A DNA stretch of 64,000 bases, from NCBI GenBank assembly GCA_902576605.1, contig CACGVI010000002.1, positions 7,422 through 71,421 on the forward strand, read 5' to 3'. Shown here in pieces: positions 1 through 64,000 of the stretch. Numbering within the stretch: position 1 is the stretch's first letter; the number at the start of each line of letters is the position of its first letter. This DNA comes from an uncultured Candidatus Actinomarina sp. (GTDB taxonomy: Bacteria > Actinomycetota > Acidimicrobiia > Actinomarinales > Actinomarinaceae). A model generated the notes under the pieces. That model worked only from the letters and a program-made list of their open reading frames with translations. It had not been told where the DNA came from and ran no database searches. Made by a program: the position numbers and the translations under genes.

Positions 1-2211
1 AGAAACCTCTGTTGTTTCCTTGGTTAAGCAATTTGTAGAGAACGTTTCCTCTTTGACACTTCCCTCGTTAGGTAAATCTCTTTTTGTACACGTAAAGTAC
101 GAACCATTTTTAAGTTTCTCACCACTATGAAATATTGCTTGGGTGGTTTCAATGCCTAAAAATTCTTGATTTGAAACTTCGCCATCTTTAAATGGAACCG
201 ATGACCTTCTAATCTTCGTTCTAGATGGACTTTCTAAATAAATATCTAAATCAGTGTTTTGCCATAGATTAGATTCCTGCATTGTTGAAGAAGACTTTTG
301 TATAGAAATGTACAAGTGTTCATCTGAGAATCTATATTGTATTTTTGAAATCATATCTGAAGTCTCTATTGCTCCAGCATCACTCCATATATTTGCATTT
401 GTCGATCCGTTTACAAGTAAAGCTTGATTTGAATTCAAAATTGAATCTGATTGCTTATCAAATAATTGAGCAGCAGGAGAGATAATAGGAATATCTAAAT
501 ATGCTGGGGATTCTTGACCAAGCGATGTATATACATTTTTTAGAAGATTCCTAAATGCAGAACCAAAGTAATCATCATTTCCACTTGATTGATCACTTCC
601 ATACCACCAGAACCAATCTGAGCCTTCTGCTAACAACATATAATCAAATGCTTTTTCTAGCTGTTCAACTGTATATTCACCAGATGCATTCGACCTATCA
701 TAGAAAGCTCTTGTTTTTTGTAGATAGTCCCATGCGTAGGTCTCTTCTGTCTCACCAATCCATGTAGCAAAATTTGGTTGAAACCAAGATGCGGGAAATA
801 CTTTATCTAATTTATCAATTTGGGGTCCATATTTTTCAATATACTCTGTTGGAGTTGTTGTTTTAAGCCAATCTGTTGTAGTTAGAGTTTCATACATTAG
901 GCTTAAAAAATCTATACCATCATTTTGATAATGCTCCCATGCATTTTCTCCATCTAAAACAATGGAGACGACAAGTGGTCTATCCATTGTTGTACTAACT
1001 TCTCTAGCAGCTTCAAGTGCTTTCATCATGTCTGCTACTGCCATCTCTGGGGACATACCGCTATAAGTAAATCCAACCTGATCAGAAATAGATAAGTCTC
1101 TGAAGAAAATAGCTACATCATCCTGTCTGTTTAGTTGGCCATACCATGGGGTATAAAGTACTTCAGGATTAGTGACGATGCCTTTTGTATTTCTTTTAAA
1201 AGTTGGGATATCTAATGACTTGGATAGTACATGTTCACCTGTCGCAATCCACTTTACCCCTTCTTTAGCAAACATACCCAAAACTTCCTGTGATACCGCA
1301 CCTTCTGCTGGCCACATTCCAGTTGGTCTTTGACCTAAAAGTTCTTCGGCTAAGTCTAAGCCTTTCTCTACTTGAATTGCAGCGTCATTAGGTTTACTAA
1401 ATCTATTTGGAGGTAGTTCAGCTCCAATGTCACCAACTGCTGCTAAGTTTGTATCAAAAATTAAAGGAAGAATTGGGTGTGCATATGGAGTAGTAGTTAT
1501 TTCAATTTGACCAGTTTTCCACAGCTCAGCATGTGTTGGAATCACCTTGTCAATTAATTTTGAATGCTCATTCAAAAGAACGACTTTATCCTCCTCGGAA
1601 TAATTTTTACCTTTATTGACTAATCCTTTTAGAGGTTCCTGAGCTAAATATTTTGGATCTGTCCAAGCTAAATTAAACATAATTTGTAAATCGCGAAAAT
1701 CTTGTGCTGACCAAGAAGACCAATTTTGGTTTTTGTTCCTAAGTTCGACATATCTTGGAAATCTTGCAATAACTTTTGGATTTGTATCAAAAAACCTCGA
1801 AACAATAAAAGCTTTATCATCATCAGATAATTTATCAGCATCAATCTCTGTATAAAACCAATACAAATCCTTTGCGCCATTCGAAAAATCCTCAAGCTGC
1901 CTTAGAAGCACCGGAGTTAAGTTGAAAGTAGCTTTTAAGTCTGGATAGTCAGCAACTAACTCCACCATATCAAGATAGTCTTTAGTTGCATGAACCCTTA
2001 CCCATGGCCTGGTGTAATAACCTTCATCATTTTTTGTATAAAAAGGTTGATGTTGATGCCACATTAACATTACATATAGCTCTGGTTCATTTTCTGTAAT
2101 TTCTTCTGTTGGTTGGGAAGTAGTTGTAGTTATTTCATTTATTTCATCAACTGAAGACGCATCACCACAAAAGATAAAAAATATTAAAAATAAAACAATG
2201 AATTTTTTCAT
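1..2211 (-). CDS. glycoside hydrolase family 57 protein (alpha-glucan active), secreted or lipoprotein-like N-terminus; 3' end runs off the window
   Basis: Absent from the ORF track because no stop lies inside the window. The reverse strand from ATG 2211..2209 gives 737 stop-free codons down to position 1. The N-terminus is MKKFIVLFLIFFIFCGDASS. GH57-like blocks follow: MLMWHQHQPFY, WVRVHATKDYLDM, TTPYAHPILPL, MWPAEGAVS, VLDGENAWEHY, GSDWFWWYG. Confidence 0.75.
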   Translation of the reverse strand, partial: MKKFIVLFLIFFIFCGDASSVDEINEITTTTSQPTEEITENEPELYVMLMWHQHQPFYTKNDEGYYTRPWVRVHATKDYLDMVELVADYPDLKATFNLTPVLLRQLEDFSNGAKDLYWFYTEIDADKLSDDDKAFIVSRFFDTNPKVIARFPRYVELRNKNQNWSSWSAQDFRDLQIMFNLAWTDPKYLAQEPLKGLVNKGKNYSEEDKVVLLNEHSKLIDKVIPTHAELWKTGQIEITTTPYAHPILPLIFDTNLAAVGDIGAELPPNRFSKPNDAAIQVEKGLDLAEELLGQRPTGMWPAEGAVSQEVLGMFAKEGVKWIATGEHVLSKSLDIPTFKRNTKGIVTNPEVLYTPWYGQLNRQDDVAIFFRDLSISDQVGFTYSGMSPEMAVADMMKALEAAREVSTTMDRPLVVSIVLDGENAWEHYQNDGIDFLSLMYETLTTTDWLKTTTPTEYIEKYGPQIDKLDKVFPASWFQPNFATWIGETEETYAWDYLQKTRAFYDRSNASGEYTVEQLEKAFDYMLLAEGSDWFWWYGSDQSSGNDDYFGSAFRNLLKNVYTSLGQESPAYLDIPIISPAAQLFDKQSDSILNSNQALLVNGSTNANIWSDAGAIETSDMISKIQYRFSDEHLYISIQKSSSTMQESNLWQNTDLDIYLESPSRTKIRRSSVPFKDGEVSNQEFLGIETTQAIFHSGEKLKNGSYFTCTKRDLPNEGSVKEETFSTNCLTKETTEVS

Positions 2212-2216
2212 CTAGA

Positions 2217-3620
2217 TTATTTTAAAGGTTCAAGTCTAGCTGTAAAGTGTCTTAGTAATTTTGGTTGCTCAAGGATCTTATATCCTTTTAACTTATCTTT
2301 TTTCTCAGCTAACTTTTCTAATACTTCAGCAACATAATCAAAATGACTTTGTGTGTATGTCCTTCTTGGAGCTGCAAGTCGAACAAGTTCATGTGTTGCC
2401 GGTGTATCGGGTTCCCCATTTTCATTTGCAACACCAAAGGCAAGCGTTCCCAATTCGACAGCTCTCACGCCACCAATTAAGTAGATTTCACAGGCAACCG
2501 AGTGCCCAGGGTATTCATGAGGTGGAATGTCTGGTAAAAAAGTTTTTGCATCAATATACAACGCATGACCACCTGCAGGTTGAACAACAGGTATATCATA
2601 ACTCAATGCTTTTTCAGCTAAATAGGAAATTGATCTCGCACGATATTCTAAGTAGTTCTTATCAGTTATCTCTTTAAGACCTTGTGCTAAAGCATCTAAA
2701 TCTCTACCTGCTAATCCTCCATATGTCGGAAACCCCTCAGTAAGAATCAGTAAATTTCTTGCAGCTTCAGCCAAAGAATCATCATTTAACGCAAGAACTC
2801 CACCAATATTGCCGAATCCGTCTTTTTTCAAACTAATTGTGCAACCATCAGCAAGTCGGAAAGCTTCTTTTGCTATTTCTCTTATCTCAACATCTTTATA
2901 CTCTTCTTCTCGTTGTGAGACAAACCAAGCATTTTCAGCAAATCTACATGCATCTAATAAAAACATCTTATTATATTTTGTACAAAGCTCTTTAACTTTT
3001 TTTAAGTTATCCATTGAGACAGGTTGGCCACCACCTGTATTATTTGTAATTGTCATCAGTACAAATGGAATTTTGTTACTTTCCGGTCCTTTTAAAAGTT
3101 CTTCTAATTTCTTTAAATCAACATTCCCTTTAAAGGGTGCGGGAGATAAAAGGTCTAAGCCCTCCTCACAAAGAAGATCTATAGGATTTGACTGTGCAAA
3201 TTCAAAGTTCGCTCTTGTAGTATCAAAGTGGCTATTGCTTGGAATGATGTCGCCTTCCTTAACACTAATTGTTGCAAGAATTTTTTCACTTGCTCTACCT
3301 TGATGCGTTGGAATAATGTGTTTGTACCCAGTAAGATCAGAAAGCACTTCATGAAATCTCTGCCATGAATGCGACCCTGCATAAGATTCATCTCCACGCA
3401 TTATTGCTGCCCACTGCTCTGATGACATCGACCCAGTACCCGAATCAGTGAGTAAGTCTATGGTTACCTCCTGAGACTTTAACCCAAAAACATTCCAATG
3501 TTCTCTCTCAAGGAATTCTCTTCTCTCCTGTTCAGTTGTAATAGGTAGAGATTCAACAGATTTTATCTTAAAAGGCTCAATGATTGTTTTAAACTCCATA
3601 CCCAAATTGTAACTAATCAT
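2217..3620 (-). CDS. tryptophanase / tyrosine phenol-lyase family PLP-dependent beta-eliminating lyase
   Basis: 467 aa ORF. N-terminus MEFKTIIEPFKIKSVE, the PLP-lysine region SLKKDGFGNIGG and overall length fit the Tnase/TPL family. The real start is probably the second Met at 3599. Confidence 0.8.
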   Translation of the reverse strand: MISYNLGMEFKTIIEPFKIKSVESLPITTEQERREFLEREHWNVFGLKSQEVTIDLLTDSGTGSMSSEQWAAIMRGDESYAGSHSWQRFHEVLSDLTGYKHIIPTHQGRASEKILATISVKEGDIIPSNSHFDTTRANFEFAQSNPIDLLCEEGLDLLSPAPFKGNVDLKKLEELLKGPESNKIPFVLMTITNNTGGGQPVSMDNLKKVKELCTKYNKMFLLDACRFAENAWFVSQREEEYKDVEIREIAKEAFRLADGCTISLKKDGFGNIGGVLALNDDSLAEAARNLLILTEGFPTYGGLAGRDLDALAQGLKEITDKNYLEYRARSISYLAEKALSYDIPVVQPAGGHALYIDAKTFLPDIPPHEYPGHSVACEIYLIGGVRAVELGTLAFGVANENGEPDTPATHELVRLAAPRRTYTQSHFDYVAEVLEKLAEKKDKLKGYKILEQPKLLRHFTARLEPLK

Positions 3621-3635
3621 TTTTCAGATATCATA

Positions 3636-4118
3636 ATGTCTATGGTGGAAATTCATAATTCTGTTGCGAAAGTCTATGAAGAAAATAAAGATACTCTTGA
3701 AATATTTGAGTGCTTAGATGAATTTTCTGATACTCAAAACTTTTGCGATCATTATGGTTTTGATATTGAAGATTCCTGTAATGCAATTTTAATTAAAGCA
3801 AAGAAGCCGGAAGAGTTTTACGCCATGTTTTGTGTTTTAGGTGCAAACAGATTAGATGTAAACCATAAGGCTAAAGAGGCTATGGGGGCAAAAAGAGTTA
3901 GTTTTGCTTCAAGAGAAGAAGCTGAAGCTGTGACTGGTCAAATTTATGGGGGAATTAGTCCATTGGGATTGCCTGAAAATATTAGGGTTTATATCGATAA
4001 AAATGTAACTGATAGAGAAAAACTCTTTATTGGAGCAGGAAATAGAGTCTCTAAATTTTTTCTTTCGCCAGAAAGTTTAATTGATTTATCTAGCGCTAAA
4101 GTTTTGGATTTAACCTAA
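3636..4118 (+). CDS. YbaK/EbsC-type aminoacyl-tRNA deacylase domain protein
   Basis: 160 aa. The motif IYGGISPLGLPENIRVYID and the size are typical of YbaK-like trans-editing proteins. Confidence 0.6.
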   Translation: MSMVEIHNSVAKVYEENKDTLEIFECLDEFSDTQNFCDHYGFDIEDSCNAILIKAKKPEEFYAMFCVLGANRLDVNHKAKEAMGAKRVSFASREEAEAVTGQIYGGISPLGLPENIRVYIDKNVTDREKLFIGAGNRVSKFFLSPESLIDLSSAKVLDLT

Positions 4119-4553
4119 ACCAGTCCGACATAAACTAGCAGCTTGAGGAAGTAAAGCTTTACCATTAAACCCAGGGAGCCTGCCACCTTGAAGATAGGTT
4201 TTTAAACTTCCTTTTATATTTTCAAATTCATCTGGATCGATCTTTTGTGGTTCGAGTAACACTTGGAGATTATCTGGTAAACGTTCCTCTAAAAACTCTC
4301 TTTGGACACTATCTAGTTCTTCAACATACTCTGATAGAAGATTTAGAGTTATTTCATAACTATCAATTACCTCAATACAATTTTCATATTCTATTTTAGA
4401 TAGTGGGCTGGTGTCTACCTGGTAGTCTGCCCTGTATTGAAAAAACAAAATAAGAATTACAAAAATTAACAATGTGTATAGTAAAAATTTAAATGGCAAT
4501 AAAACAATTTTTTTCACAGGCCAAATTACAAATTTAAAAAGTCTTTTAATCAT
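4110..4553 (-). CDS. hypothetical membrane-anchored protein
   Basis: 147 aa ORF with one N-terminal hydrophobic helix (LLYTLLIFVILILFF). It fits between neighbouring genes. No recognisable family. Confidence 0.4.
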   Translation of the reverse strand: MIKRLFKFVIWPVKKIVLLPFKFLLYTLLIFVILILFFQYRADYQVDTSPLSKIEYENCIEVIDSYEITLNLLSEYVEELDSVQREFLEERLPDNLQVLLEPQKIDPDEFENIKGSLKTYLQGGRLPGFNGKALLPQAASLCRTGLG

Positions 4554-4560
4554 GTTGTTT

Positions 4561-5355
4561 TTAGTTTAACGCTATTACGAGACACTGACATGCACCGCCA
4601 GATTTAAGAAACTCAGACACATTGGCTACCTCAGCATTAAGACCAAGTTCCTTCACAGTTTTAATTGCTTCAATATCTTCTGAAGGAAATATTACTGTGT
4701 TATTTATTACAACTGCATTACAAGCCAACTGGTTTGCATCGTGCTCTGAGACAGGAATAAGATTAAATAAACTTTCAAATGCGCTTAATGATTGGTCTTT
4801 AAATGCCTCTGGATAAAAAATGGCATCTCCAGTAGGAAATTGTTGAAAACAAGTATCTAGATGATAAAACTTTTCTTGAGCTAGCTCAGCAATGACTGGT
4901 TCTAGTTGAAATTCTTCTGCTATAAAAAGCAGAGCTTCTTTGTCACTTCGAATACCGTATGACCCAACTAAATAATCTCCATAAACAAAAGCATCGCCTC
5001 TCCCCTCGAATTTAAATTCTGAAGGTATTCGTCCAACACTATAGCCATTATTCCTAAACCAGTTCATATATAAATCTTCTTCACCACGTCTTTCTTCATA
5101 TTTGAAATTAGCGATAAGAACATTTTTATCATTTATTATTCCCGAATTTGCTGTAAATACAAGATCCGGATATTCCTCAGATGGAGGTACTACTTTTACT
5201 TCTGCTCCTGCTTTTTCAATTGTAGATTTTAAATTATTCCACTGATTTTTTGCCAAATCTAAGTCAACAGTTACGCCTGCAACCATCCATGGATTAATGG
5301 AGTACTCAACTTTAAAATAATCGGGAGAACTCATGAGAACTTGTTTTTGAGTCAT
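4561..5355 (-). CDS. amidinotransferase / dimethylarginine dimethylaminohydrolase-like enzyme (guanidino-group modifying superfamily)
   Basis: 264 aa. N-terminus SSPDYFKVEYSINPWM and a C-terminal KSGGACQCL with the conserved Cys near the C-terminus are typical of this fold. Confidence 0.6.
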   Translation of the reverse strand: MTQKQVLMSSPDYFKVEYSINPWMVAGVTVDLDLAKNQWNNLKSTIEKAGAEVKVVPPSEEYPDLVFTANSGIINDKNVLIANFKYEERRGEEDLYMNWFRNNGYSVGRIPSEFKFEGRGDAFVYGDYLVGSYGIRSDKEALLFIAEEFQLEPVIAELAQEKFYHLDTCFQQFPTGDAIFYPEAFKDQSLSAFESLFNLIPVSEHDANQLACNAVVINNTVIFPSEDIEAIKTVKELGLNAEVANVSEFLKSGGACQCLVIALN

Positions 5356-5399
5356 ACCGATAGTTTACATTTTTATACATCAAATGTATATTCCTAGAT

Positions 5400-5921
5400 A
5401 TGAAAGATTATTTATTTTCCCCGATTAATAGTGACTTTGTTACGCAATGCCATGAATTAAACGAGAAAAATGTTCCTAACGTTGGCACAAAATCCTTAGA
5501 TGGATTTATTAATCTCGTAGAAAACTCTGATTACAACGAATGCATACTGAAAAACAATGAAGTTGTGGGATATGTTGTTTGTTTTCAAGACAATGAAAAC
5601 ACTAATAACTATATGAGTGAGATAAAACATAAAAACTTTAACGAGATTGAAAAAAGAGTAAGTAATTTTTTATATATTGATAGAGTTGCAGTTGATGATG
5701 CACATAGAAAAAATAAACTTGGCACATCTCTTTATGAAAATACTCTTAATTTTGCGAAAGATAATTTTATCAAACACTTAACTGCTGAGATAAATCTTCT
5801 TCCTTCTATAAACGAGGCTTCATTTAAATTCCACAAGTCTTTTGGCTTTAATGAAATACAAACTGTAAAATATTCTGAAGATTATGAGGTCTCATTACAA
5901 AAGCTCATAATAAATAGTTAG
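5400..5921 (+). CDS. GNAT-family N-acetyltransferase
   Basis: 173 aa. The acetyl-CoA binding-type segment is YIDRVAVDDAHRKNKLGTSLYENTLNFAK. Confidence 0.55.
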   Translation: MKDYLFSPINSDFVTQCHELNEKNVPNVGTKSLDGFINLVENSDYNECILKNNEVVGYVVCFQDNENTNNYMSEIKHKNFNEIEKRVSNFLYIDRVAVDDAHRKNKLGTSLYENTLNFAKDNFIKHLTAEINLLPSINEASFKFHKSFGFNEIQTVKYSEDYEVSLQKLIINS

Positions 5922-5930
5922 AATAAATCT

Positions 5931-6209
5931 ATGCAATTTGATTTACCTAGACGTCAAAGAAAAAGTTTTGAAGTTATTACAAAAACTGCCTTATCAGATA
6001 AATTAAATAAAGAACAAGCAATAGAGGTTTTCAATAAGATAAAAAAAGAATTTGAAAACTCACCTAATACTTTTGGGTCTTCTTCAGGAAAAAAGGAATC
6101 TGTAATGGAATTATTGGTTATAGTGGGTAATCAAATTGCAGGTGAATATAAAGATTGTGAAGTTTCAATAAAACAAGGTGTTCCAGAAATTAATAAAATT
6201 AAATCTTAA
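5931..6209 (+). CDS. hypothetical protein
   Basis: 92 aa ORF tightly packed between two same-strand genes. No recognisable motif. Confidence 0.35.
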   Translation: MQFDLPRRQRKSFEVITKTALSDKLNKEQAIEVFNKIKKEFENSPNTFGSSSGKKESVMELLVIVGNQIAGEYKDCEVSIKQGVPEINKIKS

Positions 6210-6211
6210 TA

Positions 6212-6814
6212 TTGCAGCTTCAACCACTAACTATCGAATTTATTCTTCTCCAAATTAGTGTCGCTTTTAGTCCAGGTCTAATTATTGCTTTGGTTGTTAA
6301 TGAAGCAGTACAAAAAGGAAGAAAAAATGCTCTTCAAGTTGCTTATGGTGCAGCAACCGGTGCTATCGGAATAACCTTAATCACTGCTGCAGTCATTACT
6401 TACATCTTTTCGTTAATTCCTGAGATACTCACTTTTATCTACATTTTTGGAATAATTTATATTGTTTATAAAGGAATCAAAACCATACAAGACAAAGGAG
6501 ATAGTCCTGAAGTCCTTGGCTCAGCATCTTTTATGTCAGGATTTAAGATTAATCTTGCTAATCCAAAGATGTGGGTTTTTTATTTGTCTGTACTGCCTTT
6601 ATTTATAACAGATGAATCTAATATTTTTTCTTCCCTTATTTATCTTGGAATTGTGACAATATTTATTAATCTTTTTGCCGATATCTCATATGCTTTGCTG
6701 AGTAGTTATTTATTCAATAATTCGTCTACAAAAATAAAAAGATACATAAACATATTCAGTGGTATCTGTTTAATTGGTATTGGTATCTATTTATTCTTCA
6801 GTAGATTTATCTGA
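6212..6814 (+). CDS. LysE/RhtB-family amino-acid exporter
   Basis: 200 aa, TTG start, about 6 hydrophobic helices. N-terminal SPGL motif and central NLANPKMWVFY. Confidence 0.7.
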   Translation: MQLQPLTIEFILLQISVAFSPGLIIALVVNEAVQKGRKNALQVAYGAATGAIGITLITAAVITYIFSLIPEILTFIYIFGIIYIVYKGIKTIQDKGDSPEVLGSASFMSGFKINLANPKMWVFYLSVLPLFITDESNIFSSLIYLGIVTIFINLFADISYALLSSYLFNNSSTKIKRYINIFSGICLIGIGIYLFFSRFI

Positions 6815-7756
6815 ATCGTCAGAAGTTTTAGCTGAATCATCAGATTTCTCATCCTTAAAGAGTTCAGAAATTGCACCAATGCTTCCAAGAGTTGCTGATA
6901 AATCTGCTGGTAAGAAAATTTTCGTAGCATTACCATCAGCGACTTTCTCTAGTGACTCAAGATACTTAATTGCAATTAAATCATTTGTTGGGTCACCTTT
7001 GTGTATTGCGGCAAAAACTTTTTCTATTGCTTCAGCTTCACCTTCAGCAATTGCAATTTTTTCATATTTTTGTGCATCAGCAACTTCCTTAAGAGCTTCT
7101 GCTTCACCAACTGCATCCAAAACTTGAGATTCTTTTCTACCCTCTGCTGTAAGAATTGCTGCTCTCTTTTCACCTTCAGCTTCTGTTACTACAGCCCTTC
7201 TGTCTCTTTCAGCTTTCATAACTTTGTTCATAGCGTCTTGAACATCTTGTGGCGGATCAATTCTTTGAATTTCAACTCTTACAACTCTTGTTCCCCATTT
7301 GTCAGTAGCTTCATCAAGAATAAGCTTCAGCTGGGTGTTAATAGTCTCTCGTGAAGTCAACGCAGCATCTAACTCTAAGTCACCTACTACATTTCTTAAG
7401 TTTGTTTGTGCCAACTTAGTAGCAGCTTGAATAAAGTCTCCAACGTTATAAACAAGCTTTTTAGGATCTGTAGGTTCATAATAAATGATTGCATCAACTG
7501 TGATGGTCACGTTATCTTTGGTAATAACTTCCTGTGGAGGAACATCAATGACCTGCTCTCTCATGTCCACAATGATTATTCTCTCTAAACCAGGTATAAC
7601 GATATTTAGACCTGATTTTGCCTCTCTGTGAAACTTACCTAATCTCTCAACAAGCCCTGTCTCGAAAGGTCTGATGATTCTAAATATTCTAAATAAAACA
7701 ACACCGAGTAGTGCAATTATTACTACCCATCTCACTATTCCAAATATAAATTCCAT
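6791..7756 (-). CDS. SPFH/band-7 (stomatin/prohibitin-like) membrane protein
   Basis: 321 aa. N-terminal TM helix, PPQEVITKDNVTITVDAIIYY, then a long Ala/Glu-rich coiled-coil tail. Confidence 0.85.
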   Translation of the reverse strand: MEFIFGIVRWVVIIALLGVVLFRIFRIIRPFETGLVERLGKFHREAKSGLNIVIPGLERIIIVDMREQVIDVPPQEVITKDNVTITVDAIIYYEPTDPKKLVYNVGDFIQAATKLAQTNLRNVVGDLELDAALTSRETINTQLKLILDEATDKWGTRVVRVEIQRIDPPQDVQDAMNKVMKAERDRRAVVTEAEGEKRAAILTAEGRKESQVLDAVGEAEALKEVADAQKYEKIAIAEGEAEAIEKVFAAIHKGDPTNDLIAIKYLESLEKVADGNATKIFLPADLSATLGSIGAISELFKDEKSDDSAKTSDDSDKSTEE

Positions 7757-7765
7757 ATTTTAATT

Positions 7766-8065
7766 CTAACCTTCCTTTGTTTGTACTTCTAATTTTGTAC
7801 CGTTTACATTTATGACTTTAACTTTTGACCCAGGTGGAATTCTTTGATCAAGTGAAACTACTTGCCAGTCATCTCCATAAACATGTTGTAGGGTCGGTTC
7901 ATACATATCTAACTCTTCTGTTGTCACAAAAGTCATACCTATATATTTATTTGCGCCTTCAGTAAAACTAGTAATTGTTTTCATTTCTTTGTTTTTAGGT
8001 CCAAATACTTTTACAGATAAATATACGCCAACGAGGCTAAAGACTACAAAAGTAGACAGTTGTAT
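7766..8065 (-). CDS. NfeD-family protein (single TM helix plus C-terminal OB-fold), probable non-canonical ATA start
   Basis: The track ORF (7766..7984) encodes only the OB-fold (GDDWQVVS...GSKVKVINVNGTKLEV). The same frame is open upstream and encodes a TM helix (LSTFVVFSLVGVYLSVKVF) with no ATG/GTG/TTG. An in-frame ATA at 8065..8063 lies 4 nt after AAGGGA. The position upstream of the SPFH gene is the classical nfeD-SPFH pairing. Confidence 0.6.
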   Translation of the reverse strand: MQLSTFVVFSLVGVYLSVKVFGPKNKEMKTITSFTEGANKYIGMTFVTTEELDMYEPTLQHVYGDDWQVVSLDQRIPPGSKVKVINVNGTKLEVQTKEG

Positions 8066-8070
8066 GTTTT

Positions 8071-8109
8071 CCCTTGCAACGCAAGGGTAACAACGCTTAT
8101 TACGTTGTT
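8071..8109 (-). promoter_or_regulatory. two adjacent G+C-rich hairpins; the second contains the putative nfeD Shine-Dalgarno
   Basis: Reverse strand: AACAACG-TAATAAG-CGTTGTT (8109..8089), then CCCTTGC-GTT-GCAAGGG (8087..8071). Both are perfect 7 bp stems in an otherwise AT-rich spacer. No U-run follows them. Confidence 0.5.
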
Positions 8110-8147
8110 CCTAAATGATAATTATAATTTTTTTCATCTAGTCAATG

Positions 8148-8834
8148 TTAGTTATTTTTTTTATATTGTCTAACAATAATATAAATCAATGAAAGTAAAG
8201 CAAAGGCAGATAATATATTGACTGGATTAAATATATTACTTTTGTTGCTTATTAATTCAAAAGTTTTTTCAGAAGTTCCTTCTATCTCAAAGATTATTGT
8301 ATTTTCTACTATATTTTCCAATTGAGGTTCAACAATATCTCCAGGAACTATCAGAGTTAATTTTCCATCAAATAAGTTTTCATAAGCCACCTCACTAACC
8401 TCATCAGAAACAAATATCTCTTCAAAAATACCACTAACAGAGAATGATCTATCAGACTCGGAAAAATTAATCTCTTTTACAGGAAGTAATAACAAAGAAG
8501 TATTTTCATTATTGTTCAATATTTGTAATTGTTCTTGAAGTTCAGTTGTATTTTCAAATTCGTTTCTAATTAGGATTCCAAGAAAATCGTTTTCTTGATA
8601 AATTGATGAACCGTAACCTTCAGGCAAGTCAGCAAGAATAGCATCTAAACCTCCTATTGCAGATGCTTGACCAGTTTCAAGTGCATAGGATTGAGCGTTT
8701 TGATCAAGTAATATTGAGATTTTATAGTTTCCTGAATAATCTTCATTGAATTCAATATCCATATTCCACTTGACTTCACATGCCGTAAAAACAAAAAACA
8801 TAATTAACAAATAAATTTTATTTTTATATTTCAT
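8148..8834 (-). CDS. hypothetical secreted/lipoprotein with C-terminal membrane anchor
   Basis: 228 aa. Signal-like N-terminus ending FVFTAC and a C-terminal hydrophobic helix followed by RQYKKNN. Confidence 0.45.
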   Translation of the reverse strand: MKYKNKIYLLIMFFVFTACEVKWNMDIEFNEDYSGNYKISILLDQNAQSYALETGQASAIGGLDAILADLPEGYGSSIYQENDFLGILIRNEFENTTELQEQLQILNNNENTSLLLLPVKEINFSESDRSFSVSGIFEEIFVSDEVSEVAYENLFDGKLTLIVPGDIVEPQLENIVENTIIFEIEGTSEKTFELISNKSNIFNPVNILSAFALLSLIYIIVRQYKKNN

Positions 8835-9414
8835 TTAATTTCTCAACTAACTTTAACGCTGCTAACTTTCTATGGCTTATATTTGATTTTTCATCTAAAG
8901 TCATTTCAGCCAATGTTCTCCCACTAACTTCAAAAATAGGATCATAGCCAAAACCGTTTTTTCCTCTTGGTTTAAATATAATATTTCCATTTAGAACTCC
9001 TTCTGATGTTATAAAATTTAAACCATCAAAAAAACAAAGAACTGTTTTAAAAAACGCACTTAGATTATCTGCTGTTTTAAGTTCATCTATTAATTTTTGA
9101 TTATTTTCAACATCCGTAGAACTTAAACCTGCATATCTCTTTGAATGAACACCAGGCTGACCATCTAATGCATCTACAAACAAACCTGAATCATCAGAAA
9201 TAATTGGAGATTTAAAAACCTTGTAACATTCTTCAGCCTTCTTTTTTGCATTTTCTTCAATTGTATTTTTATCTTCAATCACATCTGGGATGTCTTTATT
9301 AACTTTCAAGGTATGTTTACTTCCAGCTTCTTGAAAAATTTTTAATAACTCTTTGTGCTTATTTTTATTATTTGAAGCTATGAGGATTTCCATTTGCTTA
9401 TTTTTGTATTTCAA
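8824..9414 (-). CDS. rdgB: non-canonical purine NTP pyrophosphatase (RdgB/HAM1 family)
   Basis: ILIASNNKNKHKEL, FGYDPIF and ISHR motifs. The start is probably the internal Met at 9393. Confidence 0.85.
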   Translation of the reverse strand: MKYKNKQMEILIASNNKNKHKELLKIFQEAGSKHTLKVNKDIPDVIEDKNTIEENAKKKAEECYKVFKSPIISDDSGLFVDALDGQPGVHSKRYAGLSSTDVENNQKLIDELKTADNLSAFFKTVLCFFDGLNFITSEGVLNGNIIFKPRGKNGFGYDPIFEVSGRTLAEMTLDEKSNISHRKLAALKLVEKLNEI

Positions 9415-10060
9415 ATACTTCTTTTATACACTCTTTTCCAAGTTCAAAAAGTTGATCGAGATGTTCTTTTGGAAATGGCTTTCCTTCAGCAGTGCCCTGT
9501 ATCTCTAGTATTTCAAATTTTTCATCAAGTACTAAATTGAGATCAACGTCTGCATTGGAGTCTTTTTCATAATCAAGATCTGCTACCAATTCGTTAGCAA
9601 CAATCCCAACTGAAATGGCACCGACTTTACTTGTAAGTGGATTTTGATTTAATTTATTTTCCTGGATCATTTTTTTAAATGTATCATTCAAAGCTATCCA
9701 AGCACCATTAATAGAAGCGGTTCTTGTACCACCATCAGCTTCTAAAACATCGCAATCTACTGTAAAGGAGTACCCGTTTATAATTCCTAAATTACAAACA
9801 GCTCTTAAAGATCTTCCAATTAATCTTGAAATTTCTTTAGCCCTACCTGACTCATAAGATTTTCTTGATATTCTATTACCTGATGACCCAGGTAACATGT
9901 TGTACTCTGCAGTTACCCAGCCCTTATCAGAATTTAGCAACCAGTCTGGAAGTCTATTTGAGACAGATACTGTAACTAATACCTTTGTATTGCCTGATTC
10001 GTATAAAACTGAGTTTTCAGCAGAATTAATAAAATTTTTGGTTACTTTTATTGGTCTCAT
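9398..10060 (-). CDS. rph: ribonuclease PH
   Basis: 220 aa with DCDVLEADGGTRTASINGAWIAL. The rph-rdgB pairing is typical. Confidence 0.9.
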   Translation of the reverse strand: MRPIKVTKNFINSAENSVLYESGNTKVLVTVSVSNRLPDWLLNSDKGWVTAEYNMLPGSSGNRISRKSYESGRAKEISRLIGRSLRAVCNLGIINGYSFTVDCDVLEADGGTRTASINGAWIALNDTFKKMIQENKLNQNPLTSKVGAISVGIVANELVADLDYEKDSNADVDLNLVLDEKFEILEIQGTAEGKPFPKEHLDQLFELGKECIKEVFEIQK

Positions 10061-10707
10061 TATGGGGACATCCTTTCAATTTTCCATGAATTTTCTTCTG
10101 GCTTATAACAAAACCTATCATGTGTCCTGTTTCTTCTCCCCTGCCAAAACTCCCAATAATTAACCTCTATAGCAAACCCACCCCAAAAATCAGGTCTTGG
10201 TATTTCTTTTCCTTCATATTCTTTTTCAAGCTCATCAATTTTATTCGTAACGTCTTCTCTGGAGGAGATGATATTACTCTGTGCAGAGGCCAATGCACTT
10301 AATTGTCCACCTCTTGGTCTTGTTTTGAAATATTCATCGGATACTTTTGAGTCTGCTTTTTTTGCTATTCCTTGAAATCTGACTTGCCTATGAATTTCAG
10401 CCCAGTAAAAAATACCAGAAACATTAGGGTTAGCAAAGATCTCCACTGCTTTTGGACTTTCATAGTGTGTATGGAAGATTAAATTATCATTTACGATATT
10501 TTTAAATAATACATATCTCGATCTCGGAGCATTATCATCTACTGTAGCTAGAACCATTGCATTAGGTTCGTAAATTTGCGTTTCAATAGCTTCATCGAGC
10601 CACTTTGTAAATTGTGTAATGGGGTCTTGATTTAAATCTTCTGAAGTCAGGTCTAGATCGCTGTATTCGTTCCGAAGAGATTGAATCTTTTCTGAAAAAT
10701 TTTCCAT
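10060..10707 (-). CDS. pdxH: pyridoxamine 5'-phosphate oxidase
   Basis: 215 aa with C-terminal WEFWQGRRNRTHDRFCY. Confidence 0.85.
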   Translation of the reverse strand: MENFSEKIQSLRNEYSDLDLTSEDLNQDPITQFTKWLDEAIETQIYEPNAMVLATVDDNAPRSRYVLFKNIVNDNLIFHTHYESPKAVEIFANPNVSGIFYWAEIHRQVRFQGIAKKADSKVSDEYFKTRPRGGQLSALASAQSNIISSREDVTNKIDELEKEYEGKEIPRPDFWGGFAIEVNYWEFWQGRRNRTHDRFCYKPEENSWKIERMSP

Positions 10708-12971
10708 TAATTTGATTTAATATAATTCAAAGCTGATCCACTTTCAAACCAACTTATTTGCTCTTCAGATAGAGAATGGTTGGTATCTATATCCACTGTT
10801 GAACCATCTTCTTTCTGTATAGAGACTGTAACTTTACTTCCTGGGCTTAAGTTTTCGAGATTTTTAATAGTTAATTTATCATTCTGCTCTATCTTTTCAT
10901 AGTCAGCTTTATCTTCAAAAGTTAGAGGTAATATCCCTTGCTTTTTCAAATTAGCTTCGTGGATTCTTGCAAAGCTTTTGACCAAAACGACCCTACAACC
11001 TCTGAACCTTGGCTCCATGGCAGCATGTTCCCTTGATGAACCCTCGCCGTAGTTTTCATCACCAATTGCAATCCAGTTAATGTTATTTTCATGGTATGTT
11101 TTTGCAAGATCCGGCAACGTCATTATTTCATTGTTTAGGGTATTCAAACCTGTCCCTGATTCTTCTGAAAAAGCATTATTCACACCTATAAATAAGTTTT
11201 GAGAAATATTTTCTAGGTGACCTCTATACCTTAACCATTTACCTGCAGGTGATATATGATCAGTTGTACACTTTCCTACAGCTTTCATAATTACTGTCAT
11301 CTCTATGTAATTATCTCCATCAAATGAGTCAAAAGGTGTTAAAGCCTGTAATCTCTCAGAATCTGGACTTATAACAACTTCAACTTCACTATCTTCTTTT
11401 GGCTGGACAAAACCTTCCAAAGTGCTTTCAAACCCTTCTAGAGGTAGCTCCTCTGCCGTTGGAGGTGAAAGCTTTACCTCTTCTCCGTATTCATTTATTA
11501 AAGTATCATTAAGAAAATCAAATTCTAGAGTTCCACCTAAAGCAAGGCCAATTACAGTTTCAGGTGAGCCAATAAAGGATAGTGTTTCCTTATTGCCATC
11601 ATTTCTTGCTGGAAAATTTCTATTGTACGAAGAGACAATTGTATTAGTCTGTCCTTCTTCAATATCATCTCTCTTCCATTGTCCAATACATGGTCCGCAT
11701 GCATTTGCAAGAACAGTAGCGCCTATTGCTTCAAGATCCTTTAAGTACCCATCTCTTTCAATAGTTGCTCTTGTAATTTCGGACCCTGGAGTAATCATAA
11801 GTGGAACTTTAGATTTTAAACCTTTTTTAGCTGCTTCTCTTGCAATAAAAGCTGCTCGACCAATATCTTCATAAGATGAATTTGTGCATGAACCAATAAG
11901 AGCATTTGAAATATTTAGAGGATAACTATTTTCTAAAGCATCATCTTTCAATTTTGATACTGGGCGAGCTAAGTCTGGTGTATGTGGACCCACAACGTGT
12001 GGCTCAAGATTATCTAAATCAATTTCAATAACTTGATCAAAATATTTTTCAGGGTTTGCAACAACATCATCATCTGGAGTTAGTAAATGCATATTTTTCC
12101 TAGCAAGAGACGCTAAATCTCCTCTCCCTGTAGCCTTAAGGTATTCCTCACCTTTTATGTCAAATGGAAATATAGAACAAGTTGCACCTATTTCAGCACC
12201 CATGTTTGTTATGGTTGCTTTTCCTGTAGTAGAAATAGACTCTGTTCCTTCACCAAAGTATTCAACAATCGCATTCGTGCCACCTTTTACAGTCAAAATT
12301 TCTGCAACTTTCAAAATTATATCTTTGGGAGCTGTCCAACCACTTAATTTTCCTGTAAGTCTTACCCCAATTAATTTTGGTATTTTTGTGTTGAAAGGCA
12401 TGCCAGCCATTACATCAACTGCATCCGCTCCACCAACTCCAATTGCAACCATACCTAATCCCCCTGCATTTGGTGTATGGCTATCGGTTCCAATCATCAT
12501 TCCACCAGGAAATGCATATTGCTCAAGAACAACTTGATGAATAATTCCAGCTCCTGGACCCCAAAAACCAATATTATATTTTTCAGATGCAGTTCGTAAA
12601 AAATCAAATACTTCTTTATGTGTTTTATTAGCAACTTTTAAATCACTATTTGCACCTTCATATGCTTGAATCAGATGATCACAGTGAACTGAAGTGGGAA
12701 CTGCTGTCTCGGACAGTTCAGCTTGCATGAATTGGAGCAATGCCATTTGAGCGGTTGCGTCTTGCATCGCAACTCTGTCAGGTAGAAAATCACCAAAATC
12801 TTCCCCTCTATCGAGTGAAATATTTTTGACATCTTTTGCATGTCCGTACAATACTTTTTCAGCAAGAGTGAGTGGACTGTCTTTACTATTTTTAAACCCA
12901 GCAATATTAGATTCCAAAGTTTTGTAAACTTTTTCTACCAGTTGTAAATGTGTTTTTGACAGATCCATCAT
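10707..12971 (-). CDS. acn: aconitate hydratase, 754-aa mitochondrial-type
   Basis: DRVAMQDATAQMALLQF, IGTDSHTPNAGGLG, SCTNSSYED and NACGPCIGQW (Fe-S ligands). Confidence 0.9.
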   Translation of the reverse strand: MMDLSKTHLQLVEKVYKTLESNIAGFKNSKDSPLTLAEKVLYGHAKDVKNISLDRGEDFGDFLPDRVAMQDATAQMALLQFMQAELSETAVPTSVHCDHLIQAYEGANSDLKVANKTHKEVFDFLRTASEKYNIGFWGPGAGIIHQVVLEQYAFPGGMMIGTDSHTPNAGGLGMVAIGVGGADAVDVMAGMPFNTKIPKLIGVRLTGKLSGWTAPKDIILKVAEILTVKGGTNAIVEYFGEGTESISTTGKATITNMGAEIGATCSIFPFDIKGEEYLKATGRGDLASLARKNMHLLTPDDDVVANPEKYFDQVIEIDLDNLEPHVVGPHTPDLARPVSKLKDDALENSYPLNISNALIGSCTNSSYEDIGRAAFIAREAAKKGLKSKVPLMITPGSEITRATIERDGYLKDLEAIGATVLANACGPCIGQWKRDDIEEGQTNTIVSSYNRNFPARNDGNKETLSFIGSPETVIGLALGGTLEFDFLNDTLINEYGEEVKLSPPTAEELPLEGFESTLEGFVQPKEDSEVEVVISPDSERLQALTPFDSFDGDNYIEMTVIMKAVGKCTTDHISPAGKWLRYRGHLENISQNLFIGVNNAFSEESGTGLNTLNNEIMTLPDLAKTYHENNINWIAIGDENYGEGSSREHAAMEPRFRGCRVVLVKSFARIHEANLKKQGILPLTFEDKADYEKIEQNDKLTIKNLENLSPGSKVTVSIQKEDGSTVDIDTNHSLSEEQISWFESGSALNYIKSN

Positions 12972-13006
12972 ATTAATTATATATTTACTTGAGCCTAAAG
13001 TTTAAC

Positions 13007-14488
13007 TTATCTGTATTCTGAACAAGTATTCTTAAACTCACAATATTCACACCATTCACCAACAGTGTAGTTTGGGCTTAAAGCATCAAAAGGAATCCAC
13101 GATGCTGTTTTTTTTGAAATATCTTCAAATTTTGCTTTTGCAGATTCAAGTTCACTAACTCCAAATCTTCTTTCTTTTACTGTTGCTTTGTTGTCGGAAA
13201 CATAAATGTGCAATACAATGATTTCACTTTCAGATTTCATTAGCTCAGATGCACCTAAGGCATAAAGCTGAGCTTCTAATAAATCTTCAGGTGTTTCCGG
13301 ACGCGTCTTTAACTCTATAATTATTGGAGTTTTGCCAAGTCTTCCAGCCAAATCAGATTTTCCTGTATAAATTGTTGCAACTTTTTGATCTACGATTTTA
13401 CCGTCTCTTAACCCCTTTCCATCAATAATGCACGTAAAACCCAGTATGTATTCTGCTTCTTTAATTTTTAAATCATCATAATTATTTAATTGTGAAACTA
13501 ACTGTTGATATTTTAAAAAGAGTTGCTCTCTAGTAACTTCATCTTCTTCGTTTGTTAATTGATTAAAACTTTCAATATTTTCCTTCTCAGAAAAATTTTC
13601 ATTATTAACTAAAAGCTTTTGTGAAAATTGGTGAAATTTCGTTGCTGTTGATTCAGATTCATACTCAACATAGTCTTCTCGTGGCAAACCATATTGAACA
13701 TTCCAAGCAGTCCTTCTCTCACAATTAGAAAGCTTTACTAAATTTGTTTTTGAAATTTTTACTTCTCTGACACGATTTGTTATTTTATCAGCATTTATCA
13801 ATGGAAATTGTCCACACCTTGAAGATTGGTCGCAATAATCGCATTGTTTACCTGGATTGCGTTTTTGTCTTTCAATTAAATATTCTTCTAAAATCTTAAA
13901 ATATTCATCAATAATTTCATCAGGATTTTCAACCGACTCAATTTCAACAAGATCATCTAATTCAATTGCTGCTGTATAGAATTCTTCATTATCAGTTTTT
14001 AATTTTGTAATAATGGCTCTGTCAATTAGTTCAGGTTCTGGATCATGAGCAGTTTTTAATTTAATGTATTCAAAATGATTTTCATCTTCAAACTCATAAG
14101 CAAAATGCGTAGTGAGCCCATACTCTTCCCCATCAATTTCCTTGACAGCCTCCTTAACTAGATATTCATGATTAAAGTTAGAATTTCTTTTTGGATAAAT
14201 TGTTCTAAATCTTGCAAATAATTCAGATAAAATCTTTTTTTGGATTGTGTCATAAAATTGAAAGTTGTTCTCTTCAGCAACTTTTATAGATGTTTCATCA
14301 AGGGCATCATTATTCTGCCAATCAATAATCGCCTTATTTAGATCTTTCCATCTATCTAATTTTGGACTAGCTAATCTAGTTCTTTTGCCTAATGAACTAT
14401 GACATTGCGAGATTTTCTTGATTTGATTAGTCGAATATGTGTTGTCTCTGTCAGGCATAATAAAATTATAATTCACTAATTTTTTCAA
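13007..14488 (-). CDS. PD-(D/E)XK (RecB/Cas4-like) nuclease-domain protein with two CX2CX5C cysteine clusters
   Basis: 493 aa. C-terminal part has D...IIELKT, AQLYAL (QxxxY) and a terminal CEYCEFKNTC. A mid-protein CDYCDQSSRC is a second CX2CX5C. The N-terminal 200 aa are unassigned. Confidence 0.55.
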   Translation of the reverse strand: MKKLVNYNFIMPDRDNTYSTNQIKKISQCHSSLGKRTRLASPKLDRWKDLNKAIIDWQNNDALDETSIKVAEENNFQFYDTIQKKILSELFARFRTIYPKRNSNFNHEYLVKEAVKEIDGEEYGLTTHFAYEFEDENHFEYIKLKTAHDPEPELIDRAIITKLKTDNEEFYTAAIELDDLVEIESVENPDEIIDEYFKILEEYLIERQKRNPGKQCDYCDQSSRCGQFPLINADKITNRVREVKISKTNLVKLSNCERRTAWNVQYGLPREDYVEYESESTATKFHQFSQKLLVNNENFSEKENIESFNQLTNEEDEVTREQLFLKYQQLVSQLNNYDDLKIKEAEYILGFTCIIDGKGLRDGKIVDQKVATIYTGKSDLAGRLGKTPIIIELKTRPETPEDLLEAQLYALGASELMKSESEIIVLHIYVSDNKATVKERRFGVSELESAKAKFEDISKKTASWIPFDALSPNYTVGEWCEYCEFKNTCSEYR

Positions 14489-14571
14489 ATCTGCAGTTTT
14501 AAAAGGCCTTAATGACTGCCAAAACTATCAAAATACAATCTCACTTTACTAACTATCTGTAGAATATATGT

Positions 14572-16404
14572 ATGGATAAAAGAGTGTCTAAGAGCTTCAA
14601 ATCAATTTTTAAAAACTTTTACCCAAATCTTGATGAAAATGAATGCAACAAAGCCTTAGATTACTTTTTATTCGCATTGGAGAAATTTCCAGATAAAAGC
14701 AATATTTTACAACTCAAGCTTTTTCTTTATGTTTTCTCATTTAGGTTTAGAGAGCTTTTAATAAAAAATAAAAATGTTAAAAACTTTTTCACTTACCTCC
14801 AGGGATCAAATATTTTAATTTTGCGAAAACTTGGTATTTATATTTTTGTATTAATGGGACACTGTATCTCAAGATCTCTTGATGGAGAAGGGGTAATTTA
14901 TAACAAACTAAGATATCCAAAACATGTTAATGGAACGGTAGATAAGAAATCGCATTCATTTCCTGAAAAAGTTCAGGTGGCAGTCATTGGTAGTGGGGCT
15001 GGTGGAGGTGTAGCAGCACACACTCTCTCAAAAAAATATAATGTTGCTGTATTTGATAAAGCAAGTTATCTCAATAAAGAGAAAAACAATGAAACTTTTG
15101 GGTATCACAACTTTTTTGAACACTATGGACTCAGTGCGACGAGAGGTTTTGGAATTCAACTTCTTACAGGTAAAAGTATAGGTGGTGGTACGAGCATCAA
15201 TTGGCAGACCTCACTTGAGACACCGACAGAAGTGTTGAATGAATGGGATGAACTGACTAAACAAAAAGATTACTTTAATTCTGATACATTTAGGGAAAGT
15301 ATCAACTACGTAATTGATAATCTTGGAGTTACAACCGAATTTAACCATATTCCATTGAAAGAGGAAAAATTAGCAGAAGGGTTTAATAAAAATAATATTG
15401 GCTATCGCGTAATTCCAAAAAATAATCGCAGTACTCACGGCATGGAATGTGGTTTTTGTGCCTTTGGATGTGGATACGAAAGTAGAAATTCATCCTATAA
15501 AGTCTGGTTGCAGAATGATGATTTTAATGGTGATATCTTCAGCGATACAGGTATCAAAAAAATTATTTTAGATAATAACAAAGCTACACACATTGAAGTA
15601 GAAAACAATGGAACAGTTTCAAGAATCGAAGTTGAAAAAGTTATTCTTGCAGGTGGATCATTGAACACTCCTAGCATCTTGTTAAATAGTGGATATAAGA
15701 ACCCTCAACTTGGTAAGAACCTAAAGACTCACCCAGTCTCAGGAGTTGCAGCAAAATTTAATGAAGAACAAAAGCCCTGGTATGGAAGTATGCAGGGTAT
15801 GCATTCTGAGGATTTCTTGTTTAAAACCAATAACTATGGGTACTTATTACAGGGATTGCCAATGCATCCAAGTATCTTTTTTCCGTATTTTCCAAATTTT
15901 GTCTCCTCAGCTGAAGATTTTATTGAAAGTTATAATCACTGGTCTGGAGCAATTGTTCTAACATCTGATACAAGTAGTGGTTCTTTAATTAACAATGGTC
16001 CACTCTGGAAGTATAAATTAAATGATTTTGATAATAATCATCTCCTTGATGGACTATCCCAACTTGTAAGGTCTTATTATCTTGCTGGTGCAAAAGAAAT
16101 TATGGTTTCTGCTTCTCCAACAATGTATTGGAAAAGAAATGAAAATGAAGATATAGAAGAATTTTTGGGTAAAATTTTGTCAATCAAAAATCAGCCTTAT
16201 AGATTGCTTTTAGGTTCGGCACATCAGATGGGAACAGCAAGAATCAACCCAAACCCAGAACACGGAGTTGTTGATTTAGATGGAAAAGTACATGGCTTAA
16301 AAAATGTTTATATTGTAGATGCTTCAACTTTTCCAAGATGCTCAGGTGTGAACCCTATGGTTAGTATTCAATCTATGAGCCACTTCTTGATGTCAAAAAT
16401 TTAG
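14572..16404 (+). CDS. GMC-family FAD-dependent oxidoreductase with about 135-aa N-terminal extension (alcohol-oxidase-like)
   Basis: VAVIGSGAGGGVAAHTLS (FAD fold), HQMGTARI and VYIVDASTFP near the C-terminus. Confidence 0.75.
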   Translation: MDKRVSKSFKSIFKNFYPNLDENECNKALDYFLFALEKFPDKSNILQLKLFLYVFSFRFRELLIKNKNVKNFFTYLQGSNILILRKLGIYIFVLMGHCISRSLDGEGVIYNKLRYPKHVNGTVDKKSHSFPEKVQVAVIGSGAGGGVAAHTLSKKYNVAVFDKASYLNKEKNNETFGYHNFFEHYGLSATRGFGIQLLTGKSIGGGTSINWQTSLETPTEVLNEWDELTKQKDYFNSDTFRESINYVIDNLGVTTEFNHIPLKEEKLAEGFNKNNIGYRVIPKNNRSTHGMECGFCAFGCGYESRNSSYKVWLQNDDFNGDIFSDTGIKKIILDNNKATHIEVENNGTVSRIEVEKVILAGGSLNTPSILLNSGYKNPQLGKNLKTHPVSGVAAKFNEEQKPWYGSMQGMHSEDFLFKTNNYGYLLQGLPMHPSIFFPYFPNFVSSAEDFIESYNHWSGAIVLTSDTSSGSLINNGPLWKYKLNDFDNNHLLDGLSQLVRSYYLAGAKEIMVSASPTMYWKRNENEDIEEFLGKILSIKNQPYRLLLGSAHQMGTARINPNPEHGVVDLDGKVHGLKNVYIVDASTFPRCSGVNPMVSIQSMSHFLMSKI

Positions 16405-16405
16405 T

Positions 16406-16906
16406 TTAAGGATAGTTTTTATCTGGTGCAAAGAACTCTGCAGCATCTAATCCTAAATCTATGAACATGCCGTGAGCCTCAACATGAATTTCTTCACCCA
16501 ATTGAATAACCGCTTCCGTATAAACTTTTTTATTATCAACTTCTTTAACCCAAGCGTATAATTCAAATTCTTTTTCTACTGGAGTAGGCTTAAGAAAATT
16601 AACAGATAAATTTGCAGTTACAGAAAATATGTTGTGAATAACTGTTGAGTAACCCATCATGTCATCCAAAGCAGCTGATAATATACCGCCATGAACAAGG
16701 CCAGGCCCACCTTCAAATCTTTTTGCAAATGAATACTTTGCGTAAACTTTACGATTTTTAATTTCTGGTTTCATTTGCATGCTGTCTGGATTATTACCAC
16801 TTACAAAAGAAGAATCTGGATAAATATCTTGAAGCAATGTTCCATCAGTCCAGCCCGAGGTTGGAGCAATTTCTAGAACTTGACCAGTTATATATTTATA
16901 ATTCAT
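16406..16906 (-). CDS. PaaI-type hotdog-fold thioesterase
   Basis: 166 aa with GGPGLVHGGILSAALDDMMGY. Confidence 0.7.
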   Translation of the reverse strand: MNYKYITGQVLEIAPTSGWTDGTLLQDIYPDSSFVSGNNPDSMQMKPEIKNRKVYAKYSFAKRFEGGPGLVHGGILSAALDDMMGYSTVIHNIFSVTANLSVNFLKPTPVEKEFELYAWVKEVDNKKVYTEAVIQLGEEIHVEAHGMFIDLGLDAAEFFAPDKNYP

Positions 16907-17525
16907 CTTTATTTATGTTAGATATGTCTTTTCTTAATGCCTCATTAATAAAAGCATTCGTTATATCAGATCTAGTTCTCTCAATAATTGATCTAGCGTT
17001 ATCTGCGTACCTTCTAAGTCCTCCCGTAAGTGCATCTGGATAATCTAACTCATTTAATATTCCCATACCCTCTTCCATAATTTCCAAGTATGTTTCAGCT
17101 TTTTTGATATCAAGATTTCTTAAATGATCAAGTGCTTTTCTTCTCCACTCACCAATCGTATCTCCTATTCCCTGTATGTAGCTAGAAGGATGTAGGTTGA
17201 ATTCGGAAAATGGTTCAATTGTTCCTTTAACTTCAAAATTATAGAACATAACAGCTTCTACAAATTCTCTTTCGGCATCTAAAACATAGCCTGCATAACT
17301 AATTTCTGAAATTTCACTACAAATGCTTTTTAAATCATTTAATTTTTCTTGAGCGCTTTTTATATGTTTTTCAGCATCAGATATATTATTTCTATGAACA
17401 TTTCTAATACTTTTTGAGCACTCACGAACTATCGCTCTAGAAATTGTTAAAGATTTTTCACGAACATAATTTAATTTATCGAAAGCTGTTGATAAATTTT
17501 CTAAATTAGCTTCAGAGTCGGACAA
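16896..17525 (-). CDS. translin/TRAX-family protein
   Basis: 209 aa. AEREFVEAVMFYNF and SSYIQGIGDTIGEWRRKAL resemble the QEYVEA and YLLGVADLTGELMR blocks of TRAX. Recognised from memory. Confidence 0.6.
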   Translation of the reverse strand: MSDSEANLENLSTAFDKLNYVREKSLTISRAIVRECSKSIRNVHRNNISDAEKHIKSAQEKLNDLKSICSEISEISYAGYVLDAEREFVEAVMFYNFEVKGTIEPFSEFNLHPSSYIQGIGDTIGEWRRKALDHLRNLDIKKAETYLEIMEEGMGILNELDYPDALTGGLRRYADNARSIIERTRSDITNAFINEALRKDISNINKDEL

Positions 17526-17888
17526 TTATACTGCTTGTTTTAAGTATTCAACATTATCATCATCTGCAGATGAGTCATCTACATAAGTGAAACTGTTTCT
17601 TTGAAGAGAGGATGATCGCACTTGAAATGCAGTGTATGCATAAAAACCAAAAACTATATCAATAATTAAGTGGAAAACAAAAATTGGAACTGAGAGGGTT
17701 TGAAGAGCTATAAAAAAACTTGATATAGCAACTAATCCCAGTGTGATAAATCCTCTTCTTTGTTTCTCAACCATATATTGATACTCATTAGAAATAGATT
17801 TATTAACTTTTGAATATTGAAGTTCTGGGAAAACAACCGCTACAGAAAGCGATACCATTAATGCTATTAAAACTAGTGTAGAACTCAT
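17526..17888 (-). CDS. hypothetical membrane protein (3 predicted helices)
   Basis: 120 aa hydrophobic ORF abutting the downstream gene with no gap. Confidence 0.4.
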   Translation of the reverse strand: MSSTLVLIALMVSLSVAVVFPELQYSKVNKSISNEYQYMVEKQRRGFITLGLVAISSFFIALQTLSVPIFVFHLIIDIVFGFYAYTAFQVRSSSLQRNSFTYVDDSSADDDNVEYLKQAV

Positions 17889-17945
17889 GCCCTGCCCTTA
17901 CTGTTGTTGTATTAATAATAACTTGTTTTAAAAAAATTTTCTCAT

Positions 17946-18554
17946 TTAAAATTTATTTTCTTTGCCTTCTTTCAGTCTTTTGATATTTTCCGAATGTTTT
18001 ATCAAAATTAAGACAAATAGGACAACAAGAATTATGACATTAGATATTTCATTATTTGTATAAATTAATAATGAGACGGTTATCAAAACTGTTGTCAAAC
18101 TAGCAATCGCTGACACACGAGTCAATTTAAATATAACAAAATAGAAAAATGCAAGTACAGGTATATTAAGTATTTGAAATATCTCTATATTGAATAATTC
18201 AGAATTATAAGGATTCATAAACACTGTTGCAACATAAACACCTACATAAGTAGCAACCCCTTTTCCACCTTTAAACCTATAAAATACTGGATAAATATGG
18301 CCTACTACAGCAGCTAGTCCATAAACTAAAAAATATTGATTTTGATAGAAAAATACAATAGGAATAGCTCCTTTTAATAAATCTCCAAACAATACAATTG
18401 CAGCAGAACCTTTTCCTAACGTCCTTAACACGTTTGATGTTCCTGGATTACCACTTCCCTCAGAAGAAATATCAATGCCCTTCATTCGAGCTGTAATATA
18501 GGCAAAATTTATCGAACCAAGCAAATAACTGAGAATTACTACTAAAAAATTCAT
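17946..18554 (-). CDS. plsY: glycerol-3-phosphate acyltransferase PlsY
   Basis: 202 aa polytopic protein with the GSGNPGTSNV motif. Confidence 0.85.
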   Translation of the reverse strand: MNFLVVILSYLLGSINFAYITARMKGIDISSEGSGNPGTSNVLRTLGKGSAAIVLFGDLLKGAIPIVFFYQNQYFLVYGLAAVVGHIYPVFYRFKGGKGVATYVGVYVATVFMNPYNSELFNIEIFQILNIPVLAFFYFVIFKLTRVSAIASLTTVLITVSLLIYTNNEISNVIILVVLFVLILIKHSENIKRLKEGKENKF

Positions 18555-18631
18555 TTATTTGAGTCTAATTCATTAAAAATAAATAAGATATAGCTCGTTT
18601 ATACAATTTACAAATTTAATCTAATAAATGT

Positions 18632-18787
18632 ATGAACAACAAGCCTAAATGCTCAAACAAAAGAAGGTTTAATTCTGAAAATGAAGCAAGAAAAGAAAGA
18701 TTGTTTGTAGAAAAAGAATACAGCAAAAAATTTAGAATATACTTATGTACATTATGTCAAGGATGGCATTTTTCAACAATTAATTAA
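18632..18787 (+). CDS. small zinc-ribbon-like protein (51 aa)
   Basis: Below the track cutoff. ATG 18632 gives MNNKPKCSNKRRFNSENEARKERLFVEKEYSKKFRIYLCTLCQGWHFSTIN with TAA at 18785..18787. Three Cys (one N-terminal plus CxxC) and a GWH motif. It ends 2 nt before uppP. Confidence 0.45.
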   Translation: MNNKPKCSNKRRFNSENEARKERLFVEKEYSKKFRIYLCTLCQGWHFSTIN

Positions 18788-18789
18788 TT

Positions 18790-19554
18790 ATGATTGATAT
18801 TTTATTTGGAATAATTCAAGGAATCACTGAATTTTTACCAATTTCTTCAAGCGGGCATCTTTTAGTTTTGTCAGAGTTGTTTAAAGACAACATTTTAAAT
18901 ACATATGAGATAGCATTTTTACACTTGGGAACATTTTTTTCAATTTTAATATATTACTTCAAAGACATTTTTGAGATCTTAAAAAACCGTAATTCATTGA
19001 AACAAATTTTTAAACTTATAGTTATAGGTGTAATGCCGGCTGCAGCTTTTGGATTATTTTTACCAATAAGTAATTTAATTGATGAAAGTAGCGTAATTTT
19101 AGTAATAACGGCATTGGCTTATGTGTTTATTGCAGGTGTATTATATTTTGCTGACAAGCTAGAAGAGGGAGGTAAAAGTATATTAGATCTCTCAATAAAA
19201 GAATCTCTAACAATAGGATTTGCCCAAGCCCTTGCACTATTTCCTGGAGTATCAAGAGCAGGTATAACTCTAAGTACAGCATTGTATTTGAAATTAAAAA
19301 AAACTGAAGCAATATTCTTTTCACTTCTTCTTGGATTACCCACAATTTTTGGAGCTTGGCTTCTAACATTCATGCAGGCTACAGAACCTCTTGATAACAC
19401 TTTATGGATTCCTTGCATAGCTGCATTTCTTTCCGGACTAGTTGCAATTAGAGTACTTATTAATTTTACAGTTAGTTCAAAATTGAATGTGTTTTCAATT
19501 TATTGCTTTTTAATGGGTTTAGTTTCGCTAGGAACTTACTTAATTAATCTTTAG
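18790..19554 (+). CDS. uppP: undecaprenyl-diphosphate phosphatase
   Basis: 254 aa with EFLPISSSGHL and PGVSRAG motifs. Confidence 0.9.
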   Translation: MIDILFGIIQGITEFLPISSSGHLLVLSELFKDNILNTYEIAFLHLGTFFSILIYYFKDIFEILKNRNSLKQIFKLIVIGVMPAAAFGLFLPISNLIDESSVILVITALAYVFIAGVLYFADKLEEGGKSILDLSIKESLTIGFAQALALFPGVSRAGITLSTALYLKLKKTEAIFFSLLLGLPTIFGAWLLTFMQATEPLDNTLWIPCIAAFLSGLVAIRVLINFTVSSKLNVFSIYCFLMGLVSLGTYLINL

Positions 19555-20598
19555 ATCAATCGGTTTCTTTTTAGGTTGAAATTTTAAAATTTCATTTGCA
19601 ATTTCAACAATGCTCTTAAAGTTTGGATTATCTTTAAAAGCAAATAAATTACTTCCTTCTGAAGCAACAGTTATTTCTTCTAATAATGGTAGTTCTCCGA
19701 GAATTGGTACATCAAGTTTCTTAGATAGATCTATTCCTCCACCCTTACCAAATGGATAAAGTTGATTTCCCGCTACTTCCATATATGACATATTTTCGAT
19801 AACTCCAATAATGCTTGCATTAACTTTTTTAGACATAATTCCTGAGCGCTCTGCAACCATTGTTGCATTTGTTTGCGGAGTTGTAACAACAATGTTTTCA
19901 AAATATTTTAAAAATTGAGATAAAGAAATTGAAACATCACCAGTACCAGGTGGCATATCAATAAGTAATATATCCACATCTTGCCATAAAACTTCGAATA
20001 AAAATTGCTCAATAGCTTTATGAAGCATTGGCCCCCTCCAGATGACGGCCTCATCTTGTTTTACAAAATATTCCATTGATATCACACTTAAATTATTAAT
20101 TTTTGATGGAAAGATTCTTTCATTAAATGGAATTGGAGGAAATTTAGCACCTAAAATCTTTGGAACAGAGTAGCCCCAAATATCTGAATCTAGAATCCCA
20201 ACTTTCTTACCAAGTTCATCAAATGCAATACCAAGTAATGATGTTATAGTAGATTTACCAACACCTCCTTTACCAGAGGTAATTCCTATAATTCTTTTAT
20301 TTTTATGAAAGTTGTTTTTTAAATCTTCCATATCGGTATCTGCACCAACAATTGCTGAGACTTCTTCAATTTGCTTTTCTGACGGAGTTTTAAACTTAAT
20401 TTCTAAATCGTTATTTTCATTAATCCTTTGACGTAACACGTCTCTTACCCATTCAATCTCAGTAAAGTCAAGAATTTCGCATGATTTTTTCTTTAATTTT
20501 GTAATAGCATTTAGCTCTTCAAGGCTTTTATTAAATCCGGGGTAATTTATGTCTTGAATATCCATGATTAGTATTGTATTTATATTAGGTAATAACAT
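19540..20598 (-). CDS. Mrp/ApbC-family Fe-S cluster carrier ATPase
   Basis: ITSGKGGVGKST P-loop, IDMPPGTGD, and an N-terminal DUF59-like region. The start may be the internal Met. Confidence 0.8.
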   Translation of the reverse strand: MLLPNINTILIMDIQDINYPGFNKSLEELNAITKLKKKSCEILDFTEIEWVRDVLRQRINENNDLEIKFKTPSEKQIEEVSAIVGADTDMEDLKNNFHKNKRIIGITSGKGGVGKSTITSLLGIAFDELGKKVGILDSDIWGYSVPKILGAKFPPIPFNERIFPSKINNLSVISMEYFVKQDEAVIWRGPMLHKAIEQFLFEVLWQDVDILLIDMPPGTGDVSISLSQFLKYFENIVVTTPQTNATMVAERSGIMSKKVNASIIGVIENMSYMEVAGNQLYPFGKGGGIDLSKKLDVPILGELPLLEEITVASEGSNLFAFKDNPNFKSIVEIANEILKFQPKKKPIDLKIN

Positions 20599-20604
20599 TA
20601 CATT

Positions 20605-21099
20605 ATGATTAAAAGAAATTTACTGCTCATACTTTTAACAGGGCTTATTGGTATTGCTGTGTTAAATGCCTCAAGCTCTGATGAGGAAACTACCACTATT
20701 TCAGATATAAATAATGGAATTAAAGTTGAGTCACTAAAACAGTTGAATTCAATAAATGTTGACCAAATCAAAACAGATTTTATCATTCTTAATCTTTGGG
20801 CTAGTTGGTGCATTCCTTGTCAAAATGAAGTTGATGAATTGTTAAAAATTTCCAAACAATCAAATACAACAGTCATTGGTATTCTTGTTGATGACTCACC
20901 ATCAAATGGAAGAGAATTTATTAAAGTCAATAAAATTTCTTATACAAATATATTAGAAGAAGAAGAGTCTGATATTGTTTTATCTCAATTCAGCTGGACT
21001 GGAATACCAACTACCCTAGTTTTAGATAGAAATCTTATAATCTTACATACTCTAAATGGAGAGATTACAGCTAATGAAATTATTGAATTAACTAAATAG
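20605..21099 (+). CDS. TlpA/ResA-like membrane-anchored thiol:disulfide oxidoreductase
   Basis: 164 aa with a signal anchor, LWASWCIPCQNE, and a cis-Pro region GIPTTLV. Confidence 0.75.
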   Translation: MIKRNLLLILLTGLIGIAVLNASSSDEETTTISDINNGIKVESLKQLNSINVDQIKTDFIILNLWASWCIPCQNEVDELLKISKQSNTTVIGILVDDSPSNGREFIKVNKISYTNILEEEESDIVLSQFSWTGIPTTLVLDRNLIILHTLNGEITANEIIELTK

Positions 21100-21130
21100 C
21101 CATTGTCTATGAGTTGTTTATAATTTGTAT

Positions 21131-21268
21131 ATGGACGCAATATTATTTTGGAGAATCTTTCTTGTTTTAGGAAGCTTGGCTTATCTTGGTGCTTCTGGAT
21201 TATTTGCGTTAAAGTTACTGGCTGCTGCAACAGGTAGAAAGCGAATAATAGATTTTTTCATCAGATAG
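21131..21268 (+). CDS. possible 45-aa single-pass membrane peptide
   Basis: ATG 21131 gives MDAILFWRIFLVLGSLAYLGASGLFALKLLAAATGRKRIIDFFIR with TAG at 21266..21268. Support comes only from its hydrophobic profile and position. Confidence 0.25.
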   Translation: MDAILFWRIFLVLGSLAYLGASGLFALKLLAAATGRKRIIDFFIR

Positions 21269-21270
21269 AT

Positions 21271-21347
21271 TGGTAGCGGGGGTAGGATTTGAACCTACGA
21301 CCTCTGGGTTATGAGCCCAGCGAGCTACCAGACTGCTCCACCCCGCG
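21271..21347 (-). tRNA. initiator tRNA-fMet (anticodon CAT), CCA encoded
   Basis: The reverse complement is CGCGGGGTGGAGCAGTCTGGTAGCTCGCTGGGCTCATAACCCAGAGGTCGTAGGTTCAAATCCTACCCCCGCTACCA. It folds as a cloverleaf with a C1:U72 mismatch and three G:C pairs closing the anticodon stem. Both are hallmarks of bacterial initiator tRNA. Confidence 0.95.
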
Positions 21348-21391
21348 CTGAATTACTAATATTAATAAGAATTAATTTAAACTCAAGAAAT

Positions 21392-24205
21392 TTAATTGTT
21401 ATTTAAAAGTTCTAAAGCAAGATCTACATACTGTTGAGCTTGTTCAACAAGATTTTGATATAAACCTAAATTTCCATTCAGTAATTCTTGCTGCGCCTTT
21501 TCAAAAGCAGTGTTTGCTTTTTCGAGAAGCTCAAGTGCACTCTCACCTTCTGTATCTTCAATATTCTCAGTCAAGAAATCTCCACCAAATACACTAGCTA
21601 AGGCTTCTGACAAAGATTCCTCCATAATTATTCTGTCTTGAAAAACAACTACAACAAATTTAAATTCAGGTAAAGGATTCTGCTCACCTTGGAGATAAAT
21701 AGGTTGATAATAAAGAATTGATTGATTTATAGGAACGACAAAAAGATTACCTTTTATGACACTCGAACCTTGCTGATCAAGAAGAGTAAATATTTGTGAA
21801 ATATCAGGGTCCTGGTTAATTCTTGTAGCAACCTGACTAGGTCCATCTACAAATTCTCCTTTTGGAAGCCTGAAGTCAATTAACTGTCCATAGTTTTCGG
21901 GATCTGCATCTGCGACTAAAAATGACTGCATGTTTGGTCTATTTTCTGGATTAAAAGGTTGAAAAATTAAATAGCTTAAATCACTTTCTCCAGGCAAGCT
22001 CATTAATAAATAGTATGGCAACATTGGTTTGAATCCTATCTCAGTGAATTCTCCCCTTAAAGTAGCAACTCTTGGAGTTGTTGATGAATCAGATGGTATT
22101 ACCCAAGGATCTTCGTCGGCATAAAATACTCTTGGATCAGTCATATGATAATCTCTATACATGTCGGATTGGATTGTAAATAAATCTTCTGGATATCTAA
22201 TATGCTCTAGCAACTCAGTACTCATAGCACTTTTTGGTGTAAACAGATTTGGAAAAATATCGTTGTAGGATGAAATTAACGGATCTTCTTCATCAACAAC
22301 ATAGAAATTCATTGTACCGTCATATGCATTGACGACTGCTTTAACCGAATTTCTTAAATAATTAAAGTTAATAGGGAGGCCAGAATTTTCATTAATTCTT
22401 CTTGTATCAGCTGGTTGAGCATATGGATATTTGTCAGACACTGTGTACATATCAATTATCCAAAATAAATTTCCGTCTATTAATGCCAAATATGGATCAT
22501 TGTCGGTATATAAGAAAGGGGCTGCCTTTTTAACCCTACTAACAACATTTCGTTCCATAATTAATTTTGAGTCATCAGAAAGCTGATTTGAAATTAATAA
22601 ATTTAACTCACTATATCGCAATGCAAACCCAAGTCTTCTAAAAAATGAACCTATTCCAACACCACCATCTCCTGAGTAATTTGTGTAAGCTACTGACTGA
22701 CCCTCTGTTGACAAAGGATAGTCGACTTCGTCCTGTAAAGAGTTTACGACCACATATTCAACTGATTCCGCTGATTCCCCGAAGTAGATTCTTGGTTGTT
22801 CAACCTCTAACTCACTTACAGTTGTAGTTGCAGGCACACCTTTAACATAAAAATCTGGTTGACCTTGGCTTGCAACATTGTTTGCGGGACTAAAAACTAC
22901 ACCATAACCATGTGTGTATTGAAGCCTCTCATTGACCCAGCCAACTGCTGGCAAGTTTGTTTGGTCTAATTCTCTGGCTGAGACCATAACCTGTGTTAGC
23001 TCACCATTTATTCTATACCGATCAACATCTACTTCATCTAGTGCATAATATGCCCTAATCTCTTGAAGCTGACTATATGTTTCAGCTAAAACAGTAGGAT
23101 CCCAGAGTCTAATGTTGTCTACAGTCTGAGAATTATCAGATATATCGTTATCTGTAAGATTTGGAGAAGCTTCAAATGATTTTTCTTCAATAATATTTAA
23201 ACCGTAGGCAAGTCTTGTATAGTTGATATGATTCTCCACATAAGGAAGTTCTTTATTTAACTCATCGGGAACAACTCTAAATCTTTGAATAGCTGCGGGA
23301 ACAACTCCACCAACTATTATAGAAACAGCAAGCCACAAACTTATTGCAGTAGCAGGTAACAACCAACCTCTTCTTCTAATGTTGACTAGAAGCAACACTG
23401 CACCAAACAATGAAATTAATATCAGTAAATTTAAAGCTGGTAAGTGCGCAACCACATCTGTGTAGCTAGCACCAAATACTTTTCCTCTTGGAGAATACAG
23501 CAGTTCCATAGAATCTAATCTATAAGCAAATGCTTTGAGTATGGCTATAAATGCAAGCAACACAGAAAGATGAGCTTTTGCACCACTACTTACTTCTGGT
23601 AATCTACCTGGACGAAGCTGAAGAGCTCCTGTTGCAATAAAGAATAAAATAATTATAAACGAAGAAAAGATGACTAATTGAAATGCCCAGGAGACAAAGA
23701 GTCTATATAGTGGTAATCCAAAAATAAAACTTGATACATCATATTGAAAAACAGGATCTGTAATTCCAAAAGATTTTTGGTTTAAAAATAATAAAACCTG
23801 TTCCCATAATTGAGAAGCTCCAGCACCTAGAAATAAAGAAAGACCAATAGCGCCCCAAAGTCTATACTTTAAGAAGCGCTCATTAAAAAATTCTCTAAAT
23901 CTAGATAATGGATCTTGAGATTCAAATGATTCAAAAATATCCATAACTGGCGTTGCTCTTACGGCAAGTCTTAAATTAATAAAAATAAATGCAAATGCTA
24001 AGAGAGATGTAGCGGCTACGAGAGCAGATTTGGTTAAAATAATTTTTAACCAAACTGAATTTAATTCAACTGAATCGAACCATAAATAATTTGTAAAAAA
24101 GGTAGCAACAGCTCTTGCTATTGAAAACCCGATAATTCCAACAAAAACAAGAAAAGATAATCCTCTTCTTTCATTACCAGTATTCGCACCGCCAATATTT
24201 ACCAT
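21392..24205 (-). CDS. UPF0182-family large polytopic membrane protein
   Basis: 937 aa with about 7 N-terminal helices and a large soluble domain. The N-terminal FFTNYLWFDS motif and the adjacent PDZ/Lon gene match the actinobacterial pair. Confidence 0.75.
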   Translation of the reverse strand: MVNIGGANTGNERRGLSFLVFVGIIGFSIARAVATFFTNYLWFDSVELNSVWLKIILTKSALVAATSLLAFAFIFINLRLAVRATPVMDIFESFESQDPLSRFREFFNERFLKYRLWGAIGLSLFLGAGASQLWEQVLLFLNQKSFGITDPVFQYDVSSFIFGLPLYRLFVSWAFQLVIFSSFIIILFFIATGALQLRPGRLPEVSSGAKAHLSVLLAFIAILKAFAYRLDSMELLYSPRGKVFGASYTDVVAHLPALNLLILISLFGAVLLLVNIRRRGWLLPATAISLWLAVSIIVGGVVPAAIQRFRVVPDELNKELPYVENHINYTRLAYGLNIIEEKSFEASPNLTDNDISDNSQTVDNIRLWDPTVLAETYSQLQEIRAYYALDEVDVDRYRINGELTQVMVSARELDQTNLPAVGWVNERLQYTHGYGVVFSPANNVASQGQPDFYVKGVPATTTVSELEVEQPRIYFGESAESVEYVVVNSLQDEVDYPLSTEGQSVAYTNYSGDGGVGIGSFFRRLGFALRYSELNLLISNQLSDDSKLIMERNVVSRVKKAAPFLYTDNDPYLALIDGNLFWIIDMYTVSDKYPYAQPADTRRINENSGLPINFNYLRNSVKAVVNAYDGTMNFYVVDEEDPLISSYNDIFPNLFTPKSAMSTELLEHIRYPEDLFTIQSDMYRDYHMTDPRVFYADEDPWVIPSDSSTTPRVATLRGEFTEIGFKPMLPYYLLMSLPGESDLSYLIFQPFNPENRPNMQSFLVADADPENYGQLIDFRLPKGEFVDGPSQVATRINQDPDISQIFTLLDQQGSSVIKGNLFVVPINQSILYYQPIYLQGEQNPLPEFKFVVVVFQDRIIMEESLSEALASVFGGDFLTENIEDTEGESALELLEKANTAFEKAQQELLNGNLGLYQNLVEQAQQYVDLALELLNNN

Positions 24206-24231
24206 GTTTATATATTATTTATCTCTCGTGT

Positions 24232-25254
24232 TTAACGTGAACTATACTGTGAAATTACTGTTAACGCTTCTTTAAAAGTATCCACAGCAACTATTGCTGT
24301 TTTATCAGTTCTATATTGTCTGGCCTCTTCAAAATTAGCTACTGGAACAAGAATTAGTTCTGCACCAGCTCTTTTTGCTGCAATTATTTTTTGCTTGATT
24401 CCACCTACTGGACCGACAGAGCCGTCTATTTCAATTGTTCCGGTACCTGCAACAATCATAGAATTTGTTATATCTTCGGGAATTAAATTATTGTAAACAT
24501 TTAAAGCCATCATCAAGCCTGCTGATGGCCCTCCAACGTTTCCTGTTTTAATATCTATTTCAAAGGGAAAGTCAAACCTTTCATTTACAGTTGTGGCAAG
24601 AAATCCAACCATAGGTTCACCTTCATATTCAACGTGTTCAATAAGGGTGGTTTCTACAGACATTGTCTTCAAATCTCCATCTACTTCTCTTATCAAGCCA
24701 ATTGAGATAGTTTCCCCAATACTGTAAGTCCTTAAAGTGGAAATAAATTCAGTTGTAGAGCTAATTTGTTTGTTATTAATCGAATTCAATAAATCACCTT
24801 TTTTTAACTTGTCATATACCGGCGAATCATCAAGTAAGCCTACAACTGAAACACCCTCACCTTTTGAGCTTATTTCATAACCTATGTTATTTAAAGCTAC
24901 AGCAATCGCAATATTCTCCGATGTTCTCATATTTTGGATACTTATTTCACTAAGTTCTTTTGGAGTAACACCATCTGGTAAAATTACCTCTCTTGGGTAT
25001 AAATCATATGAATCAATCATTAAAGACCAAACATAAACTAATGCATTTGCTTCGTCTCTCCTGACAGTTAATTGGAAAAGATTGCCTTCAAATTCATAAT
25101 TTTCAATATTTCCGTATTCAATATCCCATTGATACGGTGGACCAGGGGACATAAAATAATATTCGGTTTTTACTAAGGACAATGAAGAAATTGATATAAA
25201 AAGAACAAGAAAAATAATTAAAAGCTTTTTATTTTTTTTAGACAATTTGTACAT
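24232..25254 (-). CDS. membrane-anchored PDZ domain plus Lon-type (S16) protease domain protein
   Basis: 340 aa with GDLLNSINNKQI (PDZ), GPSAGLMMAL (catalytic Ser) and GGIKQKIIAAKRAGA (catalytic Lys). Confidence 0.8.
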   Translation of the reverse strand: MYKLSKKNKKLLIIFLVLFISISSLSLVKTEYYFMSPGPPYQWDIEYGNIENYEFEGNLFQLTVRRDEANALVYVWSLMIDSYDLYPREVILPDGVTPKELSEISIQNMRTSENIAIAVALNNIGYEISSKGEGVSVVGLLDDSPVYDKLKKGDLLNSINNKQISSTTEFISTLRTYSIGETISIGLIREVDGDLKTMSVETTLIEHVEYEGEPMVGFLATTVNERFDFPFEIDIKTGNVGGPSAGLMMALNVYNNLIPEDITNSMIVAGTGTIEIDGSVGPVGGIKQKIIAAKRAGAELILVPVANFEEARQYRTDKTAIVAVDTFKEALTVISQYSSR

Positions 25255-25271
25255 AGATAAATAATAGATTT

Positions 25272-25309
25272 AATAAAAAATAAAGAGCCGGTTAAAAAAC
25301 CGGCTCTTT
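25272..25309 (-). terminator. rho-independent terminator after the ABC substrate-binding gene
   Basis: Reverse strand: AAAGAGCCGG-TTTTTTAA-CCGGCTCTTT followed by ATTTTTTATTA. A 10 bp perfect stem. Confidence 0.8.
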
Positions 25310-25327
25310 AAATTCAATATTAAAAGT

Positions 25328-26716
25328 TTATGAACAAGGTCCTCCTGACCAGTCATAACCTTCTCCTGTTGGACCAGTATATCCACTATTTAAGATTGCT
25401 GTTCCACCAGGTAATGCACCATTTGGCGTGGTCATAACGCTAACTGGTGTTTGCACATTAGCTCCGAGTGTCTTTGATGGGAACATTCCATCAGAAGAAA
25501 CTGGAACATTAGCTGCTGCTCTTCTTATACCTGCCCTTGTAAGATCAGTTCCTTTTATAGAAGCCTCAAGAGCACTAGAAATGTGCTGTTGTGAAGCCCA
25601 ACCAGCAACTATATAGACGCTAGTTGATTCAACACCTGCTCCAGCTAAAATATTTCTCATATTTTCATGTCCTGGTGTTTCTCCACCATAAGGAGCAAAA
25701 ACGGAAGAAATATAAAAAGCTCCGGATTCAAACAGATCTTTCACTGGTGATCCTTCGACAACAAATTGACCTGAAAATGATGGTGTTGCCATCATAGTTA
25801 TTGGTACAACTCCATTTTGTGCCGCACCACCAGCCAACTGTGCCATACTACCAGGATCAATTGCAGGAAAGTATGCATCTACAGGTTTAGTTACAAGCAA
25901 GCCAACAGCCTGTGTAACGTCAAATTGTCCTGGTGCATATAAATACTCCCAAGCAACCTCAACGCCTCTAGCTGCAGCTGCAGTTTTAACTCCAGCAGCA
26001 TAATCAAGACCATAATCATCTTGTTGTGCAACTATACCAATAGTCTTTATGTCAACCGGTAAGTTATCTAAACTCCAATCGAGACCATTCATACCATCTG
26101 CACAATATGTTGAACCATATTCAATGATAAGACCCTTATCAACTGCATCAAAAGACCAGCCAGAATACCAACTCAATGGAGCCGCAAGCATATTATCTTT
26201 ATCTAATTCGTCAAGAATAAATAAAGTTAATGGCGTTCCAAGTGACAATGCCAATGCAGCAACGTCATTTCTCATTGCATTGTATTCTTCTAGATGTTTT
26301 TGAGGATTATATCCGGTGTCTGCTGCCTCTCTAACAGCTACACAATAATCACCTAAACAACCTGTTAGGTTTTTCCAAGCCCAATATGACCTTATGCCAA
26401 CTTCAACTGGTAAACCAGCAGCACCATAAGGACCTGTATAATCGCTTAAAATTCCAAGGTAAATACATCCTTTTGCTTGATCAGCATTTGTAGGAAATTC
26501 ACCTATTACCTCAGGACATGGCTCTTCAGTCACACCAAAATCTGTATTTACGGATTTTGCAGTTGTGACTGCTGGCGAATCAAGAGTTTCTACTACTTCT
26601 TCAACAACTTCTTCTGTTGCTTCTTCTTCAGTAGCACCTCCGCCACACATTACCATGATTAAGGCTAAAATTGATAATATAATCAGACTTCGCTTACGCA
26701 AAGAAATTGAATTCAT
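25328..26716 (-). CDS. ABC transporter substrate-binding lipoprotein (LIV/Peripla_BP_6-like)
   Basis: 462 aa. Signal peptide ending VMCGGG with a Glu/Thr/Val-rich linker. It is the last gene of a livF-livG-acs-livH-livM-SBP operon. Confidence 0.65.
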   Translation of the reverse strand: MNSISLRKRSLIILSILALIMVMCGGGATEEEATEEVVEEVVETLDSPAVTTAKSVNTDFGVTEEPCPEVIGEFPTNADQAKGCIYLGILSDYTGPYGAAGLPVEVGIRSYWAWKNLTGCLGDYCVAVREAADTGYNPQKHLEEYNAMRNDVAALALSLGTPLTLFILDELDKDNMLAAPLSWYSGWSFDAVDKGLIIEYGSTYCADGMNGLDWSLDNLPVDIKTIGIVAQQDDYGLDYAAGVKTAAAARGVEVAWEYLYAPGQFDVTQAVGLLVTKPVDAYFPAIDPGSMAQLAGGAAQNGVVPITMMATPSFSGQFVVEGSPVKDLFESGAFYISSVFAPYGGETPGHENMRNILAGAGVESTSVYIVAGWASQQHISSALEASIKGTDLTRAGIRRAAANVPVSSDGMFPSKTLGANVQTPVSVMTTPNGALPGGTAILNSGYTGPTGEGYDWSGGPCS

Positions 26717-26719
26717 TAT

Positions 26720-26728
26720 CCCCCCCCC
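26720..26728 (-). repeat. G9 homopolymer (C9 on the plus strand) 3 nt upstream of the substrate-binding protein ATG
   Basis: Read directly: ...atc ccccccccta... The reverse strand is GGGGGGGGG-ATA-ATG. Confidence 0.9.
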
Positions 26729-26774
26729 TAAATTATTAGTACTAATGATTTAATAATACTAGGAAAGTCGGAGG

Positions 26775-27878
26775 TTAGTAGGAAAAAGGCCAAGCTTTAA
26801 AATAATTGCGTAACCTAAACCAAATCCCCCATAAACCACGAGGTTCAAATATAAGAAAAACAATGATAAATATTCCAAAAACTAGCCTTTCAATTTGTGC
26901 AAGATTTAGTAAAGATGATTGTTCAAATAATCCAAAAAAGTGAATAATCTCTTGAATTACTGATGGCATCAATATAAAAAAGAAACTACCGAATAATGGA
27001 CCTAATACTGTTCCTGCACCACCAATAATCACAATTGCTATAAATGTAACTGAATACACAAAATTAAATTGGTTAGGTTCAACTCCACCAGTGAAGGTAA
27101 AAAGTAACGCTCCACATATACCTGCATAAAATGATGAAATAGCGTATGCAATTCCTTTATATCTAAGAAGGTCAACACCGATAGCCTCAGCTGCAATATC
27201 CCTATCTCTAATTGAAAAAAAAGCTCTGCCGGTCTTTGTTCTAGCAATATTTTTTACTCCAAATCCAGATAAAATAAGTATCACTAATGAAAATAGGGCA
27301 ATTAAATTATTTTCATTTAAAACAAGATTGCCTATTGTTATTCCATTCTCAAAATTAAATCCTAGAAATACAAAATCAGGTGATTTTCTTCCAAGGCCTG
27401 ATCCGCCGGTTACAGTCCTAAAGTTTTGAAAGATATGTAGAACAAAATAAACAATTCCAATACTAAATAAACCTAAATTTAACCCTTTTAATTTTGAAGT
27501 TACTGGAGATATCAAAATACCAAAAAGCATGGGCACTATACCGGAGAGAGGGAGCCAAATAGCCATATCTAAGCCATAAGACAATACACTTGAACCAATA
27601 TTACCCCCCAAGACAAATGCAGTATACGTACCAATTCCAATAAATGCTCCATGGGCCAAACTTATTTGTCCTGCAAAACCAGATACAATATTTAATCCCC
27701 AAGCACCAATAGTTGTCATCATTGCTAAAGTTAATAAAAATAACCAAACATCATCAAGAATAATTAGTGTGTAAATGGAAATTAAAACTCCAAAAACTGC
27801 CCAGAATCTTTGAACTCTATTATTGAAAATTCTATGTTCTTCTTTGTATGAATTATAAAAATCTAATCTATCTTTCAT
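26775..27878 (-). CDS. livM: branched-chain-type ABC permease (LivM family)
   Basis: 367 aa polytopic protein with GQISLAHGAFIGIGTY. Confidence 0.8.
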   Translation of the reverse strand: MKDRLDFYNSYKEEHRIFNNRVQRFWAVFGVLISIYTLIILDDVWLFLLTLAMMTTIGAWGLNIVSGFAGQISLAHGAFIGIGTYTAFVLGGNIGSSVLSYGLDMAIWLPLSGIVPMLFGILISPVTSKLKGLNLGLFSIGIVYFVLHIFQNFRTVTGGSGLGRKSPDFVFLGFNFENGITIGNLVLNENNLIALFSLVILILSGFGVKNIARTKTGRAFFSIRDRDIAAEAIGVDLLRYKGIAYAISSFYAGICGALLFTFTGGVEPNQFNFVYSVTFIAIVIIGGAGTVLGPLFGSFFFILMPSVIQEIIHFFGLFEQSSLLNLAQIERLVFGIFIIVFLIFEPRGLWGIWFRLRNYFKAWPFSY

Positions 27879-27880
27879 TT

Positions 27881-28822
27881 TTAAACTCTTTCAACCTCTT
27901 TAGTTCCAAATAAGCCTTCTGGTTTCACTAACAAAATAAAAAACATGATTATATATGGAGCAACAGTAGAAAAACCAAGACCTAAATTTATATCAAAATA
28001 TTCCTCTATAGAGTACTGGTAGTAACCAGCTAAGCTTTGTGTTACTCCAATTATAAGTGACCCTATTATTGCACCTGGTATAGAGTCAAGTCCACCAATT
28101 ACTACTGCAGGCAATGCACGAAGCGCTAAAACAAAACTAAGTTGTGTTAACGTATTAAATCCACCAGTAAATACAAATCCTGCAATAGCAGCTAACAGTC
28201 CTCCGATAAACCATGCAAGTCCAAAAACTCGTCCAACATTAATTCCCTGGGCTAATGCAGTTTCTTGGTCGAAGGATGTTGCCAACATTGCAAGACCATA
28301 TCTTGATTTTTTAAAAAATAGATTTAATAAAAGTATCACAATAAAGGCAACGAATAAACCCGCCATTTCCAAATATTTGAAATTAAATTCTCCAATGCTA
28401 AAAGAACCAAAATTGCCATAAGAAGTGAAAGAATCACCTAAAAATCTTGGCTCATCTCCTATCCAATCATCCAAGAATGTTCTTATCAAAATATCAACAC
28501 CAATAGTTATAACAGCAACAGAAAATACTGGTTCACCAACCATTTGTCTCAAAACTGTTCTTTCAATTAAAAGGCCAACTGCACCGGTAAGAAATATACC
28601 AATTAGTAATGATAACCAAAAGTTTATCCCTGCTTCAGTTGCAAAATAGCATATAAATCCTGCTCCTAATGCAGCAAGAGCAGGTTGTGCAAAACTCAAA
28701 ACGTCAGTAGCTTTAAAAATAATTACAAAGCCTAAAGCTACCAATGAGTAAACAGCTCCAAGTGCTATTCCTTCTATAAAGACTTGAATGAAAAAAGTCA
28801 TATTATTTATACATACTTTCAA
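27881..28822 (-). CDS. livH: branched-chain-type ABC permease (LivH family)
   Basis: 313 aa polytopic protein adjacent to livM. Confidence 0.8.
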   Translation of the reverse strand: MKVCINNMTFFIQVFIEGIALGAVYSLVALGFVIIFKATDVLSFAQPALAALGAGFICYFATEAGINFWLSLLIGIFLTGAVGLLIERTVLRQMVGEPVFSVAVITIGVDILIRTFLDDWIGDEPRFLGDSFTSYGNFGSFSIGEFNFKYLEMAGLFVAFIVILLLNLFFKKSRYGLAMLATSFDQETALAQGINVGRVFGLAWFIGGLLAAIAGFVFTGGFNTLTQLSFVLALRALPAVVIGGLDSIPGAIIGSLIIGVTQSLAGYYQYSIEEYFDINLGLGFSTVAPYIIMFFILLVKPEGLFGTKEVERV

Positions 28823-30656
28823 CTAACTCAGAAAATTGTTCAATAATCACGTTTCTTTTTATTTTTTGGGTAGCAGTCAATTCGCCATCTTCATGATCGA
28901 GCTCTTTTGGAATTAGTTCGAACTTTCTCACTTGTAATGAAGATGTTTCTTCGTTTGCACGAATAATCTCTTTAGAGACTAATTCTCTCACTTCAGGCTT
29001 TTCTGTTAAATCTCTATATGTTGTAAAAGGAATTTTTTTTCTCAAAGCCCAATTTGAGACAGTTTCAAATTCAATTGCTACAAGACAAGATAGAAATTTT
29101 CTTCTATCACCAACAACGAGTGCATCTTTAATAAATGGAGAAGCCTTAATTTTATTTTCTATTTCAGAAGGTGAGACATTTTTACCACCACTTGTCACAA
29201 TAATATCTTTTTTTCTATCAGTTATTATCAAACTTCCTTTTTCAGTAATTTTTCCAACGTCGCCAGTATGTAGCCATCCTTCTTCATCAATAACGTCTTT
29301 TGTACTTTTTTCATCTTTATAATATCCCTTAAAAGTTCCTCCATGTCTTGTGAGAATTTCTCCATCATCAGCTATTTTTATCTCACAGTTTTCATGTGGT
29401 CTACCAACAGAACCAATCTCAATTATCTCAAAATCATTTGATGTAACATACGCACAATTTTCTGTCATGCCATATGCTTCGAATATTGGCACACCTAAAG
29501 CCATAAAAAATTTCAACACTTCGGGGGCTATTGGAGCGGCACCAGAAATAGCAATAGCAATTTTACTTAAACCTAATTTTTTCTTAAGTGTTCTAAAAGA
29601 TAATATATGAGCTATTAACAGTAATATTCGTGCAATTAAATCATTAAATGATTTGTTTAAACGTCTTTCAGTAGCTATGTTTCCAAGTTTCAATGAGAAA
29701 TTAAACATTAGCCTTTTAAAAAATGATGCATCTCTCATCTTTACTAGGCTAGTTGAGTACATTCTTTCCCAAATTCTTGGTACTGCAGGAAAAAAGTCTG
29801 GTTGAATATCAACTAAATCAGATTGAACTGTATCTGTTGATTCGGAGAAATTAATTGTAGCAATTAATTGCGTTGCAATTAAGAGATCAGTTAGTCTTGC
29901 AAAAATATGACACAGAGGAAGATAAGATAAAAACTGGGGGTTTTTTGTTTTTACTGATTCGACAAATACTGTAGTGACTAAGTTTCCACTTACCCATCTC
30001 AGATTACCATGAGTAATCATTGAGCCTTTTGGAGGACCGGTTGTGCCAGAAGTATAAACTAACATGGCTAAATCATCATCTTCAATATTGTCAATTGTAT
30101 AAAAAATTTTATCGATATTTGATTCTAATTTTTCTTTTCCAATCTCAAGAAATTCATCATATGAAATAAGGTATTCAGAATTATATTTGTACATACCTTT
30201 ATTATCAAAATAAACTATCTTCTTTAGAGATGGTAAGTTTTCACAAACTGCTAATGCCTTATCCACTTGTTCTTGATCCTCAGCAAATAAGATCACTGTT
30301 TCAGAATGTCCAAGTAAATATTCAACTTCAGATTTAGGATTTGTTGGATATAAGCCAACAGTGACTGCACCAGCAGCCTGAATTCCTAAGTCTGATACAA
30401 ACCATTCAGGTCTATTTTCAGAATGGACAGCAACCTTGTCTCCTTTATTGACTCCAAAATCAATTAATGCAGAAGCTAGGTAAGTACATTTATTCCAAAA
30501 TTCAAGATAAGTCGTTTCATACCATATTCCAAATTCCTTATTTCTTAAAGCTATACTTTCTGGAAATCTTTCCCCTAATTCTTTAACTCTGAGCAATGGT
30601 GTTTTACCGCCAGTTTCTTTTGCTTCGGCTTGTATTTCTTTCATACTTAATGTCAT
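28803..30656 (-). CDS. AMP-forming long-chain acyl-CoA synthetase
   Basis: 617 aa with MLVYTSGTTGPPKG, GYGMTE-like EAYGMTEN, TGDVG and a C-terminal TATQKIKR. Confidence 0.85.
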   Translation of the reverse strand: MTLSMKEIQAEAKETGGKTPLLRVKELGERFPESIALRNKEFGIWYETTYLEFWNKCTYLASALIDFGVNKGDKVAVHSENRPEWFVSDLGIQAAGAVTVGLYPTNPKSEVEYLLGHSETVILFAEDQEQVDKALAVCENLPSLKKIVYFDNKGMYKYNSEYLISYDEFLEIGKEKLESNIDKIFYTIDNIEDDDLAMLVYTSGTTGPPKGSMITHGNLRWVSGNLVTTVFVESVKTKNPQFLSYLPLCHIFARLTDLLIATQLIATINFSESTDTVQSDLVDIQPDFFPAVPRIWERMYSTSLVKMRDASFFKRLMFNFSLKLGNIATERRLNKSFNDLIARILLLIAHILSFRTLKKKLGLSKIAIAISGAAPIAPEVLKFFMALGVPIFEAYGMTENCAYVTSNDFEIIEIGSVGRPHENCEIKIADDGEILTRHGGTFKGYYKDEKSTKDVIDEEGWLHTGDVGKITEKGSLIITDRKKDIIVTSGGKNVSPSEIENKIKASPFIKDALVVGDRRKFLSCLVAIEFETVSNWALRKKIPFTTYRDLTEKPEVRELVSKEIIRANEETSSLQVRKFELIPKELDHEDGELTATQKIKRNVIIEQFSELVESMYK

Positions 30657-31432
30657 TTTTTTGAACTCCCAACATATGCTTCGATTACTGAAGAATTTTC
30701 AATAACTTCATTTGGAGTACCATCAGCTATTTTTTCTCCAAAATTTAATACTGTTATTTCATGTGCTATGTCAGTCACCATATTCATGTCGTGATCAACC
30801 AATAAAACTGAAATTTTTAGTTCTTCATTGATATCAATTATGAATCTCGCAATATCTTCAGTTTCTTCATTATTCATACCTGCCGCTGGTTCATCTAATA
30901 AAATTAATTTTGGAGCCAGTGCTAATGCTCTACCTAGCTCAACTCTTTTTTGAATTCCATAAGGCAAAGACATTACATAAGAATATCTGTACTCTTCTAT
31001 TTCAAGAAAATCTATAATATCTTCTGCTTCTTTTCGAGCATACAATTCACCTTTTTTTGCTTTACTAGAATAAAACAATCCTGATAAAATTCCATAATCT
31101 AATCTTCTGTGTACACCGGTTAAAATATTTTCTAAAACTGAAAGATTTTCAAATAACTCTATATTTTGAAATGTTCTTGCTATCCCTAGTTCTGCAATTT
31201 TATTTGGACGCATATTTGTAATGTTTGCATCCTCAAAAAAAATATTTCCGCTATCTGGACTGTATATTCCACTAATGCAATTAAAGACAGATGTTTTGCC
31301 TGCTCCATTAGGTCCAATTATTGAAGTAATGCTTTTTTCCTTTACATCAAAACTTACATTTTTTAAAGCAGTAATTCCACCAAAACTCAATGAAACATCT
31401 TCAAATTTTAATAAAGAACTTAACTCAACCAT
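30653..31432 (-). CDS. livG: ABC ATP-binding protein (LivG family)
   Basis: GPNGAGKTS, LPYGIQKRVELGRAL and LLDEPAAGMN. Confidence 0.85.
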   Translation of the reverse strand: MVELSSLLKFEDVSLSFGGITALKNVSFDVKEKSITSIIGPNGAGKTSVFNCISGIYSPDSGNIFFEDANITNMRPNKIAELGIARTFQNIELFENLSVLENILTGVHRRLDYGILSGLFYSSKAKKGELYARKEAEDIIDFLEIEEYRYSYVMSLPYGIQKRVELGRALALAPKLILLDEPAAGMNNEETEDIARFIIDINEELKISVLLVDHDMNMVTDIAHEITVLNFGEKIADGTPNEVIENSSVIEAYVGSSKK

Positions 31433-32208
31433 CTTTTTTTCCTTTTGTAATGTTTAACATCTCTAAACGATTTACGTTCAGTGGAATTAGAGTTTAAACC
31501 AAGATAAAATTCTTGAACATCTTCATCTTCTTTGAGCTCTAGACTGTTTTTATCCATAACAATTGTTCCATTTTCCATTATGTAAGCATGATCAGATATA
31601 TTAAGAGCCATGTTTGCATTTTGCTCAACAAGAAGAACAGACACTCCTAAATTGTTAATCTCTAAAACCAGTTCTGCAATTTGGTCGACTAATTTAGGTG
31701 CAAGACCAAGACTTGGTTCATCAAGTAGAAGATAGTCAGGTTCTGACATTAAGCTTCTGCCAATAGCCAGCATTTGTTGCTCACCACCTGAAAGATAGCC
31801 TGCTATGTTACCTTCCCTACTTTTTAATAATGGAAATAAATCGAATACCCTTTCAACATTTTTTTCAAAATTCTGTGTATTTGTATGTGCACCCAGTTTT
31901 AAATTTTCAAGTACAGTAATTTCTGAGAAAATGCGACGACCTTCTAGTACTTGAGATACACCCATTTTTACGATTTCAGAAGGATTAGAATTAGTAATAT
32001 TTTTTTCATCATAAATTATCTCACCCTTGGTAATTTTACCATTTTGAATATCAAGTAAACCAGATATTGCTCTGAGAACAGTAGTTTTACCAGCACCATT
32101 TGCACCAAGTAATGCGACTACTTTATTTCTTGGAAGATTTATTGAAATACCTTTGAGGACTAAAATTACATCCTGATACACTACTTCAAGGTTTTTCACA
32201 GATAACAT
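31420..32208 (-). CDS. livF: ABC ATP-binding protein (LivF family)
   Basis: GANGAGKTT, LSGGEQQMLAIGRSL and LLDEPSLGLAP. Confidence 0.85.
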   Translation of the reverse strand: MLSVKNLEVVYQDVILVLKGISINLPRNKVVALLGANGAGKTTVLRAISGLLDIQNGKITKGEIIYDEKNITNSNPSEIVKMGVSQVLEGRRIFSEITVLENLKLGAHTNTQNFEKNVERVFDLFPLLKSREGNIAGYLSGGEQQMLAIGRSLMSEPDYLLLDEPSLGLAPKLVDQIAELVLEINNLGVSVLLVEQNANMALNISDHAYIMENGTIVMDKNSLELKEDEDVQEFYLGLNSNSTERKSFRDVKHYKRKKRWLS

Positions 32209-32332
32209 TTACTTAATAACTTTAAGTAATAGAGTAAATAATTTCAACCCATACAAAATTAATTAGTTTTTTTCATGAAACCTAATAAAAATATTGAATA
32301 CAAATATTAGTTAGAATTTTTGCGTATTTATT

Positions 32333-33550
32333 ATGAGATGTATGAATGATGAAAATTTTTCTCAACAACAACTTTTTGAACAGGAAAAATATATTTCTGA
32401 TTTAATTGAAAAAAAATCTGACAAAAAGAAAAGTTCTATAAATATTATTTTTGGAGCGTCGTTAATTTCAAGTGGAATAGTTTTATCATTTTTATTTCTG
32501 TTTGGATTGTTCGATGAAGAAGAGATTGTAATTCCTGAACCTGTAACGATAACTCAAACTGTTACTGAAAAAGAATTAGTTATGCCAAGAGTTGACTCTA
32601 CAGAAATAGTTTCGATTGCTGAATTAGCTACAAAAACTATTGTTCAGGTTCAAGTAGGAGACATATCAGAAGATGGAGAATTTCTTCCAAGTGGTGGTGG
32701 CTCAGGAGTTGTTATTTCTTCCGATGGTCTAATAATGACTAATCACCATGTTATTGATAACTCAGTCCAAGTAAGGGTCGTCTTTGAAGATGGTAGAATG
32801 TATGAAAGTAAAATTGTTGGATCTGATAGGCTCACAGACATTGGATTACTTAAAATCTCTGCATCAAATTTAGTTCCTATATCAATCGGAAATAGTGAGT
32901 CTCTTAAGGTTGGGGATTTAGCAGTTGCTATTGGTCACCCATTAACGTTAGGTGCAGCACCTACTGTAACAACTGGGGTTGTTTCAGCATTGGAAAGAAG
33001 GCTAGACGTTGGTAGCGAAGCTATGGATTCAGGAGTTACTTTGTTTGGCTTGATTCAGACTGATGCACCAATAACAAGAGGGTCGAGTGGAGGTGCATTA
33101 ATTAACAATAATGGAGAATTAATTGGTATTACTACTGCTATAGCTACTGCAGATGTTGGAGCAGAAGGATTAGGATTTGCCGTTCCAGTAAATTTAGCTT
33201 TGGGTATAGCTGATGACTTACTTAAAGAAGGGCGTATTTTACATGCTTTTCTTGGAATTTTAGGTGCACAACATTTTGATACAGCAGATGATGGAGCAAG
33301 AGTATTCTCCGGAGTAATGATACAAGAACTGTATGGTCCAGGAAATGAAGTTTTTGCAATTGGAAAAGCTGGTGCATCAGCTGGCGATATAATTAAAAAA
33401 ATTAATGGTATTAATGTAAAGACGTTAGACGGCTTGATAACAGTGTTAAGACAAAAAAGAGCGGGTGATACTGTAGAGATAGAAATACTAAGAAACTCTC
33501 AAACAATAACACTTGTTTTTGAGTTGGATCTTCGACCTTCAGATGTCTGA
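32333..33550 (+). CDS. HtrA/DegP-family trypsin-like serine protease with C-terminal PDZ domain
   Basis: 405 aa with a TM anchor, TNHHVI, DIGLLKI and TRGSSGGAL (catalytic triad context), plus a PDZ tail. Confidence 0.85.
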   Translation: MRCMNDENFSQQQLFEQEKYISDLIEKKSDKKKSSINIIFGASLISSGIVLSFLFLFGLFDEEEIVIPEPVTITQTVTEKELVMPRVDSTEIVSIAELATKTIVQVQVGDISEDGEFLPSGGGSGVVISSDGLIMTNHHVIDNSVQVRVVFEDGRMYESKIVGSDRLTDIGLLKISASNLVPISIGNSESLKVGDLAVAIGHPLTLGAAPTVTTGVVSALERRLDVGSEAMDSGVTLFGLIQTDAPITRGSSGGALINNNGELIGITTAIATADVGAEGLGFAVPVNLALGIADDLLKEGRILHAFLGILGAQHFDTADDGARVFSGVMIQELYGPGNEVFAIGKAGASAGDIIKKINGINVKTLDGLITVLRQKRAGDTVEIEILRNSQTITLVFELDLRPSDV

Positions 33551-34583
33551 CGATATTTTTTCTCAATTATTTAATTTATTTAATAATGATGATGGTGATG
33601 TTAATTGGAATTTAGCTTCTCAAATTAATAATCATATAAATAAAGAATCTGAAGAAAATTTTCTATTTTCCAATAGTGAAATGAATTATGAAGAAATTTT
33701 TCGAGCAATACAACTAAATAACCAATCTTTAGATATTCCCTATGAAAATATCGAAAATTTGCAAATACTAAATTCAAAAGAATATGGAAATTGGTTCTTA
33801 GATTCTATAAAACATTTTGACTTTAGTAATTTAAATATAGCAAGCTCTAGTCCTTTTAATTTAGCTGGTGCCCAGTCATCTTTAATTGGTATGCAGCTAG
33901 GAAATATTTCTGGTTTCCTCAGTAAAAACACTTGGGGACTTAGCCATTTTGGAATAGTTCTTCCTAAAAGTAAAATTCTTGCAATCAACAAATTAAATTT
34001 TGAATCTAGAATTACCAGATTTGAAGTTGATGATAAAGATGCCACCATGGCTTTAATGGCTTTAGAATTTATTGCGCTGTCTTTGGGAAAATTTAATGCA
34101 CCTTTTTTATTCGTTCTTGAACAAATGCAAAAGAGTAACGAGAGTTTAATTGAAAGCTTGGGTGAAATGAAACCAGATATAGATCCATCAAGTTTTTCAA
34201 ATCCAGAAGAAATATTTTCAAATATGCCTGAACTAAACAATCTCAACTTTGATTCAATATTTGATTCAATATTTGCACCACTTAGTTTTTATAGACAAGT
34301 GATAAAAAATTCTACTAAAGAATTTTTAAAATATATAGATCCAAGTGTTATAGATTTAGTCGCAGATTTAAATCTAGTTGGAACTAATGAAAATATTAAT
34401 GACTTTGAAAACAAGATCTCGAATTATGATGAAAAATCAGAAAGTTTCATAAACTATCTAATCGAAAGTGAAAGTCAATATTCAACATTAGACATATTGT
34501 CAAATATCGATCTTATTCCTTCATCATCAGAAATTGAAGACCCAATTTCTTGGTTAGCTAGAACTTCCTTACCCCCTATTTAA
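33543..34583 (+). CDS. hypothetical protein, possibly DUF2342-like (zinc-metalloprotease-like family) but without HExxH
   Basis: The ATG at 33543 overlaps the htrA stop (ATGTCTGA). The N-terminus MSDDIFSQLFNLFNN...VNWNLASQI resembles that family from memory. No HExxH motif is visible. Confidence 0.35.
   Translation: MSDDIFSQLFNLFNNDDGDVNWNLASQINNHINKESEENFLFSNSEMNYEEIFRAIQLNNQSLDIPYENIENLQILNSKEYGNWFLDSIKHFDFSNLNIASSSPFNLAGAQSSLIGMQLGNISGFLSKNTWGLSHFGIVLPKSKILAINKLNFESRITRFEVDDKDATMALMALEFIALSLGKFNAPFLFVLEQMQKSNESLIESLGEMKPDIDPSSFSNPEEIFSNMPELNNLNFDSIFDSIFAPLSFYRQVIKNSTKEFLKYIDPSVIDLVADLNLVGTNENINDFENKISNYDEKSESFINYLIESESQYSTLDILSNIDLIPSSSEIEDPISWLARTSLPPI
34249..34272 (+). repeat. perfect 12-nt tandem duplication inside the CDS (ttgattcaatat x2, then ttg)
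   Basis: Read directly. It encodes FDSIFDSIF in frame. Confidence 0.9.
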
Positions 34584-34627
34584 ATTTAAATTCGCTAATA
34601 TTGATTTATTAAGAAAGGATAAAACGC

Positions 34628-35083
34628 ATGTCATTAAATATTGGAGATCAGATACCTGAATTTGAATTATACAACCATGATAAAACGAAATACAGCGACA
34701 AAGATTTCTTGGGTCAAAAAACAATGTTTGTCTTTATGCCATTCCCATTTAGCAGTGTTTGTGATAAAGAAATTTGTGAATTGAGAGATTATCAAGAATC
34801 TTTTATGAAAGAAGATACGAATACAGTGCTAGTAACAGTAGGTGCGAGCCCTACAAATAGAGCTTGGGCTGAACATTACAATATTGAGTTTCCTATTTTA
34901 TCTGATTTCTGGCCACATGGTGAAGCCGCTAAAAAATTTGGATGTTTTCATGATGGTGCTGGCATATCATTAAGGTATACATTCATTACAAATGAAGAAA
35001 ACGTAATCACAGAAATTATAAAGAGTGACGAAATAGGTGTTGAAAGAGATTTTAGCGAATATTCAGAAAGTTTTGGTATTTAA
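34628..35083 (+). CDS. peroxiredoxin (AhpC/TSA family, AhpE/Bcp-like)
   Basis: 151 aa with FVFMPFPFSSVCDKE containing the peroxidatic Cys. Confidence 0.75.
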   Translation: MSLNIGDQIPEFELYNHDKTKYSDKDFLGQKTMFVFMPFPFSSVCDKEICELRDYQESFMKEDTNTVLVTVGASPTNRAWAEHYNIEFPILSDFWPHGEAAKKFGCFHDGAGISLRYTFITNEENVITEIIKSDEIGVERDFSEYSESFGI

Positions 35084-35361
35084 CCTACATCTCTAACATC
35101 AAATTCAGCTGCACGCTGCCTCTTGATGCGTCTTCTTTCTCTTTCTGAAAGCCCTCCCCATATGCCGAACTTTTCTGATTGTTCAACTGCATACTCAAGG
35201 CATTCATCTTGTACAGTACATGCTCTGCAAATTGCTTTTGCTTTTCTAGTGGAGGCTCCTCTTTCTGGAAAAAATAAATCTGCGTCTGCCCCTTTACAAT
35301 TTGCTTCTTCAGTCCATGAAGGCATCCCGCCAATTAGTTCATCGATTATTTTTAATTCCAC
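35080..35361 (-). CDS. whiB: WhiB-family Fe-S transcriptional regulator
   Basis: 93 aa. Four Cys (C...CRACTVQDEC), GIWGG turn and a basic C-terminal RERRRIKRQR. Confidence 0.9.
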   Translation of the reverse strand: MELKIIDELIGGMPSWTEEANCKGADADLFFPERGASTRKAKAICRACTVQDECLEYAVEQSEKFGIWGGLSERERRRIKRQRAAEFDVRDVG

Positions 35362-35474
35362 CCTTGCTCCTTAATAAACTACACAAGTGTAATTTATTAC
35401 GTCAAAAGTTAATTGTCAAGGGGTGAATTGTCTAAATAATTATTAGTTAATTCGCAAATATAGGATAATTAATT

Positions 35475-35933
35475 ATGGCTTATCAAAATATAGTTTCCAC
35501 TGGTTCTGTTTATAAAGGAAGGACTGGTATGTGGTTGTACCTCTTCCACAGGATTACGGGAGTTGCATTATTTGGTTATCTATTACTTCATATTATATCT
35601 ACAGCACTTATTTTGGCTGGACCTGAAATCTACGAAGGTGCTGAGGCAATATACAAAAACTTTTATTTTAGAATCGGAGAAGTTGGCTTAATGGCAGCTG
35701 TTCTAGCTCATGCTATAAATGGCTTAAGAATTATTGCAGTTGACCTTTGGAGCAAGGGATCTGATTATCAAAAAGCATTAAATATTACAGCGTTGGTTGT
35801 TTTTATTGCAATATTTGTTCCTACAACATACAAAATGATAGATTCTTACTTTGAAGTATGTTTAGAAAAAAGTTCAATTGGAACAACTGTTATTGACTGT
35901 ATGGTAAGGCCTCTTCCGGATTGGAAAACATGA
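35475..35933 (+). CDS. sdhC: succinate dehydrogenase cytochrome b subunit
   Basis: 152 aa membrane protein with FHRITGV. First gene of sdhCDAB. Confidence 0.8.
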   Translation: MAYQNIVSTGSVYKGRTGMWLYLFHRITGVALFGYLLLHIISTALILAGPEIYEGAEAIYKNFYFRIGEVGLMAAVLAHAINGLRIIAVDLWSKGSDYQKALNITALVVFIAIFVPTTYKMIDSYFEVCLEKSSIGTTVIDCMVRPLPDWKT

Positions 35934-36331
35934 TGAAATCGGTAAAAAGAACTGACTGGGGAAGAAGAACTCCACCTATTGGAGGTAGTAATTTTGAGTT
36001 ATATGCTTGGTTTTTTATGAGAATAAGTGGTTTATTCCTAGTTCTTTTAGCTGCCGGGCATATGTTTATAATGCATGTTTTTAACGATACACTTAACCTA
36101 GATTATGAATTTGTAGCAGCAAGATGGGACACACCTTACTGGAGAACATTTGATTGGCTTTTGTTAACACTAAGTATTCTCCATGGTACTAATGGACTTA
36201 GAATTGTTATGCACGACAACATTGCTAATAAAACATTTAGGCAGCTTGCTCTCTACGGATTGTACTTTACATCAACTGCGTTTTTTATACTAGGAACTTA
36301 TGTATTAGTAGCGTTTGTGAGGGAAGTATGA
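35930..36331 (+). CDS. sdhD: succinate dehydrogenase hydrophobic anchor subunit
   Basis: Three-helix protein between sdhC and sdhA. The ATG at 35930 overlaps the sdhC TGA (ATGA). The track start 35921 is an upstream TTG. Confidence 0.75.
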   Translation: MMKSVKRTDWGRRTPPIGGSNFELYAWFFMRISGLFLVLLAAGHMFIMHVFNDTLNLDYEFVAARWDTPYWRTFDWLLLTLSILHGTNGLRIVMHDNIANKTFRQLALYGLYFTSTAFFILGTYVLVAFVREV

Positions 36332-38070
36332 AAATTATAAAGCATTCATTTGATGGTGTGATCGTCGGAGCAGGTGGTGCTGGTTTAAGAGCTGCGATAG
36401 AGGCTGCTCCACACATGAAACTTGCAGTAATTACAAAACTCTACCCTACAAGATCACATACTGGTGCTGCGCAAGGTGGCATGAGCGCTGCATTAGCAAA
36501 TGTCGAAGAAGACAATTGGAATTGGCATGCTTTTGATACTGTAAAAGGTTCTGATTACTTAGCTGATCAACCAGCTGTAGATATTCTTTGTAAAGAAGCG
36601 ATAGATTCTGTTGTTGAATTAGAACACTGGGGCTTGCCCTTTAGTAGATTAGAAAATGGAAAAATAGCACAAAGAAGATTTGGTGGCCACACAGTAAAAG
36701 AGGGTGAGGCACCAGCTTTCAGGGCTTGTTATGCTGCAGATAGAACTGGCCATATGATTTTGCAAACTTTGTATCAAAAGTGTGTATCTATGGGTGTTAC
36801 TTTTTTTGATGAGTTTCAAGTTTTAGATATAAAAATAGATGATGGTGTTTGTAGGGGTGTTATTGCATATGAAGTTGCAACAGGCGATATTCATATTTTT
36901 GAAGCTAGAGCTGTAACTTTTGCAACAGGAGGTTTTGGGAAAATTTATAAAGTTAGCTCAAATGCTCACTCACTTACTGGTGATGGTCCTGGAATTTTAT
37001 ACCAAAAAGGCATACCTCTTGAAGATATGGAATTTTATCAATTCCACCCAACTGGAATATACAGACTCGGAATATTGTTATCTGAAGCTGCACGTGGGGA
37101 AGGTGGTATTTTAAGGAATAAAGATGGTGAAAGATTTATGGAGAGATATGCACCATCTATCAAAGACTTGGCACCAAGAGATATGGTTTCTCGTGCAATT
37201 GCTACAGAGATCAGCGAAGGAAATGGTGCTGGACCAAATAATGATTTTGTATATTTGGATTTAACTCATCTTGGTGCTGAAACAATAAAACAAAAACTCC
37301 CAGATATTACTGACTTTGTCAGAACTTATGTAAAAATTGAACCTATTAACGAACCGATTCCTGTCCAACCAACTGCCCATTACGCTATGGGTGGTATTCC
37401 TACAGATGTTAATGCTAGAGTTTTAAGCGATGCATCAGGTACAATACTTCCAGGAGTATATTCTGCTGGAGAATCAGCATGTGTAAGTGTCCACGGAGCA
37501 AATAGATTAGGTACAAATTCACTCTTAGATATTGTAGTTTTTGGTAAAAGGGCAGGTCAAAGTATGGTTGATTATGTATCTTCAACAAAACCAATGGAAC
37601 TCTCTGATAATGCTGCAGAAGACCTTACAAATAAAATTGAAAAATTAATAGAAAAAGATCATAGCCTTGAATTTTCTGTTCCTAGGATTAGAGAAGAGTT
37701 ACAAGACTCTATGGAAGAAAATGCAAAAATATTTAGAACCGAAGAGAGTTTAGAAAAACAAACAAAAATACTCACAGATCTGCGTGATAGATATCAGAAT
37801 GTGACTATTTCAGATAAAGGGAAAGTTTTTAACACAGAACTATTAGAAGCAATTGAGTTAGAGTACTTACTAGATATGTCAGACACAACTGTTGCCAGTG
37901 CACTTCATAGAAAAGAAAGTAGAGGTGCACATTCAAGAGTAGATCATGTTGAAAGAGATGACGAAAATTGGCTTAAGCATTCATTTGCATTTAAAAATGG
38001 GGAATCAGTTAAGCTAGAATATAAAAATGTTGAACTTGGAAACTATGAACCAAAGGAAAGAAAGTACTAA
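36328..38070 (+). CDS. sdhA: succinate dehydrogenase flavoprotein subunit
   Basis: VIVGAGGAGLRAA, RSHTGAAQGG (FAD-His), HPTG and RGAHSR. Confidence 0.95.
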   Translation: MKIIKHSFDGVIVGAGGAGLRAAIEAAPHMKLAVITKLYPTRSHTGAAQGGMSAALANVEEDNWNWHAFDTVKGSDYLADQPAVDILCKEAIDSVVELEHWGLPFSRLENGKIAQRRFGGHTVKEGEAPAFRACYAADRTGHMILQTLYQKCVSMGVTFFDEFQVLDIKIDDGVCRGVIAYEVATGDIHIFEARAVTFATGGFGKIYKVSSNAHSLTGDGPGILYQKGIPLEDMEFYQFHPTGIYRLGILLSEAARGEGGILRNKDGERFMERYAPSIKDLAPRDMVSRAIATEISEGNGAGPNNDFVYLDLTHLGAETIKQKLPDITDFVRTYVKIEPINEPIPVQPTAHYAMGGIPTDVNARVLSDASGTILPGVYSAGESACVSVHGANRLGTNSLLDIVVFGKRAGQSMVDYVSSTKPMELSDNAAEDLTNKIEKLIEKDHSLEFSVPRIREELQDSMEENAKIFRTEESLEKQTKILTDLRDRYQNVTISDKGKVFNTELLEAIELEYLLDMSDTTVASALHRKESRGAHSRVDHVERDDENWLKHSFAFKNGESVKLEYKNVELGNYEPKERKY

Positions 38071-38765
38071 TGGATGTCAAAGTTAACATTTTAAGGTACA
38101 ACCCTGAGACAGATAGAAAAGGTCATTGGGAAGAATATATACTTGAAGCTGATCCTGATGAAAGAATATTAGACTTACTTCACAAAGTTAAATGGTTTGA
38201 TGATGGAAGTTTAGCATTTAGAAGATCTTGTGCTCATGGAGTATGCGGATCTGATGCCATGGTTGTTAACGGCGAAAACATGCTTGCTTGTCAAGTTCTT
38301 GTAAAAGAAGTAAGTACACCTATCAAAATTGAACCTATTAGGGGCCTACCTGTTATAAAAGATCTGGTAGTTAATATGGATTCTTTTTTTGATTCATATA
38401 AAAAAGTAATGCCATTTCTTGTAAACGATAGTGAACCTGGTGAAAGGGAAAGGCTTCAGTCTCCTGAAGATAGAGATAGGTTTGAAGATACTACAAAATG
38501 TATATTGTGTGCTGCTTGTACAACAAGCTGCCCTGTTTTTTGGACTGCCGATACTTACGTGGGGCCTGCAGCGATTGTAAATGCACATAGGTTTGTGTTT
38601 GATTCACGTGATAATGCTTCGAAACAAAGGCTTGAAATATTAAAAGATGTTGATGGAGCGTTTAGATGTAGAACTGCATTCAATTGTACGTCAGCTTGTC
38701 CTCGTGGTATACAGGTTACTAAAGCCATCGAAGATGTTAAAAGAGAAACTCTCACTATCAATTGA
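38070..38765 (+). CDS. sdhB: succinate dehydrogenase iron-sulfur subunit
   Basis: CAHGVCGSD, CILCAACTTSCP and CTSACPRGI cluster motifs. Confidence 0.95.
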   Translation: MDVKVNILRYNPETDRKGHWEEYILEADPDERILDLLHKVKWFDDGSLAFRRSCAHGVCGSDAMVVNGENMLACQVLVKEVSTPIKIEPIRGLPVIKDLVVNMDSFFDSYKKVMPFLVNDSEPGERERLQSPEDRDRFEDTTKCILCAACTTSCPVFWTADTYVGPAAIVNAHRFVFDSRDNASKQRLEILKDVDGAFRCRTAFNCTSACPRGIQVTKAIEDVKRETLTIN

Positions 38766-39037
38766 TTGAAGATATTCTCAAACAAATCAAAAACAACATA
38801 GAAAATACAGATATTGACATAACTTCAATTTATTTTGAAATTACAGATATAAACAAAATATACAATCTTGATAGCTGCAGCTCAATAGACTCATCAATTA
38901 AATCTGAAAGATTTCTAAAATTTAAAATATCTACTAAGGACTTATTATTGATTGTTGAGGGAAAAAAACATCCGGAAGATCTTCTTTTTAATGAAAAAGT
39001 AAAAATCTCAGGAGATATTAGCATCCTATCGCCTTAG
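38762..39037 (+). CDS. small SCP2 (sterol-carrier-like) domain protein
   Basis: 91 aa. The TTG start overlaps the sdhB stop by 4 nt. The C-terminal DLLLIVEGKKHPEDLLFNEKVKISGDISIL matches the SCP2 signature shape. Confidence 0.5.
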   Translation: MIEDILKQIKNNIENTDIDITSIYFEITDINKIYNLDSCSSIDSSIKSERFLKFKISTKDLLLIVEGKKHPEDLLFNEKVKISGDISILSP

Positions 39038-39043
39038 AAAAAG

Positions 39044-39067
39044 AAAAGACGGCTCACGCCGTCTTTT
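39044..39067. terminator. bidirectional rho-independent terminator between convergent sdh operon and hup
   Basis: AAAAGACGGC-TCAC-GCCGTCTTTT. A 10 bp perfect stem with A-run and T-run flanks. Confidence 0.85.
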
Positions 39068-39088
39068 CAAATTTGATAAAAAGTGCTT

Positions 39089-39361
39089 TTAGTTTAAAGC
39101 GTCTTTTAATCCTTTTGCAGCTTTAAAAGCTGGGGCATTCTTCGCAGCAATTTGGATTGTTTCTCCTGTTGCTGGATTTCTACCTTGTCTTGCAGCCCTG
39201 TATCTTGACTCAAAGTTACCAAAACCAGCGATACTTATTTTATCGCCATTTTTCATACCATTTGTTATGCCATCGAACACGGCTTCTACAGCTCTTTTAG
39301 CGTCTGATTGTGACAACCCTACTTCTGCTGCAACAACGCTTGCTAATTGATCTTTATTCAT
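39089..39361 (-). CDS. hup: HU-family nucleoid-associated DNA-binding protein
   Basis: 90 aa with MNKDQLASVVA and GFGNFESRYRAARQGRNPATGE. Confidence 0.9.
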   Translation of the reverse strand: MNKDQLASVVAAEVGLSQSDAKRAVEAVFDGITNGMKNGDKISIAGFGNFESRYRAARQGRNPATGETIQIAAKNAPAFKAAKGLKDALN

Positions 39362-39481
39362 AGCTGTTTAGCCTTTCTTTTTTGAGTTTTTGTAAAAACT
39401 CCTTAATAACAATTATAGTTTTTTTATATGATTTGTCTTAAAATCCTAAATTTATTGAGTTTTTTTTAAAAAAGACTGAAT

Positions 39482-40420
39482 TTATTGACTTAATATGCTA
39501 TTGAGCTCATCTACTTTTGATTTAACTGCTTCTGATGCACTTTTTAATGCATTTAACTCATTACTTTTAAGTTCAATTTCAACAACTTTTGTAACACCGC
39601 TTGAACCTAGCATTGTGGGAACACCCAAAAACACGTCATTAATACCATATTCACCATTAACCCAAGAGCATGCAGGCATAATTTCATTGGAATCCGAAAG
39701 AATTGACTTTACCATAATTGCTGCAGCAGAAGACGGCGCAAAATAAGCACTACCAGTTTTCAATAAGCCAACAATTTCAGCACCTCCATCAGAAGTCTTT
39801 TGAACTAATTCTGAAATTTCATCGTCACTTAGTAAATCATTAAGAGGCTTGCCTGCAACTCTACACTGTGATGGAACAGGAACCATTGTTTCGCCATGAC
39901 TTCCTAAAGTTAATGCCTCAATTTCATTCATATTTACATTCAATTTTTCAGAAATAAAGTATGCAAAACGAGAAGTATCTAAAACGCCTGCTTGGCCAAT
40001 CACTTTATTCTTTGGCAACCCAGACACTTGGGAAACTAACATTGTCATTTGATCTAATGGATTAGTTACAACAATTATTATTGGTGATTTAGAAAAATTA
40101 AGAATATTTTTCGTAACATCGCTGACTATGTTTGCATTCACTTCAAGTAAATCCATTCTGGTCATACCTGGTTTTCTTGGTAAGCCAGCTGTAATAACTA
40201 CAACATCACTATCAGCAGTATCTTTATAATCATTTGTTCCGATTATTTTACTAGAAAAATCTTCTACGTATCTTGATTGGTTCATATCTAATGCAAGTCC
40301 TTGTGGAAGGCCCTCAACAATGTCCGTCATCACAACAGAATCAACAAGGTCATACTCAGCAACTCTAAGTGCAGTCATTGAGCCATATTTTCCAGCGCCA
40401 ACTATGGTTACTTTTTTCAT
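39482..40420 (-). CDS. mdh: malate dehydrogenase (LDH-like family)
   Basis: 312 aa with VTIVGAGKYG, ITAGLPRKPGMTRMDLL and GSHGETMVP. Confidence 0.9.
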   Translation of the reverse strand: MKKVTIVGAGKYGSMTALRVAEYDLVDSVVMTDIVEGLPQGLALDMNQSRYVEDFSSKIIGTNDYKDTADSDVVVITAGLPRKPGMTRMDLLEVNANIVSDVTKNILNFSKSPIIIVVTNPLDQMTMLVSQVSGLPKNKVIGQAGVLDTSRFAYFISEKLNVNMNEIEALTLGSHGETMVPVPSQCRVAGKPLNDLLSDDEISELVQKTSDGGAEIVGLLKTGSAYFAPSSAAAIMVKSILSDSNEIMPACSWVNGEYGINDVFLGVPTMLGSSGVTKVVEIELKSNELNALKSASEAVKSKVDELNSILSQ

Positions 40421-41659
40421 TTATTTAAAACCCTCTATATTTTCAACCAGATTTGCAGCAAAATTAGATGATGATAATGTTTTAGCATCTGATCGACCTC
40501 TAGCAAGATCGTAAGTAACATTTCCTTCACTAATTGATTTCTCCATTGCTTTAATAATGAGATCTGCAGCTTCATTCCACCCCATATATCTGAACATCAT
40601 TTCTCCCGACAATATTAACGAACCGGGATTGGCTTTATCTTGTCCAGCATGTTTTGGTGCAGTTCCATGAGTAGCCTCAAAAACTGATTTACCATTTTCA
40701 TAATTAATATTTCCTCCAGGACTAATTCCAATTCCACCTATCTGTGCAGCTAATGCATCAGATGCATAGTCACCATTTAAATTTGTTGTGGCTATAACAT
40801 CAAATTCCTGAGGTTTGATTAATACTTGCTGTAAAAATGCATCTGCAATAACATCCTGTACCAAAATTTTATCTCCTGCATCACCACTACAGTCTTCCCA
40901 AGAAATTGCTACATCAGAAAATTCATTTTTCACTAGTTCATAGCCCCAGGCTCTAAAAGCTCCTTCTGTAAATTTCATAATGTTTCCCTTATGTACAATG
41001 GCTAGATTTTTTTTATTATTTTCAACAGCATAATTAAGTGCAGATCGAATAAGTCTCTCGGAGGCAGTTTTTGAAATAGGTTTAATTCCAATTCCACTAT
41101 CATGTCTAATTTCCCAATTGAATTCTTCTTTTAAAAATTTATTTAATTTACCAACATCTTCTGAGTTCACTTCTAACTCTTTTCCTGAATAAACATCTTC
41201 AGTATTTTCACGAAATAATGCAATATCTACGTTTCCTGGATTTTTTGTTGGCGTTTCAACCCCCTTAAACCATCTAAGTGGCCTCAAACATGCATATAAG
41301 TCTAATTTTTGCCTAATTGCAACATTGATTGACCTAATTCCTCCTCCGACTGGGGTTGTGAGCGGTCCTTTTATGCCGATTCCAAATTCATCAAACATTT
41401 CGATTGTTTTTTCTGGTAACCATTCATTTACATTATCAAATGCTTTTTGACCAGCTAGTACTTCTTGCCATTCAATCTTTCTACCGTTTGTATAAGCTTT
41501 TTCAACAGCAGCATCGAAAACTCTCTGTGAAGCAGGCCAAATATCTATACCTATACCATCTCCTTCAATAAAAGGTACAACGGGTTTATCTGTATCGAAT
41601 GAATCTCTGGTTTTTTGAATCGCTAATTCTAAATCTTTCCTACTTAAATTTTCATTCAT
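40421..41659 (-). CDS. icd: NADP-dependent isocitrate dehydrogenase (homodimeric type)
   Basis: 412 aa with [35 protein letters not shown] and [11 protein letters not shown]. Confidence 0.9.
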
Positions 41660-42525
41660 ACAACATCCTTAATAGCCTGACCAATTTTTGTTGGATTTTC
41701 AACGACATTTGCACCAGCATCAGTTAGTGCTTCAATTTTAGCACTAGCAGTACCTTTATTTCCAGAAACAATTGCTCCAGCATGACCCATTTTTTTACCA
41801 GGTGGAGCTGTAAGTCCTGCAATGTAAGAAACAACAGGTTTAGTTACATTGTTCTTAATAAACTCTGCTGCTTCCTCTTCAGCGCTTCCACCTATTTCAC
41901 CAATCATTACAATGGCTTCTGTCTGTGAATCGTTTTGAAAAGCATCAAGGACATCTATAAAAGACGTGCCTGGAACAGGATCTCCCCCAATGCCAATACA
42001 AGTTGATTGGCCTATGTTTAAATTTGTTAATTCAAGAACTGCTTGATAAGTTAGAGTTCCAGACCTGGATACAACACCAACGTTTCCCTCCATAGTAATT
42101 TCATGAGGCATGATTCCAACATTAGATTTACCTGGAGAAATTAATCCAGGACAATTTGGACCAAGTAATCTTGAAGATGTTTTTTCCTTTAAGAGGTCAT
42201 ACATTTCTGCCTCATCTTTAGCAGGAATTCCTTCAGTTATACAGACTATTAAATCACACCCAGCATAGGCAGCTTCCAAAACTGCATCTTTTGCAAATGG
42301 CGGTGGGACAAATGTCATAGCGGTATTTGCTCCTGTTGCCTCTACAGCTTCTTCAACTGTATTGAAAATTGGAATTCCTTCTACAGATTCTCCTCCCTTA
42401 CCAGGTCTGGTACCCGCAGCAACTTTTGTACCATAATCCCTATTTCTCAATGCATGAAATTTTCCCTGTTCTCCAGTAAGTCCTTGTACTACAACTTTTG
42501 TTTCATTATCAATAAAGATAGACAT
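41656..42525 (-). CDS. sucD: succinyl-CoA synthetase alpha subunit
   Basis: [18 protein letters not shown] and [10 protein letters not shown] (phospho-His). Confidence 0.95.
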
Positions 42526-43658
42526 TAAATTGCTCCCTCAACTGCTAACTTAGCTGCTTCATCCATAGAGCTAGAAATTGTAATTTTTTCATTTGTATTT
42601 TGTTCCAAAATAGATAATCCCTCTTTTGAGTTAGTTCCATCAAGCCTTACAATTATCGGCCATTTAAGTTCTTTACCTTTAGTGGCTTCAACTATGCCAT
42701 TGGCTACAAGGTCGCACCTTGTAATTCCCCCAAAGATATTAATTAGTACACTTTTAACATTATCTTCTGATTCCAATACTTCAAGTGCTGCCGTAACAGT
42801 CTCTGCTTTTGCGCCACCACCTATATCTAAAAAGTTTGCTGCCATTCCACCATGTTCAGATACAACATCAAGCGTAGACATCACTAATCCTGCACCATTA
42901 CCAATAATTCCAACACTCCCCTCAAGCTTTATAAAATTAAGGTTTTTTTCTTTGGCAAATTGCTCAGAAACTGGAATAGGTATTTCATTTTCGAAATCTT
43001 TAAAATTTTCGTGTCTATAAATAGCATTCATATCTAGTGAAACTTTTGAATCTAAGGCAGAAACTCCATTGTCTGTAATTGCTAGTGGATTAACCTCAAC
43101 TAAATCACAATCACCTTCTACAAATAATTTGTATAAGTTTGAAATAACATCACTTAATTCAGCTTTATAACTTTCATTGAGTTTTGCTTTCTCTATTGAC
43201 TTAATGATTGTTTCCGAATCTAACCCTTTGGACGGAGATATATGAAGCATTATTAAGTCGTCTGGGTTCTTTTCTGCTACTTCTTCAATATCCATACCTC
43301 CTTTTGCACTGAGCATCATTAAGTAGGATTTTGCTGATCTATCAAGTGTGAAAGAAATATAATACTCTTCTAATATATTTGAAGCCTCTTCAATTAAGAG
43401 ACTTTCCACAATATGGCCTTTGATATCCATCCCTAAAATTTCACCTGAAAATATGGTAAGTTCATCAAAATCTTTTGCGACTTTGATGCCTCCAGCTTTA
43501 CCTCTTCCTCCTACTTGAACTTGAGCCTTAACTACAACGGGATATGTTAGTCCATGATTATCAGAAATTTCAGATATCCTAGATACAAAAATAGATTTGG
43601 GTGTTGGAATAAAAAAGTCTTGATAAAGTCTTTTACCTTGGTATTCAAAAAGATTCAT
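42525..43658 (-). CDS. sucC: succinyl-CoA synthetase beta subunit
   Basis: [25 protein letters not shown] and [11 protein letters not shown]. Confidence 0.95.
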
Positions 43659-43710
43659 AATGTTATAACAAGAGTATAGATTACAAAAAAATAAGATTTA
43701 TGCTGTGTGT

Positions 43711-45852
43711 TTATAGAAATTTTATTGGAGCCCATTCTATGTCCAAATATTTAGTCCCTATATTGTCTGAAAATTCAACAGTAATTTCATTTCCTTGAAC
43801 TTCCTTTACTACCCCTTCTCCGTATTTTTCATGAAGAATTTTTTGTCCAACTGATGACGAATTATTTTTTTCATTTACCTCTTGAAATTCTGGAGAAAAA
43901 TCTTTAGTTTCAAAATGTTCTGATCCTTCATCTAAAAATCTACTCGGTAAATTGTATGTTGTACCACCCCACAGAGTTCTAGACCAAGCATGGGATAAGT
44001 AAAGCTTTTTTTCTGCTCTAGTTACACCAACATAACAAAGTCTTCTCTCTTCTTCAATTTCAGATTGATCACCCTGTGAGCTTCTCTCGTGTGGAAATAA
44101 ATTTTCTTCCATTCCAGTCATAAATACGTAAGGAAACTCTAGACCTTTAGCATTGTGCAATGTCATTAATAAAACTTTATCTGAATCTTTAAGTTCATCA
44201 GTTTCTGAAAAAAGCGCTATGGATTCAAGATAATCTCTCAATTTTGCATAGGGTTCATCAATCTCATCTTCATAAAGATTTTCAAAATTATATGCAGAAT
44301 TTAATAGCTCCTCTATATTTTCAAGTCTCATTTGTGATTCCATTGTTCCTTCTTTAATGAGATTCATTTTATAGCCAGTTAAGTCGATAATTTTTTCGAT
44401 AGATTTTGATGGTCCTTCCAATGAAAATGTTTTTAAATCTAAAATTAAATTTTTGAATTCAATCAATTTATTTTTTATTCTTGGAGATATATTCTCAACC
44501 TGTTCAATGTTTTGCAACAACTCGAAAATCGACATTTCATTTTTGTCGATATAATCTCGTAGCTTCTTGACACTTGACTCACCGATCCCTCTTTTTGGAA
44601 CATTGACAATCCTTTCAAAAGACACTACATCATTTTCATTTACTAGAAATTTTAAATATGAAGTTATATCTTTTATCTCTTTTCTGTCATAAAACCTAAC
44701 GCTTCCAATTAGCTTGTGATTTATATTTAATTTTCTTAATTCTTCTTCAAATAATCTCGATTGACTATTGGTTCTGTAGAAAATTGCAACTTCTGCTTCT
44801 TTATCGTTTTTAATAATTTCCTTAACTTCTTCAGCTACCCACCTGGATTCATCTTTTTCAGATCTAAATCTCAAAGAACTTATTTCAAGACCATCTTCGT
44901 TATCAGTCCAAAGATTTTTTTTAATTTTTCTTGGATTATTTGAAATAATTGTGTTTGCTAAATCTAATATTTTTTTTGTAGATCTATAATTTTTATCGAG
45001 TTGAATTATCTTGGCATTTTTAAAATCTTTTTCAAACTCAATAATATTCCTTATATCGGCACCTCTAAAAGCATAAATACTTTGATCAGAATCACCAACA
45101 ACACATACATTTTGGTTGTTTGAACTCAATAGTTCAACAAGCTTATATTGAACATTATTTGTATCTTGATATTCATCTACCATGACAAATTGAAATTTAT
45201 TTGACCAATAATGTAGTATTGCGTCATTTGTTTGTAAAAGTTCTACAGTTTTGATTAATAAATCATCGAAATCCATGGAGTTAGCCAAAATTAATTTCTT
45301 TTCATAGCTCGAATATATTTCTGCAACTTTGACCTCAAAAAATGATTCTGCGTTTTGTAATGCCTCTCCCGGTGAAATCATATTATTTTTTAAATTTGAA
45401 ATATGAGCTTGAAATCTTTTTGGTGAGTACTGCTTTAAATCAACATTATTTTCTGACATACAGTTTCTTACTACTTTGTTTGAATCTGATTGATCATAAA
45501 TTGAAAAATTATTTCTATAACCAATTTTATCACCATGAATTCTCAGAATTTTTACACACAAGCTATGAAAAGTAGATATCCATTTAGGAGATATTTTTAA
45601 GTTCAATAAATTACCAATACGTAATTTCATTTCCTCAGCGGCTTTGTTGGTAAATGTAATGGCTAAAATCTGCTCTATATCAACTTTGTGCTGTTCAACC
45701 AAATGAGCATATCTATGTGTTAATACTCTTGTTTTACCAGATCCTGCTCCAGCCATAATTAAGACGGGACCATTAATAGTAGTTACAGCTTCAATCTGAC
45801 TTTCATTTAAAATATTTTTCCAGGCTTCAGGAATTTGATGAACTGACGACAT
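43711..45852 (-). CDS. pcrA: ATP-dependent DNA helicase PcrA/UvrD family
   Basis: AGAGSGKTRVLTHR, VDEYQDTN, YRS and VGVTRAEKKLYLS. Confidence 0.9.
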   Translation of the reverse strand: MSSVHQIPEAWKNILNESQIEAVTTINGPVLIMAGAGSGKTRVLTHRYAHLVEQHKVDIEQILAITFTNKAAEEMKLRIGNLLNLKISPKWISTFHSLCVKILRIHGDKIGYRNNFSIYDQSDSNKVVRNCMSENNVDLKQYSPKRFQAHISNLKNNMISPGEALQNAESFFEVKVAEIYSSYEKKLILANSMDFDDLLIKTVELLQTNDAILHYWSNKFQFVMVDEYQDTNNVQYKLVELLSSNNQNVCVVGDSDQSIYAFRGADIRNIIEFEKDFKNAKIIQLDKNYRSTKKILDLANTIISNNPRKIKKNLWTDNEDGLEISSLRFRSEKDESRWVAEEVKEIIKNDKEAEVAIFYRTNSQSRLFEEELRKLNINHKLIGSVRFYDRKEIKDITSYLKFLVNENDVVSFERIVNVPKRGIGESSVKKLRDYIDKNEMSIFELLQNIEQVENISPRIKNKLIEFKNLILDLKTFSLEGPSKSIEKIIDLTGYKMNLIKEGTMESQMRLENIEELLNSAYNFENLYEDEIDEPYAKLRDYLESIALFSETDELKDSDKVLLMTLHNAKGLEFPYVFMTGMEENLFPHERSSQGDQSEIEEERRLCYVGVTRAEKKLYLSHAWSRTLWGGTTYNLPSRFLDEGSEHFETKDFSPEFQEVNEKNNSSSVGQKILHEKYGEGVVKEVQGNEITVEFSDNIGTKYLDIEWAPIKFL

Positions 45853-45889
45853 TAAAGAAAAGACACTACTTGCAAGAATGAAAATATTT

Positions 45890-46864
45890 TCAACTTATAC
45901 CTAAAGCTTCTTCAACTTCAATAATTGTTTTTTGAGCAGAATCTTTTGCTGATTTTAAATTTGATACAACAATATCCTCTAAATTATCACTGGTTAAGTC
46001 ATCAAAATTATTTTTTATTGGGTCAAGATAGTCAATTACTGTTTCAGCAACTGCTATTTTAAATTCCCCATATTGAGAATTTTCAAACTCTTTTTCTGTA
46101 TCAGATATCTCTTTATCATTAACTGCAGCATAAATTTCAATCAAATTACTAATACCTGGTTTATTTTTAGGATCGTACCTAACAATGTTTTCAGAATCAG
46201 TAACTGAAGATTTAAATTTTTTTAATATGTTGTCTTTTTCGTCATTAAAGTAAATAGTTCCATTTATATCATCAGAGCTTTTAGACATTTTATTTTCTGG
46301 ATGTCTTAGAGACATCAAACGAGCACCTGATTTTCCACTTGTTTTTTCAGGTATTGGAAATATTTCACCATAATTTGTATTAAAACGCTCTGCTATATTT
46401 CTAGTCAATTCAAGGTGTTGAGTTTGATCATCTCCTACGGGAACTTCATTAGCTTTGTGTATTAAAATATCAGAAGCCATCAAGATCGGATATGTCAATA
46501 AACCTGAGTGAGTACCAAAAGAAGAAGCTTTTTCCTTAAACTGAGTCATTCGTTGTAGCTCTCCTACTTGGCAGAAATTAGACAGTATCCAAGAAAGATA
46601 GGCGTGTTCCTGAAGATTACTTTGTGTATATATGACCGAAGTTTTAGTATTAATTCCTGAAGCTACAAGTACCTTTAAAGTATCATTTATACTTTTTTTA
46701 AGATCATTCTTATTAGGTAGTCCTGTTAATGAATGTAGGTCAACTATACAAAAGTAATTTTTACTGTTTTCATTTGATAGCTTAACCCAATTATTAATTG
46801 CACCAAGTAAATTGCCTAGATGCACTAAGCCACTTGGTTGTATACCAGAAAAAACTGTTTTCAT
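45890..46864 (-). CDS. trpS: tryptophan--tRNA ligase
   Basis: FSGIQPSGLVHLGN, GDDQTQHLELTR and KMSKS. Confidence 0.95.
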   Translation of the reverse strand: MKTVFSGIQPSGLVHLGNLLGAINNWVKLSNENSKNYFCIVDLHSLTGLPNKNDLKKSINDTLKVLVASGINTKTSVIYTQSNLQEHAYLSWILSNFCQVGELQRMTQFKEKASSFGTHSGLLTYPILMASDILIHKANEVPVGDDQTQHLELTRNIAERFNTNYGEIFPIPEKTSGKSGARLMSLRHPENKMSKSSDDINGTIYFNDEKDNILKKFKSSVTDSENIVRYDPKNKPGISNLIEIYAAVNDKEISDTEKEFENSQYGEFKIAVAETVIDYLDPIKNNFDDLTSDNLEDIVVSNLKSAKDSAQKTIIEVEEALGIS

Positions 46865-46905
46865 ATCTGCTATTCTAATAAACTAAATCAAATTGGAGAG
46901 TTTTT

Positions 46906-47811
46906 ATAAAATCCGAATATAAGTTATCAGCAAACGCAGGATTAATAAACATAGTAATAATTGGAATTTTATTTGGATTTCATGGTTTGCTAAATAGAAG
47001 TTTATTAGTAGATGGTGTAAATGAAATTTTTGTTGTTGCTACAAGAATATCGCTAGTCACTTTTTTACTTACTTTATATTGTGCTAAAGAGTTCTTTTCT
47101 GAAATCAATAAAGAGTACTTTTTGAAAGGAACTTTAACTGGGTTTTTAGCAATTACTATTCCCGGGTGGACTTTTATCTATGCTTTAAAAAGCATCTCTT
47201 CAGGTCTTCAAAGTATTTTTATTTCAACAATTCCTATGTTTACAGTCTTCTGGGTTTTTTTTGTTTATAAAGAAGAAAAAATTACACGACTTAAAGTTAT
47301 TTCAGTATTTATAGGTCTTAGTGGACTAATTTTACTTTTTGCCTCTGGAGCTACTGGTCTATCAAATGATGGAGATCTCATAACTGGAGGATTACTAGCA
47401 CTAATTGGTGTACAGGGACTTGCATTAAGCAATATTACAAATAAAAAAGACTCTCAATACATTCCTGCGAGAACTTATCTATTAGCTCAATGGATAGCAA
47501 GCACAGCTTTTTCATTAATTTTGTTTTTTATTCTTGGAGGGGAAGTTGAAATTTTAAATCGTTCTCAGGCCCTAAGGTTATCTGGCTTAGTTTTTATAGA
47601 CATCTTTAACTACTCTCTTTTCTTTTATACAATTAAAAGACTTTCGGCTACGTTTACAACTCTGGTTGATTATGTTGTGCCAATAGTAGGAATTTATGTT
47701 GGCTATATTTTTCTGGATGAAGTAATTAATAATATCTTTTTTGTAACATTATTTTTTATATTTATTTCACTTTACTTAGCAGTTAAGGATGAAGCTCGGA
47801 GTCTTGATTAA
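46906..47811 (+). CDS. EamA/DMT-family transporter, probable ATA start
   Basis: The track ORF starts at TTG 46987, inside what reads as TM helix 1. The frame is open back to 46882 and encodes ...NAGLINIVIIGILFGFHGLL. GGAGAG (46895..46900) lies 5 nt before an in-frame ATA at 46906. Total 301 aa, consistent with 10-TM DMT proteins. Confidence 0.6.
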   Translation: MKSEYKLSANAGLINIVIIGILFGFHGLLNRSLLVDGVNEIFVVATRISLVTFLLTLYCAKEFFSEINKEYFLKGTLTGFLAITIPGWTFIYALKSISSGLQSIFISTIPMFTVFWVFFVYKEEKITRLKVISVFIGLSGLILLFASGATGLSNDGDLITGGLLALIGVQGLALSNITNKKDSQYIPARTYLLAQWIASTAFSLILFFILGGEVEILNRSQALRLSGLVFIDIFNYSLFFYTIKRLSATFTTLVDYVVPIVGIYVGYIFLDEVINNIFFVTLFFIFISLYLAVKDEARSLD

Positions 47812-48334
47812 AATCTAAATCAAGATTTAATATATTTATAATCATTTTTGCCGTTGCACCCCACAAAATTTCGTTATCAATATGAAAAATCCAATCATTT
47901 GGATACAGACCTCTGTATACCCAATTTTTTTCTAACTTTAAATCATCAATTGATGCGTATAAAACTTTTTGAACTTCATTTTTGTTGAACTTTTTTGGTT
48001 TGTTTTCCAACAGGCAGAGAATAGGGTAAACTTCAAATTTGTACTCTACTGTGTCAACAGAGTCTATGTAGCCAAATGGAGTAATTAAATTATCAGATAT
48101 CAATAATTCCTCTGTTGCTTCACGTACTGCGGTATGAATAATACTTTTATCATTTTTTTCTTTTTTTCCACCAGGAAATGCTATATGTCCCTTGTGTGTA
48201 GGCATGTTTTCTGATCTCTTTATAAATAGAATTTCAACTTCATCAAAAAATAAAACAGCTACCGAAGCATAATTATTTTTTGTGTTTTCAACAGAGCTAT
48301 CTAATTTTTTATAAATTAATTTATTTTTTACCAA
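47783..48334 (-). CDS. NUDIX hydrolase (CoA-pyrophosphatase-like)
   Basis: Nudix box GGKKEKNDKSIIHTAVREATEEL. Confidence 0.75.
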   Translation of the reverse strand: MVKNKLIYKKLDSSVENTKNNYASVAVLFFDEVEILFIKRSENMPTHKGHIAFPGGKKEKNDKSIIHTAVREATEELLISDNLITPFGYIDSVDTVEYKFEVYPILCLLENKPKKFNKNEVQKVLYASIDDLKLEKNWVYRGLYPNDWIFHIDNEILWGATAKMIINILNLDLDFNQDSELHP

Positions 48335-48335
48335 T

Positions 48336-49049
48336 TTATTTTTGCTTTGCGACCAAATCTACTGTCAAACCTATTGGATTCAAAACTTCCCATGCATTAA
48401 ATTTAGTTGGAGCATCGAAACCAAACCAAGTAGTGTCGATTTCTGAGAATCCTTGAATACGTATTTCATCACCCACTAGTGATGCTGTAATAGAAAACGG
48501 TGTGTCTAACTCTATTTCTCTAATTGACAATTTACCAACTATTGTATCATCAACTTTAGAATCAAAATTTTTATTTGGAATAACCAATTCATCTATCTTA
48601 AATACAGCCTCTGGAAATAATTTTGATTCAAGCCATTGAGATTTAATTGCTGAATCCCTAATTGAGTTATTACTTTTTAGAGTAGAGATGTCCACACGAA
48701 TCAACAAATTTGTTATGTATAGACAAGAATCGGATTGGTCGCATTCAGATAGTTCAAGAGTAAATTCTCCAATAATCTCACTTGTAACACCTTCTACTGT
48801 CTCAAGGCCAGAATTCAAAAATTGCTTTGGAGCTAAATAACCTACCCTGCTTTTTTCTTTTAGAATTTCATAAACTGTACCCTCAAAAGAATCTAATTGT
48901 ACAATTTCAGTAGTAGTTGTAGATTCCTCTTCAATAGAAACTGCTACTTCTGTTGTGTCAGTACTAATAGCTTCAGGTTGAGGTGTTTGTTCAGAATTAT
49001 CACCACAAAAAGCTACTAGTAGGAATAAAACAATAAAATATTTTTTCAT
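48336..49049 (-). CDS. YceI-like domain lipoprotein
   Basis: Signal peptide LLVAFCG and SNNSIRDSAIKSQWLESKLFPEAVFK, typical of YceI. Confidence 0.65.
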   Translation of the reverse strand: MKKYFIVLFLLVAFCGDNSEQTPQPEAISTDTTEVAVSIEEESTTTTEIVQLDSFEGTVYEILKEKSRVGYLAPKQFLNSGLETVEGVTSEIIGEFTLELSECDQSDSCLYITNLLIRVDISTLKSNNSIRDSAIKSQWLESKLFPEAVFKIDELVIPNKNFDSKVDDTIVGKLSIREIELDTPFSITASLVGDEIRIQGFSEIDTTWFGFDAPTKFNAWEVLNPIGLTVDLVAKQK

Positions 49050-49117
49050 TTTGCTAATTTTAATGATATTTATTTAAATATTTGATATCAAGGCAATTCT
49101 TTTTTTAAAATACAATT

Positions 49118-49846
49118 ATGCAAAGTAAAGTCACAATTCCTATTTTCATCAGAACATTTTTTCTATTTCCAATTTTTATGATATTTGTGTTATTTCCATT
49201 ATTGCTTTTAATTATCGTTGCTTCTTTTTTGCCTAATGGGAAATTAATAGCAACAAAGCTTTATGAATTTTTTGGTTGGGTTGGGCTTAAATTTGTAGGT
49301 ATAAAGCTTATTGTTATGGGTGCTGAAAAAATAGATTTAAATAAAAGTTATGTTGTAGTTTCAAATCATCCTTCTACTTTAGATATTTTTACACATATAA
49401 CCGCTTTACCTGTCTCAATAAGGTTTCTAACAAAAACTGAGCTGTTTAGGATCCCAGTGTTTGGAAGAGTATTAAAAGTTTTAGGACTACCTCGAATTGA
49501 TAGAAAAAATGCCAGCGCAAATTTCGAAAAAATTAATGACTCTATATCAAAAGTAATTAATAACAAGAACTCTATAATGATTTTCCCTGAAGGAAAAAGA
49601 AGTAACCAGAAAGATCTCCTCCCCTTTAAAAAAGGAGCTGCTTACATATCAAAAGATTTTCATCTGCCTATTATTCCAGTAGTTACTCATAATGCACATA
49701 ATCTTATGAGAAAAGGAGAGGTTTGGTTGAGAAGTGGTGAAATAACTATTGAGATATTAAACCCAATTGAAAATACCGAAGAAATTTCTGTAGAAGAATT
49801 AACAACAAAAATTTATAATTTAATCGATAAAAAACTAAAACTCTAA
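49118..49846 (+). CDS. plsC: 1-acyl-sn-glycerol-3-phosphate acyltransferase
   Basis: VSNHPSTLD (HX4D) and IFPEGKRS motifs, with an N-terminal TM helix. Confidence 0.8.
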   Translation: MQSKVTIPIFIRTFFLFPIFMIFVLFPLLLLIIVASFLPNGKLIATKLYEFFGWVGLKFVGIKLIVMGAEKIDLNKSYVVVSNHPSTLDIFTHITALPVSIRFLTKTELFRIPVFGRVLKVLGLPRIDRKNASANFEKINDSISKVINNKNSIMIFPEGKRSNQKDLLPFKKGAAYISKDFHLPIIPVVTHNAHNLMRKGEVWLRSGEITIEILNPIENTEEISVEELTTKIYNLIDKKLKL

Positions 49847-50380
49847 AAATCTATAAACATAATTTGTAATATTTTCAAAAACAGTTTGATTTTCTTCAAT
49901 TGAGGTATCTTCTTGGTGTTCCTTATTTGTAATCAAATGAAATTCTTCAAAAACTCTTAATCCATAATTCATTAATTGCGCACTCAGAATGTTAAAAGCA
50001 TTTTGAGCATTTCCACCACCACCTCTTACTGATGTAATTACGCCTACTGTTTTATCTTTAAACAGTGAATTATATCTATTTTCATCATAAGCAAGAGATA
50101 ACCAATCAAGAGTATTTTTTAAATGTGCTAAAAATCCTCCATTGTAAACTGGACTAAAAATAATAATCTTATCTGCACTTTCCAGAGATTTTCTCATTTC
50201 TAATATTTTTTTAGGAACATCTTTTTGATTGTCTACCAAAAATGGAATATTTTCATAAAGATTTTCATGAATTTCATTAGCCACAGCATTTTCATTTAGA
50301 AATTTGTTTAGCTTTTTTGCTAATTTGGTATTGTTTGAATCTTCACTAACTCCTGCGCTAAGAATTAATAATTTTGACAT
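49835..50380 (-). CDS. NAD(P)H-dependent FMN reductase (flavodoxin-like fold)
   Basis: 181 aa with LILSAGVSEDSNN and IIFSPVYNGG. Confidence 0.65.
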   Translation of the reverse strand: MSKLLILSAGVSEDSNNTKLAKKLNKFLNENAVANEIHENLYENIPFLVDNQKDVPKKILEMRKSLESADKIIIFSPVYNGGFLAHLKNTLDWLSLAYDENRYNSLFKDKTVGVITSVRGGGGNAQNAFNILSAQLMNYGLRVFEEFHLITNKEHQEDTSIEENQTVFENITNYVYRFLEF

Positions 50381-50408
50381 GATTTAAGTATGTAATTATG
50401 TTTGTTAT

Positions 50409-50744
50409 ATGGAAAGTGATAAATCAACTAATTTTTTTGAATTAGATATTCGTGTCGGAAAAATAATTAATGCAGAAATTTTCGAAGAAGCTAAAAAACC
50501 AGCTTACAAACTGACGATTGATTTTGGTGATTTAATCGGAACTAAAAAGACCAGTGCACAGATAACAAACTATAAATTAGATGAACTTCAAGAAAAGCCT
50601 TGTATAGCAGTTATAAATCTTGGAAATAAACAAATAGGACCATTTATGAGTGAGTGCTTAGTTTTAGGATCAATTTCTGAAAATGGAGATGTACTATTAC
50701 TTCAGCCATCCGGCAAAGCAGAGCTTGGAGACAAGGTTTCCTAA
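50409..50744 (+). CDS. CsaA/EMAP-type tRNA-binding domain protein
   Basis: 111 aa with LDIRVGKIINAEIFEEAKKPAYKLTIDFG. Confidence 0.75.
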   Translation: MESDKSTNFFELDIRVGKIINAEIFEEAKKPAYKLTIDFGDLIGTKKTSAQITNYKLDELQEKPCIAVINLGNKQIGPFMSECLVLGSISENGDVLLLQPSGKAELGDKVS

Positions 50745-51214
50745 CCTATTTTATTTTCGAAATACTTAGGATAAAATGTACCAACTCTTCTTCCAAGTTT
50801 TTCACCTTCATTATTAATCAATACATATGTTGGAGTGTTGTTTAAGTTATATATATCAATAAACTCATGATCTTTTTGCTTACTTGCATTTATAGAAACA
50901 AAATAAACATCTGGATTTTTCTTTTTAAATTCATCAACTATGAATTTTGAAGCAGTGCAACCTAGTCAGTAGTCTGAGTAAAACTCAATTATTGAATATT
51001 TGTAATCTGAAATATTATAAGAGTCATCAACCATACTTCTATTTGATGTATAAAAAATAAGGAATCCAAATATACCTAAAACAAATAAACTAAGAAAATA
51101 TAGAACAGTTATTGGCTCATAAGCAACAAAAATGATAGCGAGTCCGATAACCCATCCTGTGGGAAGATAAAGCAAACTATACCTGTTTAATATCCTAAGA
51201 AACTTTTTTTTCAT
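50741..51214 (-). CDS. two-TM thioredoxin-fold protein with in-frame TGA at the first active-site Cys (candidate UxxC selenoprotein, otherwise a very recent pseudogene)
   Basis: The track ORF 50966..51316 stops at TGA 50968..50966. The same frame continues for 74 more codons to TAG 50743..50741. The joined sequence is ...YSIIEFYSDY-[TGA]-LGCTASKFIVDEFKKKNPDVYFVSINASKQKDHEFIDIYNLNNTPTYVLINNEGEKLGRRVG... This is a complete Trx fold including the cis-Pro TPT. The likely start is MKKKF at 51214. Confidence 0.6.
50927..50947 (-). promoter_or_regulatory. SECIS-like stem-loop 18 nt downstream of the in-frame UGA
   Basis: Reverse strand: AAAUUCAU-AGUUG-AUGAAUUU. An 8 bp perfect stem with a 5-nt loop containing GU. 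Confidence 0.35.
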
Positions 51215-51248
51215 AATTTTGCCCGTCAAACATATAATATACTTGAAT

Positions 51249-51659
51249 ATGGATTTCGTTAATGAATTACGAAAAAGAGGTAAAAGAATAACTAATGCAA
51301 GAGAAGTTGTTTGCAAAATTCTTGAAACATCTGGGCATAAACATTTTACTGTTGAAGAGCTACATAAACTTTCATTAAAAAAAGATAAAAATATTGACTT
51401 AGCTACTGTTTACAGAACTCTAGAACTTTTAGAAAATATAAATCTAATTGAACATTCCCACCAGGTACACGGGTCAGGATTATATTTTGTAAAAGATGTA
51501 CATTCAAATATACATATTGTGTGTGAGTCATGTGGAGACATTTCAGATCTTGATATAAAAACATCTAAAAAAGTAAATGATCTATTAACTAGTAGAACAA
51601 ATTTTAGAGAGATAACAAATCACTTCGTATACTCAGGATATTGCAAAAAATGTAAATAA
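51249..51659 (+). CDS. Fur-family metalloregulator (Fur/Zur/PerR/Nur type not resolved)
   Basis: 136 aa from ATG 51249 with a winged-helix N-terminus (RITNAREVVCKILE), HSHQVHG, CESCGD and CKKCK. The track start 51219 is an upstream TTG. Confidence 0.75.
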   Translation: MDFVNELRKRGKRITNAREVVCKILETSGHKHFTVEELHKLSLKKDKNIDLATVYRTLELLENINLIEHSHQVHGSGLYFVKDVHSNIHIVCESCGDISDLDIKTSKKVNDLLTSRTNFREITNHFVYSGYCKKCK

Positions 51660-51668
51660 ATCTTTTAT

Positions 51669-51683
51669 TGCAAATTATTTGCA
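51669..51683. promoter_or_regulatory. perfect 7-1-7 inverted repeat TGCAAAT-T-ATTTGCA (candidate Fur-family operator)
   Basis: Read directly. It lies between the Fur-family stop (51659) and the cbiQ-like ATG (51699). A 1-nt spacer rules out an RNA hairpin. Confidence 0.5.
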
Positions 51684-51698
51684 TTAAGATATACAAAT

Positions 51699-52463
51699 AT
51701 GGAAACATCCCATTCTCATCATTTAGAAACTCATAGTGACTCTTATTTAGTAAAAATCAAACCCGAAATAAAATTACTTTCCTTTTTTGCAATTATTCTC
51801 TCTATTGCCTTCTTGAGTTTAGAAAACAATATTTCGGTTGTATTTCAAGCAGTAATAGTTGCGGGTTTATTGATTGTTTCAAAATTACAACTTAAAACTT
51901 ATTTAAAAAGGCTTTCAATAGATATACCATTTATATTGTTTGCCTTATTTTTGCCATTTGTTAGTAAAGGGAATGGAGAAATCTTAACAAGTTTTTTTAA
52001 TTTCAGTATTTATAAGACTGGTGTTGATGAAATGGTATCAATTCTCATAAAAATCACTCTTTGTGTCACATTGGCAATTGTTCTTACTGCTACAACGTCT
52101 AATATCGAAATAATATATGGATTACAGAAGCTTAAAGTATCCCCTTTGTTAATTTCTATATTTTCTTTTGCAATTAGATACATTGATGTATTCATTGACG
52201 AGGTAAAAAGAGTAAAAATATCAATGCGCTCAAGAGGTTATTCTGAAAAAGGAATAAAAACACTTAAACCCCTTGCTTTTGCATCTGGTGCCTTATTGAT
52301 TAGGGGGTATGAAAGAGGAGAAAGGGTTTATAATTCTATGATTTCTAGGGGCTTTAAAGGAACGTTAGAGCTAGAAGCACGAGAGTTTAATTCATCTAAT
52401 TTAATTCTTCTAATTTCCATATTTTCAATTGTAATTTGTATTGTAGATAGGTTCGTTTTATGA
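51699..52463 (+). CDS. ECF-transporter transmembrane (T) component, CbiQ/EcfT family
   Basis: 254 aa polytopic protein with the conserved cytoplasmic MRSRGYS...RGYERGERVY segments. It is coupled to the next gene by an ATGA overlap. Confidence 0.7.
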   Translation: METSHSHHLETHSDSYLVKIKPEIKLLSFFAIILSIAFLSLENNISVVFQAVIVAGLLIVSKLQLKTYLKRLSIDIPFILFALFLPFVSKGNGEILTSFFNFSIYKTGVDEMVSILIKITLCVTLAIVLTATTSNIEIIYGLQKLKVSPLLISIFSFAIRYIDVFIDEVKRVKISMRSRGYSEKGIKTLKPLAFASGALLIRGYERGERVYNSMISRGFKGTLELEAREFNSSNLILLISIFSIVICIVDRFVL

Positions 52464-53206
52464 ATCAGGAATACCTCAATGTAGATAACTTAAGTTTTGA
52501 ATATCCAGATGGATTTAAAGCTCTTGAAAATATAAATCTAAGTTTATCAAAAGGTGAAAGGCTTGCTGTATTAGGCCCTAATGGAGCAGGTAAAACTACT
52601 CTAATTCTTCATTTGAACGGGATTCTAGGTGATTTAAACGGGCAAATTTCATTAAATAATAAAGATTTTTCAGAAGAAAATATTTCAAAAATTAGAAAAT
52701 CTGTAGGTTTAGTTTTCCAGGATCCTGATGATCAACTATTTATGCCAACCGTGTTAGAAGATGTCATGTTTGGACCAAAAAATTTTGGATTCAGTGATGA
52801 GTTAGTAAAGAAAAATTCAATCAACGCACTCGAACAAGTTAAGATGTTGCAGTTTAAAAACAAACCACCACACCATTTAAGCTTTGGTCAAAAAAGAAAA
52901 GTGGCAATAGCAAGTGTTCTGGCTTCAGAGCCTGAATTACTAGTTTTAGATGAACCTAGTTCTAATTTAGATCCTGCTTCTAGGAGAGAACTAATAGATA
53001 TACTTAAAAATTTAAATGTATCAATTATCCTTGTTACGCATGATTTACCAATGGCGTTGGAAATTTGTAATAGAAGTGTAATTTTAAACAACGGTAAAAT
53101 TACTGCAGATGATGACACTTATAAAATTCTTAAAAACGAGAAAATTATGTCAGACAACAGGTTGGAATTACCTTTTGGATTTGCCCTTCATCATTTAGAA
53201 GAGTGA
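52460..53206 (+). CDS. ECF-transporter ATPase (CbiO/EcfA family)
   Basis: GPNGAGKTT, LSFGQKRKVAIA and LVLDEPSSNLD. Confidence 0.85.
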   Translation: MNQEYLNVDNLSFEYPDGFKALENINLSLSKGERLAVLGPNGAGKTTLILHLNGILGDLNGQISLNNKDFSEENISKIRKSVGLVFQDPDDQLFMPTVLEDVMFGPKNFGFSDELVKKNSINALEQVKMLQFKNKPPHHLSFGQKRKVAIASVLASEPELLVLDEPSSNLDPASRRELIDILKNLNVSIILVTHDLPMALEICNRSVILNNGKITADDDTYKILKNEKIMSDNRLELPFGFALHHLEE

Positions 53207-54204
53207 AATTCTGAGGACTTAATATATTCAGCTATGTTATCAATAGCCTCAAATGCTTCCTTAATTGGAAAAAAGTGCCATGCATGCCAAAGCTTATCCC
53301 ATGTTTGAAGTTGTACGTTTGTATTCTTATCTCTTAATTTTTTCACAAATTCAATTGCATCATTGTAAAGTAATTCATCGGAACAGACTTGAATTAAAGT
53401 ATCTGGAAAATTATTAATATCTGCATAAACTGGTGACAGTATTGGGTTAGTAGTGCCATACTCTCCCGCATAAAACTCTCCAACCTCAAACATTCCCTCA
53501 ATAATTATTGTTACGTCTCTGTTTTTAAGAAATCTTTTATCTTGAAACCCATCTGACAAATCTAGCCAAGGTGATAGCAAAATGAGATTGTCAGGATTAT
53601 ATACAAACCCATCATCAACCACAAGGTCTGTAGCTAGGCCTCCCCCAGCTGACTCGCCTATCCAAATTGATTGTTCGTCTTTGTGAAGGTTGTCAATAAA
53701 TTCTATAGCTATCTTTGCATCTTCATGGGCAGCAGGAAAATTATGTTCTGGACTAAGCCTATATTCAAAAAAATAAGTTACTAAATTAGATTTTTGAGAA
53801 ACGATTGAAACAAAATTTTTATGGGATTTAATACTCCCTGCAAAATAACCTCCTCCATGAAAATAAACCCCATACTTTCCACCCTCTGCATTTTTTGGTG
53901 TGAATTTATAAATTTTTACAGGAGAATCTTTAAGTTCTTCTATTTGAACTTCATCATTAAAAGGCAAAATTCTTTCACCTGAATTATTGAGGTTTGCTCT
54001 TGAATCAATAGCATAATCTAGACGATCCTGGAATGTAGGATTTTTTCTTGTTACGTCGAGCCTTATTCGATCACGGATTTTTCTAAGTTTTAATATGTTT
54101 ACATACAAAGGTGTCCTAACAAACAACGGAAGTTTTGGAATGATTTCAATCGTAAATTTTTCAAGAATTAAAGCTAATAAACTTGCCATGTTTAAATTAT
54201 ACAC
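53191..54204 (-). CDS. alpha/beta hydrolase, hormone-sensitive-lipase-type esterase
   Basis: HGGGYFAGS oxyanion motif and the GESAGGG nucleophile elbow. Confidence 0.75.
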   Translation of the reverse strand: MYNLNMASLLALILEKFTIEIIPKLPLFVRTPLYVNILKLRKIRDRIRLDVTRKNPTFQDRLDYAIDSRANLNNSGERILPFNDEVQIEELKDSPVKIYKFTPKNAEGGKYGVYFHGGGYFAGSIKSHKNFVSIVSQKSNLVTYFFEYRLSPEHNFPAAHEDAKIAIEFIDNLHKDEQSIWIGESAGGGLATDLVVDDGFVYNPDNLILLSPWLDLSDGFQDKRFLKNRDVTIIIEGMFEVGEFYAGEYGTTNPILSPVYADINNFPDTLIQVCSDELLYNDAIEFVKKLRDKNTNVQLQTWDKLWHAWHFFPIKEAFEAIDNIAEYIKSSEFHSSK

Positions 54205-54240
54205 CTTTAGTTGTGTACAAAAAAAATATATAATAGATTC

Positions 54241-55320
54241 ATGAAAAACGCTGCAGGGTCATTGGCTATTTTAGGGTCTGGAGAAACAAGCCCTAACTTA
54301 GTTAGTGTGCATAGAGAACTTCTTAATGGATTAAATGATTCTTCAGACATTTTTATGATTGACTCACCATTTGGATTTCAAGAAAATGCTAATCAGCTCG
54401 TTGAAAAAATTATAAATTTTTACAAAGTTAGTTTAAACGTTGATATGAAATTAGCTACTTACAGAAAAATTGAAGAATTGCATTCAAAATCATTCTTTAA
54501 ATCAATTCAATTATTAGAAAATGCTTCATTTATTTTTGCTGGACCTGGAAGCCCTAGCTATGCAAGCAAGCTTTGGTACGGTAATGAATTTCAACAAACT
54601 TTAAGAAATCATCTTATAAATGGTAACAACAGTTTATTTGCAAGTGCAGCAGCCTCTACTCTCGGAGAGTATACCTTGCCTGTCTACGAAATTTATAAAG
54701 TAGGTCAAGACCCTTATTGGGAAAAGGGGTTGAATATTTTAGATGTTTATGGTTTGTCTTGTACGGTAATTCCTCACTTTAATAATGCAGAGGGTGAAAA
54801 TCATGATACAAGCTTTAGTTATGTTGGTGAAAATAGAATGAAAACTCTTTTAGAAAACTCTTACTCAAACATTCTTGGTATCGATGAACATACTGCGCTA
54901 ATAATTTCTGGAAAAAAAGAAACATTCAAAGTTGTCGGATTAGGTAATGTAACTATTTTAAACAATGAAGGAACTCATGTTTTTGAAAAAGATTCTGAAG
55001 AAAGTTTGAGTAAATTACAAAAACTTCTGATTTCTGACAAAAAAAGCTCAGTCAAAGTAATAGATAGTAAGGCAACTGAAGTAAATTCTGCAGATAAAAC
55101 TACTCTAAAAGAAATTGCTAATTTAGAAATTCAAATAGAGTCTAATAAAAAAAATAATGAGCGTTTCGAAATGTTAGTTGAAAATCTAATATTACTTAGA
55201 TCAAAGTTAAGAAATGAAAAAAAATATGAGCTTTCTGATCAAGTTAGAGATATATTAGAATCTTCTGGTTTACAGATAGAAGATTCTGAACAAGGCATTC
55301 AATGGAAAGTTACTGAATAG
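54241..55320 (+). CDS. hypothetical two-domain protein with a C-terminal segment resembling the CysRS C-terminal tail
   Basis: 359 aa from ATG 54241. The N-terminal domain (ILGSGETSP, FAGPGSPSY, IPHFNNAEGENHD) is unassigned. The C-terminal LRSKLRNEKKYELSDQVRDILESSGLQIEDSEQGIQWKV resembles the R..K.....AD.IRD.L...GI.LED...G..W tail of cysteinyl-tRNA synthetases (from memory). Confidence 0.4.
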   Translation: MKNAAGSLAILGSGETSPNLVSVHRELLNGLNDSSDIFMIDSPFGFQENANQLVEKIINFYKVSLNVDMKLATYRKIEELHSKSFFKSIQLLENASFIFAGPGSPSYASKLWYGNEFQQTLRNHLINGNNSLFASAAASTLGEYTLPVYEIYKVGQDPYWEKGLNILDVYGLSCTVIPHFNNAEGENHDTSFSYVGENRMKTLLENSYSNILGIDEHTALIISGKKETFKVVGLGNVTILNNEGTHVFEKDSEESLSKLQKLLISDKKSSVKVIDSKATEVNSADKTTLKEIANLEIQIESNKKNNERFEMLVENLILLRSKLRNEKKYELSDQVRDILESSGLQIEDSEQGIQWKVTE

Positions 55321-56131
55321 CTTTTGGATAATGCCCTAATAACTTAAATTCTTTAGAGACTTTAATTATTTTTTCCTCAAGCTCAGATTGTTTTTCCAAG
55401 TTTTCTAATTCATAATCTATATAAAATTTGTACTCCCAAGGCCTTCCAAGTATTGGTCGTGATTCAAGTTTTGTAAGGTTTATATCAAGTTCACTAAAAA
55501 TATTCAAAGACTGCAATAACGAACCTGGCTTATCATCAGATATGAGTACTGATGAAACCTTGTTTTTAATTTGTTTCTGTTCTAAATCTATATCTCCAAT
55601 TAAAAGGAATCTTGTATAATTTTCTTCATGATTTGATATATTTTTTTCTAAAATCAGAAATCTTTCATCGCTTTCAAAATGTTCACCGGCTATCGCAGCT
55701 GTAGTGATTTCATTTTTTTCTAAAATTTCAAATACACTTCCCGCTGTATCAAAGACTGGAGTGATTATGAACTTATGCTTTTGTATAAACTTGCTGCACT
55801 GCTGTAATGCCTGTGGGTGAGAAATAACATTTGTAATATTTGACATATCTGAACCGACTAAGCCAATTAAACTATGGTTAATTCTATGTACATATTCAGC
55901 AAATATTTTTAAACCACTGTCTATAAGCTCTTCGTATGCTTCATTCACAGTACCTGCAATTGAATTTTCAACAGGCAATAACCCAATGCCAGAATCAGAT
56001 TTTACATAAGAAATTAACTCAGTAAATGTCTCAGTTGGATGATAAAGATAATCTGGATATTCTTTTTTTAAAAGTTCTTCTGAATATGAGCCAGATGAAC
56101 CTTGGTAAGCAATTATTTTTTTACTGTTCAT
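55310..56131 (-). CDS. pheA: prephenate dehydratase with C-terminal ACT domain
   Basis: IAYQGSSGSYSE, TRFLLIG and LTKLESRP. The start is taken at the internal Met (56131) rather than track 56176. Confidence 0.85.
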   Translation of the reverse strand: MNSKKIIAYQGSSGSYSEELLKKEYPDYLYHPTETFTELISYVKSDSGIGLLPVENSIAGTVNEAYEELIDSGLKIFAEYVHRINHSLIGLVGSDMSNITNVISHPQALQQCSKFIQKHKFIITPVFDTAGSVFEILEKNEITTAAIAGEHFESDERFLILEKNISNHEENYTRFLLIGDIDLEQKQIKNKVSSVLISDDKPGSLLQSLNIFSELDINLTKLESRPILGRPWEYKFYIDYELENLEKQSELEEKIIKVSKEFKLLGHYPKAIQ

Positions 56132-56558
56132 TAATATACTCCAGTGCTTCAATATATCCCTGCACACCTCTTCCAATAATTGATTTATTACAAATATCAG
56201 AAATTAAGTTTATTTTTCTAAATTCTTCTCTTTGATTTATATCTGAAATATGTACTTCAACTATTTCATTTTTTTGTGAGTAAGTCTGCAAAGCGTCTCT
56301 TATTGCAATACTTGTATGTGTGTACGCACCAGGGTTAATCACAATCCATGTTTTTTCATTATTAACTAGATTTTGTATATAATTTACAATTTCGCCTTCA
56401 ATATTTGATTGAAAAAAATCAGTTTTGATTTTTAACTTTTTAGCTTTAGAATCTACTAAATTTTTTAACTCATCAAAACTTGTGGAGCCGTATTGTGTAA
56501 TTTCTCTTATACCTAAAAAATTTAGATTGGGACCATTGATAATGTATATATTTTTAAT
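56121..56558 (-). CDS. aroQ: type II 3-dehydroquinate dehydratase, probable ATT start
   Basis: The track shows only the C-terminal 73 aa from an internal GTG. The frame is open back to TGA 56567..56565. It encodes IKNIYIINGPNLNFLGIREITQYG...FFQSNIEGEIVNYIQ...WIVINPGAYTHTSIAIRDAL, a full AroQ. There is no ATG/GTG/TTG upstream. GAGGTGAT (56571..56564) lies 5 nt before ATT 56558..56556. Confidence 0.8.
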   Translation of the reverse strand: MKNIYIINGPNLNFLGIREITQYGSTSFDELKNLVDSKAKKLKIKTDFFQSNIEGEIVNYIQNLVNNEKTWIVINPGAYTHTSIAIRDALQTYSQKNEIVEVHISDINQREEFRKINLISDICNKSIIGRGVQGYIEALEYINEQ

Positions 56559-57546
56559 TTTGAATCACCTCAATCAATTCATCAAAACTTATACTAATTA
56601 AATTAGGTTGTGATATATCTGACAATAAAACAATATCTATAGAATCAGATTTACTTTTTTTATCATCTTTTAAAATTTCTAATAAGTAATCGATACTGTT
56701 TTCAAATTCATATGATTTCTTAAAATCGAGTTTTTCTAGATACGATATATATAAATCAATAACCTCTTGTGGTAATCCAAAATATTCTTTAGATAGTTCG
56801 AGTTCATAAATCATTCCTATAGCAATTGCTTCACCGTGTGATAAATTGAACTTTGAATCTTGCTCAATTAAGTGGCCTATTGTGTGTCCGAAATTTAAAT
56901 ATTTCCTTTTTCCGATTTCTAAGTAATCTTCTTTTACGATATCTTCTTTGATTTGTATTCCTTTTTTGATTGTCTTAGTATCTATTTTGAAATTTTCTGT
57001 AGAAACCAATGTATTAAATATTTCTTTACTTCCAATTAGTCCGTGTTTTATAAGCTCAATTAATCCATCTTTATAATCATTGTCTTTCAATGTGTTGAGA
57101 AGTTCAAAACACACAACAACACTCTTTGGCAAATTAAAAGTTCCAATCTGGTTTTTTCCATAAACATTATTAAAACCGTTTTTCCCTCCATGAGATGCAT
57201 CAACCATCGCTAATAAAGTAGATGGAACTAATGTGAAGGCAACACCCCTTTTATATGTACTTGCAGCAAAAGAGCAGAGATCGAGCAAAACCCCACCTCC
57301 AATAATTACTACTTCATCTGATCTATTTAAATTTGATAAAAACATTATTTCCCAAATTTTTTCAATTGTTTCTAAATTTTTTGTTTCTTCAGAAACTTCA
57401 AGATATACATGGCTTGCCTTAAAGCTGCTATGTAATTGAAATTGCTCGAGAGCAGAATCCAAAATAATTAAGCTCTCATTTGGTAAATCTCCATTAATAT
57501 GTTTGATTAATTCTTCAGTGCTGTTTAAGTAAATATTTTTAGACAT
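56554..57546 (-). CDS. aroB: 3-dehydroquinate synthase
   Basis: IIGGGVLLDLCSFAAS and NFGHTIGHLIE...HGEAIAIGM. Confidence 0.9.
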   Translation of the reverse strand: MSKNIYLNSTEELIKHINGDLPNESLIILDSALEQFQLHSSFKASHVYLEVSEETKNLETIEKIWEIMFLSNLNRSDEVVIIGGGVLLDLCSFAASTYKRGVAFTLVPSTLLAMVDASHGGKNGFNNVYGKNQIGTFNLPKSVVVCFELLNTLKDNDYKDGLIELIKHGLIGSKEIFNTLVSTENFKIDTKTIKKGIQIKEDIVKEDYLEIGKRKYLNFGHTIGHLIEQDSKFNLSHGEAIAIGMIYELELSKEYFGLPQEVIDLYISYLEKLDFKKSYEFENSIDYLLEILKDDKKSKSDSIDIVLLSDISQPNLISISFDELIEVIQN

Positions 57547-58039
57547 TTTGAGTTTCCATTATTTCTAATACTTTACTTGTAGTATCTTTTACATTTTCAT
57601 TTGAAATTTTATATTCCATCATTTCGTATCTTTTTATTCTATTTTTATATCTACTTTCAAGAAATTCTCTTCCGTTACTGACTAATGGCCTGTTACTATT
57701 TTTAATTCTTTCCCAAAGGCTTTCAAAGTTAAGACTTAAATAAATGGTTTGGTGACTTTTAAGTAAATTCTCAAAAATATTGTCATTTTCTATCACACCA
57801 CCACCTAAAGAAATTAAATCAAATTTGTTTTGATTTGCAAAAAATTCTTTTTCTTCAATTTCCCTAAAAAAAGTCTCTCCTTTTTTTTCAAAAATATTTT
57901 CTATTTGACCATACTTATTCTCTATATTTTCATCCAAATCAATACACCTATATTTAGTTTGTCTTTTAATGTTGTTTAAAATCGTAGTTTTGCCAACACC
58001 CATAAACCCACATAAATAAAATGAATTATTCATTTTCAT
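57539..58039 (-). CDS. aroK: shikimate kinase
   Basis: 166 aa with the GFMGVGKTT P-loop and LGGG. Confidence 0.85.
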   Translation of the reverse strand: MKMNNSFYLCGFMGVGKTTILNNIKRQTKYRCIDLDENIENKYGQIENIFEKKGETFFREIEEKEFFANQNKFDLISLGGGVIENDNIFENLLKSHQTIYLSLNFESLWERIKNSNRPLVSNGREFLESRYKNRIKRYEMMEYKISNENVKDTTSKVLEIMETQNV

Positions 58040-59207
58040 ATTTCATAGACCATGTTTTATTTGCCAAATTAAAACTATCAAGAGTTATGTCTTTTATTTC
58101 ATTAATTCGTTTAAAAATTACTTCTTTATTATCTCCACCTGTATTTTCAATCAGAGAATTTAATAAATCTATAGATATTACACTTTCAAAAATAGGCACA
58201 GCTCTAGGTACAGCGCAGGTGTCAGACCTTTCATAGGTAGTTTCTGTCTCTTTCTGTGATGCCAGGTCTACGCTCTTTATAGGAGTCAAAGTTGTACTTA
58301 TAGGTTTTAAATAAGAAGTTATCATAATAGGCTCTCCAGTTGACATGCCTCCCTCAAATCCACCTAAATTATTTGTAATTCGTTCTACATTTTGTTCATT
58401 TAAAACTATTTGATCTTGTACAGCAGTACCAAAATCTTTAGATGCCTCTATACCACTGCCAACCTCAACTGCTTTAACGCTCTGTACAGACATCATTGAT
58501 GAGACAAGTTTTGCATCTAGCTTTCTATCAAAATGAACATAGCTACCACAACCTGCAGGAAAATTTTTTGCCACTAATGTTATAGAGCCACCTAATGTGT
58601 CTTTTTTCTTTCTTGCCTTTAAAATTTCATTTATCATTAATTCACTTGTTTCCTTATTTGGACAGGACACTTCAGATTCATCAACAAGTTTTTTAATTTG
58701 ACCTATGTCTTCTAAATTAATATTTTCTAACTTTTGCTCACCAATAGATGAAACATAACCAACAACTACAACTCCAAGTTGATTTAAAATTTGATGACAG
58801 ATAGCTCCAATTGCACATCTAATTGCAGTTTCACGAGCACTTGCTCTTTCGAGTGAAAGCCTTATATCATCATGTTGATACTTAAATGTCCCAACTAAGT
58901 CAGCATGTCCTGGACGAGGAACTACGAAAGGTTCTATTTCTTTATCCTTCCAATTTTTCCAGTCTTTATTGATTATCTTTATTGTTATCGGACCACCAGT
59001 TGATAAATTATTAATGACTCCAGAAGTAATTAAAACCTCATCTTTTTCAATATTCATTCTTCCGCCAGAACCTAAAGATTTTTGCCTTCTTGCAAGAAAC
59101 TCGTCAATATAATTTTTACTTACTTCAAAATTTGATGGAATGCCTTCTATAATTGCTGTTAATTCTGGTCCATGACTCTCACCAGCAGTCAAATATTTAA
59201 TTTTCAT
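58026..59207 (-). CDS. aroC: chorismate synthase
   Basis: LTAGESHGPELTAIIEGIP, GRMNIE-type GGRMN and RPGHADL. Confidence 0.95.
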   Translation of the reverse strand: MKIKYLTAGESHGPELTAIIEGIPSNFEVSKNYIDEFLARRQKSLGSGGRMNIEKDEVLITSGVINNLSTGGPITIKIINKDWKNWKDKEIEPFVVPRPGHADLVGTFKYQHDDIRLSLERASARETAIRCAIGAICHQILNQLGVVVVGYVSSIGEQKLENINLEDIGQIKKLVDESEVSCPNKETSELMINEILKARKKKDTLGGSITLVAKNFPAGCGSYVHFDRKLDAKLVSSMMSVQSVKAVEVGSGIEASKDFGTAVQDQIVLNEQNVERITNNLGGFEGGMSTGEPIMITSYLKPISTTLTPIKSVDLASQKETETTYERSDTCAVPRAVPIFESVISIDLLNSLIENTGGDNKEVIFKRINEIKDITLDSFNLANKTWSMKYENE

Positions 59208-60012
59208 GATCTATCCTTTCTAAAATTTCCTTGTAAACTTCGTTAAATTTTATACTTTGTCCTGTCCATATGTTAAACGATGAAATTGCTTGAGCAATTA
59301 ACATTATTGTTCCATCAATGGATGTTACATTTTTAGGAAGTTCACTTGTTAATTTCTTTGATACGCCGTATCCAAAGTTATAAAACAATTTTAATTTTGA
59401 GAAATTTGGAAGTCTTATTGGAAGTTTTTCGTTTTCATATGGTGGCATTCCCAGTGGCGTAGTATTTATAATGACCTCAATATTACTAGCAATCTCATTA
59501 AGATCTGAATAAGTTAAGTCTCCATCCTTTTTATTTCTAGACACTGTGTAAACATTATTATTTTCTGACAACGTATACTGTGCAGTTTGCGCACTTCCTC
59601 CACTGCCAAGAATAAGAACATGTTTGTTATTAATATCAAAATTTAAAAATTCAAAAGTTTGATTTATACCATCCACATCTGTGTTTGATAATGAAACAAT
59701 ATTGTCATCTACTTTTACGGTATTTACAGCTTTAATGTTATCAACTGCTAATGACCTCGAAACATTTTTTAAATCTTTAGATAAGTTATAAATGTTTTCT
59801 TTATGAGGTATTGTTATGTTATATCCATCAAAATTATTATTTAAACTTTCAAAGATATCTAAAGTGAAATTTTCAATTGGTAATTTTTTATAAGTAACAT
59901 CAACATTAAAAATCTCAGAGAGAGTTTGATGAATATTTGGAGAAAATGTCTTTATTAATGGCCAACCTATTATCCCTAATCTAATTGTCATAATTTGCTC
60001 CAATTTTTTCAA
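59197..60012 (-). CDS. aroE: shikimate 5-dehydrogenase
   Basis: LGIIGWPLIKTFSPNIH, NITIPHK, NTD and LGSGGSAQ. Confidence 0.85.
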   Translation of the reverse strand: MKKLEQIMTIRLGIIGWPLIKTFSPNIHQTLSEIFNVDVTYKKLPIENFTLDIFESLNNNFDGYNITIPHKENIYNLSKDLKNVSRSLAVDNIKAVNTVKVDDNIVSLSNTDVDGINQTFEFLNFDINNKHVLILGSGGSAQTAQYTLSENNNVYTVSRNKKDGDLTYSDLNEIASNIEVIINTTPLGMPPYENEKLPIRLPNFSKLKLFYNFGYGVSKKLTSELPKNVTSIDGTIMLIAQAISSFNIWTGQSIKFNEVYKEILERIDHEN

Positions 60013-61297
60013 GATCTGAAAAAAAACTAGGGTATGAATCTGAAATACAGTTTATGTTATCTGGTTTAATTCCGTCATTAATTGCTAGGTTTGCAATTAC
60101 ACCAGTCATAGCTATTCTGTGGTCCTCAAAAGTTTTAATTTGTCCTGATTTGAGTTTTTGAGGACCGTTAACTTTAAACCCATCAGGGTTAACCTCTATT
60201 TCTCCACCAAGAGTTTTAATAAATTTTTCCATAGATTCTATACGGTCTGATTCTTTTAGTCTCAACTCACCTGCACCACTTACTGTAGTTATTCCCTTTG
60301 CTTGAGTTGCCAAAAGGGTAAATATTGGAAATTCATCTACCATGTCAGATACGTCTTCGTTACTAACCTTGATAGCAGAGAGATTAGATTTTGAAACATG
60401 TATATCTCCTACTGATTCATTATTTTTGACTTCTAAATTTTCGATTGATATTTTTGCGTTCATTCTCTTTAATATCTTGAGGAAACCAATTCTTCTCTCA
60501 TTAAGTAAAACATTTTTGATGATTAATTTTTTACTTTTCATTAGCCCAAGTCCTATCAAAAAAGCTGCTGAAGAAGGATCTCCAGGAACAATATAATCCA
60601 TACTTCTAAGGCTTTGTACAGGCTCTATTGTTATAGAATTGCCAAGTCTTACGGTATTTACTCCCATTAAATTTAACATTCGTTCAGTGTGATCTCTTGT
60701 TGGCAACTCTTCAGTAACAGTCGTTGGAAATTCATCATGATATAGTGATGCAAGAAGAAATCCACTTTTAACTTGTGCACTTGGTTTATCTGAATGAATA
60801 CTTTCGAATTTATAATCTTTTGGTTCAAAATTAATTGGTAATTTACCATTGGAATCTTTTATATCAGCACCCTTTTCATTGAGCGGCTTGACTACTCTCT
60901 TCATTGGACGTTTGATTAATTGAGAACTACCTGTTAATTCAGTGCTGAAATTTTGTTTTGACAGTAGACCTATAAGAAGCCTTGCAGTTGTACCAGAATT
61001 TACTGCATCAAGTGAATTATTAGGTTGTTTTAAGCCACGTAACCCTACTCCGTGAATCTCAACTTCATTGTTGTTTGTTTCATTTATTTCTACACCTAAT
61101 TGTCTAAAAATATGTATCGTAGCTTTAGTATCTCCTGACAATAAAATATTTTTGATTCTTGAAACTCCAGTTGCTAAAGAGCAGAGAATTACTGCTCGAT
61201 GAGAAAGAGATTTGTCACCAATAATACTCAAAGAGCCTTGAATTTTCACTATGTGAGGTCTCTTTCTCCAAATTTGTCTGCTAAGGCTCTTCGCCAA
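59981..61297 (-). CDS. aroA: 3-phosphoshikimate 1-carboxyvinyltransferase (EPSP synthase)
   Basis: IIGDKSLSHR, NSGTTARLL, KESDR and DHRIAM. An alternative in-frame GTG start at 61249 overlaps the tyrA stop by 1 nt. Confidence 0.9.
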   Translation of the reverse strand: MAKSLSRQIWRKRPHIVKIQGSLSIIGDKSLSHRAVILCSLATGVSRIKNILLSGDTKATIHIFRQLGVEINETNNNEVEIHGVGLRGLKQPNNSLDAVNSGTTARLLIGLLSKQNFSTELTGSSQLIKRPMKRVVKPLNEKGADIKDSNGKLPINFEPKDYKFESIHSDKPSAQVKSGFLLASLYHDEFPTTVTEELPTRDHTERMLNLMGVNTVRLGNSITIEPVQSLRSMDYIVPGDPSSAAFLIGLGLMKSKKLIIKNVLLNERRIGFLKILKRMNAKISIENLEVKNNESVGDIHVSKSNLSAIKVSNEDVSDMVDEFPIFTLLATQAKGITTVSGAGELRLKESDRIESMEKFIKTLGGEIEVNPDGFKVNGPQKLKSGQIKTFEDHRIAMTGVIANLAINDGIKPDNINCISDSYPSFFSDLEKIGANYDN

Positions 61298-62085
61298 TCA
61301 ACAGTATCTGACAAATAATCTAACATAATTTTTTCGTCATTAATTTTTTGAATTTTTTCAAGTTCTGATATTAATTTATCAATTAAATCTTTGACATTGT
61401 CAACATTTGTTAAGTACATATCAGAAATCATATTTGGTGAAGTCCTAGATAGACGAGTAGCTCCATCAAAACCCCCGGAAGCTAAATTTATCAATTCGTT
61501 TAAATCTTGTTCTTTCATAGCAAGCGATACTAAGGCTGAACTTAGAATATGCGGCAAGTGACTTGTCAATGAAATTAACTCGTCGTGTTTAGATTGATCA
61601 ATCCATATCTCTTTAGATTCAATAGCTCGTACAAATTCTGAAACTAGTGCTTTGCTTTGTTCATCTGTTGACTTTGTTTCACATAGCAAAAATGGAGCAC
61701 CTTCATACATTTCAGGAGTCGGCACCCATGTACTATTATCAGCAACACCACATAATGGATGTCCACCTATTGAAGGAATAGTAGATGTATCCATTTTTTT
61801 ACATATAAGCTCTTTTGTACCTCCCAGGTCAACAATAGCTTTTGTTTTCAGAGATAGTGGTGAATCAAAATAGTTGATAATTTCATTTATAGGTGTAGCC
61901 AAAACGGTAAGATCATAATCTATTGATTCTTTATGATCCAGCGAAAGAGCACCGAGCTCTTTTGCACGCCCTACATTTTTTTTTGAAATATCAGATCCAC
62001 TTACTTTAATGCCACTATTAACCAACTTGATTCCCAAATTAGCTCCCATTAGACCAAGACCAATAATATGAACTTTTTTTAGCAT
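61249..62085 (-). CDS. tyrA: prephenate dehydrogenase
   Basis: VHIIGLGLMGANLG (NAD fold), GGHPLCG and SHLPHILS. Confidence 0.85.
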   Translation of the reverse strand: MLKKVHIIGLGLMGANLGIKLVNSGIKVSGSDISKKNVGRAKELGALSLDHKESIDYDLTVLATPINEIINYFDSPLSLKTKAIVDLGGTKELICKKMDTSTIPSIGGHPLCGVADNSTWVPTPEMYEGAPFLLCETKSTDEQSKALVSEFVRAIESKEIWIDQSKHDELISLTSHLPHILSSALVSLAMKEQDLNELINLASGGFDGATRLSRTSPNMISDMYLTNVDNVKDLIDKLISELEKIQKINDEKIMLDYLSDTVDWRRALADKFGERDLT

Positions 62086-63098
62086 TAAAGTGACCTTCCG
62101 ACCGCCTTTGCGACAATCGATGCTTTGCTTATCAAAGTTTCTAATTCGCTAGGTAGTAACGCTTGTGGACCATCACATAAAGCTTCTTCCGGCCTTGGGT
62201 GGATTTCAATTAATAACCCATCAGCCCCAGCAGCTATAGCTGCTAACGCAACTGGTTCAACTAAAGTATTATCACCTGTCGCATGACTAGGATCAGCAAT
62301 TATAGGTAAATGACTGTTCTGCTTCAAAAAAGGAATAGCATTTATATCAAATGTATTCCTTGTGGCTGTCTCATATGTTCTAATCCCTCTTTCACACAAC
62401 ATAACATTCTCATTTCCTCTAGACAAGATGTATTCACTTGCAAGTAATAACTCATCCAATGTTGCAGACATTCCTCGTTTTAACAAAACAGGAAGCTCTG
62501 ATTCACCAACAGCTTCGAGGAGTTTGAAATTCTGCATGTTTCTTGCACCAATTTGTAGAACATCTACATATTTTTCCATCATTGATAAATGTTGCGCATC
62601 CATTATTTCACTAAAGAGAGGTAATGAAGTTATTTCGGAGGCCTCCTTTAGCATTTTTAATCCATCTTCACCCAATCCCTGGAAACTATATGGAGAAGTT
62701 CTTGGCTTAAATGCACCACCTCTCAAACCATTTGATCCTGCATCCTTTGCAGCCATTGCAGTTTCAATTGTTTGTTCCTGTGTCTCCGCACTGTCTGGGC
62801 CAGCAATAATTGCGATTTCATCGCCACCAATGGTTAGATTTTGTATTTGAATAATGGAATTTTTCTTTTTGTAGTTTTTGCTCGCAAGTTTATATGGTTT
62901 TCCTACTGGAATAACTCTACTTACATTTGGTAAAAGCTTCATCACGGCTCGGTGATCATCATTCACTTTTCCACTAACTGCCACAACACTTCTTTCAACA
63001 CCGTTTATAACAAGTGGTTCATGTCCTTGCTGTATGGCTTTTTCTTTTACTTTCTCAATATCTTCATCAGAATGAGACTGCTTCATTACTACTATCAA
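62085..63098 (-). CDS. aroF: DAHP synthase, type I-beta with N-terminal ferredoxin-like regulatory domain
   Basis: TTG start giving MIVVMK. LRGGAFKPRTSPYSFQGLGEDGL, IGARNMQNF, LLKRG, CERGIRT and DPSH. The architecture resembles the Thermotoga-type enzyme. Confidence 0.9.
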   Translation of the reverse strand: MIVVMKQSHSDEDIEKVKEKAIQQGHEPLVINGVERSVVAVSGKVNDDHRAVMKLLPNVSRVIPVGKPYKLASKNYKKKNSIIQIQNLTIGGDEIAIIAGPDSAETQEQTIETAMAAKDAGSNGLRGGAFKPRTSPYSFQGLGEDGLKMLKEASEITSLPLFSEIMDAQHLSMMEKYVDVLQIGARNMQNFKLLEAVGESELPVLLKRGMSATLDELLLASEYILSRGNENVMLCERGIRTYETATRNTFDINAIPFLKQNSHLPIIADPSHATGDNTLVEPVALAAIAAGADGLLIEIHPRPEEALCDGPQALLPSELETLISKASIVAKAVGRSL

Positions 63099-63110
63099 TT
63101 TTCCTCCTCA

Positions 63111-63139
63111 AAATAAAAAAATCGGGCTTTTGCCCGATT
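63111..63139 (-). terminator. intrinsic terminator of the aro leader (attenuator helix 3:4)
   Basis: Reverse strand: AAUCGGGC-AAAA-GCCCGAUU followed by UUUUUAUUUU. It ends 2 nt before the GAGGAGG Shine-Dalgarno of aroF. Confidence 0.8.
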
Positions 63140-63163
63140 ACACACAACGTACTTTAGGGCAAC

Positions 63164-63208
63164 CTATATGTGCTCTCTAAAGTAAAAGTATGTGTTATTT
63201 AATTTCAT
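63164..63208 (-). CDS. 14-aa leader peptide MKLNNTYFYFREHI (Tyr/Phe regulatory codons)
   Basis: It contains the only ATG in the 153-nt aroH-aroF spacer. Codons 7-10 are UAC UUU UAC UUU. The UAG stop abuts the antiterminator segment. No obvious Shine-Dalgarno. Confidence 0.6.
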   Translation of the reverse strand: MKLNNTYFYFREHI

Positions 63209-63251
63209 TAACAGATATGTTAGCAGAGTATTTAGCTTTGCAAATAAATTT

Positions 63252-63596
63252 TTATCTATCGGGTCTCAATTTTTTGGCATCATCTAAATAAACATGATTA
63301 ACTTCTGTTAAATCTTTGTTTAAATAGACCAATATGCGAATGCATCCTGAAAGATCACCATCTATATCTGGTGCAAGAGTGTCTAAAGCGGCAACAGATG
63401 TCATTTCAAGCTCCCGAAATGCTTTTGCTGGAAAAGCTACAGAAATATCCGAAGTTACTGTAAAAATAGCAAATTCTATATCATTTTCAGTTATTGCATT
63501 CTTAATTAGAATTTCACTAATAAGTTTCTTTGAAGAAGACATAATGCTTTCTTCATTATTTTCAACGACTGCAATCGCTCCACGTATGCTTTTCAT
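63252..63596 (-). CDS. aroH: AroH-class monofunctional chorismate mutase
   Basis: 114 aa with MKSIRGAIAV, AFPAKAFRE, CIRILVY and HVYLDDAKKLRPD, parallel to Bacillus AroH. Confidence 0.85.
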   Translation of the reverse strand: MKSIRGAIAVVENNEESIMSSSKKLISEILIKNAITENDIEFAIFTVTSDISVAFPAKAFRELEMTSVAALDTLAPDIDGDLSGCIRILVYLNKDLTEVNHVYLDDAKKLRPDR

Positions 63597-63615
63597 AATA
63601 TTTGTATACTATATA

Positions 63616-63643
63616 AAAAGAGTGGAACGATGTCCACTCTTTT
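63616..63643 (-). terminator. rho-independent terminator downstream of groEL
   Basis: Reverse strand: AAAAGAGUGGA-CAUCGU-UCCACUCUUUU followed by UAUAU. Confidence 0.75.
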
Positions 63644-63665
63644 TTAATTCTTAGATGTAAATTTG

Positions 63666-64000
63666 TTACATCATACCTTCCATGCCACCCATTCCGCCTG
63701 GAGGCATTGGTGGTTCATCTTCTGGCTCTTCTGCAATTAACGCTTCTGTAGTTAATACCAATGAAGCTATTGAGGTTGCATTTTGAACAGTTGATCTTGT
63801 TACTTTTGCAGGATCAATTACGCCTTCTTTAACCAAGTCAGTTGTTTCTCCAGTTGCTGCGTTAAGTCCTACATTTCCTTTTTCAGATTTAACTTTTTCA
63901 ACCATTACGCCACCTTCGTAACCAGCATTTACTGCTATTTGTCTAAGTGGAGCCTCAAGGGCTTTTTGAACTATGTTCCTTCCAACTATCTCTCCTTCAG
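63666..64000 (-). CDS. groEL: chaperonin GroEL, C-terminal part (5' end outside the window)
   Basis: [47 protein letters not shown] and a terminal [12 protein letters not shown]. The open frame continues to the window edge. Confidence 0.95.

Follow-up and report, generated by a model that had tools for sequence, protein, structure and literature searches.

The gene described here lies on the minus strand at positions 50741..51214 of the window, by which we mean the whole 64-kb stretch of Candidatus Actinomarina DNA that was analysed; the window has a G+C content of approximately 32%. The gene has 157 codons, running from an ATG at 51214 to a TAG stop codon at 50743..50741, and it carries an in-frame TGA at codon 83 (50966..50968, minus strand) that is the proposed selenocysteine (Sec) codon, U83. 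A gene encoding a Fur-family protein (51249..51659, plus strand) diverges from it across 34 bp, and downstream a csaA-like gene for a protein with a tRNA-binding domain converges on it, overlapping its stop codon by 4 nt. The list of open reading frames in the window gave a product of 116 amino acids in this place (50966..51316, minus strand), with a TTG start and with termination at the TGA (50968..50966). The first-pass annotation took over that reading frame and pointed out that the same frame stays open beyond the TGA for 74 further codons, up to the TAG at 50743..50741. The end of the listed frame and the open stretch beyond it were confirmed on the sequence, but the TTG start at 51316 was not. 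Conservation among orthologues begins only at the motif MKKKFL, and in several of them a stop codon is found immediately upstream of it, so that translation is best started at the conserved ATG at 51214, giving 157 codons. The MKKKFL start, the length of 157 amino acids and the position of the TAG stop are all conserved in orthologues. The 157-amino-acid predicted product begins MKKKFLRILNRYS.

The two ends of this protein are of different kinds. Residues 1-57 (51044..51214, minus strand) are predicted from an AlphaFold2 model and from homologues to form a membrane anchor, in which a K/R-rich tail with the conserved motif LNRYS precedes hydrophobic helices at residues 13-32 and 35-57. Residues 70-157 (50744..51007, minus strand) form a thioredoxin-fold domain. 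The AlphaFold2 model, built from 35 family members, has a pLDDT of 89.9 and places helices at residues 2-11, 13-32 and 35-57, while the modelled domain is a minimal thioredoxin fold in the order beta-alpha-beta-alpha-beta-beta-alpha. The best Foldseek matches to the model are thioredoxins (probability 1.0, target TM-score 0.74), and StoA was matched too. At the level of sequence the product matches Pfam families PF00085 and PF13098, scoring 24.4 bits against the PF00085 cut-off of 23.5 when C is written for Sec, and it matches thioredoxins in the PDB at E=5e-5. The HMMER alignment to these solved thioredoxins sets FYSDY-[TGA]-LGC against FYADW-C-GPC and so bears out the original observation that the TGA falls on the first Cys of a thioredoxin CxxC motif. 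The active-site motif U-L-G-C (UxxC; residues 83-86; 50957..50968, minus strand) caps the N-terminus of a helix at residues 84-99. The proline of the cis-Pro loop, Pro128 in the block TPTY (50831..50833, minus strand), precedes a strand at residues 129-134 in the model, and both it and C86 are invariant across the family alignment; a single metagenome-assembled genome has UxxF in place of UxxC. The score of the product against the TrxA equivalog model TIGR01068 was 28.3 bits, far below the cut-off of 96.8, and the protein is therefore thioredoxin-like rather than TrxA. Weak HMM matches to ResA and DsbD were also obtained. The curated NCBIfam selenoprotein families, including GOS_C (NF045500), gave no match to the window protein (E<=1), and the 35 family members matched none of the NCBIfam selenoprotein models (E<=1e-3) apart from weak domain matches to TsoB.

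In the protein databases the catalytic residue is hidden. A search returned 42 homologues with 46-95% identity, which read 'W' wherever their sequence extends over the site; further entries are N-terminal stubs of 82 amino acids. The copies returned are thus all either truncated at 82 residues or provided with a tryptophan at the catalytic site, and automated annotation conceals both the family and its chemistry. We considered whether the tryptophan might be real, encoded by TGG, with the window as a nonsense mutant, and rejected this because the DNA behind the 'W' reads TGA in all nine of the metagenome contigs that were fetched. The 'W' arises because gene callers chose genetic code 4 on short, A+T-rich contigs.

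The gene was placed in a wider family by searching 1.8 billion representative proteins with a profile. The distant homologues are approximately 160 amino acids in length and have the same build throughout: a short N-terminus that carries an (L/I/V)N(Q/H/R)YS motif is followed by two hydrophobic helices and then by a thioredoxin domain. In 30 of these that were aligned, the column that corresponds to the TGA holds a Cys, in a true CxxC motif, in 21 cases and 'W' in the remaining nine; three of the nine were checked in DNA and all three have TGA. The CxxC homologues include a protein from Chloroflexota, and others carry the label 'thiol-disulfide isomerase/thioredoxin'. The Cys forms are contiguous single proteins, and the six Cys-form loci examined (L117 and L119-L123) have TGC or TGT in the DNA. 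A scan of metagenomes yielded 44 loci with G+C contents of 27-70%, among them 43 with TGA and one with TGT, in a sample biased towards Sec forms by its four seeds, all distant Sec forms. Despite this bias in the seeds, the scan reveals that the TGA form occurs widely, high-G+C bacteria included. We know of no reassignment of TGA in high-G+C bacteria.

Just beyond the TGA there is a hairpin (50927..50947, minus strand) with the sequence AAAUUCAU-AGUUG-AUGAAUUU, in which the 5' arm occupies 50947..50940, the loop 50939..50935 and the 3' arm 50934..50927. The distance from the TGA is 18 nt to the stem and 26 nt to the loop. The perfect 8-bp stem with GU in its loop that had been described from the sequence is present as reported, and its geometry, then called compatible with a bacterial SECIS element, fits the published bSECIS model, which calls for a stem of 4-16 bp, an apical loop of 3-9 nt with a G in its first two positions and a distance of 16-37 nt from UGA to loop (PMC13188914); here the stem is 7-8 bp, the loop AGUUG and the spacing 26 nt. 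All TGA forms share a hairpin in the identical register (UGA, 18 nt, stem, 5-nt loop), and the letters of the stem differ from lineage to lineage: UUCAU/AUGAA and CUCAU/AUGAG in Actinomarina, and CCUGU/ACAGG, CCUAU/AUAGG, CCCGU/ACGGG, CCCAU/AUGGG and CCGAU/AUCGG in others.

Pairs were counted on a gapless alignment of 51 distinct, diverse sequences. Standard pairs fill 86.8% of the cells, a figure that drops to 15-51% if the 3' arm is displaced by 1-3 columns, and five of the eight stem pairs show compensatory changes on both sides, with the inner five pairs 96-100% paired. The covariation score of 0.514 compares with 0.27 in shuffles and was reached by none of 500 of them. The outermost pair is unsupported (13/51) and the other seven are well supported; the loop dinucleotide GU is invariant in the 51 sequences. 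The question of whether the hairpin covaries, left by the first-pass annotation to a comparison of orthologues, is thereby answered: it does so, in a fixed register. The imprint of the stem can also be seen in codon usage. Among 54 distinct Actinomarina sequences, codons +8 to +11 (F/L, I, V, D/N) are without any variation in their third position; at nearby residues that are equally invariant the entropy of the third position is 0.9-1.6 bits. The paired codons in the Sec forms encode F...E or P...R/G (UUC/GAA, CCU/AGG, CCC/GGG), the constraint of the stem showing through into the protein, and the Cys forms vary at the second paired codon. Pairing is less complete in the Cys-form loci: together they form 18 of the 30 possible inner pairs, where each pair in the Sec forms reaches 96-100%, and five of the six loci pair poorly there, with 1-4 of the 5 inner pairs intact. 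The exception is L119, which still has the hairpin and appears to have changed recently from Sec to Cys.

Folding energy was dropped as a source of evidence for a SECIS element. The 76-nt region folds at -7.8 kcal/mol with an MFE z-score of +0.76 against shuffles, so it has no extra stability; the Actinomarina stem is rich in A and U and is made almost wholly of A-U pairs, and the corresponding region in G+C-richer homologues folds at -9 to -28 kcal/mol. It is conservation and covariation, and not energy, that raise the hairpin above chance, and by such comparative criteria its identity as a SECIS element is strongly supported.

These observations make it very probable that the gene encodes a 157-residue, membrane-tethered thiol-disulfide oxidoreductase of the thioredoxin fold that has selenocysteine as its nucleophile, in the motif U83-L-G-C86. 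The essentials of the first reading, in which Sec is inserted in a UxxC motif under the direction of a SECIS-like hairpin and in the absence of any change to the genetic code, are thus supported by conservation, by the Cys homologues and by covariation. In such a scheme, SelB carrying Sec-tRNA(Sec) would bind the hairpin 18 nt past the UGA (7-8 bp stem, loop AGUUG) and would deliver Sec where the UGA would otherwise terminate translation. In the manner of a CxxC thioredoxin, the product would then act on membrane-located substrates, a selenolate serving as nucleophile and Cys86 as resolving residue; this biochemical role we infer from the fold and the motif.

The machinery that such a scheme requires is not encoded close to the gene. 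No tRNA-Sec was detected in the 64-kb window or in the flanks of about 20 kb at 56 related loci, no SelA, SelB or SelD was found among window ORFs of suitable size, and a tblastn search of the window and the fetched flanks with an approximate E. coli SelD sequence as query produced no match. An Rfam scan of the window, conducted with a collection that has no usable model of a bacterial SECIS element, detected tRNA-Met only. The first-pass annotation knew of no description of selenocysteine use in low-GC marine actinobacteria, and this has been overtaken by an unreviewed preprint, 'Actinomarina, resolved' (Nielsen & Lui, April 2026, bioRxiv 10.64898/2026.04.03.716425). Its authors report selA, selC and selD together with a divergent selB in 84 of 84 complete Actinomarina genomes, no selenouridine synthase, and approximately five predicted selenoproteins per genome that standard gene callers truncate at UGA (10.64898/2026.04.03.716425). 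The reported universal presence of these genes means that an Actinomarina genome without Sec machinery is contradicted by the literature. The deep-Sep predictions of that work comprise 69 'families', and the selenoproteins that it names are a K07090 protein, SelD and a 78-amino-acid protein of unknown function; nowhere does it speak of a thioredoxin-like selenoprotein, the supplement has no list of selenoprotein sequences, and Rfam SECIS searches found nothing in Actinomarina (10.64898/2026.04.03.716425). Use of Sec in this lineage was reported only months before our analysis, and the gene itself is almost certainly a conserved selenoprotein.

Readthrough of the UGA could in principle proceed without selenium, a near-cognate or suppressor tRNA inserting Trp or Cys and the hairpin serving as a stimulator only. 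The absence of Sec machinery from the window and from the flanks that were searched is in keeping with this, as is the W that public gene callers give at the codon. That W is an artefact of calling with code 4, however, and the CxxC chemistry retained by the Cys homologues would not survive a Trp in the position of the nucleophile. The hairpin keeps the defining features of a bSECIS element across G+C contents of 27-70%, and the complete Actinomarina genomes are all reported to encode Sec machinery (10.64898/2026.04.03.716425), leaving selenium-free readthrough improbable.

It is more improbable still that the TGA is a genuine stop, such that the gene makes an 82-residue membrane peptide and the DNA beyond it is either a remnant in decay or a fragment translated from a start of its own. 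Gene calling with table 11 does end there, and fragments of 82 amino acids are present in the databases. We scanned one genome per species and found 56 loci, nearly all of them in single-cell or metagenome-assembled genomes of Candidatus Actinomarina/Actinomarinales, the closest having 99-100% identity over the C-terminal half. TGA is at codon 83 in all 56 of these independent genomes, with the frame open on both sides and the stop conserved, and it recurs in many metagenome assemblies. The relatives thus have TGA where the first-pass annotation had asked about TGA or TGT/TGC. Pairwise dN/dS is 0.06-0.5 both for codons 1-82 and for codons 84-157, with synonymous sites near saturation; a ratio below 1 after the TGA indicates that the downstream half is translated and under selection, and together with the conserved stop it shows that this half has not decayed. 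The downstream half also completes a high-confidence thioredoxin fold, and the homologues with Cys are contiguous single proteins. The conservation of the TGA in combination with purifying selection rules out an assembly error, a recent nonsense mutation and a pseudogene. We conclude that the TGA is a conserved part of the coding sequence, aligned with Cys in the CxxC homologues, as is expected of a Sec codon.

The use of TGA elsewhere in the window was as the first-pass annotation had stated. It ends the ORFs at 33550 and 35933, and it terminates the genes for CbiQ, an ECF-ATPase and a lipase, all three verified by family models, so the code is not reassigned and the earlier judgement that global reassignment was unlikely is borne out. 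An altered code (table 4 or 25) with TGA as a sense codon throughout the genome has in its favour the low G+C content of approximately 32% and the choice of code 4 by metagenomic callers for many short contigs, but it can scarcely be entertained when 12 of the 60 ORFs that reach or exceed 150 amino acids in the unfiltered six-frame list of the window close with TGA, these three genes included, when the only in-frame TGA between two coding-looking segments in the whole window is the one in this gene, and when the same TGA is present in homologues from bacteria of 57-70% G+C. A simple scan of the window for a bSECIS together with an open frame revealed no other selenoprotein gene.

Thioredoxin-like selenoproteins of the UxxC type were already known, as the first-pass annotation stated for other bacteria, and they have been described from ocean metagenomes since 2005-2008 (PMC1088965, PMC2398784). 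UxxC thioredoxin, Trx-like and thiol-disulfide-isomerase-like selenoproteins were catalogued from the Sargasso Sea and GOS data, and 'Trx-like 1' ranked third in abundance among the GOS selenoprotein families (PMC1088965, PMC2398784). The marine-metagenome groups of this type are 'Thioredoxin', 'Trx-like 1' (COG0526), 'Trx-like 3' and 'thiol:disulfide interchange protein' (PF13098) (PMC1088965, PMC2398784, PMC13188914). Our family resembles them in having a thioredoxin fold with Sec as the first residue of UxxC, Cys homologues and a SECIS element just downstream, in being abundant in surface-ocean samples and in matching the same PF00085/PF13098 models; it differs in that those groups are loosely defined, by domain match. 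The family studied here probably lies inside one of them; the two-helix LNxYS anchor and the Actinomarina host are undescribed in these papers (PMC1088965, PMC2398784, PMC13188914). The selenoproteome of Nielsen & Lui concerns the same genus and includes its universal Sec machinery, but it gives no SECIS structure and no analysis of Sec and Cys forms in a family. In the case of the E. coli fdhF SECIS element and the bSECISearch model, the likeness is in a hairpin within the coding sequence, right after the UGA, with G(U) opening a small loop; the fdhF element has a bulged U, in contrast to the short Actinomarina stem (7-8 bp), which has none. The extracytoplasmic proteins ResA, StoA, TlpA and DsbE also have a membrane-tethered CxxC domain with a thioredoxin fold, but they have one N-terminal anchor and inserts of the TlpA/ResA class, in contrast to the two-helix hairpin anchor and minimal thioredoxin fold found here.

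A broader reading, which we offer tentatively and think less likely than not to hold in full, is that these proteins make up a family that has never been named, spanning 27-70% G+C, in which thioredoxins sit on a two-helix anchor (LNxYS, U/CxxC) and Sec forms are common, at least in a biased sample. The Actinomarina gene would be its representative, and a SECIS element in a fixed register would dictate part of the protein sequence. The family alignment offers a clean bacterial SECIS supported by covariation and could seed a covariance model of the kind that Rfam lacks.

Members of the genus Actinomarina are among the most abundant and the smallest free-living bacteria in the ocean, with a genome of approximately 1.1 Mb. 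The proteins that justify keeping a Sec pathway in such a genome bear on the demand for trace selenium in the surface ocean. The presence of the gene in every Actinomarinales genome examined makes it a core selenoprotein of the lineage.

The first-pass annotation considered that the divergent Fur-family regulator would suit a redox or peroxide role; the divergent arrangement is correct, at 34 bp, but the functional link is unsupported. Models of Fur, PerR and Irr give the regulator equal scores, all far below the cut-offs, and it is followed on the same strand by cbiQ and then an ECF ATPase gene. Its place at the head of a cbiQ/ECF-ATPase operon makes control of metal uptake its more likely task, and its position beside the selenoprotein gene may be incidental. 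The Actinomarina contigs examined share the gene order Fur, Trx-like, CsaA, FMN-reductase-like, of which no example was found beyond the genus. Elsewhere the gene adjoins crcB (the low-G+C marine forms L081, L085 and L090) or a gene for a multi-pass membrane protein (L084 and L091-L093). A gene for a methyltransferase of the TPMT/TehB type overlaps the stop codon in three Cys forms, as identified by Pfam, and in two Sec forms, as identified by eye. This apparent translational coupling hints at a role in the handling of selenium, tellurium or thiol compounds.

The charges around the anchor differ within the family. Most members have a K/R-rich loop between the two helices, and the Actinomarina clade has a K/R-rich N-terminal tail and an uncharged loop. 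The charge bias predicts that the domain is outside the cell in most of the family and inside the cell in the Actinomarina clade. The inverted bias in Actinomarina suggests that its catalytic domain may face the opposite side of the membrane from that of the rest of the family.

The selenoprotein gene of Candidatus Actinomarina (window 50741..51214, minus strand) is packed very tightly between its neighbours. Its stop codon overlaps a convergent csaA-like gene by 4 nt (50741..50744) and only 34 bp (51215..51248) separate its start from that of a divergent Fur-family gene; the promoters must therefore lie within coding sequence. Among the loci examined from other lineages, five have an open reading frame that touches or overlaps the end of the thioredoxin-like gene at its stop codon. 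Where that gene is a Cys form (L119, 651-1139; L122, 1001-1516; L123, 1001-1480), the product of the adjoining frame matches the TPMT/TehB methyltransferase Pfam families, and in the Sec-form loci L109 and L110 it was recognised, by eye only, as a SAM-dependent methyltransferase. A methyltransferase-type frame at this stop codon is absent in Actinomarina. In marine Sec-form homologues of low GC (29-39%) from beyond Actinomarina, crcB stands immediately upstream of the gene in L081, L085, L086 and L090, crcB being a Pfam match in the corresponding contigs; in L084 and L091-L093 that place is taken by a gene for a putative multi-pass membrane protein of approximately 207 aa.

The Cys-form homologue L119 (JGI Ga0618265_0042499) has TGC at the Sec position and still keeps the hairpin at the spacing of the SECIS register; its five inner pairs all form. 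The retention of this hairpin suggests a recent replacement of Sec by Cys. The second active-site residue of the pair varies in a single Actinomarina MAG (L063; JBEROH010000022.1, around position 10001), which reads U-L-G-F in place of U-L-G-C, the codon for the resolving Cys having changed from TGT to TTT. Either the sequence is in error at this codon, or the MAG carries a natural variant without the resolving Cys.

The charge bias of the N-terminal 70 residues is inverted within the family, as seen in the protein alignment A4; in the window the membrane anchor is encoded by 51044..51214. In most members of A4 the N-terminal tail is uncharged and the loop between the two membrane helices is rich in K/R; this predicts that the thioredoxin domain lies outside the cell. 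The tail is K/R-rich and the loop uncharged in the Actinomarina clade and in the marine Cys form P0054, for which the domain is predicted to be inside. The inverted bias may represent a flip of topology within the family.

In public collections the Sec position is given as 'W', or the protein is cut to a stub of approximately 82 aa (protein homologues P0001-P0041; loci L001-L009 and L066-L074). The 'W' arises because gene callers picked genetic code 4 for short AT-rich contigs. One such stub, P0037, carries the label 'c-di-AMP phosphodiesterase-like protein'. L045 (JAKVCV010000044.1, a 4.7-kb contig) encodes exactly the same protein as L043 and L044, which are Actinomarina orthologues, and its presence in a MAG labelled Saprospiraceae is probably due to binning contamination.

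Elsewhere in the window, the minus strand carries at 2217..3620 a tryptophanase-family gene that scores 645 bits against the NF009709 subfamily. Several genes of the shikimate pathway (aroB, aroA and DAHP synthase) follow one another on the same strand at 56554..63098. Tryptophan biosynthesis is reported to be universally absent in Actinomarina (bioRxiv 10.64898/2026.04.03.716425).

Follow-up and report, generated by a model that had tools for sequence, protein, structure and literature searches.

In Corynebacterium glutamicum, the aroF gene is preceded by the leader aroR (cg4017), which is marked as leaderless ('LL') and has a 78-nt ORF as well as a short transcript of 154 nt (Mentz et al., 2013, PMC4046766). 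According to Neshat et al. (2014; as cited in PMC11802643), aroR bears an F-Y-F sequence upstream of aroF, and read-through is elevated under Phe limitation. A comparable design has been described for the Corynebacterium ilvB, leuA and trp leaders, where the ORF starts at the transcription start and a ribosome-binding site is missing (Morbach et al., 2000; PMC5784534; PMC10272879). In an earlier comparative survey of Actinobacteria, RNA structures regulating Phe or Tyr genes were not found, and in the literature searched no paper linking Actinomarina with attenuators was found. The spacer between aroH and aroF of Candidatus Actinomarina, likewise classified within Actinomycetota (NCBI taxonomy), most likely represents a classical trp/pheA-type attenuator, i.e. 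a textbook mechanism and a new example of the kind known from Corynebacterium.

When compared by features, the closest relative of the Actinomarina element in both logic and phylum is the aroR-aroF attenuator of C. glutamicum. Both combine affiliation to Actinomycetota with an alternating Phe/Tyr leader located directly before a DAHP synthase gene as well as with a leader transcript that is leaderless and a short attenuated transcript (both predicted in the case of Actinomarina). The Actinomarina leader is the smaller one, with an ORF of 14 codons (45 nt) versus 78 nt and a predicted short transcript of about 95 nt versus 154 nt. Unlike C. glutamicum aroF, it is followed by the whole shikimate pathway together with tyrA and pheA; besides, Actinomarinales and C. 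glutamicum are very different in lineage and G+C content. The DAHP synthases presumably also belong to different classes, which we take to be type I-beta with a ferredoxin-like domain in Actinomarina and an E. coli-like AroF in C. glutamicum. The two leaders are compared here by their features, and an independent origin is plausible. The Corynebacterium ilvB, leuA and trp leaders share leader-peptide attenuation within Actinomycetota and the leaderless design (again predicted in Actinomarina) but refer to other amino acids, operons and taxa and show no sequence relation. With the E. coli systems pheL-pheA, pheM-pheST (Rfam Phe_leader) and trpL-trpEDCBA, the element has in common the four-region scheme of mutually exclusive helices 1:2, 2:3 and 3:4, regulatory codons within region 1, a stop just before region 2 and a terminator immediately before the first structural gene. 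In contrast to the predicted leaderless Actinomarina leader, however, the E. coli leaders possess a Shine-Dalgarno sequence and a 5' UTR, and their antiterminators are much longer than the 4-6 bp found here; moreover, seven Phe codons without any Tyr codon are present in pheL, compared with four mixed Tyr/Phe codons in the Actinomarina leader, and the Actinomarina element gives no Rfam match.

All features described in the following are read on the minus strand of the window, i.e. the whole 64-kb stretch of DNA analysed. The stop codon TAA of aroH (Pfam CM_1 chorismate mutase) is located at 63254-63252, and the aroF start codon TTG at 63098 is preceded by the strong Shine-Dalgarno sequence GAGGAGG (63109-63103). 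Within the intervening spacer of 153 nt, the sole ATG (63208-63206) opens a leader ORF of 14 codons plus TAG (63164..63208) encoding MKLNNTYFYFREHI, with the codons ATG AAA TTA AAT AAC ACA TAC TTT TAC TTT AGA GAG CAC ATA TAG. Codons 7-10 (63179..63190) specify Tyr-Phe-Tyr-Phe, and the stop codon at 63166-63164 is placed 1 nt before the hexamer UUGCCC. Accordingly, a direct reading of the minus strand bears out both the single spacer ATG and the Tyr-Phe-Tyr-Phe mini-ORF of the initial annotation, in which the locus had also been assigned an operon with tyrA and pheA and devoid of trp genes. The latter holds as well, as from Pfam assignments the gene order aroF-tyrA-aroA-aroE-aroC-aroK-aroB-aroQ-pheA (55310..63098) can be deduced, in which trp genes are absent. 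The operon is in fact complete: what looked like a gap ahead of pheA is occupied by aroQ, encoding a type II dehydroquinase (Pfam E = 7e-50) that seems to use the non-canonical start codon ATT. Hence, the leader precedes a complete nine-gene operon for the shikimate pathway and the Tyr and Phe branches, and the DAHP synthase encoded by aroF itself carries a ferredoxin-like regulatory domain at its N-terminus (Pfam). The locus thus shows a short ORF with clustered Tyr/Phe codons ahead of a tyrA/pheA operon, as is characteristic of attenuators. On its upstream side, aroH has its own promoter-like site, and a strong hairpin terminator is located between groEL and aroH, while neither a terminator scan nor sequence reading revealed a terminator between aroH and the leader.

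The minimum-energy structure of the spacer (RNAfold) consists of hairpin 1:2 followed by a terminator, with -34.9 kcal/mol and z = -2.56, and none of 200 shuffled spacers folded as well as the native one. Region 1 (63171..63195), which supplies the 5' strand of hairpin 1:2, lies inside codons 5-13 and comprises ACACAUA, UACUUUAG and the apical G.GCA, while region 2 (63140..63162) begins 1 nt past the leader stop and comprises UUGCCC, the antiterminator 5' arm, as well as CUAAAGUA and UGUGUGU, which make up the 3' strand of the hairpin. In the initial annotation, only the inner helix had been described, i.e. the pairing of UACUUUAG (63184-63177) with CUAAAGUA (63157-63150); these coordinates are correct, and the hairpin turned out to be larger, as it also includes an outer helix of ACACAUA (63195-63189) and UGUGUGU (63146-63140) as well as pairs at the apex that join GAGCA (G.GCA, codons 12-13) to UGCC. 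As a consequence of both extensions, the antiterminator 5' arm is itself sequestered in the 1:2 state. An intrinsic terminator, AAUCGGGC-AAAA-GCCCGAUU plus U-rich tail (regions 3:4, 63110..63139), was identified by terminator scan between the leader ORF and aroF, as required for attenuation, and adjoins the aroF Shine-Dalgarno sequence. Its stem, AATCGGGC-AAAA-GCCCGATT at 63139-63120 and then TTTTTATTTT, shows 8 pairs, five of them G-C (consensus scan). While the stem position had been annotated correctly, the distance of 2 nt originally given between terminator and GAGGAGG is off by about 1 nt, as the U-rich tail reaches right up to the Shine-Dalgarno sequence, which is immaterial for the interpretation. 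GGGCAA (63130..63135), forming part of the terminator 5' arm and loop, is the proposed antiterminator 3' arm and pairs with UUGCCC (63162-63157) in masked folds of 30 variants (see below); the coordinates given previously for both strands are correct. A better antiterminator than UUGCCC:GGGCAA was looked for and not found. A second CACAUA copy in codons 13-14 that could pair with UGUGUG was seen in the window and rejected, as it is not conserved in other clades.

The leader terminator is among only a few convincing intrinsic terminators of the 64-kb window, in which other attenuator-like terminators were not found and the remaining strong hairpins sit at gene ends. An Rfam search of positions 62000-64000 at a permissive E-value resulted in chance-level matches only, without any family reaching its gathering threshold; the best match overlapping the element, icd-II, scored 21.4 bits versus a threshold of 99. 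Known riboswitch, T-box and leader families including Phe_leader are consequently rejected.

For evaluating conservation of the element, its distribution was established at both the protein and nucleotide levels. Candidatus Actinomarina single-cell genomes encode DAHP synthases that share 99% identity with that of the window, and a protein search yielded 36 Actinomarinales loci at 76-99% identity (one of these, L036, is cut within the gene and has no spacer), followed by homologs of about 55% or less in other phyla. Upstream of the latter (L037-L080), no aromatic-rich leader ORF was detected. In an exact-pattern scan of 185,579 species genomes, a single copy of the core motif was detected in each of 44 genomes, which all belong to Actinomarinales or OCS155, and nowhere else. 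Together with the window, these form a set of 45 genomes that provide 41 distinct flanks; 30 distinct spacer variants were compared in the alignment and by folding.

Alignment of the spacers from these relatives, which had been proposed along with the initial annotation, shows conservation of the mini-ORF and its YF codons in 45/45 genomes. The ORF is always intact, with 13-14 codons and an invariant ATG, and the only indel inside it is a 3-nt deletion in one clade, by which the frame is kept. A [Y/F]-F-Y-F sequence at a fixed distance from the stop is found in every genome. Changes in the regulatory codons are limited to TAC<->TAT and TAC<->TTT, hence either synonymous or Tyr<->Phe, with the first aromatic codon alternating between TAC, TAT and TTT. 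In contrast to these fixed aromatics, the N-terminus is variable (K/N, L/I/M/T, N/V/M/L and so on, for example, MKLNNT, MNLNNT, MKTVTT, MKMNNS and MKINT). Judged from this variation pattern, the ORF looks like a translated sequence. The stop is always TAG or TAA and located 1 nt before (U/C)(U/C)GCCC, of which GCCC, the antiterminator arm, is invariant in all 45 genomes, as is the terminator stem (30/30 spacer variants). The 76-nt core, defined as the stretch from the aromatic codons through the T-run, retains 82-99% identity to the window in genomes in which the third codon positions of aroF have dropped to 43-56%, and in more distant genomes core identity equals or exceeds that of aroF first and second codon positions, indicating that this mostly non-coding element is under strong purifying selection. 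By itself, the window sequence would be less telling, as runs of four F/Y residues occur in 5 of its 871 short ATG ORFs and a 6-bp antiterminator is easily found by chance in a single sequence; the element is considered to be beyond chance because of its conservation in 44 other genomes and not due to single-sequence features.

The absence of a clear Shine-Dalgarno sequence ahead of the leader ATG had been regarded as a weak point of the attenuator proposal, and a leaderless transcript as possible. Indeed, reading of the minus strand gave no Shine-Dalgarno sequence at this position in the window spacer, but the weakness is largely resolved by a promoter footprint conserved in every genome. An extended -10 element, TGCTAACAT (63217..63225, consensus TGnTAnnnT), is present in 41/41 distinct flanks from 45 genomes, and its end is separated from the invariant leader ATG by 6 nt in one flank, 7 nt in 28 and 8 nt in 12. 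The form TGnTAnnAT is found in every distinct flank except L014 (TGCTAAGCT), corresponding to 29 of the 30 spacers. A -35-like hexamer TTTGCA (63239..63244; TTGGCA in one clade) lies 16 nt upstream of the -10 hexamer, with the region consensus TT(T/G)G(C/T)A across the alignment. Over the 30 distinct spacers, positions A7, T8, T9, G11 and A13 of the -35 region and T27, G28, T30, A31 and T35 of the -10 element are invariant, whereas the 12 nt following the former vary freely. At a distance of 6-8 nt from ATG, the extended -10 element would be expected to direct a transcription start at or 1-2 nt before AUG; with such a start the leader ORF would be leaderless, which accounts for the missing Shine-Dalgarno sequence. 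Hence, translation of the leader ORF is predicted from sequence to take place on an mRNA that is leaderless or nearly so; over its first 12 nt, this RNA is unpaired in all folds. The promoter case rests on conservation, as the score of 4 + 4 of 12 matches does not reach the threshold of a generic scan and the combination of extended -10 and ATG is not significant in one AT-rich sequence (15 occurrences found in the window versus 19.5 expected). Between terminator and aroF, in agreement with the earlier statement that there is no room, no promoter fits before the Shine-Dalgarno sequence. TATTTT in the U-tail was considered as an aroF promoter and rejected, as the start would fall inside or after the Shine-Dalgarno sequence and the motif is absent in relatives.

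Energies of the three helices, as suggested for checking the model, were calculated for all 30 variants and range from -10 to -18 kcal/mol for 1:2, from -6.7 to -10.7 kcal/mol for 2:3 and from -12.7 to -14.5 kcal/mol for 3:4. The stability order of the Actinomarina element resembles that of the E. coli trp leader, in which 3:4 likewise exceeds 2:3 in stability and kinetics decide between the two. Without translation, 1:2 plus 3:4 form. For simulating a translating ribosome, a mask was laid over the RNA that began at its 5' end and reached 13 nt beyond the codon in the A site, with the nascent RNA extending to the end of the terminator loop. With the fourth aromatic codon in the A site, GCCC:GGGC forms in 30/30 variants, and with the third in 29/30. 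In stark contrast, this pairing is obtained in 0/30 variants when the stop codon occupies the A site, in line with the proposal that a ribosome terminating at UAG masks the adjoining segment. Stalling at the first aromatic codon resulted in a different minimum-energy fold for the window. In the masked folds, the expected switch is seen in all 30 variants, i.e. mutually exclusive 1:2, 2:3 and 3:4 helices with a placement of stall and stop as required for an attenuator.

Compensatory base changes, in contrast, which had also been suggested as a check, did not emerge. Neither RNAalifold nor fixed-column pair counts gave significant covariation in any helix of the 30 variants, the counts being within those of shuffles. 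These tests carry no information here, since the inner 1:2 helix, with 97.8% pairing over the aligned sequences, is invariant or changed on one side only, as are the terminator and the antiterminator. Accordingly, structural proof by compensatory change is not claimed, and support for the helices is given by invariance and thermodynamics. For UUGCCC:GGGCAA, 94.4% of alignment cells are paired, without covariation; this antiterminator has 6 bp, of which 5 bp remain in 9/30 variants and 4 bp in a single one, these losses being uncompensated, and closes a loop of about 22 nt. Hairpin 1:2 including its outer helix forms in all 30 variants, the latter being kept via register shifts, for example, ACACA:UGUGU, ACAAUAC:GUAUUGU, GAACAC:GUGUUU and ACAACGUA:UACGUUGU. 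Cognate strand pairs of the outer helix reach -6.15 kcal/mol versus -5.44 kcal/mol for non-cognate ones, a modest advantage that was matched by 22 of 5000 permutations and is confounded by relatedness.

With the ORF, its codons, the stop, GCCC and the terminator being conserved and the masked folds of 30 variants pointing in the same direction, the trp/pheA-type attenuation proposed in the initial annotation is supported, and the element is probably a ribosome-mediated leader-peptide Phe/Tyr transcription attenuator of the aroF-...-pheA operon. For the exact antiterminator helix, UUGCCC:GGGCAA as modeled here has about an even chance of being the correct one. The sequence features and the extent to which they are conserved have been observed, and all three states are plausible on thermodynamic grounds; on this basis, we infer the following course of transcription start, leader translation, stalling and regulatory outcome. 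The conserved spacer promoter (TTTGCA, 16 nt, TGn-TAACAT) would start transcription at or 1-2 nt before AUG 63208, and the 14-codon leader would be translated from the resulting leaderless mRNA with its first 12 nt being unstructured. If both Phe and Tyr are plentiful, the ribosome would reach UAG (63166-63164) and cover the adjoining UUGCCC or, alternatively, depart and allow hairpin 1:2 to re-form. By either route the terminator AAUCGGGC/GCCCGAUU would form and transcription would end just before the aroF ribosome-binding site. If Phe-tRNA or Tyr-tRNA is scarce, the ribosome would stall on Tyr-Phe-Tyr-Phe (63190-63179) and hold region 1 open, so that the free UUGCCC could pair with GGGCAA once the latter has been transcribed, thereby removing the terminator 5' arm and letting RNA polymerase enter aroF. 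In this way, the element would sense the charging of tRNA-Phe and tRNA-Tyr.

The same hairpin might also simply be the terminator of aroH, with the aroF operon being expressed by constitutive leaky read-through and the mini-ORF being an accident of AT-rich sequence. As there is no other terminator between aroH and the hairpin, aroH transcripts must end there anyway, and F/Y runs as well as -10-like motifs are common in an AT-rich genome; the lack of covariation in any helix also fits. Such a plain terminator is very unlikely, however, as 45/45 genomes keep ORF, frame, aromatic run and stop position despite saturation of the synonymous sites in aroF, the region upstream of the terminator bears a conserved promoter-like footprint, and about 90 nt of near-invariant upstream sequence are not needed for termination alone. 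Decidedly unlikely is also a hairpin bound by a protein or small molecule (riboswitch-like or TRAP/PyrR-like) that chooses between terminator and antiterminator, with the ORF remaining untranslated. It would agree with the missing Shine-Dalgarno sequence and with the invariance of the apical region and of the loop CACAUAUA(G/A)G, to which no pairing role is attached. Nevertheless, the structure is small and simple, an Rfam match is missing (icd-II at 21 bits versus a threshold of 99), and the coding-type constraints, i.e. the 3-nt indel, Tyr<->Phe exchanges, a variable N-terminus beside fixed aromatics and the conserved stop, would be unexpected for an untranslated RNA, while the conserved -10 element at leaderless distance already accounts for the missing Shine-Dalgarno sequence.

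Two further alternatives accept translation of the leader. In one of them, the attenuation would be the same but the leader would be translated on aroH read-through transcripts, where ribosomes terminating on aroH (63254-63252) would re-initiate 44 nt downstream at the leader ATG, for which the location of aroH and leader on the same strand without a terminator in between is suitable. Re-initiation over 44 nt without a Shine-Dalgarno sequence would be inefficient, though, and would assign no role to the -35/TGnTAnnnT footprint that is conserved at a suitable distance from ATG. In Corynebacterium, it is documented that leader ORFs are leaderless as a rule. Hence, attenuation by re-initiation is unlikely. 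In the other, a TnaC-like nascent arrest peptide with the C-terminus [E/A]-H-I would sense free Phe/Tyr and not tRNA charging, by which the invariance of H-I-stop and most of the preceding residue, lying outside the reach of the pairing model, could be explained. Against this, the leader has four codons for exactly the end products of the operon, the signature of codon-level sensing, an effector-dependent stall at the stop would mask UUGCCC and favour only termination, which is already the default, and for sensing in the exit tunnel a peptide of this length would be very short, rendering this variant extremely improbable. Attenuation by codon-level sensing in a leaderless leader is therefore retained as the preferred reading.

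Some of the invariance goes beyond what this attenuation model needs. The leader C-terminus H-I-stop and most of the preceding residue ([E/A]) are invariant at both the nucleotide and the peptide level, and the pairing model gives no account of this conservation of the last codons (His-Ile-stop, CACAUAUAG) as judged from the alignment; an extra layer at the level of the peptide or of pausing could be involved. Likewise, the attenuation model gives no reason for the invariant loop CACAUAUA(G/A)G.

With a predicted promoter within the spacer and no terminator between aroH and the leader, two kinds of transcripts would enter the element. In RNA reading through from aroH, the leader AUG would be internal and without a Shine-Dalgarno sequence, so that both 1:2 and 3:4 should form and this RNA, too, should stop at the leader terminator. 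Tentatively, the element may thus be considered a filter for transcript origin: if the leader AUG is usable solely as the 5' end of the RNA, only transcripts from the internal promoter are open to Phe/Tyr-dependent antitermination and aroH read-through always stops. If true, a genome possessing very few regulators would use one hairpin for two tasks, unconditional termination of aroH and conditional attenuation of the nine-gene operon.

The marine actinobacterium Candidatus Actinomarina, which is uncultured and abundant, has an extremely streamlined genome. In such a cell, the attenuator would demonstrate control of a nine-gene pathway without a dedicated regulator protein. As the mechanism is a textbook one, the gain is in annotation, breadth and understanding of regulation in a streamlined uncultured lineage and not in a new principle. 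The predicted short transcript of about 95 nt is a concrete target for existing marine metatranscriptomes. Moreover, the attenuator would extend the leaderless leader-peptide design of Corynebacterium to a distant actinobacterial order of low G+C content. Apart from this locus, many ATG-start genes of the window without a Shine-Dalgarno sequence show TAnnnT 5-8 nt upstream, which, in view of the AT-rich background, is no more than suggestive of leaderless-type starts.

The predicted leader, a leaderless 14-codon ORF (63208-63164, minus strand) in the aroH–aroF spacer that is proposed to act as a Phe/Tyr attenuator, ends in an invariant loop, CACAUAUA(G/A)G (63163-63172, minus strand), which spans codons 13 and 14 together with the stop codon and one further G. 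This loop is unchanged across 45 genomes, i.e., 44 Actinomarinales genomes with the leader element plus the window, despite being unpaired in all predicted leader states. A second copy of CACAUA is found in leader codons 5-7, and in the window both copies are able to pair with UGUGUG, which is part of the 3' strand of leader hairpin 1:2 (region 2), whereas in other clades they are not.

In the operon downstream of the leader, what looks like a 378-nt gap separating aroB from pheA is filled by aroQ (56121-56558, minus strand), encoding a type II 3-dehydroquinase (Pfam DHquinase_II, 7e-50). An in-frame ATG, GTG or TTG is not present upstream of the DHquinase_II domain start, and aroQ likely starts at ATT (56558-56556, minus strand). 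This candidate codon shares 1 nt with the aroB TAA, and GAGGTG lies 7 nt upstream of it. With such a non-canonical start codon, the ORF escapes standard ORF lists.

Throughout the window, many ATG-start genes lack a Shine-Dalgarno sequence and bear a TAnnnT hexamer located 5-8 nt ahead of their start codon (for example, those starting at 14572(+), 46864(-), 24205(-), 25254(-), 51699(+) and 18554(-)), a sequence pattern which suggests that this AT-rich genome may make frequent use of leaderless mRNAs. A strong 13-bp terminator (25281-25310, minus strand) lies directly 3' of the gene ending at 25328 and only about 27 nt upstream of the ATG of the next gene (25254, minus strand), itself preceded by TATTAT at a distance of 6 nt; this arrangement resembles a compact terminator/leaderless-promoter junction. 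Between the groEL end and aroH (63608-63644), a 12-bp hairpin terminator (63615-63644) is overlapped by a minus-strand promoter-like sequence, TGGACA-17-TATAGT, which ends 11 nt upstream of the aroH ATG (63596), and the predicted aroH 5' UTR is therefore only about 5 nt long.
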